DNA of 64,000 nt from Chiloscyllium plagiosum (lineage: Eukaryota). The first letter of the stretch is position 1, and every line of letters starts with the position of its first letter. The position numbers and the translations under genes are program-made. The stretch is taken from NCBI RefSeq assembly GCF_004010195.1, contig NC_057752.1, forward strand, positions 14,475,355 to 14,539,354, written 5' to 3'. Shown piece by piece: positions 1 to 64,000 of this stretch. The notes under the pieces were generated by a model. It was not told the DNA's origin, did not search any database, and was given only the letters and a program-made list of their open reading frames with translations.

Positions 1-3000
1 AAAGCTAATCCCTGAACAGTACCTCACTCAGAAAGCTGCTCCCTGTCCAGTACCTCACACAGAAAGCTGCTCCCTGTACAGTACCTCACTCAGAAAGCTG
101 CTCCCGGAACAGCACCTCACTCAGAAAGCTGCTCACTGTCCAATACCACACACAGAAAGCTGCTCCTTGCACAGTACCTCAATCAGAAAGCTGCTCCCTG
201 TCCAGTACCTCACACAGAAAGCTGCTCCCTGCACAGTACCTCACACAGAAAGCTGCTCCCTGTCGAGTATCTCACACAGAAAGCTGCTCCCTGTCCAATA
301 CCACACACAGAAAGCTGCTCCCTGTCCAGTACCTCACACAGAAAGCTGCTCCCTGTGCAGTACCTCACACAGAAAGCTGCTCCCTGTGCAGTACCTCACA
401 CAGAAACCTGCTCCCGGTACAGTAACTCACCCAGAAAGCTGCTCCCTGTCCAGTATCTCACACAGAAAGCTGCTCGCTGTCCTGTACCTCACACAAAAAG
501 CTGCTCCCTGTACTGTACCTCACACAGAAACCTGCTCCCGGTACAGTACCTCACACAGAAAGCTACTCCCTGCACAGTACCTCACTCAGAAAGCTGCTCC
601 CTGCACAGTACCTCACTCAGAAAGCTGCTCCCTGTACAGTATCTGACACAGAAAGCTACTCCCTGACCAGTACCTCACACAGAAAGCTGCTCCCTGTCCA
701 GTATCTCACACAGAATGCTGCTCCCTGTCCAGTATCTCACACAGAAAGCTGCTCCCGGTACAGTACCTCACTCAGAAAGCTGCTCCCGGTACAGCACCTC
801 ACTCAGAAAGCTGCTCACGGTACAGTACCTCACTCAGAAAGCCTCTCCCTGTCCAGTACCTCACTCAGAAAGCTGCTGCCTGTCCAGTATCTCACACAGA
901 AAGCTGCTCCCTGTGCAGGATCTCAGACAGAAACCTGATCCATGGACAGCACCTCATTCAGAAAGCTGCTCCCTGTCCAGTACCTCACACAGAAGGCTGC
1001 TCCCTGTACAGGACCTCACACAGAAAGCTGCTCCCTGTCCAGTACCACACACAGAAAGCTGCTCCCTGTCCAGTACCTCACACAGAAAGCTGCTCCCTGT
1101 CCAGTACCACACACAGAAAGCTGCTCCCTGTCCAGTACCACACACAGAAAGCTGCTCCCGGTACAGTACCTCACACAGAAAGCTGCTCCCTGTCCAGTAC
1201 CTCACTCAGAACGCTTCTCCCTGTCCAGTACCTCACACAGAAAGCTGCTCCCGGTACAGTACCTCACTCAGAAACCTGCTCCCGGTACAGTACCTCACAC
1301 AGAAAGCTACCCCCTGAACAGTACCTCAATCAGAAAGCTGCTCCCTGTCCAGTACCTCACACAGAAAGCTGCTCCCTGTCCAGTACCACACACAGAAAGC
1401 TGCTCCCTGTCCAGTACCACACACAGAAAGCTGCTCCCGGTACAGTACCTCACTCAGAAAGCTGCTCCCGGAACAGCACCTCACTCAGAAAGCTGCTCCC
1501 TGTCCAGTACCTCACACAGAAAGCTGCTCCCTATACAGTACCTCACACAGAAAGCTGCTCCCTGTACAGTATCTCACACAGAAACCTGATCCATGGACAG
1601 TACCTCACTCAGAAAGCCTCTCCCTGTCCAGTGCATCACACAGAAAGTTGCTCCCTGTCCTGTACCACACACAGAAACCTGCTCCCGGTAGAGTACCTCA
1701 CACAGAAAGCTAATCCCTGAACAGTACCTCAATCAGAAAGCTGCTCCCTGTCCAGTACCTCACACAGAAAGCTGCTCCCTGTCCAGTACCTCACATAGAA
1801 AGCTGCTCCCGGTACAGTACCTCACATAGAAAGCTGCTCCCGGTACAGTACCTCACTCAGAAAGCTGCTCCCGGAACAGCACCTCAGACAGAAAGCTGCT
1901 CCCTGTACAGTATCTCACACAGAAAGCTGCTCCCTGTCCAGTACCTCACTCAGAAAGCTGCTCCCGGTACAGTACCTCACTCAGAAAGCTGCTCCCGGTC
2001 CAGTACCTCACACAGAAAGCTGCTCCCTGTCTTGTCCCTCACACAGAAAGCGGCTCCCGGTCCAACATCTCACACAGAAAGCTGCTCCCGGTACAGTACC
2101 TCACACAGAAAGCTGCTCCCTGTCCAGTACCTCACTCAGAAAGCTGCTCCCTGTCCAGTACCTCACACAGAAAGTTGCTCCCTGTCCACTCCCTCACACA
2201 GAAATCGGCTCCCTGTCCAGTATCTCACACAGAAAGCTGCTCCCGGTCAAGTACCTCACACAGAAAGCTGCTCCCTGTCCAGTATCTCACTGAGAAAGCT
2301 GCTCCCGGTACAGTATCTCAAACAGAAAGCTGCTCAAGGTACAGTACCTCACTCAGAATGCGGCTGCCTGTGCAGTACTTCACACAGAAAGCTGCTCCCG
2401 GTACAGTATCTCACACAGAAAGCTGCCCGTTGACCAGTCCCTCACACAGAAAGCTGCTCCCTGTCCAGTATCTCACACAGAAAGCTGCTCCCGGTACAGG
2501 ACCTCACACAGAAAGCTGCTCGCTGTCCTGTGCCTCACACAGAAAGCTGCTCCCTGTCCAGTACCTCACTCAGAAAGCCTCTCTCTGTCCAGTACCTCAC
2601 TAAGAAAGCTGCTCCCTGTCCAGTACCTCACACAGAAAGCTGCTCCCGGTACAGTACATCACTCAGAAACCTGCTCCCTGTACAGTATCTCACACAGAAA
2701 GCTGCTTCCTGGACAGTACCTCACACAGAAAGCTGCTCCCTGTCCAGTCCCTCACACAGAAAGCGGCTCCCGGTCCAGTATCTCACACGGAAAGCTGCTC
2801 CCTGACCAGTACCACACACAGAAAGCTGCTCACGGTACAGAACTCACTCAGAAAGCCTCTCCCTGTCCAGTACCTCACTCAGAAAGCTGCTCCCTGTCCA
2901 GTACCTCACACAGAAAGCTGCTCCCTGTCCACTACCTCACACAGAAACCTGATCCATGGACAGTACCTCACACAGAAAGCCGCTCCCTGTCCAGTACATC

Positions 3001-6000
3001 ACACAGAAAGCTGCTCCCGGTACAGTACATCACTCAGAAACGTGCTCCCGGTACAGTACCTCACTCAGAAAGTTGCTCCCTGTCCAGTATCTCACACAGA
3101 ATAGCTGCTCCCTGTCCAGTACCTCACACAGAAAGCTTCTCCCTGTCCAGTATCTCACACAGAATAGCTGCTCCCTGTCCAGTACCTCACACAGAAAGCT
3201 GTTCCCTGTACAGTACCTCACACAGAAAGCTGCTCCCTGTCCAGTACCTCACATAGAAAGCTGATCCTGGTACAGTACCTCACTCAGAAAGCTGCTCCCT
3301 TTCCAGTACCACACACAGAAAGCTGCTCAAGGTACAGTACCTCACTCAGAAAGCCTCTCTCTGTCCAGTACCTCACTAAGAAAGCTGCTCCTTGTCCAGT
3401 ACCTCACTCCGAAAGCTGCTTCCTGGACAGTACCTCACACAGAAAGCTGCACCCTGTCCAGTCCCTCACACAGAAAGCGGCTCCCGGTCCACTATCTCAC
3501 ACAGAAAGCTGCTCCCTGATCAGTACCTCACACAGAAAGCTGCTCACGGTCCAGTACCTCACTCAGAAAGCCGCTCCCTGTCCAGTACCTCACACAGAAA
3601 GCTGCTCCCTGTGCAGTATCTCACACAGAAACCTTATCCATGGACAGTACCTCACACAGAAAGTCGCTCCCTGTCCAGTACCACACACAGAAAGTCGCTC
3701 CCTGTCCAGTATCTCACACAGAAAGCGGCTCCCTGTCCAGTATCTCACACGGAAAGCTGCTCCCGGTACAGTACATCACTCAGAAACCTGCTCCCGGGAC
3801 AGTACCTCACTCAGAAAGTTGCTCCCTGTCCAGTATCTCACACAGAAAGCTGCTCCCTGTCCAGTACCTCACACAGAGAGCTGCTCCCTGTCCAGTACCA
3901 CACACAGAAAGCTGCTCCCGGTACAGTACCTCACACAGAAAGCTGCTCCCGGTACAGCACCTCACACAGAAAGCTGCTCGCTGTCCAGTACCTCACTCGA
4001 ACATCCGCTCCATGTGCAGTACGTCACTCAGAAAGCTGCTCCCGGTACAGTACCTCACTCACAATGCCGCTCCATGTCCAGTACCTCACTCAGAAAGCTG
4101 CTCCCTGTACAGTGTCTCACACAGAAAGCCGTGCCCTGTCCATACCTCACACAGAAAGCGGCTACCTGTACAGTACCACACACAGAAAGCTGCTTCCTGT
4201 CCAGTACCTCACTCAGAAAGCTGCTCCCTGTCCAGTACCACACACAGAAAGCTGCTCATGGTACAGCACCTCACTCAGAAAGCCTCTCTCTGTCCAGTAC
4301 CTCACTAAGAAAGCTGCTCCCTGTCCAGTACCTCACACAGAAAGCTGCTCCCTGTCCAGTACCTCACGCAGAAAGCTGCTCCCTGTACAGTACATCACTC
4401 TGAAACCTGCTCCCTGTACAGTATCTCACACAGAAACCTGCTTCCTGGACAGTACCTCACACAGAAAGCTGCGCCCTGTCCAGTCCCTCACACAGAAAGC
4501 TGCTCCCTGTCCAGTATCTCACTCAGAAAGCTGCTCCCGGTACTGTCCAGTCCCTCACACAGAAAGCGGCTCCCGGTCCAGTATCTCGCACAGAAAGCTG
4601 CTCCCGGTACAGTACCTCACACAGAAATCTGCTCCCTGTCCAGTCCCTCACACAGAAAGCTGCTCCCGGTACAGTACCTCACACAGAAAGCTGCTCCCTG
4701 TCCAGTATCTCACTCAGAAAGCTGCTCCCGGTACAGTATCTCACACAGAAAGCTGCTCCCGGTACAGTACCTCACTCAGAAAACGGATGCCTGTACAATA
4801 CTTCACACAGAAAGCTGCTCTCTGTCCAGTACCTCACACAGAAAGCTGCTCCCTGTCCAGTCCCTCACACAGAAAGCGGCTCCCGGTACAGTACCTCACT
4901 CAGAAAGCTACTTCCTGTCCAGTCCCTCACATAGAAAGCGGCTCCCGGTCCAGTATCTCACACAGAAAGCTGCTCCCTGTCCAGCACCTCACACAGAAAG
5001 CTGCTCCCTGTACAGTAAGTACCTCACTCAGAAAGCGGCTGCCTGTACAGTACTTCACACAGAAAGCTGCTCCCTGTCCAGTATCTCACTCAGAAAGCTG
5101 CTCCCGGTACAGTATCTCACACAGAAAGCTGCTCCCGGTACAGCACCTCACTCAGAAAGCTGCTCCCTGTCCAGTACCTCACACAGAAAGCTGCTCCCTG
5201 TCCAGTATCTCACTCAGAAAGCTGCTCCCGGTCCTGTACCTCACTCAGAAAGTTGCTCCCTGTCCAGTACCTCACACAGAAAGCTGCTCCCGGTCCAGTA
5301 CCTCACTCAGAAAGCTGCTCCCTGTCCAGTTCCTCACACAGAAAGTTGCTCCCTGTCCAGTCCCTCACACAGAAAGCGGCTCCCTGTCCAGTATCTCACA
5401 CAGAAAGCTGCTCCCGGTAAAGTACCTCACACAGAAAGCTGCTCCCTGTCCAGTATCTCACTCAGAAAGCTGCTCCCGGTACAGTATCTCACTCAGAAAG
5501 CTGCTCCCTGTCCAGTACTTCACACAGAAAGCTGCTCCCTGTCCAGTACCTCACACAGAAAGCTGCTCCCTGTCCAGTTCCTCACTCAGAATGCTGCTCC
5601 CCGTACAGTACCTCACTCAGAAAGCTGCCCCGGGACAGGATCTCACACAGAAAGCTGCTCCCAGTACAGTACTTCACTCAGAAAGCAGCTGCCTGTACTG
5701 TACTTCACACAGAAAGCTGCTCCCTGTCCAGAACCACATTCAGAAAGCTGCTCCCTGTCCAGTACCTCACACAGAAAGCTGCTCCCTGTACAGTAAGTAC
5801 CTCACTCAGAAAGCTACTCCCTGTCCAGGATCTCACTTAGAAAGCTGCTCCCGGTACAGTATCTCACACAGAAAGCCGCTCCCGGTACAGTATATCACAC
5901 AGAAAGCTGTTCCCGGTATAGCACCTCACACAGAAAGCTGCTCCCTGTCTCGTATCTCACACAGAAAGCTGCTCCCTGTCCAGTACCTCACTCAGAAAGC

Positions 6001-7173
6001 TGCTCCCGGGACAGTACCTCACACAGAAAGCTGCTCCCTGTCCAATATCTCACTGAGAAAGCTGCTCCCGGTGCAGCACCTCACTCAGAAAGCTGCTCCC
6101 TGTCCAGTACCTCACACAGAAAGTTGCTCCGTGGACAGTATCTCACTCAGAAAGCTGCTCCCGTACAGTACCTCACTCAGAAAGCTGCTCCATATCCAGT
6201 ATCTCACACAGAAAGCTGCTCCCGGAAAAGTACCTCACACAGAAAGCTGCTCCCGGTACAGTATCTCACACAGAAAGCTGCTCCCGGTACAATATCTCAC
6301 ACAGAAAGCTGCTCTAGGTACAGTACCTCACTCAGAAAGCGGCTGCCTGTACAGTACTTCACACAGAAAGCTGCTCCCTGTCCAGTATCTCACACAGAAA
6401 GCTGCTCCCGGTACAGTATCGCACACAGAAAGCTGCTCACTGTCCAGTCCCTCAAACAAAAAGCGGCTCCCGGTCCAGTATCTGACACAGAAAGCTGCTC
6501 CCGGTACAGTACCTCACACAGAAAGCTGCTCCCGGTACAGTACCTCACTCAGAAAGCTGCTCCCTGTCCAGTACCTCACACAGAAAGCTGCTCCCGGTGC
6601 AGTACCTCACACAGAAAGCTACTCCCTGTCCAGTACCTCACTCAGAAAGCTGCTCCCGGTGCAGTACCTCACTCACAATGCTGCTCCATGTCCAGTACCT
6701 CACTCAGAATGCTGCTCCCTGTACAGTGTCTCACACAGAAAGCCGTGCCCTGTCCATACCTCACACAGAAAGCGACTACCTGTACAGTACCTCACACAGA
6801 AAGCTGCTCCCGGTACAGTACCTCACTCAGAAAGCCGCTCCATGTCCAGTACCTCACTCAGAAAGCTGCTCCCTGTACAGTGTCTCACACAGAAAGCCGT
6901 GCCCTGTCCAGTACCTCACACAGAAAGCGGCTACCTGTACAGTACCTCACACAGAAAGCTGCTCCCTGTCCAGTACCTTACACAGAAAGCTGCTCCCTGT
7001 CCAGTACCACACACAGAAAGCTGCTTCCTGTCCAGTACCTCACTCAGAAAGCTGCTCCCTGTCCAGTACCACACACAGAAAGCTGCTCATGGTACAGCAC
7101 CTCACTCAGAAAGCCTCTCTCTGTCCAGTACCTCACTAAGAAAGCTGCTCCCTGTCCAGTACCTCACACAGAA
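1..7173. repeat. 31-bp tandem satellite, consensus CAGTACCTCACACAGAAAGCTGCTCCCTGTC (about 230 copies, open at window start and at gap)
   Basis: Unit read directly throughout. Three units (93 bp) translate to the 31-aa cycle QYLTQKAAPCPVPHTESCSLSSTSHRKLLPV seen in all + strand ORFs here. Confidence 0.97.
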
Positions 7174-7673
7174 NNNNNNNNNNNNNNNNNNNNNNNNNNN
7201 NNNNNNNNNNNNNNNNNNNNNNNNNNNNNNNNNNNNNNNNNNNNNNNNNNNNNNNNNNNNNNNNNNNNNNNNNNNNNNNNNNNNNNNNNNNNNNNNNNNN
7301 NNNNNNNNNNNNNNNNNNNNNNNNNNNNNNNNNNNNNNNNNNNNNNNNNNNNNNNNNNNNNNNNNNNNNNNNNNNNNNNNNNNNNNNNNNNNNNNNNNNN
7401 NNNNNNNNNNNNNNNNNNNNNNNNNNNNNNNNNNNNNNNNNNNNNNNNNNNNNNNNNNNNNNNNNNNNNNNNNNNNNNNNNNNNNNNNNNNNNNNNNNNN
7501 NNNNNNNNNNNNNNNNNNNNNNNNNNNNNNNNNNNNNNNNNNNNNNNNNNNNNNNNNNNNNNNNNNNNNNNNNNNNNNNNNNNNNNNNNNNNNNNNNNNN
7601 NNNNNNNNNNNNNNNNNNNNNNNNNNNNNNNNNNNNNNNNNNNNNNNNNNNNNNNNNNNNNNNNNNNNNNNNN
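7174..7673. other. Assembly gap (500 N)
   Basis: Run of N; the round size suggests a scaffolding gap of unknown true length. Confidence 0.99.
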
Positions 7674-8289
7674 TGACAACACTATGGCTTGAAGAAATGT
7701 ATTTTATCCTTTTTTTTGTGAAGAGCGGTTGAGACAGAGGTGAGGAGTGGCTTGTTCCAAGCCAATGAAGTAAACAGTCTGTGAGGTCTTTGGGTTTTTG
7801 GAAGTTGGAATGTTAGAAACAGCACGAGTGTGTGGAGTCAGGCTCCCATAGAACCAGAGTTTTAGCTTAACCTTCAGCAGTTATTGGGGTCTTGAAGCTG
7901 GTTATAGAAGGTGTTATTCCTCTCTCTGTTCCAGCTGAAAGCTGGAGGTCTCCCTGCTGCCAGAATTGCCTGTGACTCATTCGGTTTTACTATCTTTGCC
8001 AACAGTGTGTTTATGGGATGTTACTACATTGCAACTGTTACTGTATAGGAGGTAAATAATGGTTAATCAGTTACGTTTCCCAGTAAAGTTTACATTAGAC
8101 CAATCTTTTTTTTCTTTTGTTTGTATTTTAACTGTAGGATAAGAGTAAAGTGTCAGCTTGAGGCCGAGTAGTGTAACTAATCGAATTAATCTGGAACACA
8201 GCACCTTACACTTACCTTTAAATAAGGAAAAGTTAGGGTCTGTGTTATCTCCTTGATATATTTGAATGGGTTTTGGTCTGGTCATAACA
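7674..8289 (+). mobile_element. Probable solo LTR
   Basis: Ends in ...GGTCATAACA. Its 3' end aligns by eye to the reverse complement of 30597-30750. Non-coding. Confidence 0.5.
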
Positions 8290-8990
8290 AGATTCTATAG
8301 GAAGGACAGAAAGGGGAGGCAAGAGAAGAGGGGGAGTGACATTTTGGATGAGGGAAAACATCACGGCAGTACTTGGAGAGGATATTCCCGGGGGATCATC
8401 CAGTGGAGCTATATGGGTGGAACCCAGAAATAAGAAGGAGGTGATCACTTTGATCGGATTGCAATATAGACCACCACCACCACCGCCCCACCACCCGCAA
8501 ATACACCAGTCAGCCAGAAATTGAGGAGCAAATATGTAGGGAGACCACAGATAGCTGTCAGAATAATTGGGCTGTAATACTAAGGGATTTTAACTTTCTA
8601 AACATAGACTGGGACTGCCAAACATATCAAAAGGTTGGATGGGGAAGACTTTGTTAAGTGTGTTCAAGGAAACGATCTCAATTCATGTGTAGATAGCCCT
8701 ATTAGAAAGGCTCTTGGGTAATAAGCTGAAAATGTGTTGCTGGAAAAGCGCAGCAGGTCAAGCAGCATCCAAGGAGCAGGAGAATCGACGTTTCGGGCAT
8801 AAGCCCTTCTTCAGGAAGGGCTTATGCCCGAAACGTCGATTCTCCTGTTCCTTGGATGCTGCCTGACCTGCTGCGCTTTTCCAGCAACACATTTTCAGCT
8901 CTGAGCTCCAGCATCTGCAGCCCTCACTTTCTCCTCTTGGGTAATAAGGCAGGGCAAGTGACTGAGATGTGGTCGAGCACTTCGGGACCA
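8290..8990 (+). mobile_element. CR1 LINE ORF2, endonuclease region (segment 1 of an interrupted copy)
   Basis: Translates to SSGAIWVEPRNKKEVITLIGLQYRPP, GDFN-like and LLGNKAGQVT motifs. Continues at 10463 (EHFGT / SDHNSI). Confidence 0.85.
8726..8933. mobile_element. Palindromic Penelope-like terminal fragment with 15-bp target-site duplication
   Basis: 86-bp inverted arms 8724-8809 and 8815-8900. TSD CTCTTGGGTAATAAG at 8711-8725 and 8934-8948. Confidence 0.85.
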
Positions 8991-10462
8991 CAGAGTCAAA
9001 GATTCACAGAGATGTAGAGCATGGAAACAGACCCTTCAGTCCAACCCGTCCATGCCGACCAGATATCCCAACCCAATCTAGTCCCACCTGCCAGCACCCG
9101 GCCCATATCCCTCCAAACCCTTCCTATTCATATACCCATCCAAATGCCTCTTAAATGTTGCAANNNNNNNNNNNNNNNNNNNNNNNNNNNNNNNNNNNNN
9201 NNNNNNNNNNNNNNNNNNNNNNNNNNNNNNNNNNNNNNNNNNNNNNNNNNNNNNNNNNNNNNNNNNNNNNNNNNNNNNNNNNNNNNNNNNNNNNNNNNNN
9301 NNNNNNNNNNNNNNNNNNNNNNNNNNNNNNNNNNNNNNNNNNNNNNNNNNNNNNNNNNNNNNNNNNNNNNNNNNNNNNNNNNNNNNNNNNNNNNNNNNNN
9401 NNNNNNNNNNNNNNNNNNNNNNNNNNNNNNNNNNNNNNNNNNNNNNNNNNNNNNNNNNNNNNNNNNNNNNNNNNNNNNNNNNNNNNNNNNNNNNNNNNNN
9501 NNNNNNNNNNNNNNNNNNNNNNNNNNNNNNNNNNNNNNNNNNNNNNNNNNNNNNNNNNNNNNNNNNNNNNNNNNNNNNNNNNNNNNNNNNNNNNNNNNNN
9601 NNNNNNNNNNNNNNNNNNNNNNNNNNNNNNNNNNNNNNNNNNNNNNNNNCTGTACCTCTTATGCTCACATCCAAATCATTTATATAAATGACGAAAAGTA
9701 GTGGGCCCAGCACCGATCCATGTGGCACTCCACTGGTCACAGGCCTCCAGTCTGAAAAACAACCCTCCACCACCACCCTCTGTCTTCTACCTTTGAGCCA
9801 GTTCTGTATCCAAATGGCTAGTTCTCCCTGTATTCCATGAGATCTAACCTTGCTAATCAGTCTCCCATGGGGAACCTTGTCGAACACCTTACTGAAGTCC
9901 ACACAGATCACAACTACCGCTCTGCCCTCATCAATCTTCTTTGTTACTTCTTCAAAAAACTCAATCAAGTTTGTGAGACATGATAGCCAAGTTGACTATC
10001 CCTAATCAGTCCTTGCCTTTCTAAATACATGTACATCCTGTCCCTCAGGATTCCCTCCAACAACTTGCCCACCACTGAGGTCTATAGTTCCCTGGCTTGT
10101 CTTTACTGCCCTTCTTAAACAGTGGCACCACGTTTGCCAACCTCCAGTCTTCCGCTACCTCACCTGTGACTATCGATGATACAAATATTTCAGCAAGAGG
10201 CCCAGCAATCACTTCCCTAGCTTCCCACAGAGGTCTAGGATACACCTGATTAGGTCCTGGGGATTTTTCCACCTTTAACCATTTCAAGACATCCAGCACT
10301 TCCTCCTCTATAATCTGGACATTTTGCAAGATGTCACCATCTATTTCCCTACAGTCTATATCTTCCATATCCTTTTCCACAGTAAATACTGATGCAAAAT
10401 ATTCATTTAGTATCTCCCCCATTTTCTGTGGCTCCACACAAAGGCCACCTTGCTGATCTTTG
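8991..10462 (-). mobile_element. 5'-truncated CR1 LINE (RT domain to 3' UTR), contains a gap
   Basis: ORFs with [45 protein letters not shown]1 3' tail near 9000. Confidence 0.92.
9164..9649. other. Assembly gap
   Basis: Run of N. Confidence 0.99.
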
Positions 10463-11553
10463 AGCGACCATAATTCTATTAGCTTTAAAACAATTAAAGT
10501 TTAAAACTGGGACAGGGTCAATTTTGATAGTGTTAGGAAGGAACTTTCAAAAGTTGATCGGGAGGGGCTGTTTGCAGGTAAAAGGACGTCTGACAAGTGG
10601 GAGGCTTTCAAAAGTGAGATAATGAGAGTTCAGGGACAGCATGTTCCTGTTATTGTGAGGGGGAAGGCTGGCAGGAGTAGGGAAACTAGGTGACTAGAGA
10701 TATTGAGGCTCTGGTCAAGAAAAAGGAGGCATATGCCAGACATTGGCAGTTGGGATCAAGTGAACCCCTGAAGGAGCATAGGGGATGTAGGAGTATGCTT
10801 AAATCAGGAGGGCTAAAAGGGAACACAAGAGAGCTTTGGCAGGTAAAGTTAAGGAGATCCAAAGTGATTCTACAAGTCTACTAAGGATAAAAGAGTAACT
10901 AGGGAGAGAATAGACACCCTTAAAGATCAACGAGGCCATCTGTGTGTGGAACCGCAGGAGATGGGTGAGCTCCGAAATGCATATTTCACATCAACATTTG
11001 CTCTGGAGAAAGACATGGAAGCTAGGGAGCTCAGGGAAATAAACGGTGATGTCTTGAAACAAGTCCACATTACAGAAGAGGAGGTGCTGGAGGTCTAAAA
11101 ATGCATAAAGGCAGATAAATCCCTGGGACCTGATCAGGTGTATCCCAGGACATTGTGGGAAGAGATTATGGGCCCCCCAGCAGAGATATTTCTTTCATCA
11201 ATAGCCACGTTTGAGGTGCTGGATAACTGGAGGGCAGCTAATGTTGAGCCATTATTGAAGAAAGGCTGTAAGGAAAAGGCAGGGAACTATAGGCCGGTGA
11301 GCCTGATGTCAGTGGTGGGTAAGTTGGTGGAGGGGATTCGGAGTGACAGGATTTAAAGCATTCTGGAAAGGTGAGACCTGATTCAGGATAGTTAGCATCG
11401 CTTTGTGCGTGGGAAATCATATCTCACTAACTTGATTGGGTATTTTTAAGAGGTGACTGAGAAGGTAGATGAAGGTAGAAGATTGACGTTGTTCACATGG
11501 ACTTCAGCAAGGCCTTCGACAAGGTCCCGCATGGTAGACTGGTTAGTAAGGTT
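10463..11553 (+). mobile_element. CR1 LINE ORF2 (segment 2, degenerate)
   Basis: YPRTLWE...NWRAANVEPL...GNYRPVSL, DFSKAFDKVPH with stops and frameshifts. Confidence 0.9.
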
Positions 11554-12180
11554 ACCTAACCACCTTACCATACATCAACGAAGTCTCGGAAATGATAGCC
11601 AGACTACTAAGACCTCTCGGAATCCTGATAGCACAAAAACCCACCAACACTCTCAAAGAAAAGGTAACAAACTTAAAAGATTCAGTACAACCCATGGACA
11701 AAACCAACGTAGTCTACAAAATTCCATGCAAGGACTGCCACAAACACTAGTAGGACAAACAGGAAGAAAGTTAGCCACCAGGATACATGAACACCAGCTA
11801 GCCACAAAAAGACACGACTCTCTCTCCCTCGTAGCCCTACACACGGATGGAAAAACTACCAATTTGACTGGGACAACACATCTATCCTGGGACAGGCTAA
11901 GCAAAGACATGCCAGAGAATTCCTAGAGGCCTGGCACTCCAACCACAACGCCATAAACAAACACATAGATCTAGATGCCATCTATCAACCCCTCAGGAAA
12001 CAAACAGGAAATGACATCACCACAAACCCCAGAAACCCCATCCAGGAGAACGATATAAATAGAAAGCAGGAGACAACAGCTTCACTTCACTTGGAGGTCG
12101 CCACTGATGATGTTACCTAGCCAGGTAATGAAACGTCTGGATATCAAACCTACAGCTCAGCGAGCAAACCTAGACCCTAA
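11554..12180 (+). mobile_element. Penelope-like element 3' part with GIY-YIG endonuclease
   Basis: Across frames: NVVYKIPCKDC...VGQTGRKLATRIHEHQLATKRHDSLSLVALH...FDWDNTSILGQAKQRHAREFLEAWHS. Followed by a hammerhead motif. Confidence 0.88.
12101..12140 (+). ncRNA. Minimal type I hammerhead ribozyme motif
   Basis: CCA-CTGATGA-T-GTTACCT-AGCC-AGGTAAT-GAAA-CG-TC-TGG: core boxes CUGAUGA and GAAA, stem II GUUACCU/AGGUAAU, stem I CCA/UGG, UC cleavage site. Confidence 0.75.
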
Positions 12181-13150
12181 ACAAGGGTCAGTGCTTGGTC
12201 CACTGTTGTTCGTCGTTTATATGAACAATTTGGATGAGAGTATCAGAGGCCTGGTTGGTAGGTTTGCTGGTGACACCGAAATTGGTGGTATAGTGGAAAG
12301 TTCTCTACAAGTACAAAGGGATCTTGATCAACTGGGCCAGTGGGCTGGGGAGTGGCAGATGGAGTTTAATTTTGATAAAAGTGGGGTGCTGCATTTTGGT
12401 CAGTCAAACCAGGGCAGGACTTACATAGTAAATGGTAGGGCCCTGCAGAGTATTGTTGAACAGAGACACCTAGGGGTGCAGGCGCATCATTCCTTGAAAG
12501 TAGCATCACAGGTAGACAGGCTGGTGAAGAAGGTATTTGATACGCTTGTCTTCATTGGTCAGAACATTGAGTGCAGGGGTTGGGACGTCATGTTACGGCT
12601 GTACAAAACCTTGGTAAAGCCACATTTGGATTATTATATACAAATCTGGTCACCCTGCTATAGGAAGAATGTTATTACATTGGAAAAAGGGCTAAAAAGA
12701 TTTACAAAAATGTTACCGAGACTGGACGGTTTGAGTTATAAGGAGAGGCTGAATAGACTGGGGCTTTTTTCTCTGCAGCGTGGGAGGATCAGGGTTAACC
12801 TTAAGAGGTTTATAAAAACATGAGGGGCTTAGATAAGGTGCAGAGAAAAGGTCTTTCCCCTCGGATGGGGGAGACCAAAACTAAAGGGCACAGGTTTAAG
12901 GTCAGAGGGGAAAGATTTAAAAGGAACCCAAGTAGCGATTTTTTCACGCAGAGGGTGGCGCGTGTATGGAACAAGCTGCCAGACAGGTACAGTGACAACA
13001 TTTGAAGACATCTGGGCAGGTACACAAATCGGGAAGGTTGAGAGGGATGTGGGCCAAATGTGGGTAAAGTGGGACTAGTTCAGTTCAGGAAACCTAGTTG
13101 GCCTGGACGAGTTGGGCCAAAGGGTCGATTTCTGTGCTGTACGACTCTCT
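12181..13150 (+). mobile_element. CR1 LINE ORF2 C-terminus and 3' UTR (segment 3)
   Basis: [18 protein letters not shown]...WQMEFN...LYKTLVKPHLDY...RNPSSDFFTQRVARVWNKLP. Confidence 0.92.
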
Positions 13151-13238
13151 GACAGATCATTTTTGTGCGCAGAATTTTAAACAAGTGAAAAACCATTGAC
13201 ACAATGGGGACACTTTCCCAACAGAGAGAAGGACGTAC

Positions 13239-13361
13239 CTTAAATCCTGCAATAGCCCCAGACTGAAGGTCAGATTCAATGTTTCCTGGATCCAGGTATG
13301 CAATACTCATCAGAAAGCCAGGCCCTGTGAAGGCCCAGAGCTTCCGAAAGCTTAATCGAGT
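13239..13361 (-). CDS. SLC11A2: NRAMP2/DMT1 metal transporter, internal exon (TM1 with DPGN motif)
   Basis: [41 protein letters not shown]. Acceptor tctttcttttccccgacag, donor AAG|gtacgt; 123 bp, phase 0-0. Confidence 0.96.
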
Positions 13362-13584
13362 CTGTCGGGGAAAAGAAAGACCAGTCACTTAGACAGGAGA
13401 CAGCTTTGTTTCCCGCCTTATTTATTGCTCTCCTGACACAATGCTTGACATCTGGCATCCCCACTAAACATTCGCAGGACAATAAACAGAGGTCAAGTGA
13501 TGTAATTGAGGTGGTGCACCTTGTGGGGAAAAGGAACATTGCCAGGGTGACCACCCAGGAGGAGGCTCGACATAAAGGTATCAC

Positions 13585-14260
13585 TGCAGGGTCTGATGGT
13601 GGAAAGCCGCTACTTGGGTGCCGACGCACACCAGGGACTGACCGCCCTCCTCAACAGGGGAACGTGGAACCTGAGCTGTGACCCAGTGCGTCTTTTTGTT
13701 CCAGAAGAAATGAACCAATGTTCTCTGGATGTTTGTGACAGTAGGAGGGACCAAAGGGACGAGCCGGTACCACAACGTGAAGGCCACCAGCTGGTTTATG
13801 ACCAGCACTCGACTACTGTAAGACAGAGGTCCTGGGCCTCATTCACCGCCGCTCCATCACCACCAGATGCCTGGAGGAAGAACGCCTCATCTTCCGCCTC
13901 GGAACACTTCAACATCTCTCCACGCTTCAGGCTCTCTGCCTTTATTCCTGATGAAGGGCTTTTGCCTGAAACGTCGATTTTGCTACTCCTTGGATGCTGC
14001 CTGAACTGCTGTGCTCTTCCAGCACCACTAATCCAGAATCCTGTAAGACAGAGTCAAGATTAGAGTGGTGCTGGTAAAGAACAGCAGGTCAGGCAGCATC
14101 CGAGAAGCAGGAAAATCGACATTTCGGGCAAAAGCCCTTCGTCAGGAATGAGTGGATCCTGTAAGACAGCACTGGGAGCAGTCCTGTCCATGGCCTAGGT
14201 GAGCTGAGACTTTAGCCTCCAGCTCCCGCCAATTTTCCGGCCAGGATTCCTCAGCCCGGA
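13585..14260 (-). mobile_element. Tx1/L1-clade LINE ORF2 fragment, interrupted
   Basis: NWRELEAKV...GLLPVLSY / RVLVINQLVAFTLWYRL...FFW...EEGGQSLVCV. Confidence 0.8.
13829..14155. mobile_element. Two oppositely oriented Penelope-like terminal fragments
   Basis: CTGATGAAGGGCTTTTGCCTGAAACGTCG at 13948 (+) and its reverse complement near 14116-14148. Separated and flanked by CTGTAAGACAG repeats. Confidence 0.75.
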
Positions 14261-14406
14261 TAGAGGAAATGGGTGAGACACCAGCTTAAAATAAGTGCGA
14301 ATTTAACAGGAGCTTTAAGCAAGAATTTAAAATTGAGACTATCAATCAGTGGCTATTAACTCAAACACCTCTCCTTCCCCAAATAAAGGTGTGAAAGCCC
14401 TCTCTT

Positions 14407-14725
14407 AGAATAGAATAGAATAGAATCCTGACAGTGTGGAAACAGGCCATTAGGCCCAACAAGTCCACACTGACCCTCCAAAGAGTAACCCATCCAGAAC
14501 CATTCCCCTACCCTATTATTCTACATTTACTCCTGACTAATGCACCTAACCTGCACTTCCCTGAACACTATGAGACAATTTCCCATGGCTAATCCACCCT
14601 AACCTGCACATCCCTGGACTGTGGGAGGAAACTGGAGCACCTGCGCAACCATGGGGAGAATGTGCAAACTCCACACAGACAGTCGACCCAAGAGTGGAAT
14701 CGAACCCGGGTCCCTGGCGCTTTGG
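14407..14725 (-). mobile_element. tRNA-derived SINE (HE1/V-SINE type)
   Basis: Reverse complement of the SINE body GTGTGGAGTTTGCACATTCTCCCC with (TAGAA)n tail on the + strand. Confidence 0.85.
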
Positions 14726-14949
14726 CGGTTTGCAAACATTCACAAGGAGACAACAGAAGCAAAGAAGGTGTGCCTATGGATAATTGACAGCTGAAGGAGC
14801 CAATGAGGAGATAGTGGGAGGTGCCATAAATGTCCTTGGTCCTGAAGAACCAATGAGAGATCGATCATGTTTCTCCTGCCCAGAACCTATTGTTGACCTA
14901 TTGTCTCCGCCTGCTCCTGGCCATCCAAGCTTATCATGTCCTCCTAACT

Positions 14950-16520
14950 CAACTCCATCCACGCCCCTTTGGTCCAGGAACTCCCCACCTACGTTTGGGA
15001 CACAACCCATATCCTCCACATTCTCCAAGACTTTCAATTCCCGGCCCCCAACACCTCATCTTCACCATGGACATTAAGGCTCTTTACACCTGTATTCCCC
15101 CTGACACCTTCCACCCCGCCCACAAACTCACTGAGACGATTTCCAACATTCCCAGGACCTCTCTGTTTCCATTTCCAGAAACCAACTCACCACCGATATC
15201 CATTTCAAACCCACAAACTCCCATAGCTGCCCCCTGTACAAAATGTCATTCCTAATTCCTCCCAATTCCTTTGCCTCTGCTCCTAGGATGAGACGTTCCA
15301 CTCCAGCACATCCTAGATGTCTGAGTTTCCCCCTCCTCGGTAATTAAGGATGCCCTCAATTGCATCTCCTACACTTCTGCTGGCACGGTGGCTCAGTGGT
15401 TAGCACTGCTGCCTCACAGCGCCAGAGACCCGGGTTCAATTCCCGCCTCAGGCAACTGTCTGTGTGGAGTTTGCACATTCTCCCCGTGTCTGCGTGGGTT
15501 TCCTTCGGGTGCTCCGGTTTCCTCCCACAGTCCGAAAATGTGCAGGTGAATTGGCCATGCGAAATTGCCCGTAGTGTTAAGTGAAGGGGTAAATGTAGGG
15601 GAATGGGTCTGGATGGGTTGCTCTTTGGAGGGTCGGTGTGGACTTGTTAGGCCGAAGGGCCTGTTTCCACACTATAAGTAATCTAATCAAACCCCCTCCC
15701 TGCCAACAACGATAAGGGTAGAGTCCCCCGGTCCTCATATACCACCTCAACAAACTCCAAATCCAACGCGTCATCCTTCACCACCAATAATCAGATCCCA
15801 CCACCAAAACAATATTTCCTTCCCCACCCCTATCTGCTTTCCATAGGGACCGTTCACTTCATGACTTCCTTGTCAACTCTACACTCCCACCAACTTCTCC
15901 TTCCCACCCGGTACCTTTCCCTGCAACTACAAGAGGTGCATCACCTGCCCCCTACACCTCCCCTCTGACCTCCATCCAAGGCCCCAAACAATCCTTCCAG
16001 ATCTGACAGAGATTCACCTGCACATCATCCTGGTCTATTGTATCTGATGCTCCCAATGTGGTCTCCTCTATATCGGGGAGACCAAAAGCAGACTCGGGGA
16101 CTGGTTCGCCAAGCGTCTGCGCTCCGCATGTACCAACTGACCCAACCTTCAGGTTGTCATCCATTTCAGCTCCAGCTCCCCCTCCCCCTCCCCTGGTGAC
16201 ATGTCCATCCTTGGCCTCCTCCACTGTCAGAGTGAGGCCAACCGCAAACTGGAGGAACACCGCCTTATATGTTGCTTTGGGAGCTTACAGCCCAATGGAT
16301 TAATATAGAATTTACCAGCTTCAAAATCTCCTCCCTCCAGCCTTATCCCAAGCTCAGTCCTCACCCCCGTCCTCACCTCCCCGACCTGACCTAACCTGTC
16401 CATCTTCCTACTCTCCTATCTACTCTACCCCTCCCCAGCTGTCTAATCACAATAACCCCCAACCTGCATCCCCCTATCAACATCCCACCTACCTTTCCCC
16501 CAGTCCCACCCCCTCCTCCA
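14950..16520 (+). mobile_element. Degenerate Penelope-like element (RT and GIY-YIG remnants)
   Basis: LIFTMDIKALYTCIP; FKPTNSH; CSQCGLLYIGETK motif near 16045-16087; C-rich tail. Confidence 0.75.
15381..15688 (+). mobile_element. tRNA-derived SINE (HE1/V-SINE type)
   Basis: GGCACGGTGGCTCAGTGGTTAGCACTGCTGCCTCACAGC (A box), GGGTTCAATTCCC (B box), CR1-like tail and TAATC repeats. Confidence 0.92.
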
Positions 16521-17068
16521 TTTACTTTCAGGAAACTCTAAACTCCACACAATCACCTGAGGGTGGAATCAAACCCATGTCCCTGGTGCTGTGGGGCAGC
16601 AGTGCTAATCACTGAGCCACCGTGCCACGCTGTGCTGCGCACTTTGGTAAATGTTGAGGGTGTATGCAAAGATATGTGTTGGGGTGTGTGGCATTGTTGG
16701 TTAGAAGGGGTTTGTTTGTGGGGCAGAGTGGTACTTTAGGGATGGTTGTGGGAGGTGTGTGTGTTCAGATGGGGATCTTGTCTCCACGTGATACACTGGG
16801 GATTAATTGAGCAAGAATGCTTCCCATCGCATAATGACTTCAGGAAAGGCAGGAGGTTTGATTGGGAATCATCCATCCTGCTGTCTTGCTGACAGTAAAA
16901 CCCACTGACCTCTGTCAACCCTGACTGCTCATGCAGTTCCTCTGTGCTCTGTTGTCATAAGGAGGGTTCGGGACCCCTGAACTCTTTTGATTAAGTTTCG
17001 CATCAAGCCTGATTTCGATTTTTCTCAGACTGGCTCCTCTGCCTGACAACACGGGGCAGTGCACTCAC

Positions 17069-17193
17069 CGAGCTGCTATTAGGAACAGGGATTTTCTCCT
17101 CCTGATGAGTATCAAATGGCATCTCTGCAGTCATGAACGTCCCTGTCAAGCTGATTTGGGTGCAACTGGTGTCGATCATTTTGGGAGGCTGTT
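17069..17193 (-). CDS. SLC11A2: SLC11A2 N-terminal cytoplasmic exon
   Basis: (E)QPPKMIDTSCTQISLTGTFMTAEMPFDTHQEEKIPVPNSSS; EKIPVP matches the NRAMP EKIxIP motif. Acceptor ctgtttccag, donor TCG|gtgagt; phase 1-0, joins in frame to 13361. Confidence 0.88.
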
Positions 17194-17387
17194 CTGGAAA
17201 CAGATTGAGGTACTTCATCAGGCAGGCAGACACTGAGTAGCACTGGAAAGTGCAAGAATGACCCCCCCACCCCCACCCCCAACCATGAGCCCGGCCCACA
17301 TGGACTCTCCGGTGCCCCTCTCACTCAGCAACCCTTCTTCCTTCACTCTTCGCCCCACCACCCCCCCCCCCATGACCCCTACCACCA

Positions 17388-17617
17388 NNNNNNNNNNNNN
17401 NNNNNNNNNNNNNNNNNNNNNNNNNNNNNNNNNNNNNNNNNNNNNNNNNNNNNNNNNNNNNNNNNNNNNNNNNNNNNNNNNNNNNNNNNNNNNNNNNNNN
17501 NNNNNNNNNNNNNNNNNNNNNNNNNNNNNNNNNNNNNNNNNNNNNNNNNNNNNNNNNNNNNNNNNNNNNNNNNNNNNNNNNNNNNNNNNNNNNNNNNNNN
17601 NNNNNNNNNNNNNNNNN
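17388..17617. other. Assembly gap
   Basis: Run of N. Confidence 0.99.
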
Positions 17618-17689
17618 ACACTTAAATTACCCCTCCCCCTGTGACACTGTGCCTCCCTCTCATCACTGTTCCATGTAACCAATACACAC

Positions 17690-18830
17690 TGATTCACACA
17701 CACACACAGACATGCACATGTAAAAACATGTGCACACACAAAGGCATGTACTCAAACACAGACAGACCCACACAAATACATATACACACACACTCAGATA
17801 TACTCTCCTTCTCCCACATGCATACAGACTCAGACACTCTCTCTCGCTTCCACACCCACACACTTAAGCACACTCTCTCACACATGCTCAGACTCTCTTG
17901 CACACACACACACACACACAAATACATGCAGACACATTCACATGTTCAAGATTCATAAAGACATGTGCACACACAAAGGCACGTACTCAAACACTTACAG
18001 ACCCACACAAATACATATACACACACACACACTCATCAGATATACTCTCTCTCTCCCACATACATGCACCTAGATACACACTCTCTCTCACATGCTCAGA
18101 CTCTTTTGCGTATACTCTCAATGTCTTACACGCACAGATGCAGACACATTCATATGTTCAAAGTTCACACACAGACATGTACACATAAAGACGTGCACAA
18201 AGGCATGTACTTAAAAACAGACAGACCCATACAAATTCGTACACACTGTATATATACACACACTCTCTCTCTCTCTCTCTCTCTTCCCCACACGCACACA
18301 CTTAAGACTCTCTCTCCCACATGCTCAGACTCTCTTGCACACACACACACACACACAAATACATGCAGACACATTCACATGTTCAAGATTCATAAAGACA
18401 TGTGCACACACAAAGGCACGTACTCAAACACTTACAGACCCACACAAATACATATACACACACACACACTCATCAGATATACTCTCTCTCACCCACATAC
18501 ATGCACCTAGATACACACTCTCTCTCACATGCTCAGACTCTTTTGCGTACACTCTCAATGTCTTACACGCACAGATGCAGACACATTCATATGTTCAAAG
18601 TTCACACACAGACATGTACACATAAAGACGTGCACAAAGGCATGTACTTAAAAACAGACAGACCCATACAAATTCGTACACACTGTATATACACACACAC
18701 TCTCTCTCTCTCTCTCTCTCTTCCCCACACGCACACACTTAAGACTCTCTCTCCCACATGCTCAGACTCTCTTGCACACACTCTCAATGTCCTACACACA
18801 CAAACACATTCAGACACATTCGCATGTTCA
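17690..18830. repeat. CA/CT-rich low-complexity region with 437-bp tandem duplication
   Basis: Near-identical ORF pairs offset by 437 bp (17898/18335, 17965/18402). Confidence 0.9.
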
Positions 18831-19899
18831 GCCTGTTCGAAATATTTGTTTCTTTTAGTTTCTCCACCCTCAAAGATACTCGATCTGCCTGTGTTCTGTG
18901 CTCCATGGGTAAATGCTGCTTCCCCACCCCACACCCAAAAACCTGTGCTCACAGCGGCCTGTTTGTCTGGGACACAGGGTCCAGCAAGTCAGCTCTTTGC
19001 AAACAGCCAAACAGTCCGGAATGTAAACCCTCTCCTCATTGGCGATTTCTCACTTTACTTGCTGGAACAGAGGGAGGCGGTTCGTTCCTGTCATTCATCA
19101 GAAAATATGGAGAAGCAGACAGGTTGTGCCCACTGTTGAAATGTGAAGCAAAAACTTAAAGACTCTGTCATTACCTCAGCAGCAAATTCCTGGAAACAGC
19201 CGGGTTCTCGGAATATCCGAGATTTCCTAAAACCAGGGTTGTTCAGAGAGGCAGTCTCTGAATCTAAGCTATCGGATATTTGGAAATCATTCTGTTTTGA
19301 AGCTATCATTCAGCAAGGTCTTGAGGGGGAGGTGGTGGTGCTTGGATCAAAGAGTAATCGTTCCACTATGTTCCAGTGAGATTGTGCCTGAACTGGGCTG
19401 CGCTGACTCAGCTTACCTGAGTGAAGATTAAACATTCACTCCCTCGGGAACCGCAGTGCATACCATCTACAAGATGCACTGCAGAAATTCACCAAGGCTC
19501 CTCAGACAACACCTTCCAAACCCACAGCCACTGCCATCTAGAAGGACAAGGGCAGCAGATACATGGGAACACCACCCCCTGCAAGTTCCCCTCCAAGCCC
19601 CTCACCATCCTGACTTGCCCCCACTAGGGATGGGGCAATAAATATTGGGCACAGCTAGTGACACCCACACCCTCTGGATGAATGAGAACGAGATAGTCTG
19701 AGAAGACTGTAATTGTCCTCAGTTTGATTTTGTTTCTGCCTGTTCTCCAGCTCCTCCTATGCTCCACATCAAACAGACTAAGTTTATAGGGTTTATCTGG
19801 TAATGCAATCCTTCTTTAATTTGGACAATTTATTGACCAGATTCATAAGCCGCACTGGGAAAACTGACTCTATGCCCCTTACTGGAAATAAAGCCGGTA

Positions 19900-20370
19900 A
19901 TCATAGAGTCATAGAGATATCCAGCACGGAAACAGACCCTTCGGTCCAACCCATCCATGCCAGATATCCTAAATAAACCTAGTCCCATTTGTCAGCATTT
20001 AGCCCGTATCCCTCTAAACCCTTCCTAGTCATATACCCATCCAGATGCCTTTTAAACGCTGTAATTGTACCAGTCTCCACCACTTCCTCTGGCAGCATAT
20101 CCAGCACGGAAACAGACCCTTCGGTCCAACCCATCCATGCCAGATATCCTAAATAAACCTAGTCCCATTTGTCAGCATTTAGCCCGTATCCCTCTAAATC
20201 CTTCCTAGTCATATACCCATCCAGATGCCTTTTAAACGCTGTAATTGTACCAGCCTCCACCACTTCCTCTGGCAGCTGATTCCATACACGTAACACCCTC
20301 TTTTATATCTTAGGTCTCTTTTATATCTTTCCCCTCTCACCCTAAACCTATGCCCTCTAGTTCTGAACGC
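19900..20370 (-). mobile_element. CR1 3' end with internal 180-bp tandem duplication
   Basis: ATCCAGCACGGAAACAGACCC at 19919 and 20099; CR1 tail sequence. Confidence 0.88.
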
Positions 20371-20984
20371 TCTCCCATCCTTGGGGTTGACTATAGAGGG
20401 GTTCAAAACCGCACCCCTTCAAGTCAAAGTGAGTGATCAGTGACTGAAGCTAAGCAATGCCTGGCAAAGAAAAAGCTAGGGACCATATTGCTTTGACTGA
20501 CACGCTGCTGCAGGGGGTGCATTGGCTGAACACAAGACTATCCTGAGTTGCTTCATCAATGGCAAGTCACTCGATGCCAATGTTTCATTCTTAGTCCAAA
20601 TGGGTGAGGAACTGGAGGGTGACAGACAACTGCAACTTCGAGGCAAGATAAGGAAGAAAGAGGCCAAAAGAAAAAGTATCTTTCAGTCATTTGCAAAAAC
20701 CCAGAGCAGGAAATCACACTGAATGGCTTTGTTGTGTCATTTTGGGAGGAGGATTGGGAAAGGATAACATTGATTGATTGCTGTCAATTGTACTGAGATA
20801 CAGTGAAAAGTGTTGTTTTGCATGCTCTACAGGCAGACTGAACCAGACAGAGTGCAAGAAGGTAGCAGAACAAAATGCAGAATACAGTGTTACAGACACA
20901 GAGAAGGTGCAGAAAGAGAGAGAGAGAGATCAGAGAGGGCATAGGTTGAAGGTGAGAGCGGAAAACATTAAAAGGGACCTAAGG

Positions 20985-21530
20985 AACATAGAGTCATACA
21001 GCACAGAAACAGACCCTTCAGTCCAACTCATCTATGCTGACCAGATATCTTAAATTAATCTAGTCCCATTTGCCAGCGTTTGGTCCATACCCCTCTAAAC
21101 CCTTCCTATTCATATACCCACACAGATGCCTTTTAAATGCTGTAATTGTACCAGCCTCCACCACTTCCTCTGGCAGCTCATTCCATACACGCACCACCCT
21201 CTGCGTGAGAAAGTTGCCCCTTAGGTCTCTTTTATATCTTTCCCCTCTCCCCTTAAACCTATGCCCTCTAGGTTTGGACTCCCCTACCACAGGGAAAAGA
21301 CCTTGGCTATTCACCCTATCCATGTCCCCCTTGATTTTATAAACCTCTATAAGGTCACCCCTCAGCCTCCGACGCTCCAGGGAAAACAGCCCCAGCCTGT
21401 TCAGCCTCTCCCTATAGCTCAAATCCTCCAACCCTGGCAACATCCTTGTAAATCTTTTCTGCACCCTTTCAAGTTTCACACCATCCTTCCTGTAGCAGGG
21501 CAACCAGGACTGAATGCAGCATTCCAAAAC
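20985..21530 (-). mobile_element. CR1 3' fragment
   Basis: RPVLECCIQSW...LERVQKRFTRMLPGLEDLSYRERL...WNELPEEVVEAG. Confidence 0.92.
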
Positions 21531-21834
21531 CGGCCTCATTCTCGGTACATGATTCAGCAGGGCAGCCTGGTTTACGTTCATCCTAAGGGAGAAGTTCCCT
21601 CTGGTCCAAGTGCCCCATGAGTTGGAAACTCTTTCAGCCCACATCACTGTTTGTTTGGGTGATGCATTTGGTCCCTTGACTGGTCTGAGCCTCTGCCAGT
21701 TTGTGCAGTGCCCTGTAATAATCTTCAGTCTTAGTGCAGTGATGGATGGAGTAGGCAGCCTAGTTGCCCGTGGTCCCAGAATGTCACTGTCCCATTCCCA
21801 CCGAAATTCAGCATGTCCACATTGACTCTTTCCC

Positions 21835-22330
21835 AATTTTTATGATGCACCCACGGAAAGCAGCCCATCTGGATGAATCATGGCTTGGTACAGCAACTGC
21901 TCTGCCCAGGACGGTAACAAACTACAGAGAGTTGTGAACACAGCCCAGTCCCTCACATGACCTAACCTTCCATCCATTGACTCCGTCTACACTTCCCACT
22001 GCCTCAGGAAGGCAGCCAACATCATCAAAGACCCCTCCCACCCTGGATACACTCTCTTCCACTCTCTTTCATTGGGCAGAAGATACAAAAGGTTTGAAAA
22101 CACGTACCAACAGATTTAAGAACAGCTTCTTCCATACTGTTATCAGAATAATGAATGGATCTCTCGTATACTCGCGTTGATCTTTCTCTGCACCTTCTCT
22201 GTAACACTATATTCTGCATTCTGTTCTATTACCCTGATGTACTAATGGTAGGTAGGATTTGTCTGGATAGCACACACACAATACTTTTCACTGTATCTCA
22301 GTACATGTGACGACAACAAAGCAAGTCAAA
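21835..22330 (+). mobile_element. Rex1/Babar-type LINE 3' fragment
   Basis: Degenerate AWYSNCSAQDGNKLQRVVNTAQS...TRTNRFKNSFFHTVIR. Confidence 0.7.
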
Positions 22331-22440
22331 TTAAACCACCACTTTGGCGAAGTGAAAATTGGCCCCATAGCTGGACGGAGAGGGCCCTCTGGAGAAATGC
22401 CTCTTCCCAGCTGGAGAACGGGAGGCAGACGGTAGCTTAC

Positions 22441-22506
22441 CAGTTGACTCTTTCATCTCTTGATCGAAGCTCATTGTATTACAATCTTGCTGATGCTCCG
22501 AGCTCT
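22441..22506 (-). CDS. SLC11A2: SLC11A2 start-codon exon (equivalent of mammalian exon 2); ATG at 22474
   Basis: Strong acceptor ttttcttttcatttaatttcag and donor CTG|gtaagc. Reads (E)SSEHQQDCNT-MSFDQEMKEST-G; 34 coding nt after ATG, phase 1, in frame with 17193. Confidence 0.82.
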
Positions 22507-22629
22507 CTGAAATTAAATGAAAAGAAAAAAACAGGAAGGCATAAATGATCGTGGGACTGAGTTTGCCTTGGGGTTTCTCCTGACCCCTTTGGATAACTTC
22601 AATGGAAAAGCAGCAGAATTGGTCAAGAG

Positions 22630-22960
22630 TTATATGTATCTGTGTGTGTCTGCTGTTGTTTGTATATCTGTATGCATGTGTGTGTTTCTGTCTGTACATA
22701 TGTGTGTGTTTGTATTTTGTACGTCTATCTGTGTATATATCATGTGTATCTTGTGTGCGTCCGCCTGTGTGCGTGTCTGCGTGCCCGTATGTGTGTGCCT
22801 CATGTGCTTAAGTGTGTGTGTCTTGTGTACTTAGGTGCGCACACGCACACACAGGCTCGTGTGTCTTGTGTGCTTGTGAATGTGTACCTGTGTGTGTCTG
22901 TCTTGTGTGCTTGTGATAGGGTATCTGTGTGTGTGTCTCTGTGTTTGTGTGCGTATGTTA
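22630..22960. repeat. TG-rich low-complexity tract
   Basis: Degenerate (TG)n. Confidence 0.9.
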
Positions 22961-23379
22961 CTGTCGAGGAATGCACTAAGTATTACCCACTATGGCCCTG
23001 TCACACAGTACTCCGACAAGGGAATAGCTTTGCACCTCGAAGGAGTGAGAACCATCACCGAGTCACCCTCAGTCTCATGCAACAAAACCCCATCTTGTAT
23101 AAGAGTCAGATGGTGACCTTGTAACCATTATTTACCATCATCCAAACCCATCTGGTTCAAGAGGAAGCAAATCTGACCACCCTTCCATTTAAAAACAGAA
23201 CGCACTGGAGAAACTCAGCAGGTCTGGCAACACCTTCAAAGAAGAATCATGCCAGACTCAGAACATTAATTCTGTTTCTCTCTCCACAGATGCTGCCAGA
23301 CCCACTGAGCTTTTCCAGCATTCTCTGTTCACATTTCCGACTTCCGGTATCTGCAATACTTGGGTTTCAAATCTGCGAT

Positions 23380-25360
23380 CCGACATGCAGATCTGGCCTA
23401 CATGTGACACCAGACCCACAGCAAACGTGGTTGACTCTTAACTGCCCTTTGAAATGGCCGAGCAAATCACTCAGTTGTATCAGTCCACAAAAAAGACTCA
23501 ATGAAAATGGACCAACTGCTCAGCATCACCTTAAGTAATTGAAACGACAACAGTGAACATAGCCCTGCCGACCCTACAAAGTCGTCCTCACTAACATCTG
23601 GGAGCTAGGACCAATATTGAGAGAGTTATCCCAGACTAGTCAAGCAACAGCCTGACATTGTCTATAATGTATGATTCTGTAAGTATGACTATGTCCCAGA
23701 CACCACCATCACCATCCCTGGATACATCCTGTCCCACCGGCAAGACAGACCCAGCTGAGGTGGGGATACAGTCGGGAGGGAGTGATCCTAGGAGTCATCA
23801 GCACTGACTCCGGGCCCCATGAAGTCTCAAGGCTTCAGGTTAAACCTGGGCAAGGAACCCTCCTGCTGATTCCCACGTACTGTCCTCCCTCGGCTGATGA
23901 ATCGGTACCTCTCCGTGTTGAACAACACTTAGAGGAAGCACTGAGGGTGGCAAGGTCACAGAATGTACCCTGGGTGGGGGGTTTCAATGTTCACCACCAA
24001 GAGTGGCTCAGCAGCAGTATTACNNNNNNNNNNNNNNNNNNNNNNNNNNNNNNNNNNNNNNNNNNNNNNNNNNNNNNNNNNNNNNNNNNNNNNNNNNNNN
24101 NNNNNNNNNNNNNNNNNNNNNNNNNNNNNNNNNNNNNNNNNNNNNNNNNNNNNNNNNNNNNNNNNNNNNNNNNNNNNNNNNNNNNNNNNNNNNNNNNNNN
24201 NNNNNNNNNNNNNNNNNNNNNNNNNNNNNNNNNNNNNNNNNNNNNNNNNNNNNNNNNNNNNNNNNNNNNNNNNNNNNNNNNNNNNNNNNNNNNNNNNNNN
24301 NNNNNNNNNNNNNNNNNNNNNNNNNNNNNNNNNNNNNNNNNNNNNNNNNNNNNNNNNNNNNNNNNNNNNNNNNNNNNNNNNNNNNNNNNNNNNNNNNNNN
24401 NNNNNNNNNNNNNNNNNNNNNNNNNNNNNNNNNNNNNNNNNNNNNNNNNNNNNNNNNNNNNNNNNNNNNNNNNNNNNNNNNNNNNNNNNNNNNNNNNNNN
24501 NNNNNNNNNNNNNNNNNNNNNNNNNNNNNNNNNNNNNNNNNNNNNNNNNNNNNNNNNNNNNNNNNNNNNNNNNNNNNNNNNNNNNNNNNNNNNNNNNNNN
24601 NNNNNNNNNNNNNNNNNNNNNNNNNNNNNNNNNNNNNNNNNNNNNNNNNNNNNNNNNNNNNNNNNNNNNNNNNNNNNNNNNNNNNNNNNNNNNNNNNNNN
24701 NNNNNNNNNNNNNNNNNNNNNNNNNNNNNNNNNNNNNNNNNNNNNNNNNNNNNNNNNNNNNNNNNNNNNNNNNNNNNNNNNNNNNNNNNNNNNNNNNNNN
24801 NNNNNNNNNNNNNNNNNNNNNNNNNNNNNNNNNNNNNNNNNNNNNNNNNNNNNNNNNNNNNNNNNNNNNNNNNNNNNNNNNNNNNNNNNNNNNNNNNNNN
24901 NNNNNNNNNNNNNNNNNNCTGTAACCTCATGGCCCGGCATATCCCCCACTCAACCATTACCATCAAGCCAGGGGATCAACCCTGGTTCAATGGAGAGTGC
25001 AGGAGGGCATGGCAGGAGCAGCACTAGGCATTCCTGAAGATGAGATGTTAACCTGGTGAAGCCACCAAACAGGATTACTTGCACGCCAAACAGCAAAAGC
25101 AGCAAGTGACAGACAGAGCTAAGTGATCCCACAATCACTGGATCAGATCTAAGCTCTGCAGTGCTGCCACATCCAGTCGTGAATGGTGGTGGGGGGATTA
25201 AACAACTCACTGGAGGAGGAGCCCCCACAAATATCCCCAACCTCAATGATGGAGGAGCCCAGCACATCAGGGCAAAAGGTCAGGCTGAAGCTTTCACAGC
25301 AATCTTCAGCCAAAAGTGCTGAGTGGATGATCCACCTCGGCCTCCTCCAGTGATTCCCAA
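23380..25360 (+). mobile_element. Second LINE family, ORF2 endonuclease region (degenerate, spans gap)
   Basis: PDTTITIPGYILSHRQDRP, YCPPSADES, WVGGFNVHHQEWL, KPGDQPWFNGECRRA. Confidence 0.85.
24024..24918. other. Assembly gap
   Basis: Run of N. Confidence 0.99.
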
Positions 25361-25850
25361 ATTCTGGGCTTGAAAATTGCAGCAGAGGGATACAATTGAA
25401 AAGGAGCAGGTTGTTTTTCTCCGAACAGAGGGAGCTGAGGGGTTACTTAATCGATGTTATAGAGTGAGCAGGGAAAATCTGTTTTCCCCTAGCAGAGAGG
25501 TCAATTAGCAGGGGGCACAGATTTAAGGTGCTGGGGGTGGGGGGGATGAAGGAGTCCAGAGTCAAATCAAGACAGAAACCAGAACCAAATACTTAACAAG
25601 TAAACTCAGTCTTTGAACACAAACTCCTGAGAATGTCAGTTTGGTCCTCTGAGAGCAACTTGGAACACAGAGTCAGAGAGAAAGCAGATAACAAGGAATC
25701 AAAGTGAGAGACAGAGCTGATAAACACCTCGGCAAGGAGTAAAAAGTGACCGAGTGAAAAGAACCCAGAGGACAGAGAGGATAGGAAAAGCCGAGCTCAG
25801 GGATCGGTGATGGAGGTGCTCAACTTCTTAAAAATAACAATGCTTTGTAC

Positions 25851-25884
25851 CTGTTGGCTCGCTCTTCTCCTTCTTGAATGACAT
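25851..25884 (-). CDS. SLC11A2: Candidate upstream coding exon of SLC11A2 (1A-like), MSFKKEKSEPT
   Basis: ttaaccATG TCA TTC AAG AAG GAG AAG AGC GAG CCA ACA G|gtacaa; phase 1, in frame with both 22506 and 17193; resembles the 22441-22474 segment. Confidence 0.6.
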
Positions 25885-26274
25885 GGTTAAAGCAGTCTGT
25901 CGCAACCTGGAGCGCTCGGTAACAGCTCGTTCCCTGGAATGGACGTGAGCAAACATTCAGTGGGATGTGAGAGAGCAGTGGGGAGGAGGTGGGGGGTAGC
26001 GGTGAATCAGCAAACCTCTTAGGTGTCAAAGTGAGTTTCATCCGTAGAGTAGCTGAGGCACAGGAAAAACTGCCAGACTATTTGGTCAGAGAACAGCCTG
26101 AGTTTTTATTTTTGGTGGGAGGGTACGATTGTGGGCAGGACAGGGACTGAGTGCAACTTGAAGGTTCCAGGCAAACCTTTCAGCTGGGCTTTCTGTTTAA
26201 CCTTGACACCTTAATCGCCCGTGGCAAAACAACAAGAGGAATAAATCATTGGGAAATGTAGCAAACATGTCAGG

Positions 26275-26275
<1 letters not shown>

Positions 26276-26315
<40 letters not shown>
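26276..26315 (+). repeat. G40 homopolymer
   Basis: 40 consecutive G; length may be a sequencing artefact. Confidence 0.9.
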
Positions 26316-26316
<1 letters not shown>

Positions 26317-26499
26317 GAGCACAGTGCCAGGGCATACTCAAACCAAACCAGTTTCACAGCTGCCCGCCCAACTGAGGGATCATTCTGAGCTCCACCGTGC
26401 TATTGCACAAGGTGTCAAACAGAGGGCAGAGAGGGCGGGTATGCACATCGGTGCCAGCGTCCTACTTCTGCTCACACATTAATCAGGGTGATGCAGTTT

Positions 26500-27030
26500 T
26501 GCCGGAAACAGGCCCAGTCGGTCCCACTCTGACCAGATATCCCAACCCAATCTCGTCCCATTTGCAGCACCCGGCCCATATCCCTCTAAACCCTTCCTAT
26601 TCATACACCCATCCAGATGCCTCTATAATGTTGTAATTGTACCAGCCTCCACCACATCCTCTGGCAGCTCATTCCCCTGCGTGAAAAAGTTGCTCCTTAG
26701 GTCTCTTTTATATCTTTCCCCTCTCACCCTGAACCTATACCCTCTAGTTCTGGACTCTCCCACCCCAGGGAAGAGACTTTGTCTATTTACCATATCTATG
26801 CCCCTCATGATTTTATAAACCTCTATAAGGTCACCCCTCAGCCTCCGACGCTCCAGGGAAAACAACCTCAGCTTATTCAGCCTCTCCCTGTAGCTCAAAC
26901 CTTCTAACCCTGGCAACATCCTTGCAAATCTTTTCTGAACACTTTTGAGTTTCACACCATCCTTCCGATAGCAGGGAGACCAGAAATGCATGCAATATTT
27001 GAATACAAGCCTAACCAACATCTTGGACAG
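26500..27030 (-). mobile_element. CR1 3' fragment
   Basis: YCMHFWSPCYRKD...RDLRSNFFTQ. Confidence 0.92.
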
Positions 27031-27044
27031 CCACAAGAAGACAG

Positions 27045-28060
27045 AGGGAGATGGTTGATGGGTAATGTTCATCCTGGAGTTCAGTTACTAGTAGTGTACT
27101 GCAAGGATCTGTTTTGGGGCCACTGCTGTTTGTCATTCTTATAAATGACCTAGATGAGGGCGTAGAAGGATGGGTGAGTAAATTTGCAGATGACACGAAA
27201 GTCAGTGGAGTTGTGGACAGTGCTGAAGGATGTTGTGGGTTACAGAGAGACATAGATAAGCTGCAGAGCTGGGCTAAGAGGTGGCAAATGGAGTTTAATG
27301 TGGAAAAATGTGAGGTGATTCACTTTGGAAGGAGCAACAGGAATAAAGAGTGCTGGGCTAATGTTAAGATTCTTGGCAGTGTAGATGACCAGAGAGATCT
27401 CAGTGTCCATGTGCATAGATCCCTGAAAGTTGCCACCCAGGTTGATAGGGTTGTTAAGAAGGCATATGGTGTGTTAGCTTTTATTCGTAGAGGGATTGAG
27501 TTTCGGAGCCACGAGGTCATGCTGCAGCTGCACAAAACTCTGGCGCAGTCACACTTGGAGTACTGCGTACAGTTCTGGTCACGGCATTATAGGAAGGATA
27601 TGGAAACTTTGGAAAGGGTTCAGAGGAGATTTACAAGGATGTTGCCTGGCATAGAGGGAAGGTCTTATGAGGAAAGGCTGGAGAGACTTGAGGCTGTTTT
27701 TATTAGAGAGAAGAAGGTTGAGAGGTGACTTAATTGAGACATATAAGGGTGGACAGTGACAGCCTTTTTCCTCGGATGGTGATGGCTAGCACGAGGGGAC
27801 ATAGCTTGAAATTGAGGAGTGATAGATATAGGACAGATGTCAGAGGTAGTTTCTTTACTCAGAGTAGTAGGGGCGTGGAACGGCCTGTCTGCAACAGTAT
27901 TAGAGTCACCAACCTTAAGGGCATTTAAATGGTCATTGGATAAACATATGGATGACAATGGAATAGTGTAGGATAGATGGGCTTCAGATTGGTTCCACAG
28001 GTCGGTGCAACATCAAGGGCCAAAGGGCCTGTACTGTGCTGGAATGTTCTATGTTCTATG
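27045..28060 (+). mobile_element. CR1 RT C-terminus and 3' UTR
   Basis: GPLLFVILINDLDEGVEGWVSKFADDTK...; (GTTCTAT)n tail. Confidence 0.93.
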
Positions 28061-29430
28061 ACATGACCTCCCAACTCCTATACTCAATGCACTAACAATA
28101 AAGGAAAGCATACCAAACACATTCTTCACTATCCTATCTACCTGCGACTCCACTTGTAAGGAACTATGAACCTGCACTCCAAGGTCTCTTTGTTCAGCAA
28201 CATTCCCTAGGAACTTACCACTGAGTGTATAAGTCCCACCCTGATTTGTCTTTCCGAAATGCAGCACCTCACATTTATCTAAACTAAACTCCATTTGCCA
28301 CTCCTTGGCCCATCTGATCAAGATCCTGTTGTACTCTGAGGTAACCTTCTTCACTGTCCACTACACCTCCAAATTTTGGTGTCATCTGCAAAATTACTAA
28401 CCATACCTCTGATGTTCACATTCCAAATCTTTTATATAAATGATGAAAAACAGTGGACCCAGCACCAATCCTTGTGACACACCGCTACTCACAGCCCTCC
28501 AGTCTGAAATGCAATTCTCCACTATCATCCTCTGTCTTCTACCTTCGAGCCAGTTCTGTATCCAAATGGCGAGTCCTCCCTGTATTCCATGAGATCTAAG
28601 CTTGCTAACTAGTCTCCCATGGAGAACGTTATCAAACACCTTACTGAAGTCCACATAGATCACATCTACCGCTCTGCCCTCATCAATCCTCTTTGTTACT
28701 TCTTCAAAAAACTCAATCAAATTGGTGAGACATGATTTCTCACGCACAAAGCCATGTTGACTATCCTAATCAGTCCTTGCCTCTCCAAATACATGTACAG
28801 CCTGTCCCTCAGGATTCTCTCCAACAATTTGCCCACCACCAAGGTCAGGCTCACCGGTCTATAGTTCCCTGCCTTGTCTTTACCATCTTTATTAAATAGA
28901 GGGACCACATTAGCCAGCCTCCAGTCTTCCAGCACCTCACCTGTGACTATCAATGATACAAATGCAAGAGCCCAGCAACCACTTCCTGAACTTCCCACAG
29001 AGTTCAAGGTACATCTGATCAGGTCCTGGGGATTTATCCACCTTTATGTGTTTTAAGATGACCAGCACCTCCTCCTCTGTAGTATGGACACTTTTTAACA
29101 TGCTGCTGTTTATTTCCCTATATTCTCTATATTGCATGTCCTTCTCCACAGTAAACACTGATGCAAAATACTCTTTAACATCTCCCCCATCTCCTGTGGT
29201 TCCACAGGAATGGCACATGCCATTCCTGAAGAAGGGCATGTGCCCGAAACGTCGAATCTTCTGTTCCCTAGATGCTGCCTGACCTGCTGTGCTGTTCCAG
29301 CAATAAAGTTTCAGCTCCACACATAGTCTGCCTTGCTGATCTTTAAGGGGCCCTATTCTCTTCCTAGCTACCCTTTTGTCCTTAATGTATTTGTAGAATC
29401 CCTTTGGATTCTTCTTTACCCTATTTACCA
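28061..29430 (-). mobile_element. CR1 ORF2 RT region (degenerate)
   Basis: [43 protein letters not shown]. Confidence 0.92.
29222..29257 (+). ncRNA. Minimal type I hammerhead motif in a short Penelope-like insertion (about 29205-29312)
   Basis: ATTC-CTGAAGA-A-GGGCA-TG-TGCCC-GAAA-CG-TC-GAAT: stem I AUUC/GAAU, stem II GGGC/GCCC. Confidence 0.7.
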
Positions 29431-29789
29431 AAGCCCTTTAGGGAAGGAAACTGCCATCCTTACCTGGTCTGGGCCTACATGTGACTCCAGACCCACAGCA
29501 ATGTGGTTGACTCTTAACTGCCCTCTGGGCAATTACAGATGGGCAATAAATGCTGGTCTGGACAGCGATGCCCTCACCCTGTGAGTGAATAAATGAATAT
29601 GCAATGCCAGTACTTATCCTATCTCTCTCTGTCTGTATCTCTCGCACTCTCTGTCCTCTGGTCAAATTCCGCCACACAGTTGGAGGTCTGGACTCACCTT
29701 CACATAAAGTGCATCAGTATGCATCTGTTGTATCTTTTGAACAATTCTGGAATGACCTGACAGGTCTCTGCTGTCTCATTTGCGAGATC

Positions 29790-30205
29790 ATCAGACATAG
29801 GAGCAAAAATAGACCATTCAGGCCATTCAATGAGGTCATGGCTGATCTGATCATCCCCAACTCCACTCTCCTGCCTTTTCCCCAATGCCCCTCGATTTCC
29901 TTCCTGATTAAAAATATGGCTATCTCCACCTTGAATACATTTAATGACCCAGCCTCGACAGATCTCTGTGGGAAAGAATTCCACCGATTCACTCCCCTTT
30001 GAGGGAAGAAATTCCTCCTCATCTCCGTCTGCAATGGGTGACCCCTTATTCTGGGATTGTACCCTCTGGTCCTAGACTCTCCCACAAGGGAAAACAACCT
30101 CTCCACATCCCCTCCTGTCAAGTCCCCTAAGAATCTTGGATGTTTCAACAAGATCGCCTCTCATTCTTCTAAACTCTCCTCATGAGACCGTCCCTCCATA
30201 CCCGC
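29790..30205 (-). mobile_element. CR1 3' fragment
   Basis: GESRTRGYNPRIRG...EMRRNFFPQRGVNRWNSFPQ. Confidence 0.88.
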
Positions 30206-30596
30206 TGCTGAGAGACCAGAGTTTACAGCTACAGCAGGGAAGAGAACTGTGACAAAAATACCAGCTGGCTGCCCAATGCCAACATGTTTCACCGGGGCAT
30301 TAGGAGGCTGGCCCTGACATCTCACTCAATCCTTTCACATGCCAATGAACCTGGTTATAGATGTCAGTATGAGCGCACTCTGATTCCGATCTGTGGGTAC
30401 AGGCTGCCCGTACAGCCTGGGGTTGAATGGAGGTGGGCATATAGTGGGAGCCAGCCACTGATATTCCCCCAGGGAATTAGCTGGGCCTCATGAAAGGGTA
30501 AAGGGTACAGAGGGCGTCCCTTGCAATTGGTGCCATTGGCTCACAGCTGATGCAGTGAGCAGCAAGTGCTCGGGTAAAAAGGCCCGACCTATCCTA

Positions 30597-31130
30597 TGTT
30601 ATGGACCAGGCCAGACTTCCCCTCAAAATATTTTAAGAAGGGAGCCCAGACTCTACCTTTTCTTATTGTAAAGGCAGATGTGAAGTGGGTATTCCAGGTG
30701 TGATGCAGCTGGTCAGACTACTCAGCTTTAAGCAAAACAGAATTTATTAACACACTACAGTTGAAATACAAACAAAAGAAACGGAATTTTGAATAATTTA
30801 ACTATTGAAAAACTCAACCGACTTGATACGGCAACTTAACTAAGGAGTTGTTCCAATTCCTGTAATATCCCTTAAACACACCTCTTGGTGAAAGGTAAAT
30901 TCTAACACAGGTTCTTACAGGCAGCAGAGATTTCAGAGAGAGAAATCAGTCAAGAATCATCTGCTTAACCTTTTTGCACTGCATCAGCTTCTCTGCTACA
31001 GCTAAACCAACCTAGACAAAACCTGAACTGGCGGAACTGGCCACTCCCCTGCCATTGTTCAAGTAGACATTTTCAGACATTTCGGCACCTCTGCCTTGGA
31101 CAAAATAACCTTGTTAAAGTGACAGCATCC
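30597..31130 (-). mobile_element. Probable solo LTR, related to 7674-8289
   Basis: Boundary TGTTATGGACCAG; minus-strand AATAAA near 30743; similarity to the 8150-8289 reverse complement. Confidence 0.5.
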
Positions 31131-31144
31131 ATTCATGTACATGC

Positions 31145-32930
31145 TAAGTGAAAAAGTTCTTTCTTGCATCACCCTTGCTTCTTTTGCACATCACTTTAAA
31201 TCCATTTCCGCTCGCTCTTTTTTCTTTTACAAGTGGGAATAGGTTTTGCCGATCTACACTGTCCAGGCCACTCATGATTCTGAAAATCTTCATCAATCTC
31301 CGCTCAGCCTTTTCCAGGGACAACAGTCCCAACTTCTTAAATCTATCCTCATCGCTGAAGTTTCTCAACCCTGGAACCATTCTTGTCAATCTGTTCTGCA
31401 CTCTCTCTCCAACAAGTTCACCGTATTGAGTACAGGAGTCAGGATGTCTGTACAGGACATTGGTGAGACCACTTTTGAAATACTGCATTCAATTCTCTTT
31501 GCCCCATGACATGAAGGTTGCTGTTAAACAAGAAATTGAACAGAAAAGACTTACAAGGATGTTGCCTGGACCAGAGGGTTTGAGTAATAGGGAGAGGCTG
31601 AAAAGGCTGGGGATACGTATTCCCTGGTGTGTAGGAGGCTGAGGGGTGACCTTATAGAGGTTTATAAAATCATGAGGGGCATGGATGGGGTAAATAGACA
31701 AGGTCTTTTTCCAAGGGTAGGGGAATCCAAAACTGGAGGGCATAGGTTTAAGGTGAGAGGGGGAAGATATAAAAGGAACCCGAGTGGCAACTTTTTCATG
31801 CAGAGGGTGGTGTGTGTATAGAATGAGCTGCCAGAAAAAGTGGTAGATGCAGGTACAGTGAAAATGTTTAAAAGGCTTTGGGAGGGGTACATGGACAGGA
31901 AAGGTTTAGAGGAATATGGGACAAATGCTGGCAAATGGGACTGGTTCAGTTCAGGAAACTTGGTTGGCCTGGACAAGTTGGACCGCTGTTTGACATTTTT
32001 ATAAATGACCTGAATGAAGTCATAGAAGGTTGGGTGAGTAAATTTGCGGATGACACTAAAGTCGGTGGAGTTGTGGACAGTGCTGAAGGATGTTGCAGAT
32101 TACAGAGGGACATAGATAAGCTGCAGAGCTGGGCCGAGAGGTGGCAAATGGAGGTTAATGTGGAAAAGTGTGAGGTGATTCACTTTGGAAGGAGCAACAG
32201 GAATACAGAGTACTGGGCTAATGGCAAGATTCTTGACAGTGCAGATGAGCAGAGAGATCTCAGTGTCCATGTACATAGATCCCTGAAAGTTGCCACCCAG
32301 GTTGATTGAGTTGTTAAGAAGGCATACATTGTGTTAGCTTTTATTGGTAGAGGGATTGAGTTTCAGAACCATGAGGTCACGCTGCAGCTGTACAAAACTC
32401 TGGTGCGGCTGCATTTGCAGTATTGGATACAGTTCTGGTCACTGCATTAGAGGGAGGATGTAGAAGCTTTGGAAAGGGTTCAGAGGATCTTGGATGTTAC
32501 CTGGTATGGAGGGAAGGTCTTATGAGGAAAGGCTGAGGGACTTAAGGCTGTTTTCACGAGAGAGGAGGTTGAGAGGTGACTTAATTGAGACATATAAGAT
32601 AATCAGAGGGTTAGATAGGATGGACAGTGAGAGCTTTTTTCCTCGGATGGTGATGGCTAGCACAAGGAGACATAGCTTTAAATTGAGGGGTGATAGATAT
32701 AGGATAGATGTCAGAGGTAGTTTCTTTACTCAGAGAGTAGTCGGGGTATGGAATACACTGCCTGCAACAGTAGTAGACTTGCCAACTTTCAGGGCATTTA
32801 AATAGTCATTGGATAGATATATGGATGAAAATGGAATAGTATAGAATAGATGGGCTTCAGATTGGTTCCACAGGTTGGTGCAACAGCAAGGGCCGAAGGG
32901 CCTGTACTGTGCTGTAATGTTCTATGTTCC
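31145..32930. mobile_element. Cluster of CR1 fragments (31145-31410 minus; 31440-31980 plus; 31983-32930 plus)
   Basis: CR1 ORF2 C-terminal peptides incl. SKFADDTK, RGDLIEVYKIM, FFTQRVV. Confidence 0.9.
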
Positions 32931-33569
32931 ATGTGTGTTTCTGTGCTGTATGACTCAAAGTCACTTTACTGGTGACCACAAAACTATCATTGGCTGTTGT
33001 GAAAGTCCAATGGTCAAGTGCAGCATGAGTACTGCTGAGAGAACTGCAGACAATTAATGCAGCTTGTAATTAGACAAAGCAATTTATACATTTGACAGAA
33101 TTGCCATTCAACAGCACTTTTGCATCTACAAAGCACGAGGAAGATCGCCTGAAACAATTTGACTTCATCAGGCTCTATAATCTGGCCTGTGATTGCCAGT
33201 AAAAAGTTGTTGCTGTTGCCAGGTTAGAGTGTCCTCTGGCCCATCCCATCCCTGGATTATGTGTACGCACATACACATTGCTTCGATTGTAATGAACGGG
33301 CCCCCGTAACCTGACCCTACATTCCCCAGTCATGAGGCTGCAGGAATGTTGTTGCTCAGCAACATGCCCCCAGGCTGTTTGGGCCTGATGGTTGAGGTGG
33401 AGCCTGGTGCTGGCTTATGGAGTTGGGGAATCTTCCTGAGAGGTATACGTCGGCCAATGACACGTATCTATCAATGAGCCGGGTAACCTCAGTTAACGCA
33501 AATCCACCCACCTCACACAATTGACAGCTGTCTATCGGAGGGCCAGGCAGACAATCTGAGGAGAAAAGA

Positions 33570-34220
33570 TAGTCATAGGGATGTACAGCACGGAAACAGA
33601 CCCTTCAGTCCAATTTGTCCATGCCAACCAGATATCCTAAATTAATCTAGTCCCATTTGCCAGCACTTGGCCCATATCCCTCTAAACCCTTCCTATTCAT
33701 ATACCCAACCAGATGCCTTGACACGTACCACCCTCTGCATGAAAAAGTTGTCCCTTAGGTCCCTTTTAAATCTTTCTATTCTCACCCTAAACCTATGCCC
33801 TCTAGTTCTGCACTCCCCTACCCTGGGGAAAAGACCTTGTCTACTTATCCTATCCATGCCTCTCATGATTTTAGAAACCTCTATAAGGTTACCCCTTAAC
33901 CTCTGATGTTCCAGGGAAAACAGCCCCAGTGTTTTCAGCCTCTCCCTATAGCTCAAATCCTCCAACCCTGGAAACATCTTTGTAAATCTTTTCTGAACAT
34001 GTTCAAGTTTCATAACACCCTTCCTATAGCAGGGAGACCAGAATTGCACATAATACTCCAAAAGTGGCCTATCCAATGTCCTGTACAGGTGCAACTTGAC
34101 CTCCCAACTCTTATACTCAATGCTCTGACCAATACAGGAAAGCATTCCAAACACCTTCATTACTATCCTATCTACCTGCAACTCCACTTTCAAGGAACGA
34201 TGAACCTGCACTCCAAGGTC
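33570..34220 (-). mobile_element. CR1 3' fragment
   Basis: DLGVQVHRSLKV...YYVQFWSPCYRK...RDLRDNFFMQRVV. Confidence 0.92.
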
Positions 34221-34644
34221 TTGACCAAATGCCTTTTGCAAAAGCTCCAAAGCAAAGCACCATCTTCATTAACTTTGCCTGAATTAGACAGGCTTTGTTG
34301 AAGCTGTTTTGAACCGAGCAGCGCGACCAGAATTGAACACAGTATTCAAAAAGTGGCCTAACAAATGTGCATAGATGGGGAAGGCAGATGTATGAGAGAG
34401 AGGAGGAGAGTTGGGGTGAGAGAGAGAATGGGGGAGAGAGAACATCGTGGTGGTGGACGTGCAGGAGCAATCCGTCGGCCAAGGACAAGATCCCAGTGTG
34501 GGGAGTCACTGTTTAGCAAAGGTGGGTGGATGTACTTCCATCCAGCCAGGCAGAACCAGAGAATCACTGACTTCCTGACCACCCCACCCCCCAACAACAC
34601 AGACTCTTCCTCTATTTCTCAGCCACCTGAAACCGCACAAAGAT

Positions 34645-35287
34645 GTTATGCTGGCCTTCATAACAAGAGGGTTTGAGTATAGAAGCAAAGAGGTTCTTCT
34701 GCAGCTGTACAGGGCCCTGGTGAGACCACACCTGGAGTACTGTGTGCAGTTCTGGTCTCCAAATTTGAGGAAAGACATTCTGGCTATTGAGGGAGTGCAG
34801 CGTAGGATCACGAGGTCAATTCCTGGAATGGCGGGACTACCTTACGCTGAAAGACTGGAGCGACTGGGCTTGTATACCTTTTGAGTTTAAAAGTCTGAGA
34901 GGGGATCTGATTGAGACATAAGATTATTAAAAAATTGGATACTCTGGAGGCAGGAAACATGTTTCCGCTGATGGGTGAGTCCCGAACCAGAGGACACAGC
35001 TTAAAAATACGGGGTAGACCATTTAGGACAGAGATGAGGAGAAACTTCTTCACCCAGAGAGTGGTGGCTGTGTGGAATGCTCTGCCCCAGAGGGCAGTGG
35101 AGGCCCAGTCTCTGGATTCATTTAAGAAAGAGTTGGATAGAGCTCTCAAGGATGGTGGAATCAAGGGTTATGGAAATAAGGCAGGAACAGGATACTGATT
35201 AAGGATGATCAGCCATGATCATAATGAATGGTGGTGCAGGCTCGAAGGGCAGAATGGCCTACTCCTGCACCTATTGTCTATTGTCTA
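34645..35287 (+). mobile_element. CR1 3' fragment
   Basis: MLAFITRGFEYRSKEVLLQLYRALVRPHLEYCVQFWSP; (TTGTCTA)n tail. Confidence 0.93.
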
Positions 35288-35486
35288 AAGATCTGCCTCA
35301 TTTCCTTCATTGGCATTCAGGCCACTTCGCTGAAAACTTCACCCTCCGATTCTTCCAACTGCTGCAAAAAGTAAATCTCTGGGGCCCTGTCTCAAATTCA
35401 GATCCCTTGTTCCCTAGTTTCTTCCAGCCTGGTTGCAGCCCCCTATAGCCAAGCTGTTGATCATCTCAGTGATCTACTGGATCTGC

Positions 35487-35813
35487 GGGCGGCACGGTGG
35501 CTCAGTGGTTAGCACTGCTGCCTCGCAGCACCAGGGACCAGGGTTTGATTCCCGCCTCAGGTGACTGTCTGTGTGGAGTTTGCACATTTGCCGCATGTTT
35601 GCGCAGGTTTCCTCCAGGTGCTCTGGTTTCCTTCCACAGTCCAAAGATGTGCAGGTCTGGTTAATTGACCATGTTAAATTGCCCAGAGTGTTATGTACAT
35701 TAGTCAGGGGTAAATATAGGGGAATGGGTCTAGGTGGGTTACTCTTCGGAGGGTCGGTGTGGACTTGTTGGGCTGAAAGGCCTGTCTCCATACTGTAGGG
35801 AATCTAATCTAAT
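35487..35813 (+). mobile_element. tRNA-derived SINE (HE1/V-SINE type)
   Basis: GGGCGGCACGGTGGCTCAGTGG head to AATCT tail. Confidence 0.92.
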
Positions 35814-35949
35814 CATCAAAGCTGATCGGTAATCTGAGTGCAAATATCTCATGTTGGAAAGGTTTTGAATGATTCCAATGATTCAAGAGCAGGTGACAGC
35901 TCCTCCTGACCCCAGTGACACAGTGAGTTAATCACATTGCACTTTGTTA

Positions 35950-38310
35950 AGACTGTGAGACATAGGAGCCCAATTACACCATTCGGCCCATCAAGTCTGC
36001 TCCACCATTTGATCATGGCTGATGTATTTCTCAACCCCCATTTCTCTGCCTTCTCCCCATCGCCCTTGATCCCCTTACCAATGAAGAATCTATCTATCTC
36101 AGGCTTAAATATACTCCCTGACTTGGCCTCCACAGCTCTCTGCAGCAATGGGTCCCACAGATTCCCCACCCTTTGGCTGAAGAAATTCCTCCTTATCTCT
36201 GTTCTTAAGGGTTGTCCCTTCACTCTGAGACGGTGCCCTCGGGTCCTACTCTCTCCTCCGAGAGGAATCATCTTCTCCATGTCTATTCTATCCAGGTCTC
36301 TCAGTATTCTGTAAGTTTCAATCAGATCCCCCCCCTTCATCATTCCAAACCCCATCGAGTACAGACCCAGAGTCCCCAACCCCTCCTCATATGACAAGCC
36401 CCTCATCCCCAGGCTCATTCTTGTAAACCCCCTCCAAGGCCAGCACATCCTTCCTTAGATACAGGGCCCCAATACTGCTCACAATATTCCAAATATGGTC
36501 TGACAGGAGCCTTATACAGCCTCAGCAGTACATCTCTGCTCTTGTATCCTAGCCCTCGTGAAATGAATGCTGTCATTACATTTGCCTTCCCAACCTCCAA
36601 TTGAACTTGCATTTTAACCTGAAGGAAATCCTGAAATAGGACTCCCAAATCTCTTTGTGCTTCAGATTTCTGAAGACTTTCCCCATTTAGAAAATTGTCT
36701 ATTCTTCCCACCAAGTGCCTAACCTCACCCTTTCCCACATTGTATTCCATCTGCCACTTCTGTGCCCACTCCCCTAGCCTGTCCAAGTCCTTCTGCAGCC
36801 TCCCCACTTCCTCAACACTCCGTCCCTTCACCTACCCTTGTGTCATCTTCAAACTGAGCAACAATGCCCTCAGGTTCTTTTGCCCAAATCGTTAATGTAT
36901 AACTTAAAGACCATAAGACATAGGAGTAGAAATTAGGCCATTCGGCCCATCGTGTCTGCTCTGCCATTCAATCATGGCTGATAAGTTTTTCAACCCCATT
37001 CTCCTGCTTTCTCCCCGTAACCCTTGATCCCTTTGGTAATCAAGAACCTATCTATCTCTGTCTTAAATCTACTCAATGACCCGGCCCCACAGCCTTCTGT
37101 GGCTGTGAACTCCATAGATTCCCCACTCTCTGGCACATGTGAACCACCGCCTGTGTAAAAACAAATGCCTCTTCTGTCTGTTTTAAAGCTCTCTCTTCTC
37201 AGCTTAAAAATGTACTCCCAGCCTTGAAATTCCCCCACCTTAGGGAAAACAGGGGTGTTACATTAGCCATTTTCCAGTCCTCTGGGACCCTCCCTGACCC
37301 CAGTGATTCTTGGACGATCACCACCAATGCCTCCACAATCTCCTCAGCTCTCTCCTTCAGAACTCTGGGATGTAGTCCATCAGGTCTGAGTGATTTATCC
37401 ACCTTCAGCCTCCCCAGCACCTTCTCCTTAATGATGGCCACTGCACCCACCTCCGTCCCCTGACTCTCTTGAAGCTCTGGTATGCTGCTGGTGTCTCCCA
37501 CTGTGTAACCTGATACAAAATTCCTGTTCAGTTCCTCTTTGTTCCCCAGTGCTACGTCTCCAGCCTCATTCTCCAGGGGTCCAACATCCACTCTTGCCTC
37601 TCTCTTACCCTTTAGATATCGAAAAATACTCTTGCAATCTTCCGTTATATTATGAGCTAGCTTACTCTTAAATTTCATCTTCTTCCCCCTTATTGCTGTT
37701 TTTTTTAGTTATTCTCTGCTGGTTTTTAAAGTCTTCCCAATCCTCTGGCTTCCCACTAATCTTCACCACACTGTATGCGTTTTTCTTTTGCTTTTATGTT
37801 GCCCCTGACTTCCCTCGTCAGGCACGGCTGCCTCATCCTCCCCTTAGTCTGTTTCTTCTTCCTTGGGATGAATTTCTGCTGACTCTCCCGAATTACCCCA
37901 GAATCCCCTATCATTGCTGCTCCACTGTCTTCCCTGCTCGGCTGCCCTTCCAATTCAGCTCCTCCCTACTGTCTCTGTACTCCCATTACATCTGATTCCA
38001 GCTTCTCTCTCTCAAACTGCAGAGAGAATTCTATCGTATTATGGTCACTGTCCTCTAGGAGTTCCTTCACCTTAAGCTCCCTAATCAAGTCTGCCTCATT
38101 ACACCTCACCAAATCCAGAATTGTCTGTTCCCTCGTGGGCTCTATCACAAGCTTTTCGTAAGATCTGCTAGCAACCTGATTTTCCCAGTCCACTAGCACA
38201 TTGAAGCCCCCCATGATTATTATAACCATGCCTTTCTTACTTGCCTTTTCCGTTTCCTGATTTATTTTCTCCCCCATATCCTGACCCAGGCTCTGAGGCC
38301 TGTACACATC
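35950..38310 (-). mobile_element. CR1 fragments (endonuclease to 3' UTR, rearranged)
   Basis: YRPQ...MGGFN...ILDLV...SDHNTIEF; PDGLHPRVLKE; WQMEYNVGK; RRNFFSQRV. Confidence 0.88.
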
Positions 38311-38739
38311 ACGGCCTTCTTTGCCTTTACTGGAGTGTGTACATCCACGTTTGTGTGCATATAATTATGTCAGTTTAGTGATAAGGGGCGTATATCTATG
38401 TTTGTAGCCTGTGGTGGGGGGGGTGGGGGGTTTGGTTAGCTAAGTTGGTTGGATGTCTGGTTTGCAATGCAGAATGACAATTTGAGGTTACCATGGAAAC
38501 ACGTTCCTTCTCAACCTCTCCCCTCACCTGAGGCGTGGTGACCCTCAGGTTAAACCATCTCCAGTCATCTCTCCCCAGTGAGAGCGCCGTTCCCATTGTC
38601 CCGTCGGACCATGGTGACTTTCCATTTATCTGTGTGATTCCAATCAAAACTAATTAGGAAAACGACCAGGAGGGAAATCAGAAGTTTGTTTTTCCTACAC
38701 ACAGTTGTTAAGGTACCAAACGCACTACCTGGAGAGTGG

Positions 38740-39025
38740 AAGCTGTCCATTTGGCCCATCAAATCCACACCAACCCCCCCACCCAGGCCCTGTAAACCAG
38801 CATTGCCCATGGCTAATCCACCTAAACTGCTCAACAACCTTGAACATGACGAGGCAAATTCCCATGGCCAATCCACCATAACTTGCACACCTTGGGATCA
38901 TGGGAGGAAACTGGAGCACCCACAGGAAGCCCAAGCAGGCATGGGGAGAAGGTGCAAACTCCACACAGACAGTCGCCCAGGACCCTGGTGCCGTGAGGCA
39001 GCAGTGCCGACCTCTGAGCCAACTG
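38740..39025 (-). mobile_element. tRNA-derived SINE, degenerate
   Basis: Reverse complement of SINE head and body. Confidence 0.8.
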
Positions 39026-39847
39026 TGAATGTTGAAAAGGCGACTGGAGATGAACTTTGATCTTGATGGGGTCATGAGGTATATGCTAGGAGGGGGAACC
39101 AATTGGAATGCTCTTTTAAAGAGTGAGCAAAGACAAAAATGCACAGAGTGGGCTGCAGGCCTTGATGTGTGTGTGTGTGTGTGTGTGAGTGAGAGAGAGA
39201 GAGAGAGACAGTGCCTGTACGTGTGTCACTCTCTCTATGTATGTCTTGGTGCCTTTTCCCTCTTGCTCCAGTGGTTCAGTAATACAAATTGCAGTGTTGA
39301 TAACTGGGATGTGCACACTGAAACAAGATAGTGCCAGTGATCTGAGTTCCCAAAGCTGCAAGCTGACCCTGCTGAGTACGTACAACATTTTACACTTGTT
39401 CTGTGGCCGACCTCTGACCACCGTTCCACTGAGTGGAATCAAGAGTGAATTCCAATAAAGCAGTTGTCTTTCAGTAAAAGGGAAGCCAAAGAAGGTTACA
39501 GTGTAAACAAGATGGAGAGCAGCACGGGAGGGGAGGGAGAGGGAAACTGTCCAACCCCTTGGCAGGGAAATGGTTAAATGACAAAGCCCACATTTCCTGT
39601 GCTCAGAAGTGGCCGCAGCAGAAAGAAATGCTGTACGTCAGTCCCAACAGAGATACCATCTTCAATCTGAGCTCAGGGGCAAGCGATGGCTGGTTAGATC
39701 TGCAGATAAGAGATGCCATGAAAACAAAGGAAAGCGACAAAATGTGCTTGTGAGCCATGACCCCGTGCCACTGAAGAGGTAGAAGGTCATGGGAATGGAT
39801 CCAACTCCAGACAATGCAGCACAAAAATTCAAACTGAAGTTTCAAAA

Positions 39848-39978
39848 CAGTGCTGAGGGAGTGCCGCACTGTTGGAGGGTCAGTGCTGAGGGAGTGCTGC
39901 ACTGTTGGAGGGTCAGTACTGAGGGAGTGCTGCACTGTTGGAGGGTCAGTCCTGAGGGACTGCCGCTCTGTGGGAGGG
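39848..39978 (+). repeat. 33-bp minisatellite, 4 copies (CAGTGCTGAGGGAGTGCCGCACTGTTGGAGGGT)
   Basis: Units start at 39848, 39881, 39914, 39947. Confidence 0.92.
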
Positions 39979-41059
39979 AGCCTACTTTCAGGTGAATGGT
40001 CGGTTTGTAATGCTGCAGACCTCGTCATGTACCTTGTGGTACGCTGTGTTCGAGCAATGACTTAGCTCCAGTGTTGTGGGACATGACCTACCCTCATGAT
40101 CTCAGTGAAACTGATGGTCTGCTGGGAGATGGTCACATTCCTGTTCTGGGATATTGACTGTTTACCTAGATTTCAAGCATGACTTCACTCCAAATCTCAT
40201 TCCTGCGCTGTGAAGTGTTTGACGGTAAGCTGAGGTTGTCAAAATTGCTTCTGGAAGTCACCGATTTATTCATTCCTTCCCAACACACGACGTCTTCATC
40301 AAAGGAGAGCAATTCTGACCAGATGCCACCACCTGTTTGAAAAGCTCATTGGAGCATTGCATTTCGAAGCAGGAGGAGGCCATTCAGCCCTTCAGGCTTA
40401 AGAAGGTCGTGGCCGATCTCCACTTTCTGTTTGACTCCATAACCATCGACATCATCAGAGATCCATCTCACGCAGCCTTCAATAAGTCCAATTGGTCGCG
40501 GGCCAAAGTTCAAAGTATGCAGGACACATCAGAAGCCCCTTTGGCAACGGTACTCTTGTTGTTGTTTGACAAGCGTGCTTAAAAAGAGACTGTTAACAAA
40601 ACTGAGCAGGCAGGCGATGGGAAGATGCCTATAGGAAATGGTATTGGCTTGGGGGTAGCTGACAGAAGACAGACTAGTGAAGCTTGGCTTGTTACATTTG
40701 GAGTGGAAGAACAGGAGATTCGATCAAGCTGCTCAAGATCACAAATTGTTCCGTGAGAGTTTTTGGGAGAAATTCTTTCTGCTGGTAAAATGACTCTCTA
40801 GGTGCCGTTATCCTGTCAACTAGTCACCCTTTATTTACACACAGAGAGTCATTGACACTGACCCAGCTCCCTCCCAGCCTAAGGCTCCCTGATTGCACCA
40901 GATTAACAGCCCCAAACAGGGAACTCATATTCTGTGAGGTCTGCCTAGCTGATCACTACAGGCAATCACCGCGAAGACTGAAGCAAATTATTCTTCCCTC
41001 ACAACACTGTGGATGCCCCTATACTGCACTGACTATTGTAGGTGCAACACAAAAGCCAT

Positions 41060-41390
41060 TAGACAAAGTCTTTTCGCTGGGGTGGGGGAGTCCAGAACTA
41101 AAGAGCACAGGTTTAAGGTGAGAAGGGAAAGATTTAAAAGGGACCTAAAGGGCAACTTTTTCACACAGAGAGTGGTGCGTGTATGGAATGAGCTGCCAGA
41201 GGAAATGGTGGAGGCTGGTACAACTACAGCACTTAAAAGGCATCTGGGTGGGTACATGAATAGGAAGGGTTTAGGGGGAGATGGGCCAAATGCTGGCAAA
41301 TGGGACTGGATTGGGTTGGGATATCTGGTCGACATGGACAGATTGGACTGAAGGGTCTGTTTCCATGCTGTACATCTCTATGACTCTACA
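41060..41390 (+). mobile_element. CR1 3' end
   Basis: RDLKGNFFTQRVVRVWNELP; CTATGACT tail. Confidence 0.9.
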
Positions 41391-42274
41391 TAGTTCACTC
41401 CCCTCTTGATTCCCTTGTCAATCGGTAATCCATCTCCCCCAGCCTTCAAGGGAGCATATGGCACCTCAGTTTCACACACTTTAGAAACAGCAGAGCTCTC
41501 CTTCCAGTCTGGGCTGCTTGTCTGCTCAATGCACGGAATTGGGAGTTGACCAATGCGCAAGTGTCGCTAAGTGAGTGACAGCGCTCTGCTCTGCCGATAA
41601 TGCAGCTCAAGATCATTGGGAGTGACTAACCTTCCCAGCTACCACACTGCGAGTACACACAGTTTTCTAAAGACAGTTAGGAGTGGGGACCGATGTGGAA
41701 AAGGAATCGGTTGCAGATGCTCAGCTCAGCACAGAAACTGTCTCTAAAATTAGCTGCACGAGTAACTTACTGAAATGTTCCCTTGTGATCACAAATTAAT
41801 TTGGTCTTCCTTTTTCGGATCAAAAATAGACAGGAGTTATTGTAAGCAACAGCTTCTTCCTCAAAGTACTTCACTTCCTGAAGAAACGAACGTAGGAATT
41901 TGTTTTTGATCATGAGGACGGATGATTTGAATGCAGATGAAATGATGCTGTGAGCTGCTCCTGTCTCATGCAGGAGCGTGACCTAGAACATTGGACCGGG
42001 CACATTCCAGTGGATCTACACAGCATCTGCTTGGCTGAATCTATCCTTCCCTCTGCCTCGAATCCTAACACTGTATCCAAAATCTGACTAAATCTGACCC
42101 TCGAACTCCAGTCCCTTTGGAATGACTCTTTTGGGCTGTCCCCTTAGTTATACAGTCTGGAAATCGCTTGTAGAAATGGCAACGGATGTGAGATCAATTG
42201 TTAACTGAGACTGATATTCAAAGGCATGAAGGGATAAGTCGCAAATCAGCTCTGATCTGGGCGCACAGACAGTG

Positions 42275-43540
42275 TCATAGAATCAGACAGTACAGAGAAT
42301 GCCCTTCAGCTCATCGAGTTGGCATTGATCTATCTGCACTAATCCCGCTTTCCCCCACTAGGCCCCATAGCCTTGACACTTCAGGTTCTCATCCAAGTAC
42401 TTTTTAAAGTTTGTGAGGTTTACCCTCTCAACTACCCTCCCAGGCAGTGCCTTCCAGACTCCTACCACCCTCTGGGTGAAAGGAGTTTTCCTCAAATCCA
42501 CTCTAAACCTCCTTGCTTTCAATTTAAAATGATGCCCTAACTATTGACCCTTCGACTAAGAGGAACAGCTGCTTCCTATCCACCCTGCCCATGTTCCTCA
42601 TCATCTTATCCACTTCAAGCAGGTCCCCTCAGCCTTTTCAACTCTATAGAAAACAACCCAAGCTTGTCCAGTCTCTCGTCATCACTAAACTGCTCCATCC
42701 CAGGCAACATCCTGGTGAATCTCCTCTGCACCCCCATCAAGTGCTATCCCATCCTTCCTATAGTGTGGGGACCAGAACTGCACACAGTCCTCCAGGTGGG
42801 GCCTGACCAGAGTCCTGTACAGCTCCCACATCACCTCCCTGTCCTTATCATCTAAACCACGACTGATAAAAGCAAGCATCCTGGATGCCTTCTTAACCCT
42901 CCTATTAACCTGTACTGCCACCTTCAGGAATCTGTGGACCAGCACCCTAAAATCCCTCGGTTCCTCTCAGTGTCCTTGTGTCCTGACATTCATTGAGTAC
43001 TCCCTTGTCTGGTTTACTTCTTCCAAAGTGCATCACGTCACTTTTTCAGGGTTAAATTCCATCTGCCACTGATCTGCTCATCTGACCAATCAGTCTTTAT
43101 CCTCTTGTAACCTAACACCTTCTTCCTCACTATTAACCACCTGGCCAAACTTACTTATCATCTCCCCCCTCCCCACACATTCTCATCTATATCGTTTATA
43201 CATATCATGAACAATAAGGATACAATAAGACCCTGTGGTATGTCATGACACACTGGACTCCAGTCACACCATCAGCCTCCCTATCTCTGATCAGTAAGCC
43301 AATTTTGGAGCCAATTTGCCAAGTTACCCTGGATCCCAAGAGCTTTTAACTTCTTTATTAGTGTCCAGTGTGGGACCTTGTCAAAGACTTTGTTGAAATC
43401 CATATAAATTACTCTCACCAACACATCTGGTCACCTCCTCGAAAAATACAATCACATTTTTTTGGCATGACTCCCTGTCATAAAACCGTGCTGAATATCC
43501 CTGACCAAACCTTGCCTTTGTGAGTGGAGATTAATTCTCT
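42275..43540 (-). mobile_element. CR1 RT to 3' end, old copy
   Basis: MLAFISRG...[35 protein letters not shown]. Confidence 0.88.
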
Positions 43541-43759
43541 CCCATTGCTTTTATCAGACACTGTCTCGATTAGAAGAGCAGGGAGGTTATAATGGAGCTG
43601 TATAGAACAGCTGGAGTACAGTGTGAGGTTCTGGTCCCCACACTATAGGAAGGATATGATTGTACTGGAGGGAGATGCAGAGGAGATTCACCAGGATGTC
43701 AGTGAGAGCTTTCCCTAGGAGCTCCTTCTGAAGGAGCAATGTCAGCACAGAGTGAGAGT

Positions 43760-44468
43760 TATAGAGTCATAGAGCTGTACAGCACGGAAACAGACCCTTC
43801 GGTCCAGCTCGTCCATGCCGACCAGATATCCTAAATTCATCGAGTCCCATTTGCCAGCACTTGACCCATGTCCCTCAAAACTCTTCCCATTCATATACCC
43901 ATCCAGGCGTCTTTTAATTGTTATAATTGTACCAGACTCCACCATTTCCTCTGACAGCTCATTCCATACACACACTACCCTCTGCGTGTAAAAGTTGCCC
44001 CTTAGATCCTTTTTAAATCTTTCCCCTTTCACCCTAATCCTAAGCCCTTCAGTTCTGGACTCCCCCATCCCAGGGAAAAGACATTGTCGATTTACCCTAT
44101 CCATGCCCCTCGTGATTTTATAAACCTCTATAAGGTCACCCCTCAGCCTCTGACGCTCAAGGGGAAACAGCTCCAGCATATTCAGCCTCTCCCGATAGCT
44201 CAAACCCCCAACCCTGGCAACCTCCTTTCTGAATCATTTCTGAACCTTCTCAAGTTTAACACCATCCTTCCTATAGCAGGGAGACTAGAACTGAATGCAT
44301 TATTCCAAAAGTGGTCTCTCCAATGTCCTGTACAGCCGCAACATGACCTCCCAACTCCCATACAATACTCCACTGACCAATAAATGAAAGCATATCAAAC
44401 GCCTTCTTCACTATCCTATCTACCTGCGACTCTGCTTTCAAGGGACTATGAACCTGCACTCCAAGGTC
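43760..44468 (-). mobile_element. CR1 3' fragment
   Basis: RGDLIEVYKIT...KDLRGNFYTQRVV. Confidence 0.92.
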
Positions 44469-44644
44469 AGAGTTCGAGGCACAGAGGTTTAGAGAGGGAG
44501 GTCCAGAACTTAGGGTCTTAGTAGCTCAAAGACACCATCCCCAGTGGTGGAGCGATGAAAACCAGTGGCAGACAAGAGGCCAGAATCGATGGAGTGTGGA
44601 GATCTCAGAGGGATGCAGGGCTACAGGAGTTCTGACTTCCAATC

Positions 44645-44945
44645 AGTGGTTAGCACTGCTGCCTCACAGCGCCAGGGACCCGGGTTCGATCCCACCCTTG
44701 GGCAACTGTGTGTGTGGAATTTGCAAGTTCTCCCCATGTCTGCGTGGGTTTCCTCCGGGTGCTCTGGTTTCCTCCCACATTCCAAAGATAGGGTGGATTG
44801 GCCATACTAAATACCCATAGTCTCTAGGGATGTGAAGGTTGGATGAGTTAGCGACGGTGGTCATGGGGATAAGGGGGTGGGTGTGGGTGGGATGCTCTTT
44901 GGAGGGTCGGTGCAAACTCGATGGGCTGAATGGCTTGAAGGAATT
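44645..44945 (+). mobile_element. tRNA-derived SINE
   Basis: AGTGGTTAGCACTGCTGCCTCACAGC...GGGTTCGATCCC. Confidence 0.85.
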
Positions 44946-45249
44946 CTAAGTTCAGTGCTGGTTCTCTTAGCTTGACAACATTCAGTTTTATTTGTAAGCG
45001 GCAGGAATGCACTGACAGTGTCGCTGCTGCTGACGCTGGGCCTGTGATTAGGCGAGCGTCTGCCAGCCCTCTGGAACTGTCACGCCACCCACCACTCTGC
45101 CATCATTGGGCACCCAGATGTTTCCCGTTTGGACATTCCAGATGAAGCTGAAGCAAATGAGATGGGGTGAGTTCTCTGCTTCCACCCAACTGCAGCAAAA
45201 CAGAAATGTCAAGAGGCATTGCCTGGAAAAACACACTCCTGATATGACA

Positions 45250-45800
45250 GATAGAGTCATAGAGATGTACAGCATGGAAAAAGACCCTTCGGTCCAACTC
45301 GTCCATACCGACCAGATATCCCAACCCAATCTCATCCCACCTGCCAGCATTTGACACATATCCCTCTCAATTCTTCTTATTCATATGCCCATCCAAATGC
45401 CTCTTAAATGTTGCAATTTTACTAGCCTCCACGACTTCCTCTGGCAGCTCATTCCACACACGCACCACCCTCTGTGTGAAAACATTGCCCCTTAGGTCTC
45501 TTTATATCTTTCCCCTCTCACCCTGAACCTATGCCCTCTAGTTCTGGACTCCCCCAGCCCCAGGGAAAAGACTTTTTCTATTTATCCTATCCATGCCCCT
45601 CATAATTTTATAAATCTCTATAAGGTCACCCCTCAGCCTCCGATGCTCCAGGGAAAACAGCCTCAGCCTGTTCATCCTCTCCCTATAGCTCAAATCCTCC
45701 AACCCTAGCAACATCCTTGTAAATCTTTCCTGAACCCTTTCAAGTTTCACAACATCCATCCTGTAGTATGGAGACCAGAACTGCGCACAGTATTCCAAAA
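45250..45800 (-). mobile_element. CR1 3' fragment
   Basis: LEYCAQFWSPYYRMD...RGDLIEIYKIM. Confidence 0.92.
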
Positions 45801-46655
45801 TCCTTAGCACCCTGCAATAGGAACTCTGATGGTTGAGAGAGAGAGAGAGAAAGATGTCACAGTTTCCACAACCAGCTTCAGACCCCCCCACCCCCACCCC
45901 CCCAACAACTGAGATTTAAAAATTTTTTTTCTGATAAGAAAACTTACCTTGGAACAGCTGAGAGCTGGAGTGGAGCGGGCTGGAGGCCAGGAGTGACTGA
46001 CAGCTGAAGCAGAGTAGGGATGGTTGGTGGACGGGGTCTGGCACAGGCAGTCAGCAGCATGTGAGGCCGGTCTGATCACATGTGGCAGGCCCTCTGCTGA
46101 GCTACTGCAATGTAATGTTGACCAGGCCGCAATGTTTATCCTTTTAACTATCTTATTTCTAACTTGTACTATGAATCACTGTAAGGTAATGCAACTTCTT
46201 TTCTTTTTTATTCCTCTTTTTTGTACCTAGGTACTTTGTACCTAAGACACACCACAAGATGCAACATTGTAAACTTTTTACTGTACTCCTATACTTGAGT
46301 ACACGAGACAATAAAGGATATAATATTTAATCCGAACTGAAATAACACCCCAATTACCTAAAACCCTGGTTCTGAGTGAGTCTGACTTCACCTAGGCTGC
46401 TTCTATTGTTCTAACTTTATAAACAGCACTTAAAATAGTTGAATCTTTAACAGCTTTCTGTTTTAGTATTGCTGTAACAATCTTTACAACAACAAATTTA
46501 ATCAACGAAGAGTACAACAACACAAGAAATGAGGATAGGACGGAGAGATCAAAATCCTAACAATGGTCATTCAGATCAAAACAACAACTAATGATCTCAG
46601 GTGTCTATTAACAATCAACCAACCAAGGCATCAAAATTTGCTAATACTAATCTTC

Positions 46656-47040
46656 CCACCAGAACAATTCAGTCTCTCGCCTCAATTTTTTAGATCAGTA
46701 AATTGGAAAATGTGGAAAGTATGATCCCAAAGATTTCAAACAGCTTCAGGATTGGACACCAAATCAAATGTAGAACATGTTCTCTACTGAATGGGAAGGA
46801 CATCAGACCATGTCTTACACAGGCATCAGTTCAATGAGAAGCCAATTATATTTGACAACTGCCAAGCAACTTTGGATCAATATTTCACTTCAGGAACAAA
46901 TAAGACACTGGCAGGATCACACTTTGACAGCAGAAAACAACTTTCAGAATGGTGTGTAGGTCACTTTATTAATCACATGTATGCACTATTTGAACCATGC
47001 AACTTAGGACAAGAGGTCATTTGTGAGTTCATCATCATGG
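46656..47040 (+). pseudogene. Ty3/Gypsy gag relic
   Basis: One frame: PPEQFS...NWKMWKV*SQRFQTASGLDTK...VLY*MG...LDQYF...N...FDSRKQ...FINHMYALFEPCNLG, matching the Gypsy gag pattern W-W-RF-ASGL / LY-MG / D-YF / F-R-Q / FI-LY-L-E-C-G; two stops. Confidence 0.7.
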
Positions 47041-47049
47041 TCTCTCGTG

Positions 47050-47335
47050 AAGATGTTGGGAAGATGTTTCAATTGGTAAAGGGAAGATCTTTTAGAATGG
47101 AGATAAGGAGAAACTTCTTCAACCAGAGAGCGGTGAATCTATGGAATTCATTGCCACAGAAGGCTGTGGAGGCTGGGTCATTGAGTAGATTTAAGACTGA
47201 GATTGATAGGTTCTTGAGTATCAAGGGGAGCAAGGGAGAATGTGGGTGAGAAACTCATCAGCCACGATTGAATGGTGGAGCAGAATCAATGGGCTGAATG
47301 GCCTAATGTTTGCTCCTACGTCCTATGGTCTTATA
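47050..47335 (+). mobile_element. CR1 3' end
   Basis: EIRRNFFNQRAVNLWNSLPQKAVEAG. Confidence 0.88.
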
Positions 47336-47589
47336 AATCAGTTACTGAGCTGTTTCAATAAAGACAATGGAACTCTAAAATGGGCAGTTCAAAATCCACT
47401 CTGCAAAACTGCAGTTGGACTCAAACTGTTAACTCCATTCTTCTCTCCACAGATGCTGCTAAACCATCTGAGTTACTCCAGCACTTGTTTTATTGTTTCT
47501 TTTTCCAAATAGCAGTGAGTCGAAAATTGTCTAGAAGTATTACACACAAAACAAAGTTCTGTTTCACAGAATTGCGGTGTAGGAGGAAA

Positions 47590-48890
47590 AGCACAGCCGG
47601 TCAGGCAGCATCCAGGGAGAATCAACGTTTCGGGCACAAGCCCTTCATCAGGAATGAGGCTTGTGGGCCAAGGGGGCTGAGGGATAAATGGGAGGCGACT
47701 GGGGCTGGTAGGGCTCAAGGTAGCTGGGAATTAGATTTAGATGACTTACGGTGTGGAAACAGGCCCTTCGGCCCAACAAGTCCACACCGACCCGTCGAAG
47801 AGCAACCCACCCAGACCCATTCCCCTACATTTACCCCTTCACCTAACACAACGGGCAATTTACCATGACCAATTCACCTAACCTGCATATCTTTGGACTG
47901 TGGGAGGAAACCGGAGCACCCGGAGGAAACCCATGCAGACACGGGGGGAATGTGCAAATTCCACACAGAGAGTCGCCTGAGGTGGGAATTGAACCCAGGT
48001 CTCTGGCACTGTAAGGCACCAGTGCTAACCACTGTGCCACCGTTGATGAAGGTGGGGGAGAAGGTGATAGGTTGGAGAGGAGGGTGGAGTGGATAGATGG
48101 GAAAGGGGATGGACAGGTCAGGAGGGCAGTATCGAGTTGGAGGCTTGGGACTGGGATAAGGTCAGGTGGTAAGGGTTTGGCAATTGGACGCCTTACATCG
48201 ACGCCTGGAGGGAAGACGCCTCATCTCCCTCCTTGGGACCCTCCAACCACGCGGGATCGATGTGGATTTCACTAGTTTCCTCATTTCCCCTCCCCCCACC
48301 TTATCCAGTCCCAAGCCTCCAACTCGACACCGCCTTCTTGAACTGTCTTACCTGTTCATCTTCCTTCCCATCTATCCACTCCACCCTCCTCTCCAACCTA
48401 TCACCTTCTCCCCCACCTTCATCAATGGTGGCACAGTGGTTAGCACTGGTGCCTTACAGTGCCAGAGACCTGGGTTCAATTCCCACCTCAGGCGACTCTC
48501 TGTGTGGAATTTGCACATTCCCCCCGTGTCTGCATGGGTTTCCTCCGGGTGCTCCGGTTTCCTCCCACAGTCCAAAGATATGCAGGTTAGGTGAATTGGT
48601 CATGGTAAATTGCCCGTTGTGTTAGGTGAAGGGGTAAATGTAGGGGAATGGGTCTGGGTGGGTTGCTCTTCGACGGGTCGGTGTGGACTTGTTGGGCCGA
48701 AGGGCCTGTTTCCACACCGTAAGTCATCTAAATCTAATTCCCAGCTACCTTGAACCCTACCAGCCCCAGTCGCCTCCCATTTATCCCTCAGCCCCCTTGG
48801 CCCACAAGCCTCATTCCTGATGAAGGGCTTATGCCCGAAACGCCGACTCTCCTGTTCCTCGGATGCTGCCTGACCTGCTGTGCTTTTCCA
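47590..48890. repeat. Long inverted repeat of Penelope-like tails, each containing the same SINE
   Basis: Arms about 47626-48103 and 48365-48845; identical ORFs on opposite strands (47893 + and 48575 -). Confidence 0.93.
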
Positions 48891-48939
48891 GCGCCACTCT
48901 CTCGACTCTGATATCCAGCAGTCCTCACTTTCTCCCATG

Positions 48940-49950
48940 GTGTAGAAGGAGGCCATTCAGCCCATAGCACTTGAACCAGCTCATTAAATAAGCATCGTGA
49001 CCTCGTGCCAATTTCCTGTCTTTTCCCTGTGTACTTGCATGTTGTTTTTATCCAAATAACCATCCATTACCCTTTTAAATGCCTCAATTGAAACTTCCTC
49101 CACCACATTTCCAGGCAGAGCATTCCAGATCCTGACTACTTGCTGAGTTGAAGAGTTTTCCTCCCACATCACCCTTGTTTCTCTTGCAAATCACTTTGAA
49201 TCTCTGTCGTCTTGTTCTTCTTCCTTTCATGGGGGGGAACAGATCTCCTTCTCAGTCTTCCTCCCTCCAGGGAGAACAGTCCCAACCTCTTCAATCTATC
49301 CTCATCGCTGAAGTCTCTCTTTCCTGCAACCATTCTTTTAAATCTCTTCGCTCCAGTGTGTTCACATCCTTCCGAAAGTGAGGTGCCCAGAACTGTGCAC
49401 GATACCCCAGCTGAGGTCGAACAGGTGTCTTGTAGAAGGTCAACATCACCTCCCTGCTCTTGTACTTTGTGCCCCTATGAATAAAGCTGAGGGCACTGTG
49501 TGTTTTATTCACTGCTCTCGCGCCCCTTGTCCTGCCACCTTCAATGATCTGGACACATCTACTCCCAGCTCCCTCTGTTTCTGCACCTCCTTTAGAATTG
49601 TGCCCCCTATTTGATACTGTCTTTCGATGTTCTTCCCGACAAAGTGCATCATCCCACACTCTAACTGCCACTGTCAGCCCACTCCAATAACTTGTCAACG
49701 TCCTTCTGGAGTTTCAGCTTGCCTCCTCACAATTCTTCAAAGTTTAGTGTCATCTGCAAACTTTGGAATTGTCCCTGCTCGCCAAGATCCAGATCATTAA
49801 TATATATCAGGGAAAGCAAAGGTCCCTGGGAAACTCCACCATATATCTTCCTGCAGCCTGAAAAATATCCATTAACATTCCTCTCTGTTTCTTACCACTC
49901 AGCCAGTTTTGTATCCACGATGCTGCTATCTCTTTTATTTCATGTCCTGT
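48940..49950 (-). mobile_element. CR1 fragment, old
   Basis: FYKTPVRPQLGYRAQFWAPHFRKD; VVRIWNALPG. Confidence 0.85.
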
Positions 49951-50071
49951 AGAACAGCATTCTACAGAGAGCTCTGATGAAGAATCACTGGACTCAAAAC
50001 ATTAACTTAGTTTGCTCGCCACTGATGCTGCCAGACCTGCTGAGTTTCACCAGCAATTTCTGTTTTTGGCC

Positions 50072-50408
50072 AAGGGGAGAGACAGTTTGTCCAACAATCT
50101 GAGAGAGTAAGGGGTGGAGCTGGAGGACCAGGGATAGAGAACTGGTCCTCCAACATTCTCAGTGAGTGAGAGGTAGAACTGGAGGACCAGGGGAGAGAGA
50201 CTGGTCCCCCAACAATCTCAGTGAGTGAGAGGTAGAACTGGAGGACCAAGGGAGTGAGACTGGCCCTCCAACAATCTCAGTGTGTGAGGGTGTAGCTGGA
50301 GAAGTAGGGGAGAGGGAGACAGGTCCTCCAACAATCTCAGTGAGTGAGGGGCATAGCTGGAGAAGCAGGGGAGAGAGAGATGGGTCCTCCGACAATCTCA
50401 GTGAGGGA
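50072..50408 (+). repeat. 59-60-bp minisatellite, about 6 copies, with internal hairpin
   Basis: CCAACAATCTCAG-like anchors at about 50091, 50150, 50209, 50268, 50328, 50389; TGGAGGACCAG...CTGGTCCTCCA inverted repeat within the unit. Confidence 0.88.
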
Positions 50409-50633
50409 GTTCTGATGAAGATTCACTGGATTCAAAACTCTGTTTTCTTCCCACAGATGCTGCCAGACCTGCTGAGTTTCGCCAACAGTTTCTGTTTTCA
50501 GTTTCACGTCTCCAGCATCCACAGTTCTTTGTTTTGTCCTGCAGAGAGTGTTGACTACTTAAATCTCAATATGGAGCTGCCGGTGTTGGACTGGGGTGGA
50601 CAAAGTTGGAAGTGACAAGACACCAGTTCATTG

Positions 50634-50668
50634 CACCTGACGAAGGGGCTGCACTCCGAAAGCCTGTG
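50634..50668 (+). ncRNA. Degenerate hammerhead motif, third family
   Basis: CAC-CTGACGA-A-GGGG-CTGCA-CTCC-GAAA-GC-CT-GTG; the U of the cleavage triplet is replaced by C. Confidence 0.5.
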
Positions 50669-51109
50669 ATTTCAAATAAACCTACTTACATCTCAACAGA
50701 CCATTTGAAAAATAGACTCTGTGTGACAGCTTCAACACAAAATCCTACGCAAATATCAAGTGTTAGAGCATCAGGTGTAGGTGTAAAACTCCAGATCAGC
50801 AAAGAGAAAATTGTAGGAACGTTTTGAAGATGTGCTAGCCTAAAGAACATATCAACCTGAATCCTTCCCAACTCGACCTGTGTATTTGTGGGGGGAGCAG
50901 AACTGTGAAAACCTGGTCAATTCTGCTCCAAGCCAAGTTTCTTTATATGAAGAACAACCACCTATAGATGAACAGCTCCACTCTTTCTCTTCAGAGAATT
51001 AACACCCAATCCAGACGCTAATGTCAGAGAAGAAACAGTCCATTGACCTCACACATTCCTCCAGTTATATCAATGCAAAACTATTCAGTAAGTGCTACCC
51101 ATTTAGGGT

Positions 51110-51530
51110 ATGCGAGTTGTGAACACAGCCCAGATCATCATGAAAGCCAACCTTCAATCCATTGACTCCATCTACACTTCCTGTTGCCTCGGGAAGGGAG
51201 CCAACGTCATTAATGACCCCTCCCAGCCTGGTAATACTCTCCTCCAACTTCTTCCGTCAAGCTGAAGATACAGAAGCTGAAATACATGTACCAACAGGTT
51301 CAGGAATAGCTTCTTCCCTATTGTTATTAGATTGCTGAATGGACCTCTCTAATTTCAAATCTAATGTTGATCTTGCTTTGTGCACCTCTTGTGCAGTGTA
51401 ACCCTGCATTTTTTGTTCTGTTGAAGCACTCTATGATCTATATTTCCCTGTTTGTTATGCGCTGTCTGAACTGCTTGCAAAACAGAACTTTTCACTGTAC
51501 TCAGGTACGTGACAATCGAAAATCAAATCG
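51110..51530 (+). mobile_element. Rex1/Babar-type LINE 3' fragment
   Basis: Homologous to 21930-22330 (GTTGTGAACACAGCCCAG, TNRFRNSFFP). Confidence 0.7.
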
Positions 51531-52072
51531 AAATGTCAGATTGCTCGATCGATTTGATCTAATGGAAGCCAGAAAATTAGCAAGCTCTCTAGCTTTACTG
51601 TAAGTGTTCCTGCACATAATTATAGACTTTATTGAGCTACCTACCAATGCAGATGAGTCAAACCAGAGGCCTGGGGAGCAGTGGAAAATAGAGGTAAAAC
51701 ATTGTGCTATGTTGTAAAAAAGAGGCAATCTGGGTACCTGATTCAAGATGGCAGTCAATGTTTGTGCTGAGGGAAGGGAGTGGGATAAAGCCTGGGGAGG
51801 GGTGCCATGCAAGTGCTTTAGGACCCTGGAGCAACTTTGTGATGGTGTTACAGAGCTGCTGCTCACTGGGTGTAAATAGCACAGTGTGGACGAAGTGAAG
51901 AAGAAAAGCAAAAATCACGCAGGGAAGCTTGTGAAGTAGACAGAGTATAAAATTGATGAAATAATCTTTCAATAATGTGATAGTAGGATCAGAGCCTTAA
52001 TATAAAACAAAAGGGGTTATGAAGAAGCCCAAGCCCAAAGAGAGTTCTTGATCTTACCTGTTCCTCAGCAAA

Positions 52073-52385
52073 TCCCTGGGGTGGGGGAGTCCAGAACTAG
52101 AGGGCATAGGTTTAGGGTGAGAGAGGAAAGATATAAAAGAGACCTAAGGGGCAGCTTTTTCACTTATAGCGTGGTGGGTGTGTGGAATGAGCTGCCAGAG
52201 GAAGTGGTGGAGGCTGGTACAATTGCAACATTTAAAAGGCATCTGGATGTGTATATGAATAGGAAGGATTTAGAGGGATATGGGCCAAGTGCTGGCAAAT
52301 GGGACTAGATTGGGTTGGGATATCTGATCAGCATGGACGAGTTGGATTGAAGGGTCCGTTTCTGTGCTGTACATCTCTATGACTA
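52073..52385 (+). mobile_element. CR1 3' end
   Basis: PGVGESRTRGHRFRVR...WNELPEEVVEAG. Confidence 0.92.
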
Positions 52386-52968
52386 AATCTGGCTTCAATC
52401 CAAACTCACGGATTTGAACATCAAACCACAACTAAAGAGCTTCTCAAGCAATGCATTTTCGACCCTAACCACTCACTGCATCACAACGATTTTCCCTCAT
52501 GTCCCTACTGCTTCTTCGACTCAATGGGTTTAAGTCCATGCCCTTTCTTCTGGATCCCTTAATGAATGGGAACCACTTTAATGAATGGGAACGGTTTCTC
52601 CCAACTAGTTCTCAAACCGGTCTTTGTAACGTGAAGTTTCTCAACCCTTGAACCTTTCCCTTCTGAGCATTCGCGCTTTTCGGGAAGTGTGGAGCTCAGA
52701 ATACTCCAGCTGAAACTGAATTCGTGTCCAAGACAAGTTGTATACTCAGGTGGACTATGAAGTACTGAGTTTAAAAAAATGTGTCACCTTTCAATACGAA
52801 TAAAAATGTACTTTTCTTTTTGCGGTTCCAGACACTTTTACACCTCTTGGCCAAAGGCAGATTTAAAATGCTCGGGACTGCTCCTCTACTGAAAGAGTTC
52901 GGTTCCTCCTCACAAAATATCATCTAAGATCAGAAGCGGATGTAAAGTATGACGGCTTTTTCTAAGAT

Positions 52969-52979
52969 CTCACTTCCTC
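52969..52979 (-). promoter_or_regulatory. ETS/PU.1-type site in putative BIN2 proximal promoter
   Basis: CTCACTTCCTC (GAGGAAGTGAG on minus), about 100 bp upstream of the ATG; mammalian BIN2 is leukocyte-enriched. Confidence 0.45.
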
Positions 52980-53079
52980 ATAGGCAGAGAAGCTGAGAGT
53001 TGTCGGTGAGGCTGGGGGTGTCGACTTGACACAGAGTAGGAACAAGCGACGGGCAATTGTGAAGGAACGCAAAGGTGCA

Positions 53080-53163
53080 ATGGCTGAGACTCCAAGTAAA
53101 CCTGGAGGGGCCGGAATGTTTGCCAAGCACGTGCAGAAAAGGTTCATGAGGGCACAAGAAATG
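53080..53163 (+). CDS. BIN2: Bridging integrator 2, first coding exon (N-BAR amphipathic helix 0)
   Basis: gcaATGG start; MAETPSKPGGAGMFAKHVQKRFMRAQEM then donor gtaacg, phase 0. Resembles human BIN2 [27 protein letters not shown] as recalled. Confidence 0.88.
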
Positions 53164-53334
53164 GTAACGAATCCTTTTCCTCCATATTGCTCTGTTTAAA
53201 GCTTTTGCGTTTTCTCTTTCCCTCCCTTCCATTTTATGAGGGGGCGAAAGAAACGATTTGAGCCTTTCGACGGTGTGTGCATCTTTACCTTAGCTGTCTC
53301 TTTTTTCCCGGGCAAAAGTCAGGACTGCTCCCAG

Positions 53335-53392
53335 CCTCATTCCTGATGAAGGGCTTTTGCCTGAAACGTCGATTTTCCTGCTCCTCGGATGC
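53335..53392 (+). mobile_element. Penelope-like terminal fragment with hammerhead motif
   Basis: CATTCCTGATGAAGGGCTTTTGCCTGAAACGTCGATT. Confidence 0.75.
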
Positions 53393-54149
53393 TCCCCCCC
53401 CCCCCCCGCCTTCCGTTTCTTTGGAAGGTTTTGCTGCCACACTCAGTTCAAAGGGCACTTGGAGTAACATGACCTCTTGGTTGCATCGATCAGAACGATA
53501 TTTGCAGAATACGCATTGGCAAAGGACATATCCTGGTGTAAAAGTCTATTTAAAAGATCACTTGTCTTTCATAAATGAAATAAACTGACTAGTTTTGCGC
53601 TGAGGAGCTGACGGGATGGTTGGTGTACAGTGTGGTCACAGAGCTGTCAAAGCGGATGTTTAGATGTGAAACTTTTACTGGCAGCTTCAAGTTGAGAAAG
53701 AGGAATTTTTTTTCTGTCAAAAAGAATTGAAGCTCAGTTCTGAGAGAGACGTTGGTACAATTTGCTGACTAAGCTCTCCATCATTCGCATTCAACGAAAT
53801 GAAAAACAAAACGTTGCTTTCTGCCCGGGCCTCTTGTTAAGGAAGGACGAGGTTGAGCCAGGGGAGGCTAACAGGAGCAATCCTTTGCACATTGTGGTCG
53901 CAGCAGTGCCACAGGATGTCGGTTGCCGGGGCTGCATTGCTTCGGAGCTGGTAGCTGGGACCTCGCACCACAGAGCTGTTCAGCGAGCTGCCTGCAGGAT
54001 CGTCAACCACCATGGGACATCCTGAGACTCCCTATGCCTGGTCCCTGGCCCCTGCATTCAGCTGGCCCTACATAAGCACGCTCAGGTTGAGATGAGTACT
54101 GGGGGCCCTTATTGTGTACAGAGATGATGTCGATTAAAATGTGGAGGGG

Positions 54150-55000
54150 AATGTTAAGGTAATTTGCAGATGACACCAAGATTGGTTGAGTGGTTCAAGA
54201 TGGATTTAGGTTACAGGATAATATAGATGGGTTGGTCAGAGCAGCGCCAGGTGGTAATGAACACTGACAAGTCTGAGGTGAAATACTGGAAGAAGAAACA
54301 AGTTGTGGGAGTATCTAATGCATGGGGTAGCTCAGAGGAACAGGGGGGTAATTACCCAGAGATACCTGAAGACACCAGAGCAAGTGAATAGGATAGTTAA
54401 GAAGATATAGGGGACACTTGCTTTCATCCGTCACAGCGTAGAGTATAAAAGCAAGGAGGTAAGGTAAGGGGGTGGATAGAGCATTGGTCAGGCCGCAGCT
54501 GGAGTACTGTGAGCCAGTTCTGGTCACCTCACTACAGGAAGGATGTGATAGCACAAGAGGGAGTACAGAATAGGTTTACCAGGATATACCTACAGAGAGA
54601 CTACAACAGCTTGGATTGTTTTCTCTCAAGCAGAAAAGACTGAGGGGGGACATGATTAAGGTGTACAAGATTATGGACAGGATGAGTAGAGAGCAGCTGT
54701 TCCCCTTGGTTGAGGGACCAACGCTAGTGGGAATAGTTTTAGGGTAAGGGACAGGAGGTCCAGAGATGATTTGGGAAAAACATTTTTCACTCAGAGGGCA
54801 GTGGGATTCTGAAATGAGTGGCCTGGGAAGGTAGTGGAGGCTGGAAACCTGACAACCTTGTAAGAATATTTGGATGAGCACTTGAAATATCATAACGTTG
54901 AAGGATATGGGACAAATGCAGGAAATTGGGATGAGCATGCCTTTAGTGGTAGTTACGTCAATGCAGACATGACGGACCGAAGGGCCTTTTCTACAGTGTG
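54150..55000 (+). mobile_element. CR1 RT C-terminus and 3' UTR, old
   Basis: FADDTK, LVRPQLEYCEP, GDMIKVYKI, HFFTQRAV. Confidence 0.85.
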
Positions 55001-55322
55001 TGAATCTAGAGTGGGGAGAGGGGAGATAGTTCGTTTGCTGTACCCACCTTTGAGCTACAAAACCCAACAGAAATGACCCTGTATGACTTCAGATAGTTCT
55101 GTAGCAGCCCAGTGTGTCAGAGACACAGGGCTGCTTTAGAGTTACCCTGATACACTGCTCTGGGAACTTCAAACGAAAAGAGAAACCTGACCACATTTCC
55201 CTGGGAGCACAAACTCCAAAGTTCCACCTGAAGCTGCCATGATTATAACACTGAGAATTTGTTGCCAGCTGTTCCCTCTCCCTTCCAAAAATCAAGGTGA
55301 TAATCATCTCTCTGGGGTAAGT

Positions 55323-55650
55323 CATAGAATCCCTACAGTGTGGGACCCATCAAGTCCACACTGACCCTCTGAAAGAGCATCCCACACCCCCTGACCCCAT
55401 AACCCTGCACTTCCCATGGCTAACCCACCCGGTCTGCATATCCCTGGACACTACAGGCAACTTGGCATGGCCAATCCACCCTAACCTGCACGTCTTTGTA
55501 GGAGGAAACCAGAGCACCTGAAGGAAACCCACACAGACACAGGGAGATTGTGCGAACTCCACACAGACTGTTGCCTGAGGTTGGATTCAAACCCAGGTCC
55601 CTGGTGCTGTGAGGCAGCAGTGCTAACTACTGAGCCACCGTACCACCCAA
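55323..55650 (-). mobile_element. tRNA-derived SINE
   Basis: Reverse complement of full SINE. Confidence 0.88.
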
Positions 55651-56079
55651 GTCCAATGTGCTATCTCAGAGTGAGGCAGTAACACACTCAAATCAGGAGG
55701 AAGGTGGACAAATGTTGCTTCAGTTGGCTGATCCAAATAGGCCTGAAGCCTCAGCTCGCTCCTGAGCATTGAAGGTTTCTCTTTCCAGAAAGGGGCCTCC
55801 CATTGCTCATTTCCATCCTATGGGTTCTGGGTGCCACGTATGCCAAACTGCTCTCTGCCATTCCCCAGCCCAAGTTCATTGCAATGAAAAGAAAGACAGA
55901 AAGTAGCTGGAGAAACTCAGCAAGTCTGCTCTCATCTGCAGAGAGTGACACAATGTTTTGGGCCAAGGAACTGTTCTTCAGAAATTATTGGAGCTAGGAA
56001 AAGGTTGGTCTGTATTGCTGAAAATGGGGTGGGGGAGAGGGAGGGAGGAAATGATAGATGGAGTTTTTAAAAAAAATTA

Positions 56080-56730
56080 TTCATTTTATGAGATGTGGGT
56101 GTCGCTGGCTGGGCCCAGTATTTATTGCCCATCCCTAGTTGCCCCCTTGAGAAGTTGGGGAAGAGCTGCCTTCTTGAATCGCTGCGGTCCATGTGCTCTG
56201 GGTTGACCAACAATGCCCTGAGGGAGGGAATTCCAGGATTTTGGCCCAGCGACACTGAAGGAATGGCAATATAGTTCCAAGTCAGGATGGTGAGGGGCTT
56301 GGAGGGGAATTTGCAGGGGGTGGTGTTCCCACGTATCTTGTCCTTCGAGATGGAAGTGGTCGTGGTGTTTGGAAGGCGCTGTCTGAGGATCTTTGGTGAA
56401 TTTCTGCAGTGCATCTTGTAGATGGTACACACTGCTGTTACTGAGCGTTGGCGGTGGAGGGAGTGGATGTTTGCAGATGTGGTGCCAATCAAGTGGGCTG
56501 CTTTGTGCTGGATGGTGTTGAACTTCTTGAGTGTTGTTGGAGCTGCTCCCATCCAGGGCAAGTGGGGAGTATTCCATCACACTCCTGACTTGTGCCTTGT
56601 AGATGATGGACAGGCTTTGGGGAGACAGGAGGGAAATTACTCGCTGCAGAATTCCTAGCCTCTGGCCTGCTCTTGTAGCCACTGTGTTTATATGGTGAGT
56701 CCAGTTCAGTTTCTGATCAATGATAACCCA
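56080..56730 (-). mobile_element. Second LINE family, 3' end
   Basis: ATRAGQRLGILQRV...IYKAQVRSVMEYSPLA; SLHRQRSVTAVCTIYKMHC. Confidence 0.85.
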
Positions 56731-56739
56731 AAGAGCCCA

Positions 56740-57365
56740 GAGAGAGAGAAAATCAGTTGGGCAGACAAAGGAGAAGGCAAAGGTCAGCCTGGGAGAATGA
56801 ATAGCTGCTAATGGGGACCACTAGTGGCTGACAATGGGTTGTATATGGTAGCAGCTCATGTGATAACAAGGCTTGGTTTGTGGGATTGGGGTTAGGACAT
56901 TGGAAAAAGTGCTCTGGCCCTGAAATTATTGAACTCAATATTAAGTCCAAAAGATTGCAGGGTTCCCAAATGGAAAATGAAGTGCTGTTCCTCCAGCTTG
57001 CGCTGAGCATTGCTGGAGCACTGCAGCAAGCCTGAGACAGCGATGGTCCTCGGATGCTGTCTGAACTGCTGTGCTTTTCCAGCACCACTCTAATCTAGAC
57101 TCTGGTTTCCAGCATCTGCAGTCATTGTTTTTACCCTGAGACAGAGATGTTGGCCAGGGAACAGGGTGGGGTGGTAAAGTAGCAGGCAACCGGAAGCTCA
57201 GCGTCTTTCTTGTGGACAGAACGTAGGCAAGCAGTCGCCCAGTCTACACTTCCTCTCCCAATGGAGAGGAGACCACGTTCTGAACAGCAAATGCAGGAGA
57301 CTAGATTTAAAGATTGACAAGTGAAGTACTGCTTCACCTGGAAGGTGTGTTTCAGGTCTTGGATC
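56740..57365 (-). mobile_element. Penelope-like GIY-YIG fragment with inserted terminal piece
   Basis: KHTFQVKQYFTCQSLNLVSCICCSERGLLSIG. Confidence 0.7.
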
Positions 57366-57959
57366 ATTTATATCTCTTTTACATCTCTATCACTGCTTTA
57401 TCACCTAAAGCCATCCCTTTGTTTTTATTTTGCCCTGGACACCCTCACCATCTGTTCCACTGTCAGCAGCATAAGAAAAAAAACATAATTTTCCAGCTCC
57501 TTTCAGTTCTTAAGGAGAGTCATTCTAGACTCGAAAGGTTAAATCTGTTTCTACCTCTGCAGTTGCTGCCAGTTTCTCTCACATTCTCTTTTTTTAATTT
57601 CAGATTTTCAGCATCTGCAGTATTTTACTTTTATCATTGCATGTGTGCACATGCGAGGCTGGGCTCTGAGCAAGTGTGCGATTGTGAATTGGCAGCTCGT
57701 TGCTCAGCTCTTCAAAGGAAATGAAAACAGAGAGAGGTTAAACAGAATGTGGTTTCACCCACTGCCTGTTTGAAATTAACGGCAGCAGTCAATATGAACT
57801 GTTTGTCTGTTGATGTTGGTAGCCTGAGAGCCACACGCGCACACACACACACCACATAATGGACTGCTGAATCACAGAATAGTTGTAGAATCATCATAGA
57901 ATCCCTACAGTGTGGAGACAGGCCCTTCGGTCCAACAAGTCCACACCGACCCTCCGACG

Positions 57960-58820
57960 AGTTATGGTCATTCAGCCCATTGTGTATGCACCAACTCTCC
58001 AATGAGCAGTATTCTTTGTTGCCAGTCTCCTCTCTTCCCATATCCCAGCATGGCATTTCTATCCAAACAACCTTCCAATGCCCCTCTTAAATGCCTCAAT
58101 TGAACCTGTCTCCACCACATTTCCAGGCAGTGCATTCCACACTCTAACTACCCACTTTACCCCTGCTTCTTTTGCAAATCACTTTTTACACCTGTGCAAT
58201 AGGCAGGGAGTTTCTCCCTATCTACCCATCCCCTCATGATTTTGGAATCCTCTATCAAATCTCCCGTGAGCCATCTTCTCTCCAAGGAGAACAGTTCCAT
58301 CTTCTTCAATCTGCTCTCCTAACTGAAGTTTCTCATTTCTGGAACTATTTTTGAAAACCTCTTTTGCATTTTCTCCAATGTGTTCACATTCCTTCCTCAA
58401 ATGAAGTGCCCAGAATTGAAACAATATTCCAGGTGAGGTCGAATAAGTGTCTTTTTGTAAATTCACCGTCCCCTCTCTGCTCTTGTATTCTGTGCCCCTT
58501 TTAATAAACCCACTGACACCATATGCTTTATTTACTGCTCTCGCCACCCGTCCTGCCATCTTTAATGATTTGTACACATATACACCCAGGTCCCGCTGCT
58601 CCTGCACCCCGTTTGTACTGTTAAATATTATCCTGTCTCTCCATGTTATTCCGACAAAAATGGATCACTTCACACTTCTCTGCATTGAACTTTATCTGCC
58701 ACCGATCTGGCCAGTCCATCAACTCCTTTCAGAGTTCCACACTATTTTGCTCACAGTTTACAATTCTCCCAATTTATTGTCATCTGGAAACTTGGAAATT
58801 GTTCTCTGGGTGCCAAGATT
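57960..58820 (-). mobile_element. CR1 fragment, old
   Basis: QEQRDLGVYVYKSLK...AYGVSGFIKRG...FQFWALHLRK. Confidence 0.85.
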
Positions 58821-59484
58821 GACATATATATATATCATAAAAAGACTTTGCAAACTTACCTGTGGCCGAGGTAGTGTCCTGGTAAGGATGTGACAGTTTA
58901 AAACTCTGAATATGGTGACCTTGGCTTAGTGCAGTATTATGATTTGCAATTTTCAAAATTTCAGCTTGATCAGTTAGCGTCACTTGTTAATTGTTAATGC
59001 CTCATTGATGTTGAGCTATTTATAGGCAGGTTCAAATTTATTGCTGCACTTTTTCACTGAGTGAAATGATTATTCTCTAATAAATTGGCTCAGTTATCTA
59101 TTAGAGGATTATCCAGATATGAAGCTTGACTGAGTTACGAGTCACCGTTTCGGTTTTCTGATCGGAGGAATTAATGTTGTTGCCGAGCAATTATCTCCTT
59201 AACAGATAATTAATGTGGGCTTTATAAACATGCATTCGGTTCAGATCAATAAAATTCTTTGTTTCTTTCCCTTGTAATGAGCCTTGTTTGCTTTGGTGTA
59301 CGACCCTCCCCATTGTTGCCATGGAGATGCAAAGGCCAGAGTGAGTCTGCATGCCTTCAGAAGTAGGCCCAAGAGCCTGAATTTGAAGAAACTAAAATGC
59401 AAATGTGATTGACATTTCTTCATCCCATTCAGGCTATTAGTGAATATATTGTTCAGTCAGTTTATGGCTGTCATTTCCTGATTA

Positions 59485-60092
59485 AATTACCTACAGGGTG
59501 GAAACAGGCCCTTCGGCCCAACAAGTCCACACCGACCCTCCAAAGAGTAACCCACCCAGACCCATTTCCCTCTGACTAATGGGCGGCACGGTGGCACAGT
59601 GGTTAGCACTGCTGCCTCACAGCGCCAGAGACCCGGGTTCAATTCCCGACTCAGGCGACTGACTGTGTGGAGTTTGCACATTCTCCCCGTGTCTGCGTGG
59701 GTTTCCTCCGGGTGCTCCGGTTTCCTCCCACAGTCCAAAGATGTGCAGGTCAAGTGAATTGGCCATGCTAAATTGCACGTAGTGTTAGGTAAAGGGGTAA
59801 ATGTAGGGGAATGGGTGGGTTACGCTTCGGCGGGTCGGTGTGGACTTGTTGGGCCGAAGGGCCTGTTTCCACACTGGAAGTAATCTAATCTAATCTAATG
59901 CACCTAACACTATGGGCAATTTAGCAAGGCCAATTCACCTCATCTGCACATCTTTCGACTTTGGGAGGAAACCCACACAGACATGGGGAGAATGTGCAAA
60001 CTCCACATGGACAGTCACTCAAGGTTGGAATCAAACCCAGGGCCCTGGTGCTGTGAGGCAGCAGTGCTAACCACTGAGCCACTGTGCCGCCT
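59485..60092. mobile_element. Minus-strand SINE interrupted by a plus-strand SINE (59581-59897)
   Basis: Host SINE resumes after the inserted copy; CTAATG repeated at both junctions. Confidence 0.9.
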
Positions 60093-60191
60093 GATCTACA
60101 CAGATAAGGTGCTCAGTGTCAGACAAAGAGATTGATCTGTGTCTATTTGAGCCTTTCAGAGTCAGTTACAGACAGGCATATTTAAGCAAGG

Positions 60192-60317
60192 GAAAGTGAG
60201 GGCTGCAGATGCTGGAGATCAGAGCTGAAAATGTGTTGCTGGAAAAGCGCAGCAGGTCAGACAGCATCCGAGGAGCAGAAATATCGACATTTCGGGCAAA
60301 AGCCCTTCATCAGGAAT
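60192..60317 (-). mobile_element. Penelope-like terminal fragment with hammerhead motif
   Basis: Same sequence family as 8815-8933, in reverse. Confidence 0.8.
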
Positions 60318-60394
60318 CATTGTAAATTGGAAATGTATTCATACTGAGAGGCTGGAGAATAATTTCTCCCATCATAGATGTTCAGCCATTGGAA

Positions 60395-60765
60395 AAAAAG
60401 CACTGAGGGTGACAAGGATGCAGAATGTACCCTGGGTGGGGGATTTCAATGTCCACCACCAAGAGTGGCTCAGCAGCAGTATTACTGATCGAGCTGGTGG
60501 AGTCCTAAAGGACATAGCTGCCAGATGCATCTGTCCATGACAGTATCGGTAAGAGTGACCACCACACAGTCCTTGTGGAGACAAAGTCCCGCCTTCACAT
60601 TGAGAATACCCTCCATCGTGTTGTGTGGCACTATGACCGTGCTGAATAGGACAAACTTCAAACAGATCTAGCAACTCAAGACTGGGCATCCATGACGCAC
60701 TGTGGGCCATCAGCAGCAGCAGAACTGTACTCCAGCACAATCTGTAACCTCATGGCCCAGCATAT
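60395..60765 (+). mobile_element. Second LINE family, endonuclease fragment
   Basis: WVGDFNVHHQEWL, SDHHTVLVE, CGPSAAAELYSSTICNLMAQHI. Confidence 0.85.
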
Positions 60766-61009
60766 CATTGAGAGGCAAAGTCTTCATATTGTCTGTTTTG
60801 GGAGTGGGTTCAGGCAGTTTGAGGATTGCGATGTTTGTGTGTAAAGTAGTGCAGACCTGTGGAGTTTGCATCTAGTTTAGTCCCCTTACTTGAGGAGGGA
60901 TATTGTTGCATTGGAGGCAGTTCAGAGAAAGTTCACTAGATCGATTCCAGAATTGAGGGTTTTGTGTTATGAAGAGAGCTTGATCAATTTCGGCCATTAC
61001 TCACTAGAG

Positions 61010-62075
61010 CTGAGGACCCATTGATTCCAGTTTTGCCAGGGCTCCTTGATGCCACACTCGGTCGAATGCTGCCTTGATGTCAAGGGCTGTCCCTCTCCCC
61101 TCCCCTCTGGAATTCAGCTCTTTTGTCCATGTTTCAACCAAGGCTGTAATGAGGTCAGGAGCTGAGTGACCCCGGTGGAACCCAAACTGGGTGTCACTGA
61201 GCAGGGTATTGCTGAGCAGTTGGTGCTTGATAGCACTGTTGGTGACACCTTCCATCACTTTCCTGATGATCGAGAGGAGACTGATGGGGCAGTAATTCAC
61301 CAGGTTGGATTTGAAATGCTTTCTGTGTACAGGACATACCTGGGCAATTTTCCACATTGTCGGGTAGATGCCAGTGTTGTAACTGTACTGGAACAGCTTG
61401 GCTCGGGGAGCGGCAGGTTCTGGAGCACAGGTCTTCAGTCCTATTGCTGGAATGTTGTCTGGACCCATAGCATTTGCAGTATCCAGTGTCTCCAACCGTT
61501 TCTTGATATCACGTGGAGTGAATCAGATTGGCTGAAGACTGGGATCTGTGATGCTGGGGATCACTGGAGGAGGCCGAGGTGGATCATCCACTCAACACTT
61601 CTGGCTGAAGATTGCTGTGAAAGCTTCAGCCTGACCTTTTGCCCTGATGTGCTGGGCTCCTCCATCATTGAGGACGGGGATATTTGTGGGGGCTCCTCCT
61701 CCAGTGAGTTGTGAAATCACCCACCACCATTCACGACTGGATGTGGCAGCACTGCAGAGCTTAGATCTGATCCAGTGATTGTGGGATTGCTTAGCTCTGT
61801 CTATCACTTGCTGCTTTTGCTGTTTGACATGCAAGTAATCCTGTTGTTGGCTTCACCAGGTTAACATCTCATCCTCAGGAATGCCCAGTGCTGCTCCTGC
61901 CATACCCTCCTGCACTCTCCATTGAACCAGGGTTGATTCCCTGGCTTGATGGTAATGGTTGAGTGGGGGATATGCCGGGCCATGAGGTTACAGATTGTGC
62001 TGGAGTACAGTTCTCCTGCTGTTGATGGCCCACAGTGCCTCATGGATGCCCAGTCCTGAGTTGCTAGACCTGTTC
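61010..62075 (-). mobile_element. Second LINE family, RT region
   Basis: AMGPDNIPAIGLKTCAPE...NYCPISLLSII...QFGFHRGHSAPDL...LDIKAAFDRVWHQG. Confidence 0.92.
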
Positions 62076-63100
62076 GTTGGGCCAACAAGTTACAGATCTT
62101 GGTTGAAAACAATTCTGCTGCTGCTTCTGGCCCACAACAACTCATAGGGCTTTCCCCCAGGGTAGATTCTATTGACAGAAAGTTGTACAGATTCGGGAGA
62201 GAAAGAACTTTGTGATCTGTACAGCCAAGCTTTTCCACATTGAGAAGGAGGAGGTGATGCTGTACTGATTGACGTCCATTGGCTTTTCCTTTGGAGGATT
62301 GGTGGGATGCTGAGCAAGGAGAGGCCCTCCTGTGGAAGGACCAATACACTGATGCCAAAGCCCCTCTTCAAACATTGTTGTTTGCAAAGCCGGTTTCCCC
62401 TGATGGCTGTTAGCTATCTCCAAATCAACAACATCGGGTGTTGGTATCTCCCACGTTTGAGACAGGAAATAGGATGATTGTGAATGTAACTTTGCAAATG
62501 ACTGGTGTTGATTGGAACCACACCCATTCTTGTCTAATGTCAAAATGAATTCAAGGTAGTAAAGTCTAACTACGTAATCATAAAAGCATTTGTACTTGTT
62601 CCTTTTCAATCCAATGGCATTACGATTGCTTCAATATCAATCCATGACTGCTCTCCTGCCGTTGATATGGCTCTGGTTTGAGACCATTGTCTTGGTGTCC
62701 CCAAAAACGAGTTGCCCACCTTGGGAAGCTCAATTATTTTTTCATTTGCTAAGTGTCACTGATTGAGCCAGTGCTTATTTCCCCTTGAGAAGGTGGGGGT
62801 GAGCTGCCTTCTTGAACCGCTGCAGTCCACGTGCTGTGGGTTGACCCACAATGCCCTGAGGGAGGGAATTCCAGGATTTTGACCCAGCCACACTGAAGGA
62901 ATGGCGATATATTTCCAAGTAAGGATGGTGAGGGGCTTGGAGGGGACCTTGAAGGTACTGGTTTTTGATTCACACTCTATCCACCACCTTCAACATTCAT
63001 TCCCTTCATCACCATGTCATTGTGCATTATCTAGAAGTGCAGCATATTCCCAAGCCTACTTCACTAAGAACTTCCAAACCCACAATCACTGTGGGTTTGT

Positions 63101-63221
63101 GGGCGGCACGGTGGCATAGTGGTTAGCACTGCTGCTTCACAGCGCCAGAGACCCGGGTTCAGTTCCCGCCTCAGGCGTTGGGCCGAAGGGCCTGTTTCCA
63201 CACTGTAATCTAATCTAATCT
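63101..63221 (+). mobile_element. Internally deleted SINE (tRNA head fused to LINE-like tail)
   Basis: Head ends CCCGCCTCAGGC and joins GTTGGGCCGAAGGGCC; AATCACTGT repeated at 63084 and 63222. Confidence 0.85.
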
Positions 63222-63299
63222 AATCACTGTCATCTAGAAGGACAATGGCAGTAGCTATATGGCCACACCACCCCCTGCAATTTCCCCTCCAAGTTGCAT

Positions 63300-63960
63300 G
63301 TCAATACAGTCTCTCACCATTTCATTTTGCCATTGTGTTTATGTGGTGAGTCCAGTTGAGTTTCTGGTGAGTGGTAGTCCCCAGGATGTTCATAATGAGG
63401 GATTCAATGATGGTAACAGCATTGATTATCAAAGGATGGTGGTTAGATTATCTCTTATTGGAGATGGTCATTGTCTGGCACTTGTGTGGTGCGACTGTTG
63501 CTTATCCCTGTATATTATCCTGGTCTTACTGCATTTGGACACGGACTGCTTCAGTATCTGAAGAGTCGCAAATGGTGCTGAACGTTGTGCGAAGACCTCC
63601 ACTTCTGACCGAATGATGCGGGGAGGGGGGGGGAGAGAGGGGAGGAGGTCATTGATGAAGCAGCTGAAGGTAGTTGGGTCTAGGACACTACCCTAAAGAA
63701 CACCTGCAGAGATGTCCCGGAGATGACTGACCTCCAGCAACCACAATCATCTTCCCCAGTGCCAAGTATGACTCCAACCAGCAGAGAGTTTGCCCTTAAA
63801 TACCCCTTGATTCCAGTTTTGCCAGGGCTCCTTGATGCTGCACTCAGTCAAATGCAGCCTTGATGTCCAGGGCTGTTACTCTCACCTCACCACATGAGTC
63901 TGTAAAGAACTCTTGTGCCCAAGGGCCCTGGTGAAACCCGAACTGCACATCGGTGAGTGG
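63300..63960 (-). mobile_element. Second LINE family, old RT fragment
   Basis: Homologous to 61020-61200 (GATTCCAGTTTTGCCAGGGCTCCTTGATG); GVL*GSVLDPTTFSCFINDL. Confidence 0.75.
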
Positions 63961-64000
63961 TTTGTCAAAGTACTGCTGATGTCATGCTCTGTGAGTTTGC

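Follow-up and report, generated by a model that had tools for sequence, protein, structure and literature searches.

In mammals, a coding exon of the DMT1 gene SLC11A2, exon 1A, is spliced to exon 2 and adds 29-31 residues up to a second Met (PMC4458610), and a Leu16 signal within this 1A extension targets human DMT1A-I to the plasma membrane (PMC3224662). In sea bass, exons 1A and 1B of slc11a2-beta are described as mutually exclusive first exons under the control of alternative promoters (Neves et al. 2011, PMC3103463); sharks are not mentioned in that study. Tandem exon duplication is common, and its usual outcome, as discussed in the accessible part of a further study, is likewise a mutually exclusive choice between the copies (PMC9013439). 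Here, we analyze a pair of look-alike start-codon exons within a stretch of 64,000 nucleotides from the shark Chiloscyllium plagiosum (contig NC_057752.1; "the window"). We hold it to be likely, at a probability of about 75%, that the two exons are serially spliced, that they are tandem copies of the ordinary exon 2, and that they were duplicated in a shark ancestor within a diverged second slc11a2 gene.

Layout, splicing and likeness of the exon pair

The upstream exon, exon 2a (25851..25933, 83 nt; like all features discussed here it lies on the minus strand), is the ordinary ATG-bearing exon 2, as judged from its sequence, the donor use in run X1 and the fact that exon 2 of the standard shark gene is homologous to it. 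Its ATG at 25884 has an A at -3 and is followed, 34 nt on, by a phase-1 GT donor at 25850, the encoded peptide being MSFKKEKSEPT. The duplicate, exon 2b (22441..22506), comprises 66 nt with phase 1 at both ends, and its reading frame is open before a second in-frame ATG at 22474, which again has an A at -3 and a GT donor 34 nt on (peptide MSFDQEMKEST). The copies are separated by an intron of 3,344 nt (22507..25850) with GT..AG ends, which includes an 895-nt assembly gap. The ATG-to-donor stretches are identical in 22/34 nt and 6/11 aa, and these two counts, given previously in a sequence-only reading of this DNA together with the open and symmetric nature of the 66-nt exon, proved exact when recounted. 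Exon 3 (17069..17193, 125 nt) encodes a paralog-specific N-terminal sequence that matches XP_043537682.1 by 100%, and it contains an in-frame ATG at 17179, the equivalent Met being the start of a Stegostoma model. Exon 4 (13239..13361, 123 nt) encodes TM1 with the DPGN metal-binding motif. Neither exons beyond exon 4 nor the standard slc11a2 gene were found in the window. XP_043537682.1 (NRAMP2-like, Chiloscyllium plagiosum) starts at 25884 and joins both exons, i.e. the pair is already part of the automatic annotation.

Four of the 24 listed runs (X1, X2, X4, and X16, the last giving 0 reads) were compared over positions 22300-26270. In run X1 one contig with a depth of 64.9 joins 25851 to 22506, the ends of the removed intron being GT..AG (CT..AC on the forward strand), and the bin depths fit a single contig made up of all 66 nt of exon 2b and the 61 nt upstream of it (25851-25911). 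This contig was called RNA-type, no listed run with this stretch being on record as RNA. The spliced joint was seen in this one contig, i.e. in 1/4 runs, and its lack in X2 and X4 is not evidence of absence. Thus, the predicted use of the 25850 donor and the junction 25851-22506 are borne out, as is, taking the stop-free frame into account, an N-terminal extension that includes the 5' portion of the following exon up to a second Met. The contig ends at 25911, short of the acceptor at 25933, and shows neither transcript starts nor levels; transcription may begin inside exon 2a. Forms that contain only the upstream or only the downstream exon are known from the gene models of other species only.

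The first reading had overlooked the acceptor at 25934/25933 (ttccag|G), which is of phase 2, lies 49 nt before ATG 25884 and gives the upstream exon a length of 83 nt. We infer that this acceptor is real, based on its pyrimidine tract and on the models of Heterodontus and Scyliorhinus torazame. A further ATG at 25956, correctly noted as being in frame, has a T at -3, but lies 23 nt upstream of this very acceptor, within its pyrimidine tract (25934..25956). The frame is open from there and the ATG would add 24 residues if a transcript began upstream of 25956; it is unused in the C. plagiosum RefSeq model and is located outside the X1 contig. No stop codon interrupts the chains that contain both exons, the upstream exon only or the downstream exon only, or that begin at ATG 25956, and each of them reaches exon 4 in frame, in agreement with the several N-termini that had been proposed. 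No CpG-rich stretch (o/e 0.5 or more) was found at exon 2a. We disregarded an HRE-like core at 25946-25941, as it is a common 5-mer whose codons differ in the peptides of other sharks.

The in-register likeness of the two exons extends over the whole 66-nt exon (36/66 nt), a score reached, apart from the exon itself, nowhere else among 127,870 window positions on both strands and by only 3/200,000 shuffles in which the ATG and the last G were kept fixed (p about 1.5e-5). Taken by themselves, the 5' 32 nt do not give a significant match (14/32), as 2,398 window positions reach this score, and the flanks of the pair are near chance (23/60 and 15/60 identical). The window holds 89 open candidates with an ATG followed by 34 nt and GT, and these two are the only ones on the minus strand that combine an A at -3 with a GT(A/G)(A/C) donor. 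A third copy of the exon was not found in the window, the next-best candidates reaching 19/34 with poor donors. As the sequences are short and purine-rich, and as any exon spliced to exon 3 must end in phase 1, one may argue that the likeness arose by chance or that the upstream segment is not an exon at all; this is refuted by the spliced contig and by the cross-species models, and we regard its probability as negligible. The exon duplication claimed initially is thus substantiated, both by a likeness that is the best in the window and by the presence of both exons in the models of nine shark species.

Distribution and origin of the exon pair

Exon borders in other species were inferred from predicted proteins, not from DNA, and a ray copy without an ATG would be invisible; the counts omit the paralog models of Hemiscyllium, Carcharodon, and Amblyraja, which start in exon 4. 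Both exons are present in series in the models of 9/10 sharks with a usable N-terminus, i.e. in Chiloscyllium plagiosum, C. punctatum, Stegostoma, Heptranchias, Heterodontus, Mustelus, two Scyliorhinus species, and Cetorhinus. The model of Pristiophorus (sawshark) contains the upstream copy only. The sharks compared here presumably represent five orders. The length of exon 2b varies between 21, 22, and 23 residues across the shark models, i.e. it changes by whole codons, as expected for a translated exon. The models also differ in how they enter and leave the pair. Exon 2b is skipped in Heterodontus model X3, and one Heptranchias model enters it directly, from a LINE-derived exon. In the Heterodontus models X1 and X2, which use two different exons, and in the S. 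torazame models upstream exons are spliced into the site equivalent to 25933, and four other sharks have models whose first codon is the 25956-equivalent ATG. The window was also searched for a first exon with the upstream-exon peptides of 12 models; none was found, the strong matches being LINE sequences obtained with the Heptranchias X1 peptide only.

In rays, one exon is present in 8/8 models with a usable N-terminus, and the standard slc11a2 models of sharks and rays also show one such exon. Conservation of the pair, named in the first reading as a check across cartilaginous fishes, holds for sharks but not for ray models. Across the seven ray models compared, the start of the ray exon is closer to 2a (34%) than to 2b (5%), and its end is closer to 2b (65%) than to 2a (51%), as a pre-duplication exon might look; these comparisons cover 3 to 11 residues in related species and are indicative only. 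Similarly, the 11 residues before the Met in exon 2 of the standard shark gene are 46% identical to 2a and 22% identical to 2b, a difference that, along with the acceptor of the upstream exon and its lack of a CEL/Leu16 motif, speaks against the initial view of this exon as 1A-type. From the single exon of the ray models we conclude that the duplication is likely to be specific to sharks.

The first reading had also considered the arrangement to be possibly ancestral. In that case, the two-start layout could date back to the ancestor of jawed vertebrates and be orthologous to exon 1A plus exon 2 of mammals and to 1A plus 1B of sea bass. The two sea bass slc11a2-beta exons with 34 coding bases each (PMC3103463) and the splicing of a mammalian coding exon 1A to exon 2 (PMC4458610) would be in line with this. 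However, the standard shark and ray slc11a2 models as well as the ray paralog models contain one such exon, the shark copies are similar to one another and to exon 2 rather than to the tetrapod 1A peptide, and the sea bass exons are mutually exclusive (PMC3103463), making an ancestral layout very improbable.

Alternatively, and close to the first reading, the upstream copy might have become a genuine alternative first exon driven by a promoter immediately upstream of it, with transcripts starting at about 25911-26000, whereas others would enter at 22506 and start translation at 22474, in convergence with a 1A/1B system. Two promoters with 34-nt exons are in fact found in sea bass (PMC3103463). 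On the shark side, the end of the X1 contig at 25911, the four models that begin at the 25956-equivalent ATG and the Heptranchias model entering at 2b would fit such a scenario, as would the Met, which is kept in 9/9 exon 2b copies (in the aligned codon in seven, in the adjacent codon in two). Nevertheless, contigs cannot show transcript starts, the entry exon of Heptranchias is LINE-derived and a full acceptor is present at 25933, which is used in the models of two genera. Moreover, the first ATG has an A at -3, and by the established scanning rule little leaky scanning is to be expected. Hence, we consider an alternative promoter rather unlikely.

We propose that duplication of a genomic segment including exon 2, in the stem lineage of sharks, gave rise to the pair. 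As 83 mod 3 = 2, serial inclusion of a second full-length copy of 83 nt would disrupt the frame. The downstream copy would instead use an acceptor located 17 nt further in, inside the ancestral exon, resulting in a frame-neutral 66-nt cassette; at this site the copies differ by one base, CCG being found in the upstream and CAG in the downstream copy. The upstream copy may have retained the acceptor along with the main start codon, so that the main product would likely start at 25884 and carry 22 extra acidic, serine-rich residues in its cytosolic N-terminus, and the downstream copy may have kept the EKKEST-type end adjacent to exon 3. Skipping of exon 2b would then restore the ancestral length, and the second ATG at 22474 would serve only transcripts entering at 22506. 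By analogy with the human 1A extension, our best guess is that the N-terminal extension might contribute to a minor tuning of trafficking, with about even odds that it has no effect.

Identity of the host gene and its TM6 site

A protein search with the C. punctatum ortholog yielded two slc11a2-like genes in sharks and rays, which are located on equal-sized contigs in 19/19 species with a contig listed for both and have consecutive accession numbers in Cetorhinus and Carcharodon. In a tree of 49 proteins, which, like the TM6 count below, leaves out C. plagiosum's own model as this lacks the TM6 region, the diverged copies come together in one clade (100/100, stem 0.24). This clade groups with the standard cartilaginous-fish copies and one further protein (97/99), apart from three SLC11A1-like proteins, with no single clade resolved for the standard copies (59/93). 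Which proteins in this tree are called SLC11A1-like and which outgroup was decided by us from their N-termini. The host gene is thus not the standard shark SLC11A2, as had been assumed at first, but a diverged second copy common to sharks and rays.

One may ask if the host gene could be a relocated ortholog of SLC11A1 (NRAMP1) that subsequently became homogenised with its neighbour. The AU test, with only three SLC11A1-like proteins in the set, does not reject placing the diverged copies with SLC11A1 (p 0.176), and no separate cartilaginous-fish SLC11A1 is present among the best 120 matches. Yet, comparison with solved structures gives 876 bits for human DMT1 and 739 for NRAMP1, the core of the paralog is 77-80% identical to human DMT1 and 67% identical to two SLC11A1-like proteins, and the freely inferred tree places it with the standard copies. 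In addition, the paralog shares the exon 2 peptide, its tail aligns with the DMT1 tail and it is found on the same contig as slc11a2. Thus, we give an SLC11A1 origin only a slight chance.

The paralog is well conserved, with a mean core identity of 88.9% over 78 species pairs, as compared to 92.6% for the standard copy, and contains the Nramp domain PF01566 (E 3e-104 in the C. punctatum ortholog, 3e-37 in the incomplete C. plagiosum model); the DPGN metal-binding motif of TM1 is present in exon 4 in the window. The Tyr before EKIP is missing in the paralog, and none of the paralog models examined ends with an LSLL/LYLL-type tail, the models showing the +IRE-type tail only. In the literature searched, which left most subscription journals outside, the second gene was found undescribed apart from one list, where, in the accessible part, nramp2-like is given as X-linked in 13 elasmobranch species (bioRxiv 10.1101/2025.02.26.637739).

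Alignment of 53 proteins reveals 18 columns that differ in the paralog although they hardly vary among the standard copies and other vertebrates. Among these is His301 (numbering of the 590-residue human isoform; H272 in short numbering), which is His in 32/32 standard and other vertebrate sequences and Tyr in 19/19 paralog species with an intact TM6. Within 170 proteins the site is His in 137 and Tyr in 30, all of the latter being paralog isoforms, and 3 lack a match. Of 150 distant representatives, 116 carry His at the site and 5 carry Asn, Gln, Ala or Gly, while 23 are without a match and 5 are spurious; the only Tyr is found in a fragment that is 93% identical to the paralog. Met294 and His296 of TM6 are kept in 19/19 paralog sequences with intact TM6, the numbering of His296 being confirmed by PMC11742427 in its accessible part. 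The site itself lies outside the window and is missing from the C. plagiosum model, i.e. for this species the Tyr is known from its close relatives only.

According to the accessible text of one study, every tested change at the bacterial residue H237 abolished transport and locked the protein in an inactive state, H272R is inactive, and in H272A the stimulation by pH is lost, protons are uncoupled and zinc is favoured (bioRxiv 10.1101/792127); the role of DMT1 H272 in proton coupling has also been called unsettled (PMC5533754). We predict that the His-to-Tyr change in the paralog alters the coupling of protons to metal uptake. The paralog has changed more deeply elsewhere than in its N-terminus, by replacement of the His272 equivalent with Tyr, by loss of the Tyr before EKIP and, in its models, by showing a +IRE-type tail only. 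We tentatively speculate, with less than even confidence, that this second DMT1, having a Tyr in place of the histidine of proton coupling and gate closure, might be a pH-independent (uncoupled) surface transporter with a shifted metal preference or a non-transporting partner of the standard copy, and that the duplicated start exon might provide a skippable N-terminal module and a second start, allowing sorting to different membranes. If true, the paralog would constitute a natural, long-tested answer to the question of what H272 does.

The shark locus among known systems

Human SLC11A2/DMT1 with exon 1A and the shark gene both have an upstream ATG that lengthens the protein at its N-terminal end, translation continuing in frame across the 5' portion of the following exon as far as a second Met; the extension comprises 22 residues in the shark and 29-31 in human 1A. 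In contrast to the tetrapod type of exon 1A, whose sequence is unrelated to exon 2, the upstream shark exon is homologous to exon 2 and has an acceptor, and it lacks the CEL/Leu16 motif that is seen in tetrapod 1A-type proteins. Thus, the shark extension is similar to mammalian 1A in geometry, but would have a different origin, and as its upstream exon copies exon 2 it does not belong to exon 1A. Sea bass slc11a2-beta comes close to the shark gene in that two exons with 34 coding bases from ATG to donor are present in an slc11a2 paralog; however, the sea bass exons are described as mutually exclusive, whereas those of the shark are spliced in series. As in other tandem exon duplications, the shark pair consists of neighbouring homologous exons derived from local duplication, yet the usual use of one copy per transcript does not apply, since both copies are joined in run X1 and in the models of nine species, their joint inclusion being enabled by the shifted acceptor.

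The standard elasmobranch slc11a2 (e.g. XP_043537712-5) and the paralog are 81-85% identical in their core, lie on the same contig and have a homologous exon 2, and both keep DPGN, Met294, His296, and the TM3 acidic motif. In contrast to the paralog, the standard gene has one exon 2, retains His301, is represented by models with alternative tails and changes more slowly. The mutants of DMT1 H272 and Deinococcus Nramp H237 concern the same TM6b position as the Tyr of the paralog, but they are laboratory substitutions, Tyr not being named among them in the accessible parts of the source, while the Tyr of the paralog is natural.

Taken alone, the exon duplication is of modest interest, as mammals and sea bass are already known to make DMT1 with alternative N-termini, to which sharks would add a third, independent route that includes a clear frame-saving step. 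Exon duplication is ordinary and the host paralog is the better lead: having a Tyr in 19/19 sharks and rays at a mean core conservation of 89%, it offers a ready test of the role of H272 and also of which neighbouring changes compensate for a Tyr at this position. Two 34-nt start exons had already been described in sea bass; in the shark, the exon pair and its duplication stand, whereas the label 1A has to be given up.

Substitution in TM6 and the paralog model

In all shark and ray paralogs with an intact TM6 (19 of 19) the second TM6 histidine, equivalent to His272 (short numbering; His301 in the 590-residue human isoform), is replaced by tyrosine, as read in the TM6 of orthologs (proteins P0002-P0019, P0033, P0134 and P0136), i.e. 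outside the window. Other changes fixed in the paralog are found at human positions 79, 133, 146, 151, 161, 239, 283, 306, 418, 422, 446, 460, 470 and 475; part of them lie close to the TM2 partner of the His272-equivalent, and these further changes may compensate for the tyrosine.

In the C. plagiosum paralog model itself (P0001, XP_043537682.1) about 135 residues, including TM2-TM6, are missing after residue 116, and the unrelated stretch found beyond this residue has no match in the window. As the C. punctatum protein is complete, the deficit is likely an assembly gap. With regard to chromosomal linkage, a list in a preprint gives nramp2-like, a name that could mean either slc11a2 gene, as X-linked in 13 elasmobranch species (bioRxiv 10.1101/2025.02.26.637739).

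N-terminal variation in other species

In two Heptranchias models (P0126, P0127) a first exon resembling a LINE reverse transcriptase is joined in frame to exon 2b (22441..22506 in C. plagiosum). In skate-like standard slc11a2 proteins (P0021, P0024-P0026, P0035, P0036) the start Met lies inside exon 2, 15 residues upstream, which would be another route to a longer N-terminus. Exon 3 of the Heptranchias standard gene (P0034, P0138, P0141) opens with four additional residues, DKTS, and their similarity to the DKPS/DKPP that opens paralog exon 3 (17069..17193) suggests one shared ancestral exon that is entered at a different acceptor in each of the two genes.

Repeats and the neighbouring gene

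A long C-rich tandem array (1-7173) lies downstream of exon 4 (13239..13361), likely within an intron, and the 31-residue period of its translations suggests a 31-nt unit. Two near-perfect tandem duplications, 98% identical, at 17837-18781 (437 nt, 2.2 copies) and 19917-20276 (180 nt, two copies), are either recent or assembly artefacts, and identical translations suggest a comparable repeat around 47362-48956.

A gene of the BIN/amphiphysin family has its first coding exon (53080-53163, plus strand) in the most CpG-rich stretch of the window (52401-54000); this exon matches BIN1 (E 0.04) and BIN2 (E 0.16) weakly. The gene is directed away from the slc11a2 copy; in human, BIN2 is located close to SLC11A2.
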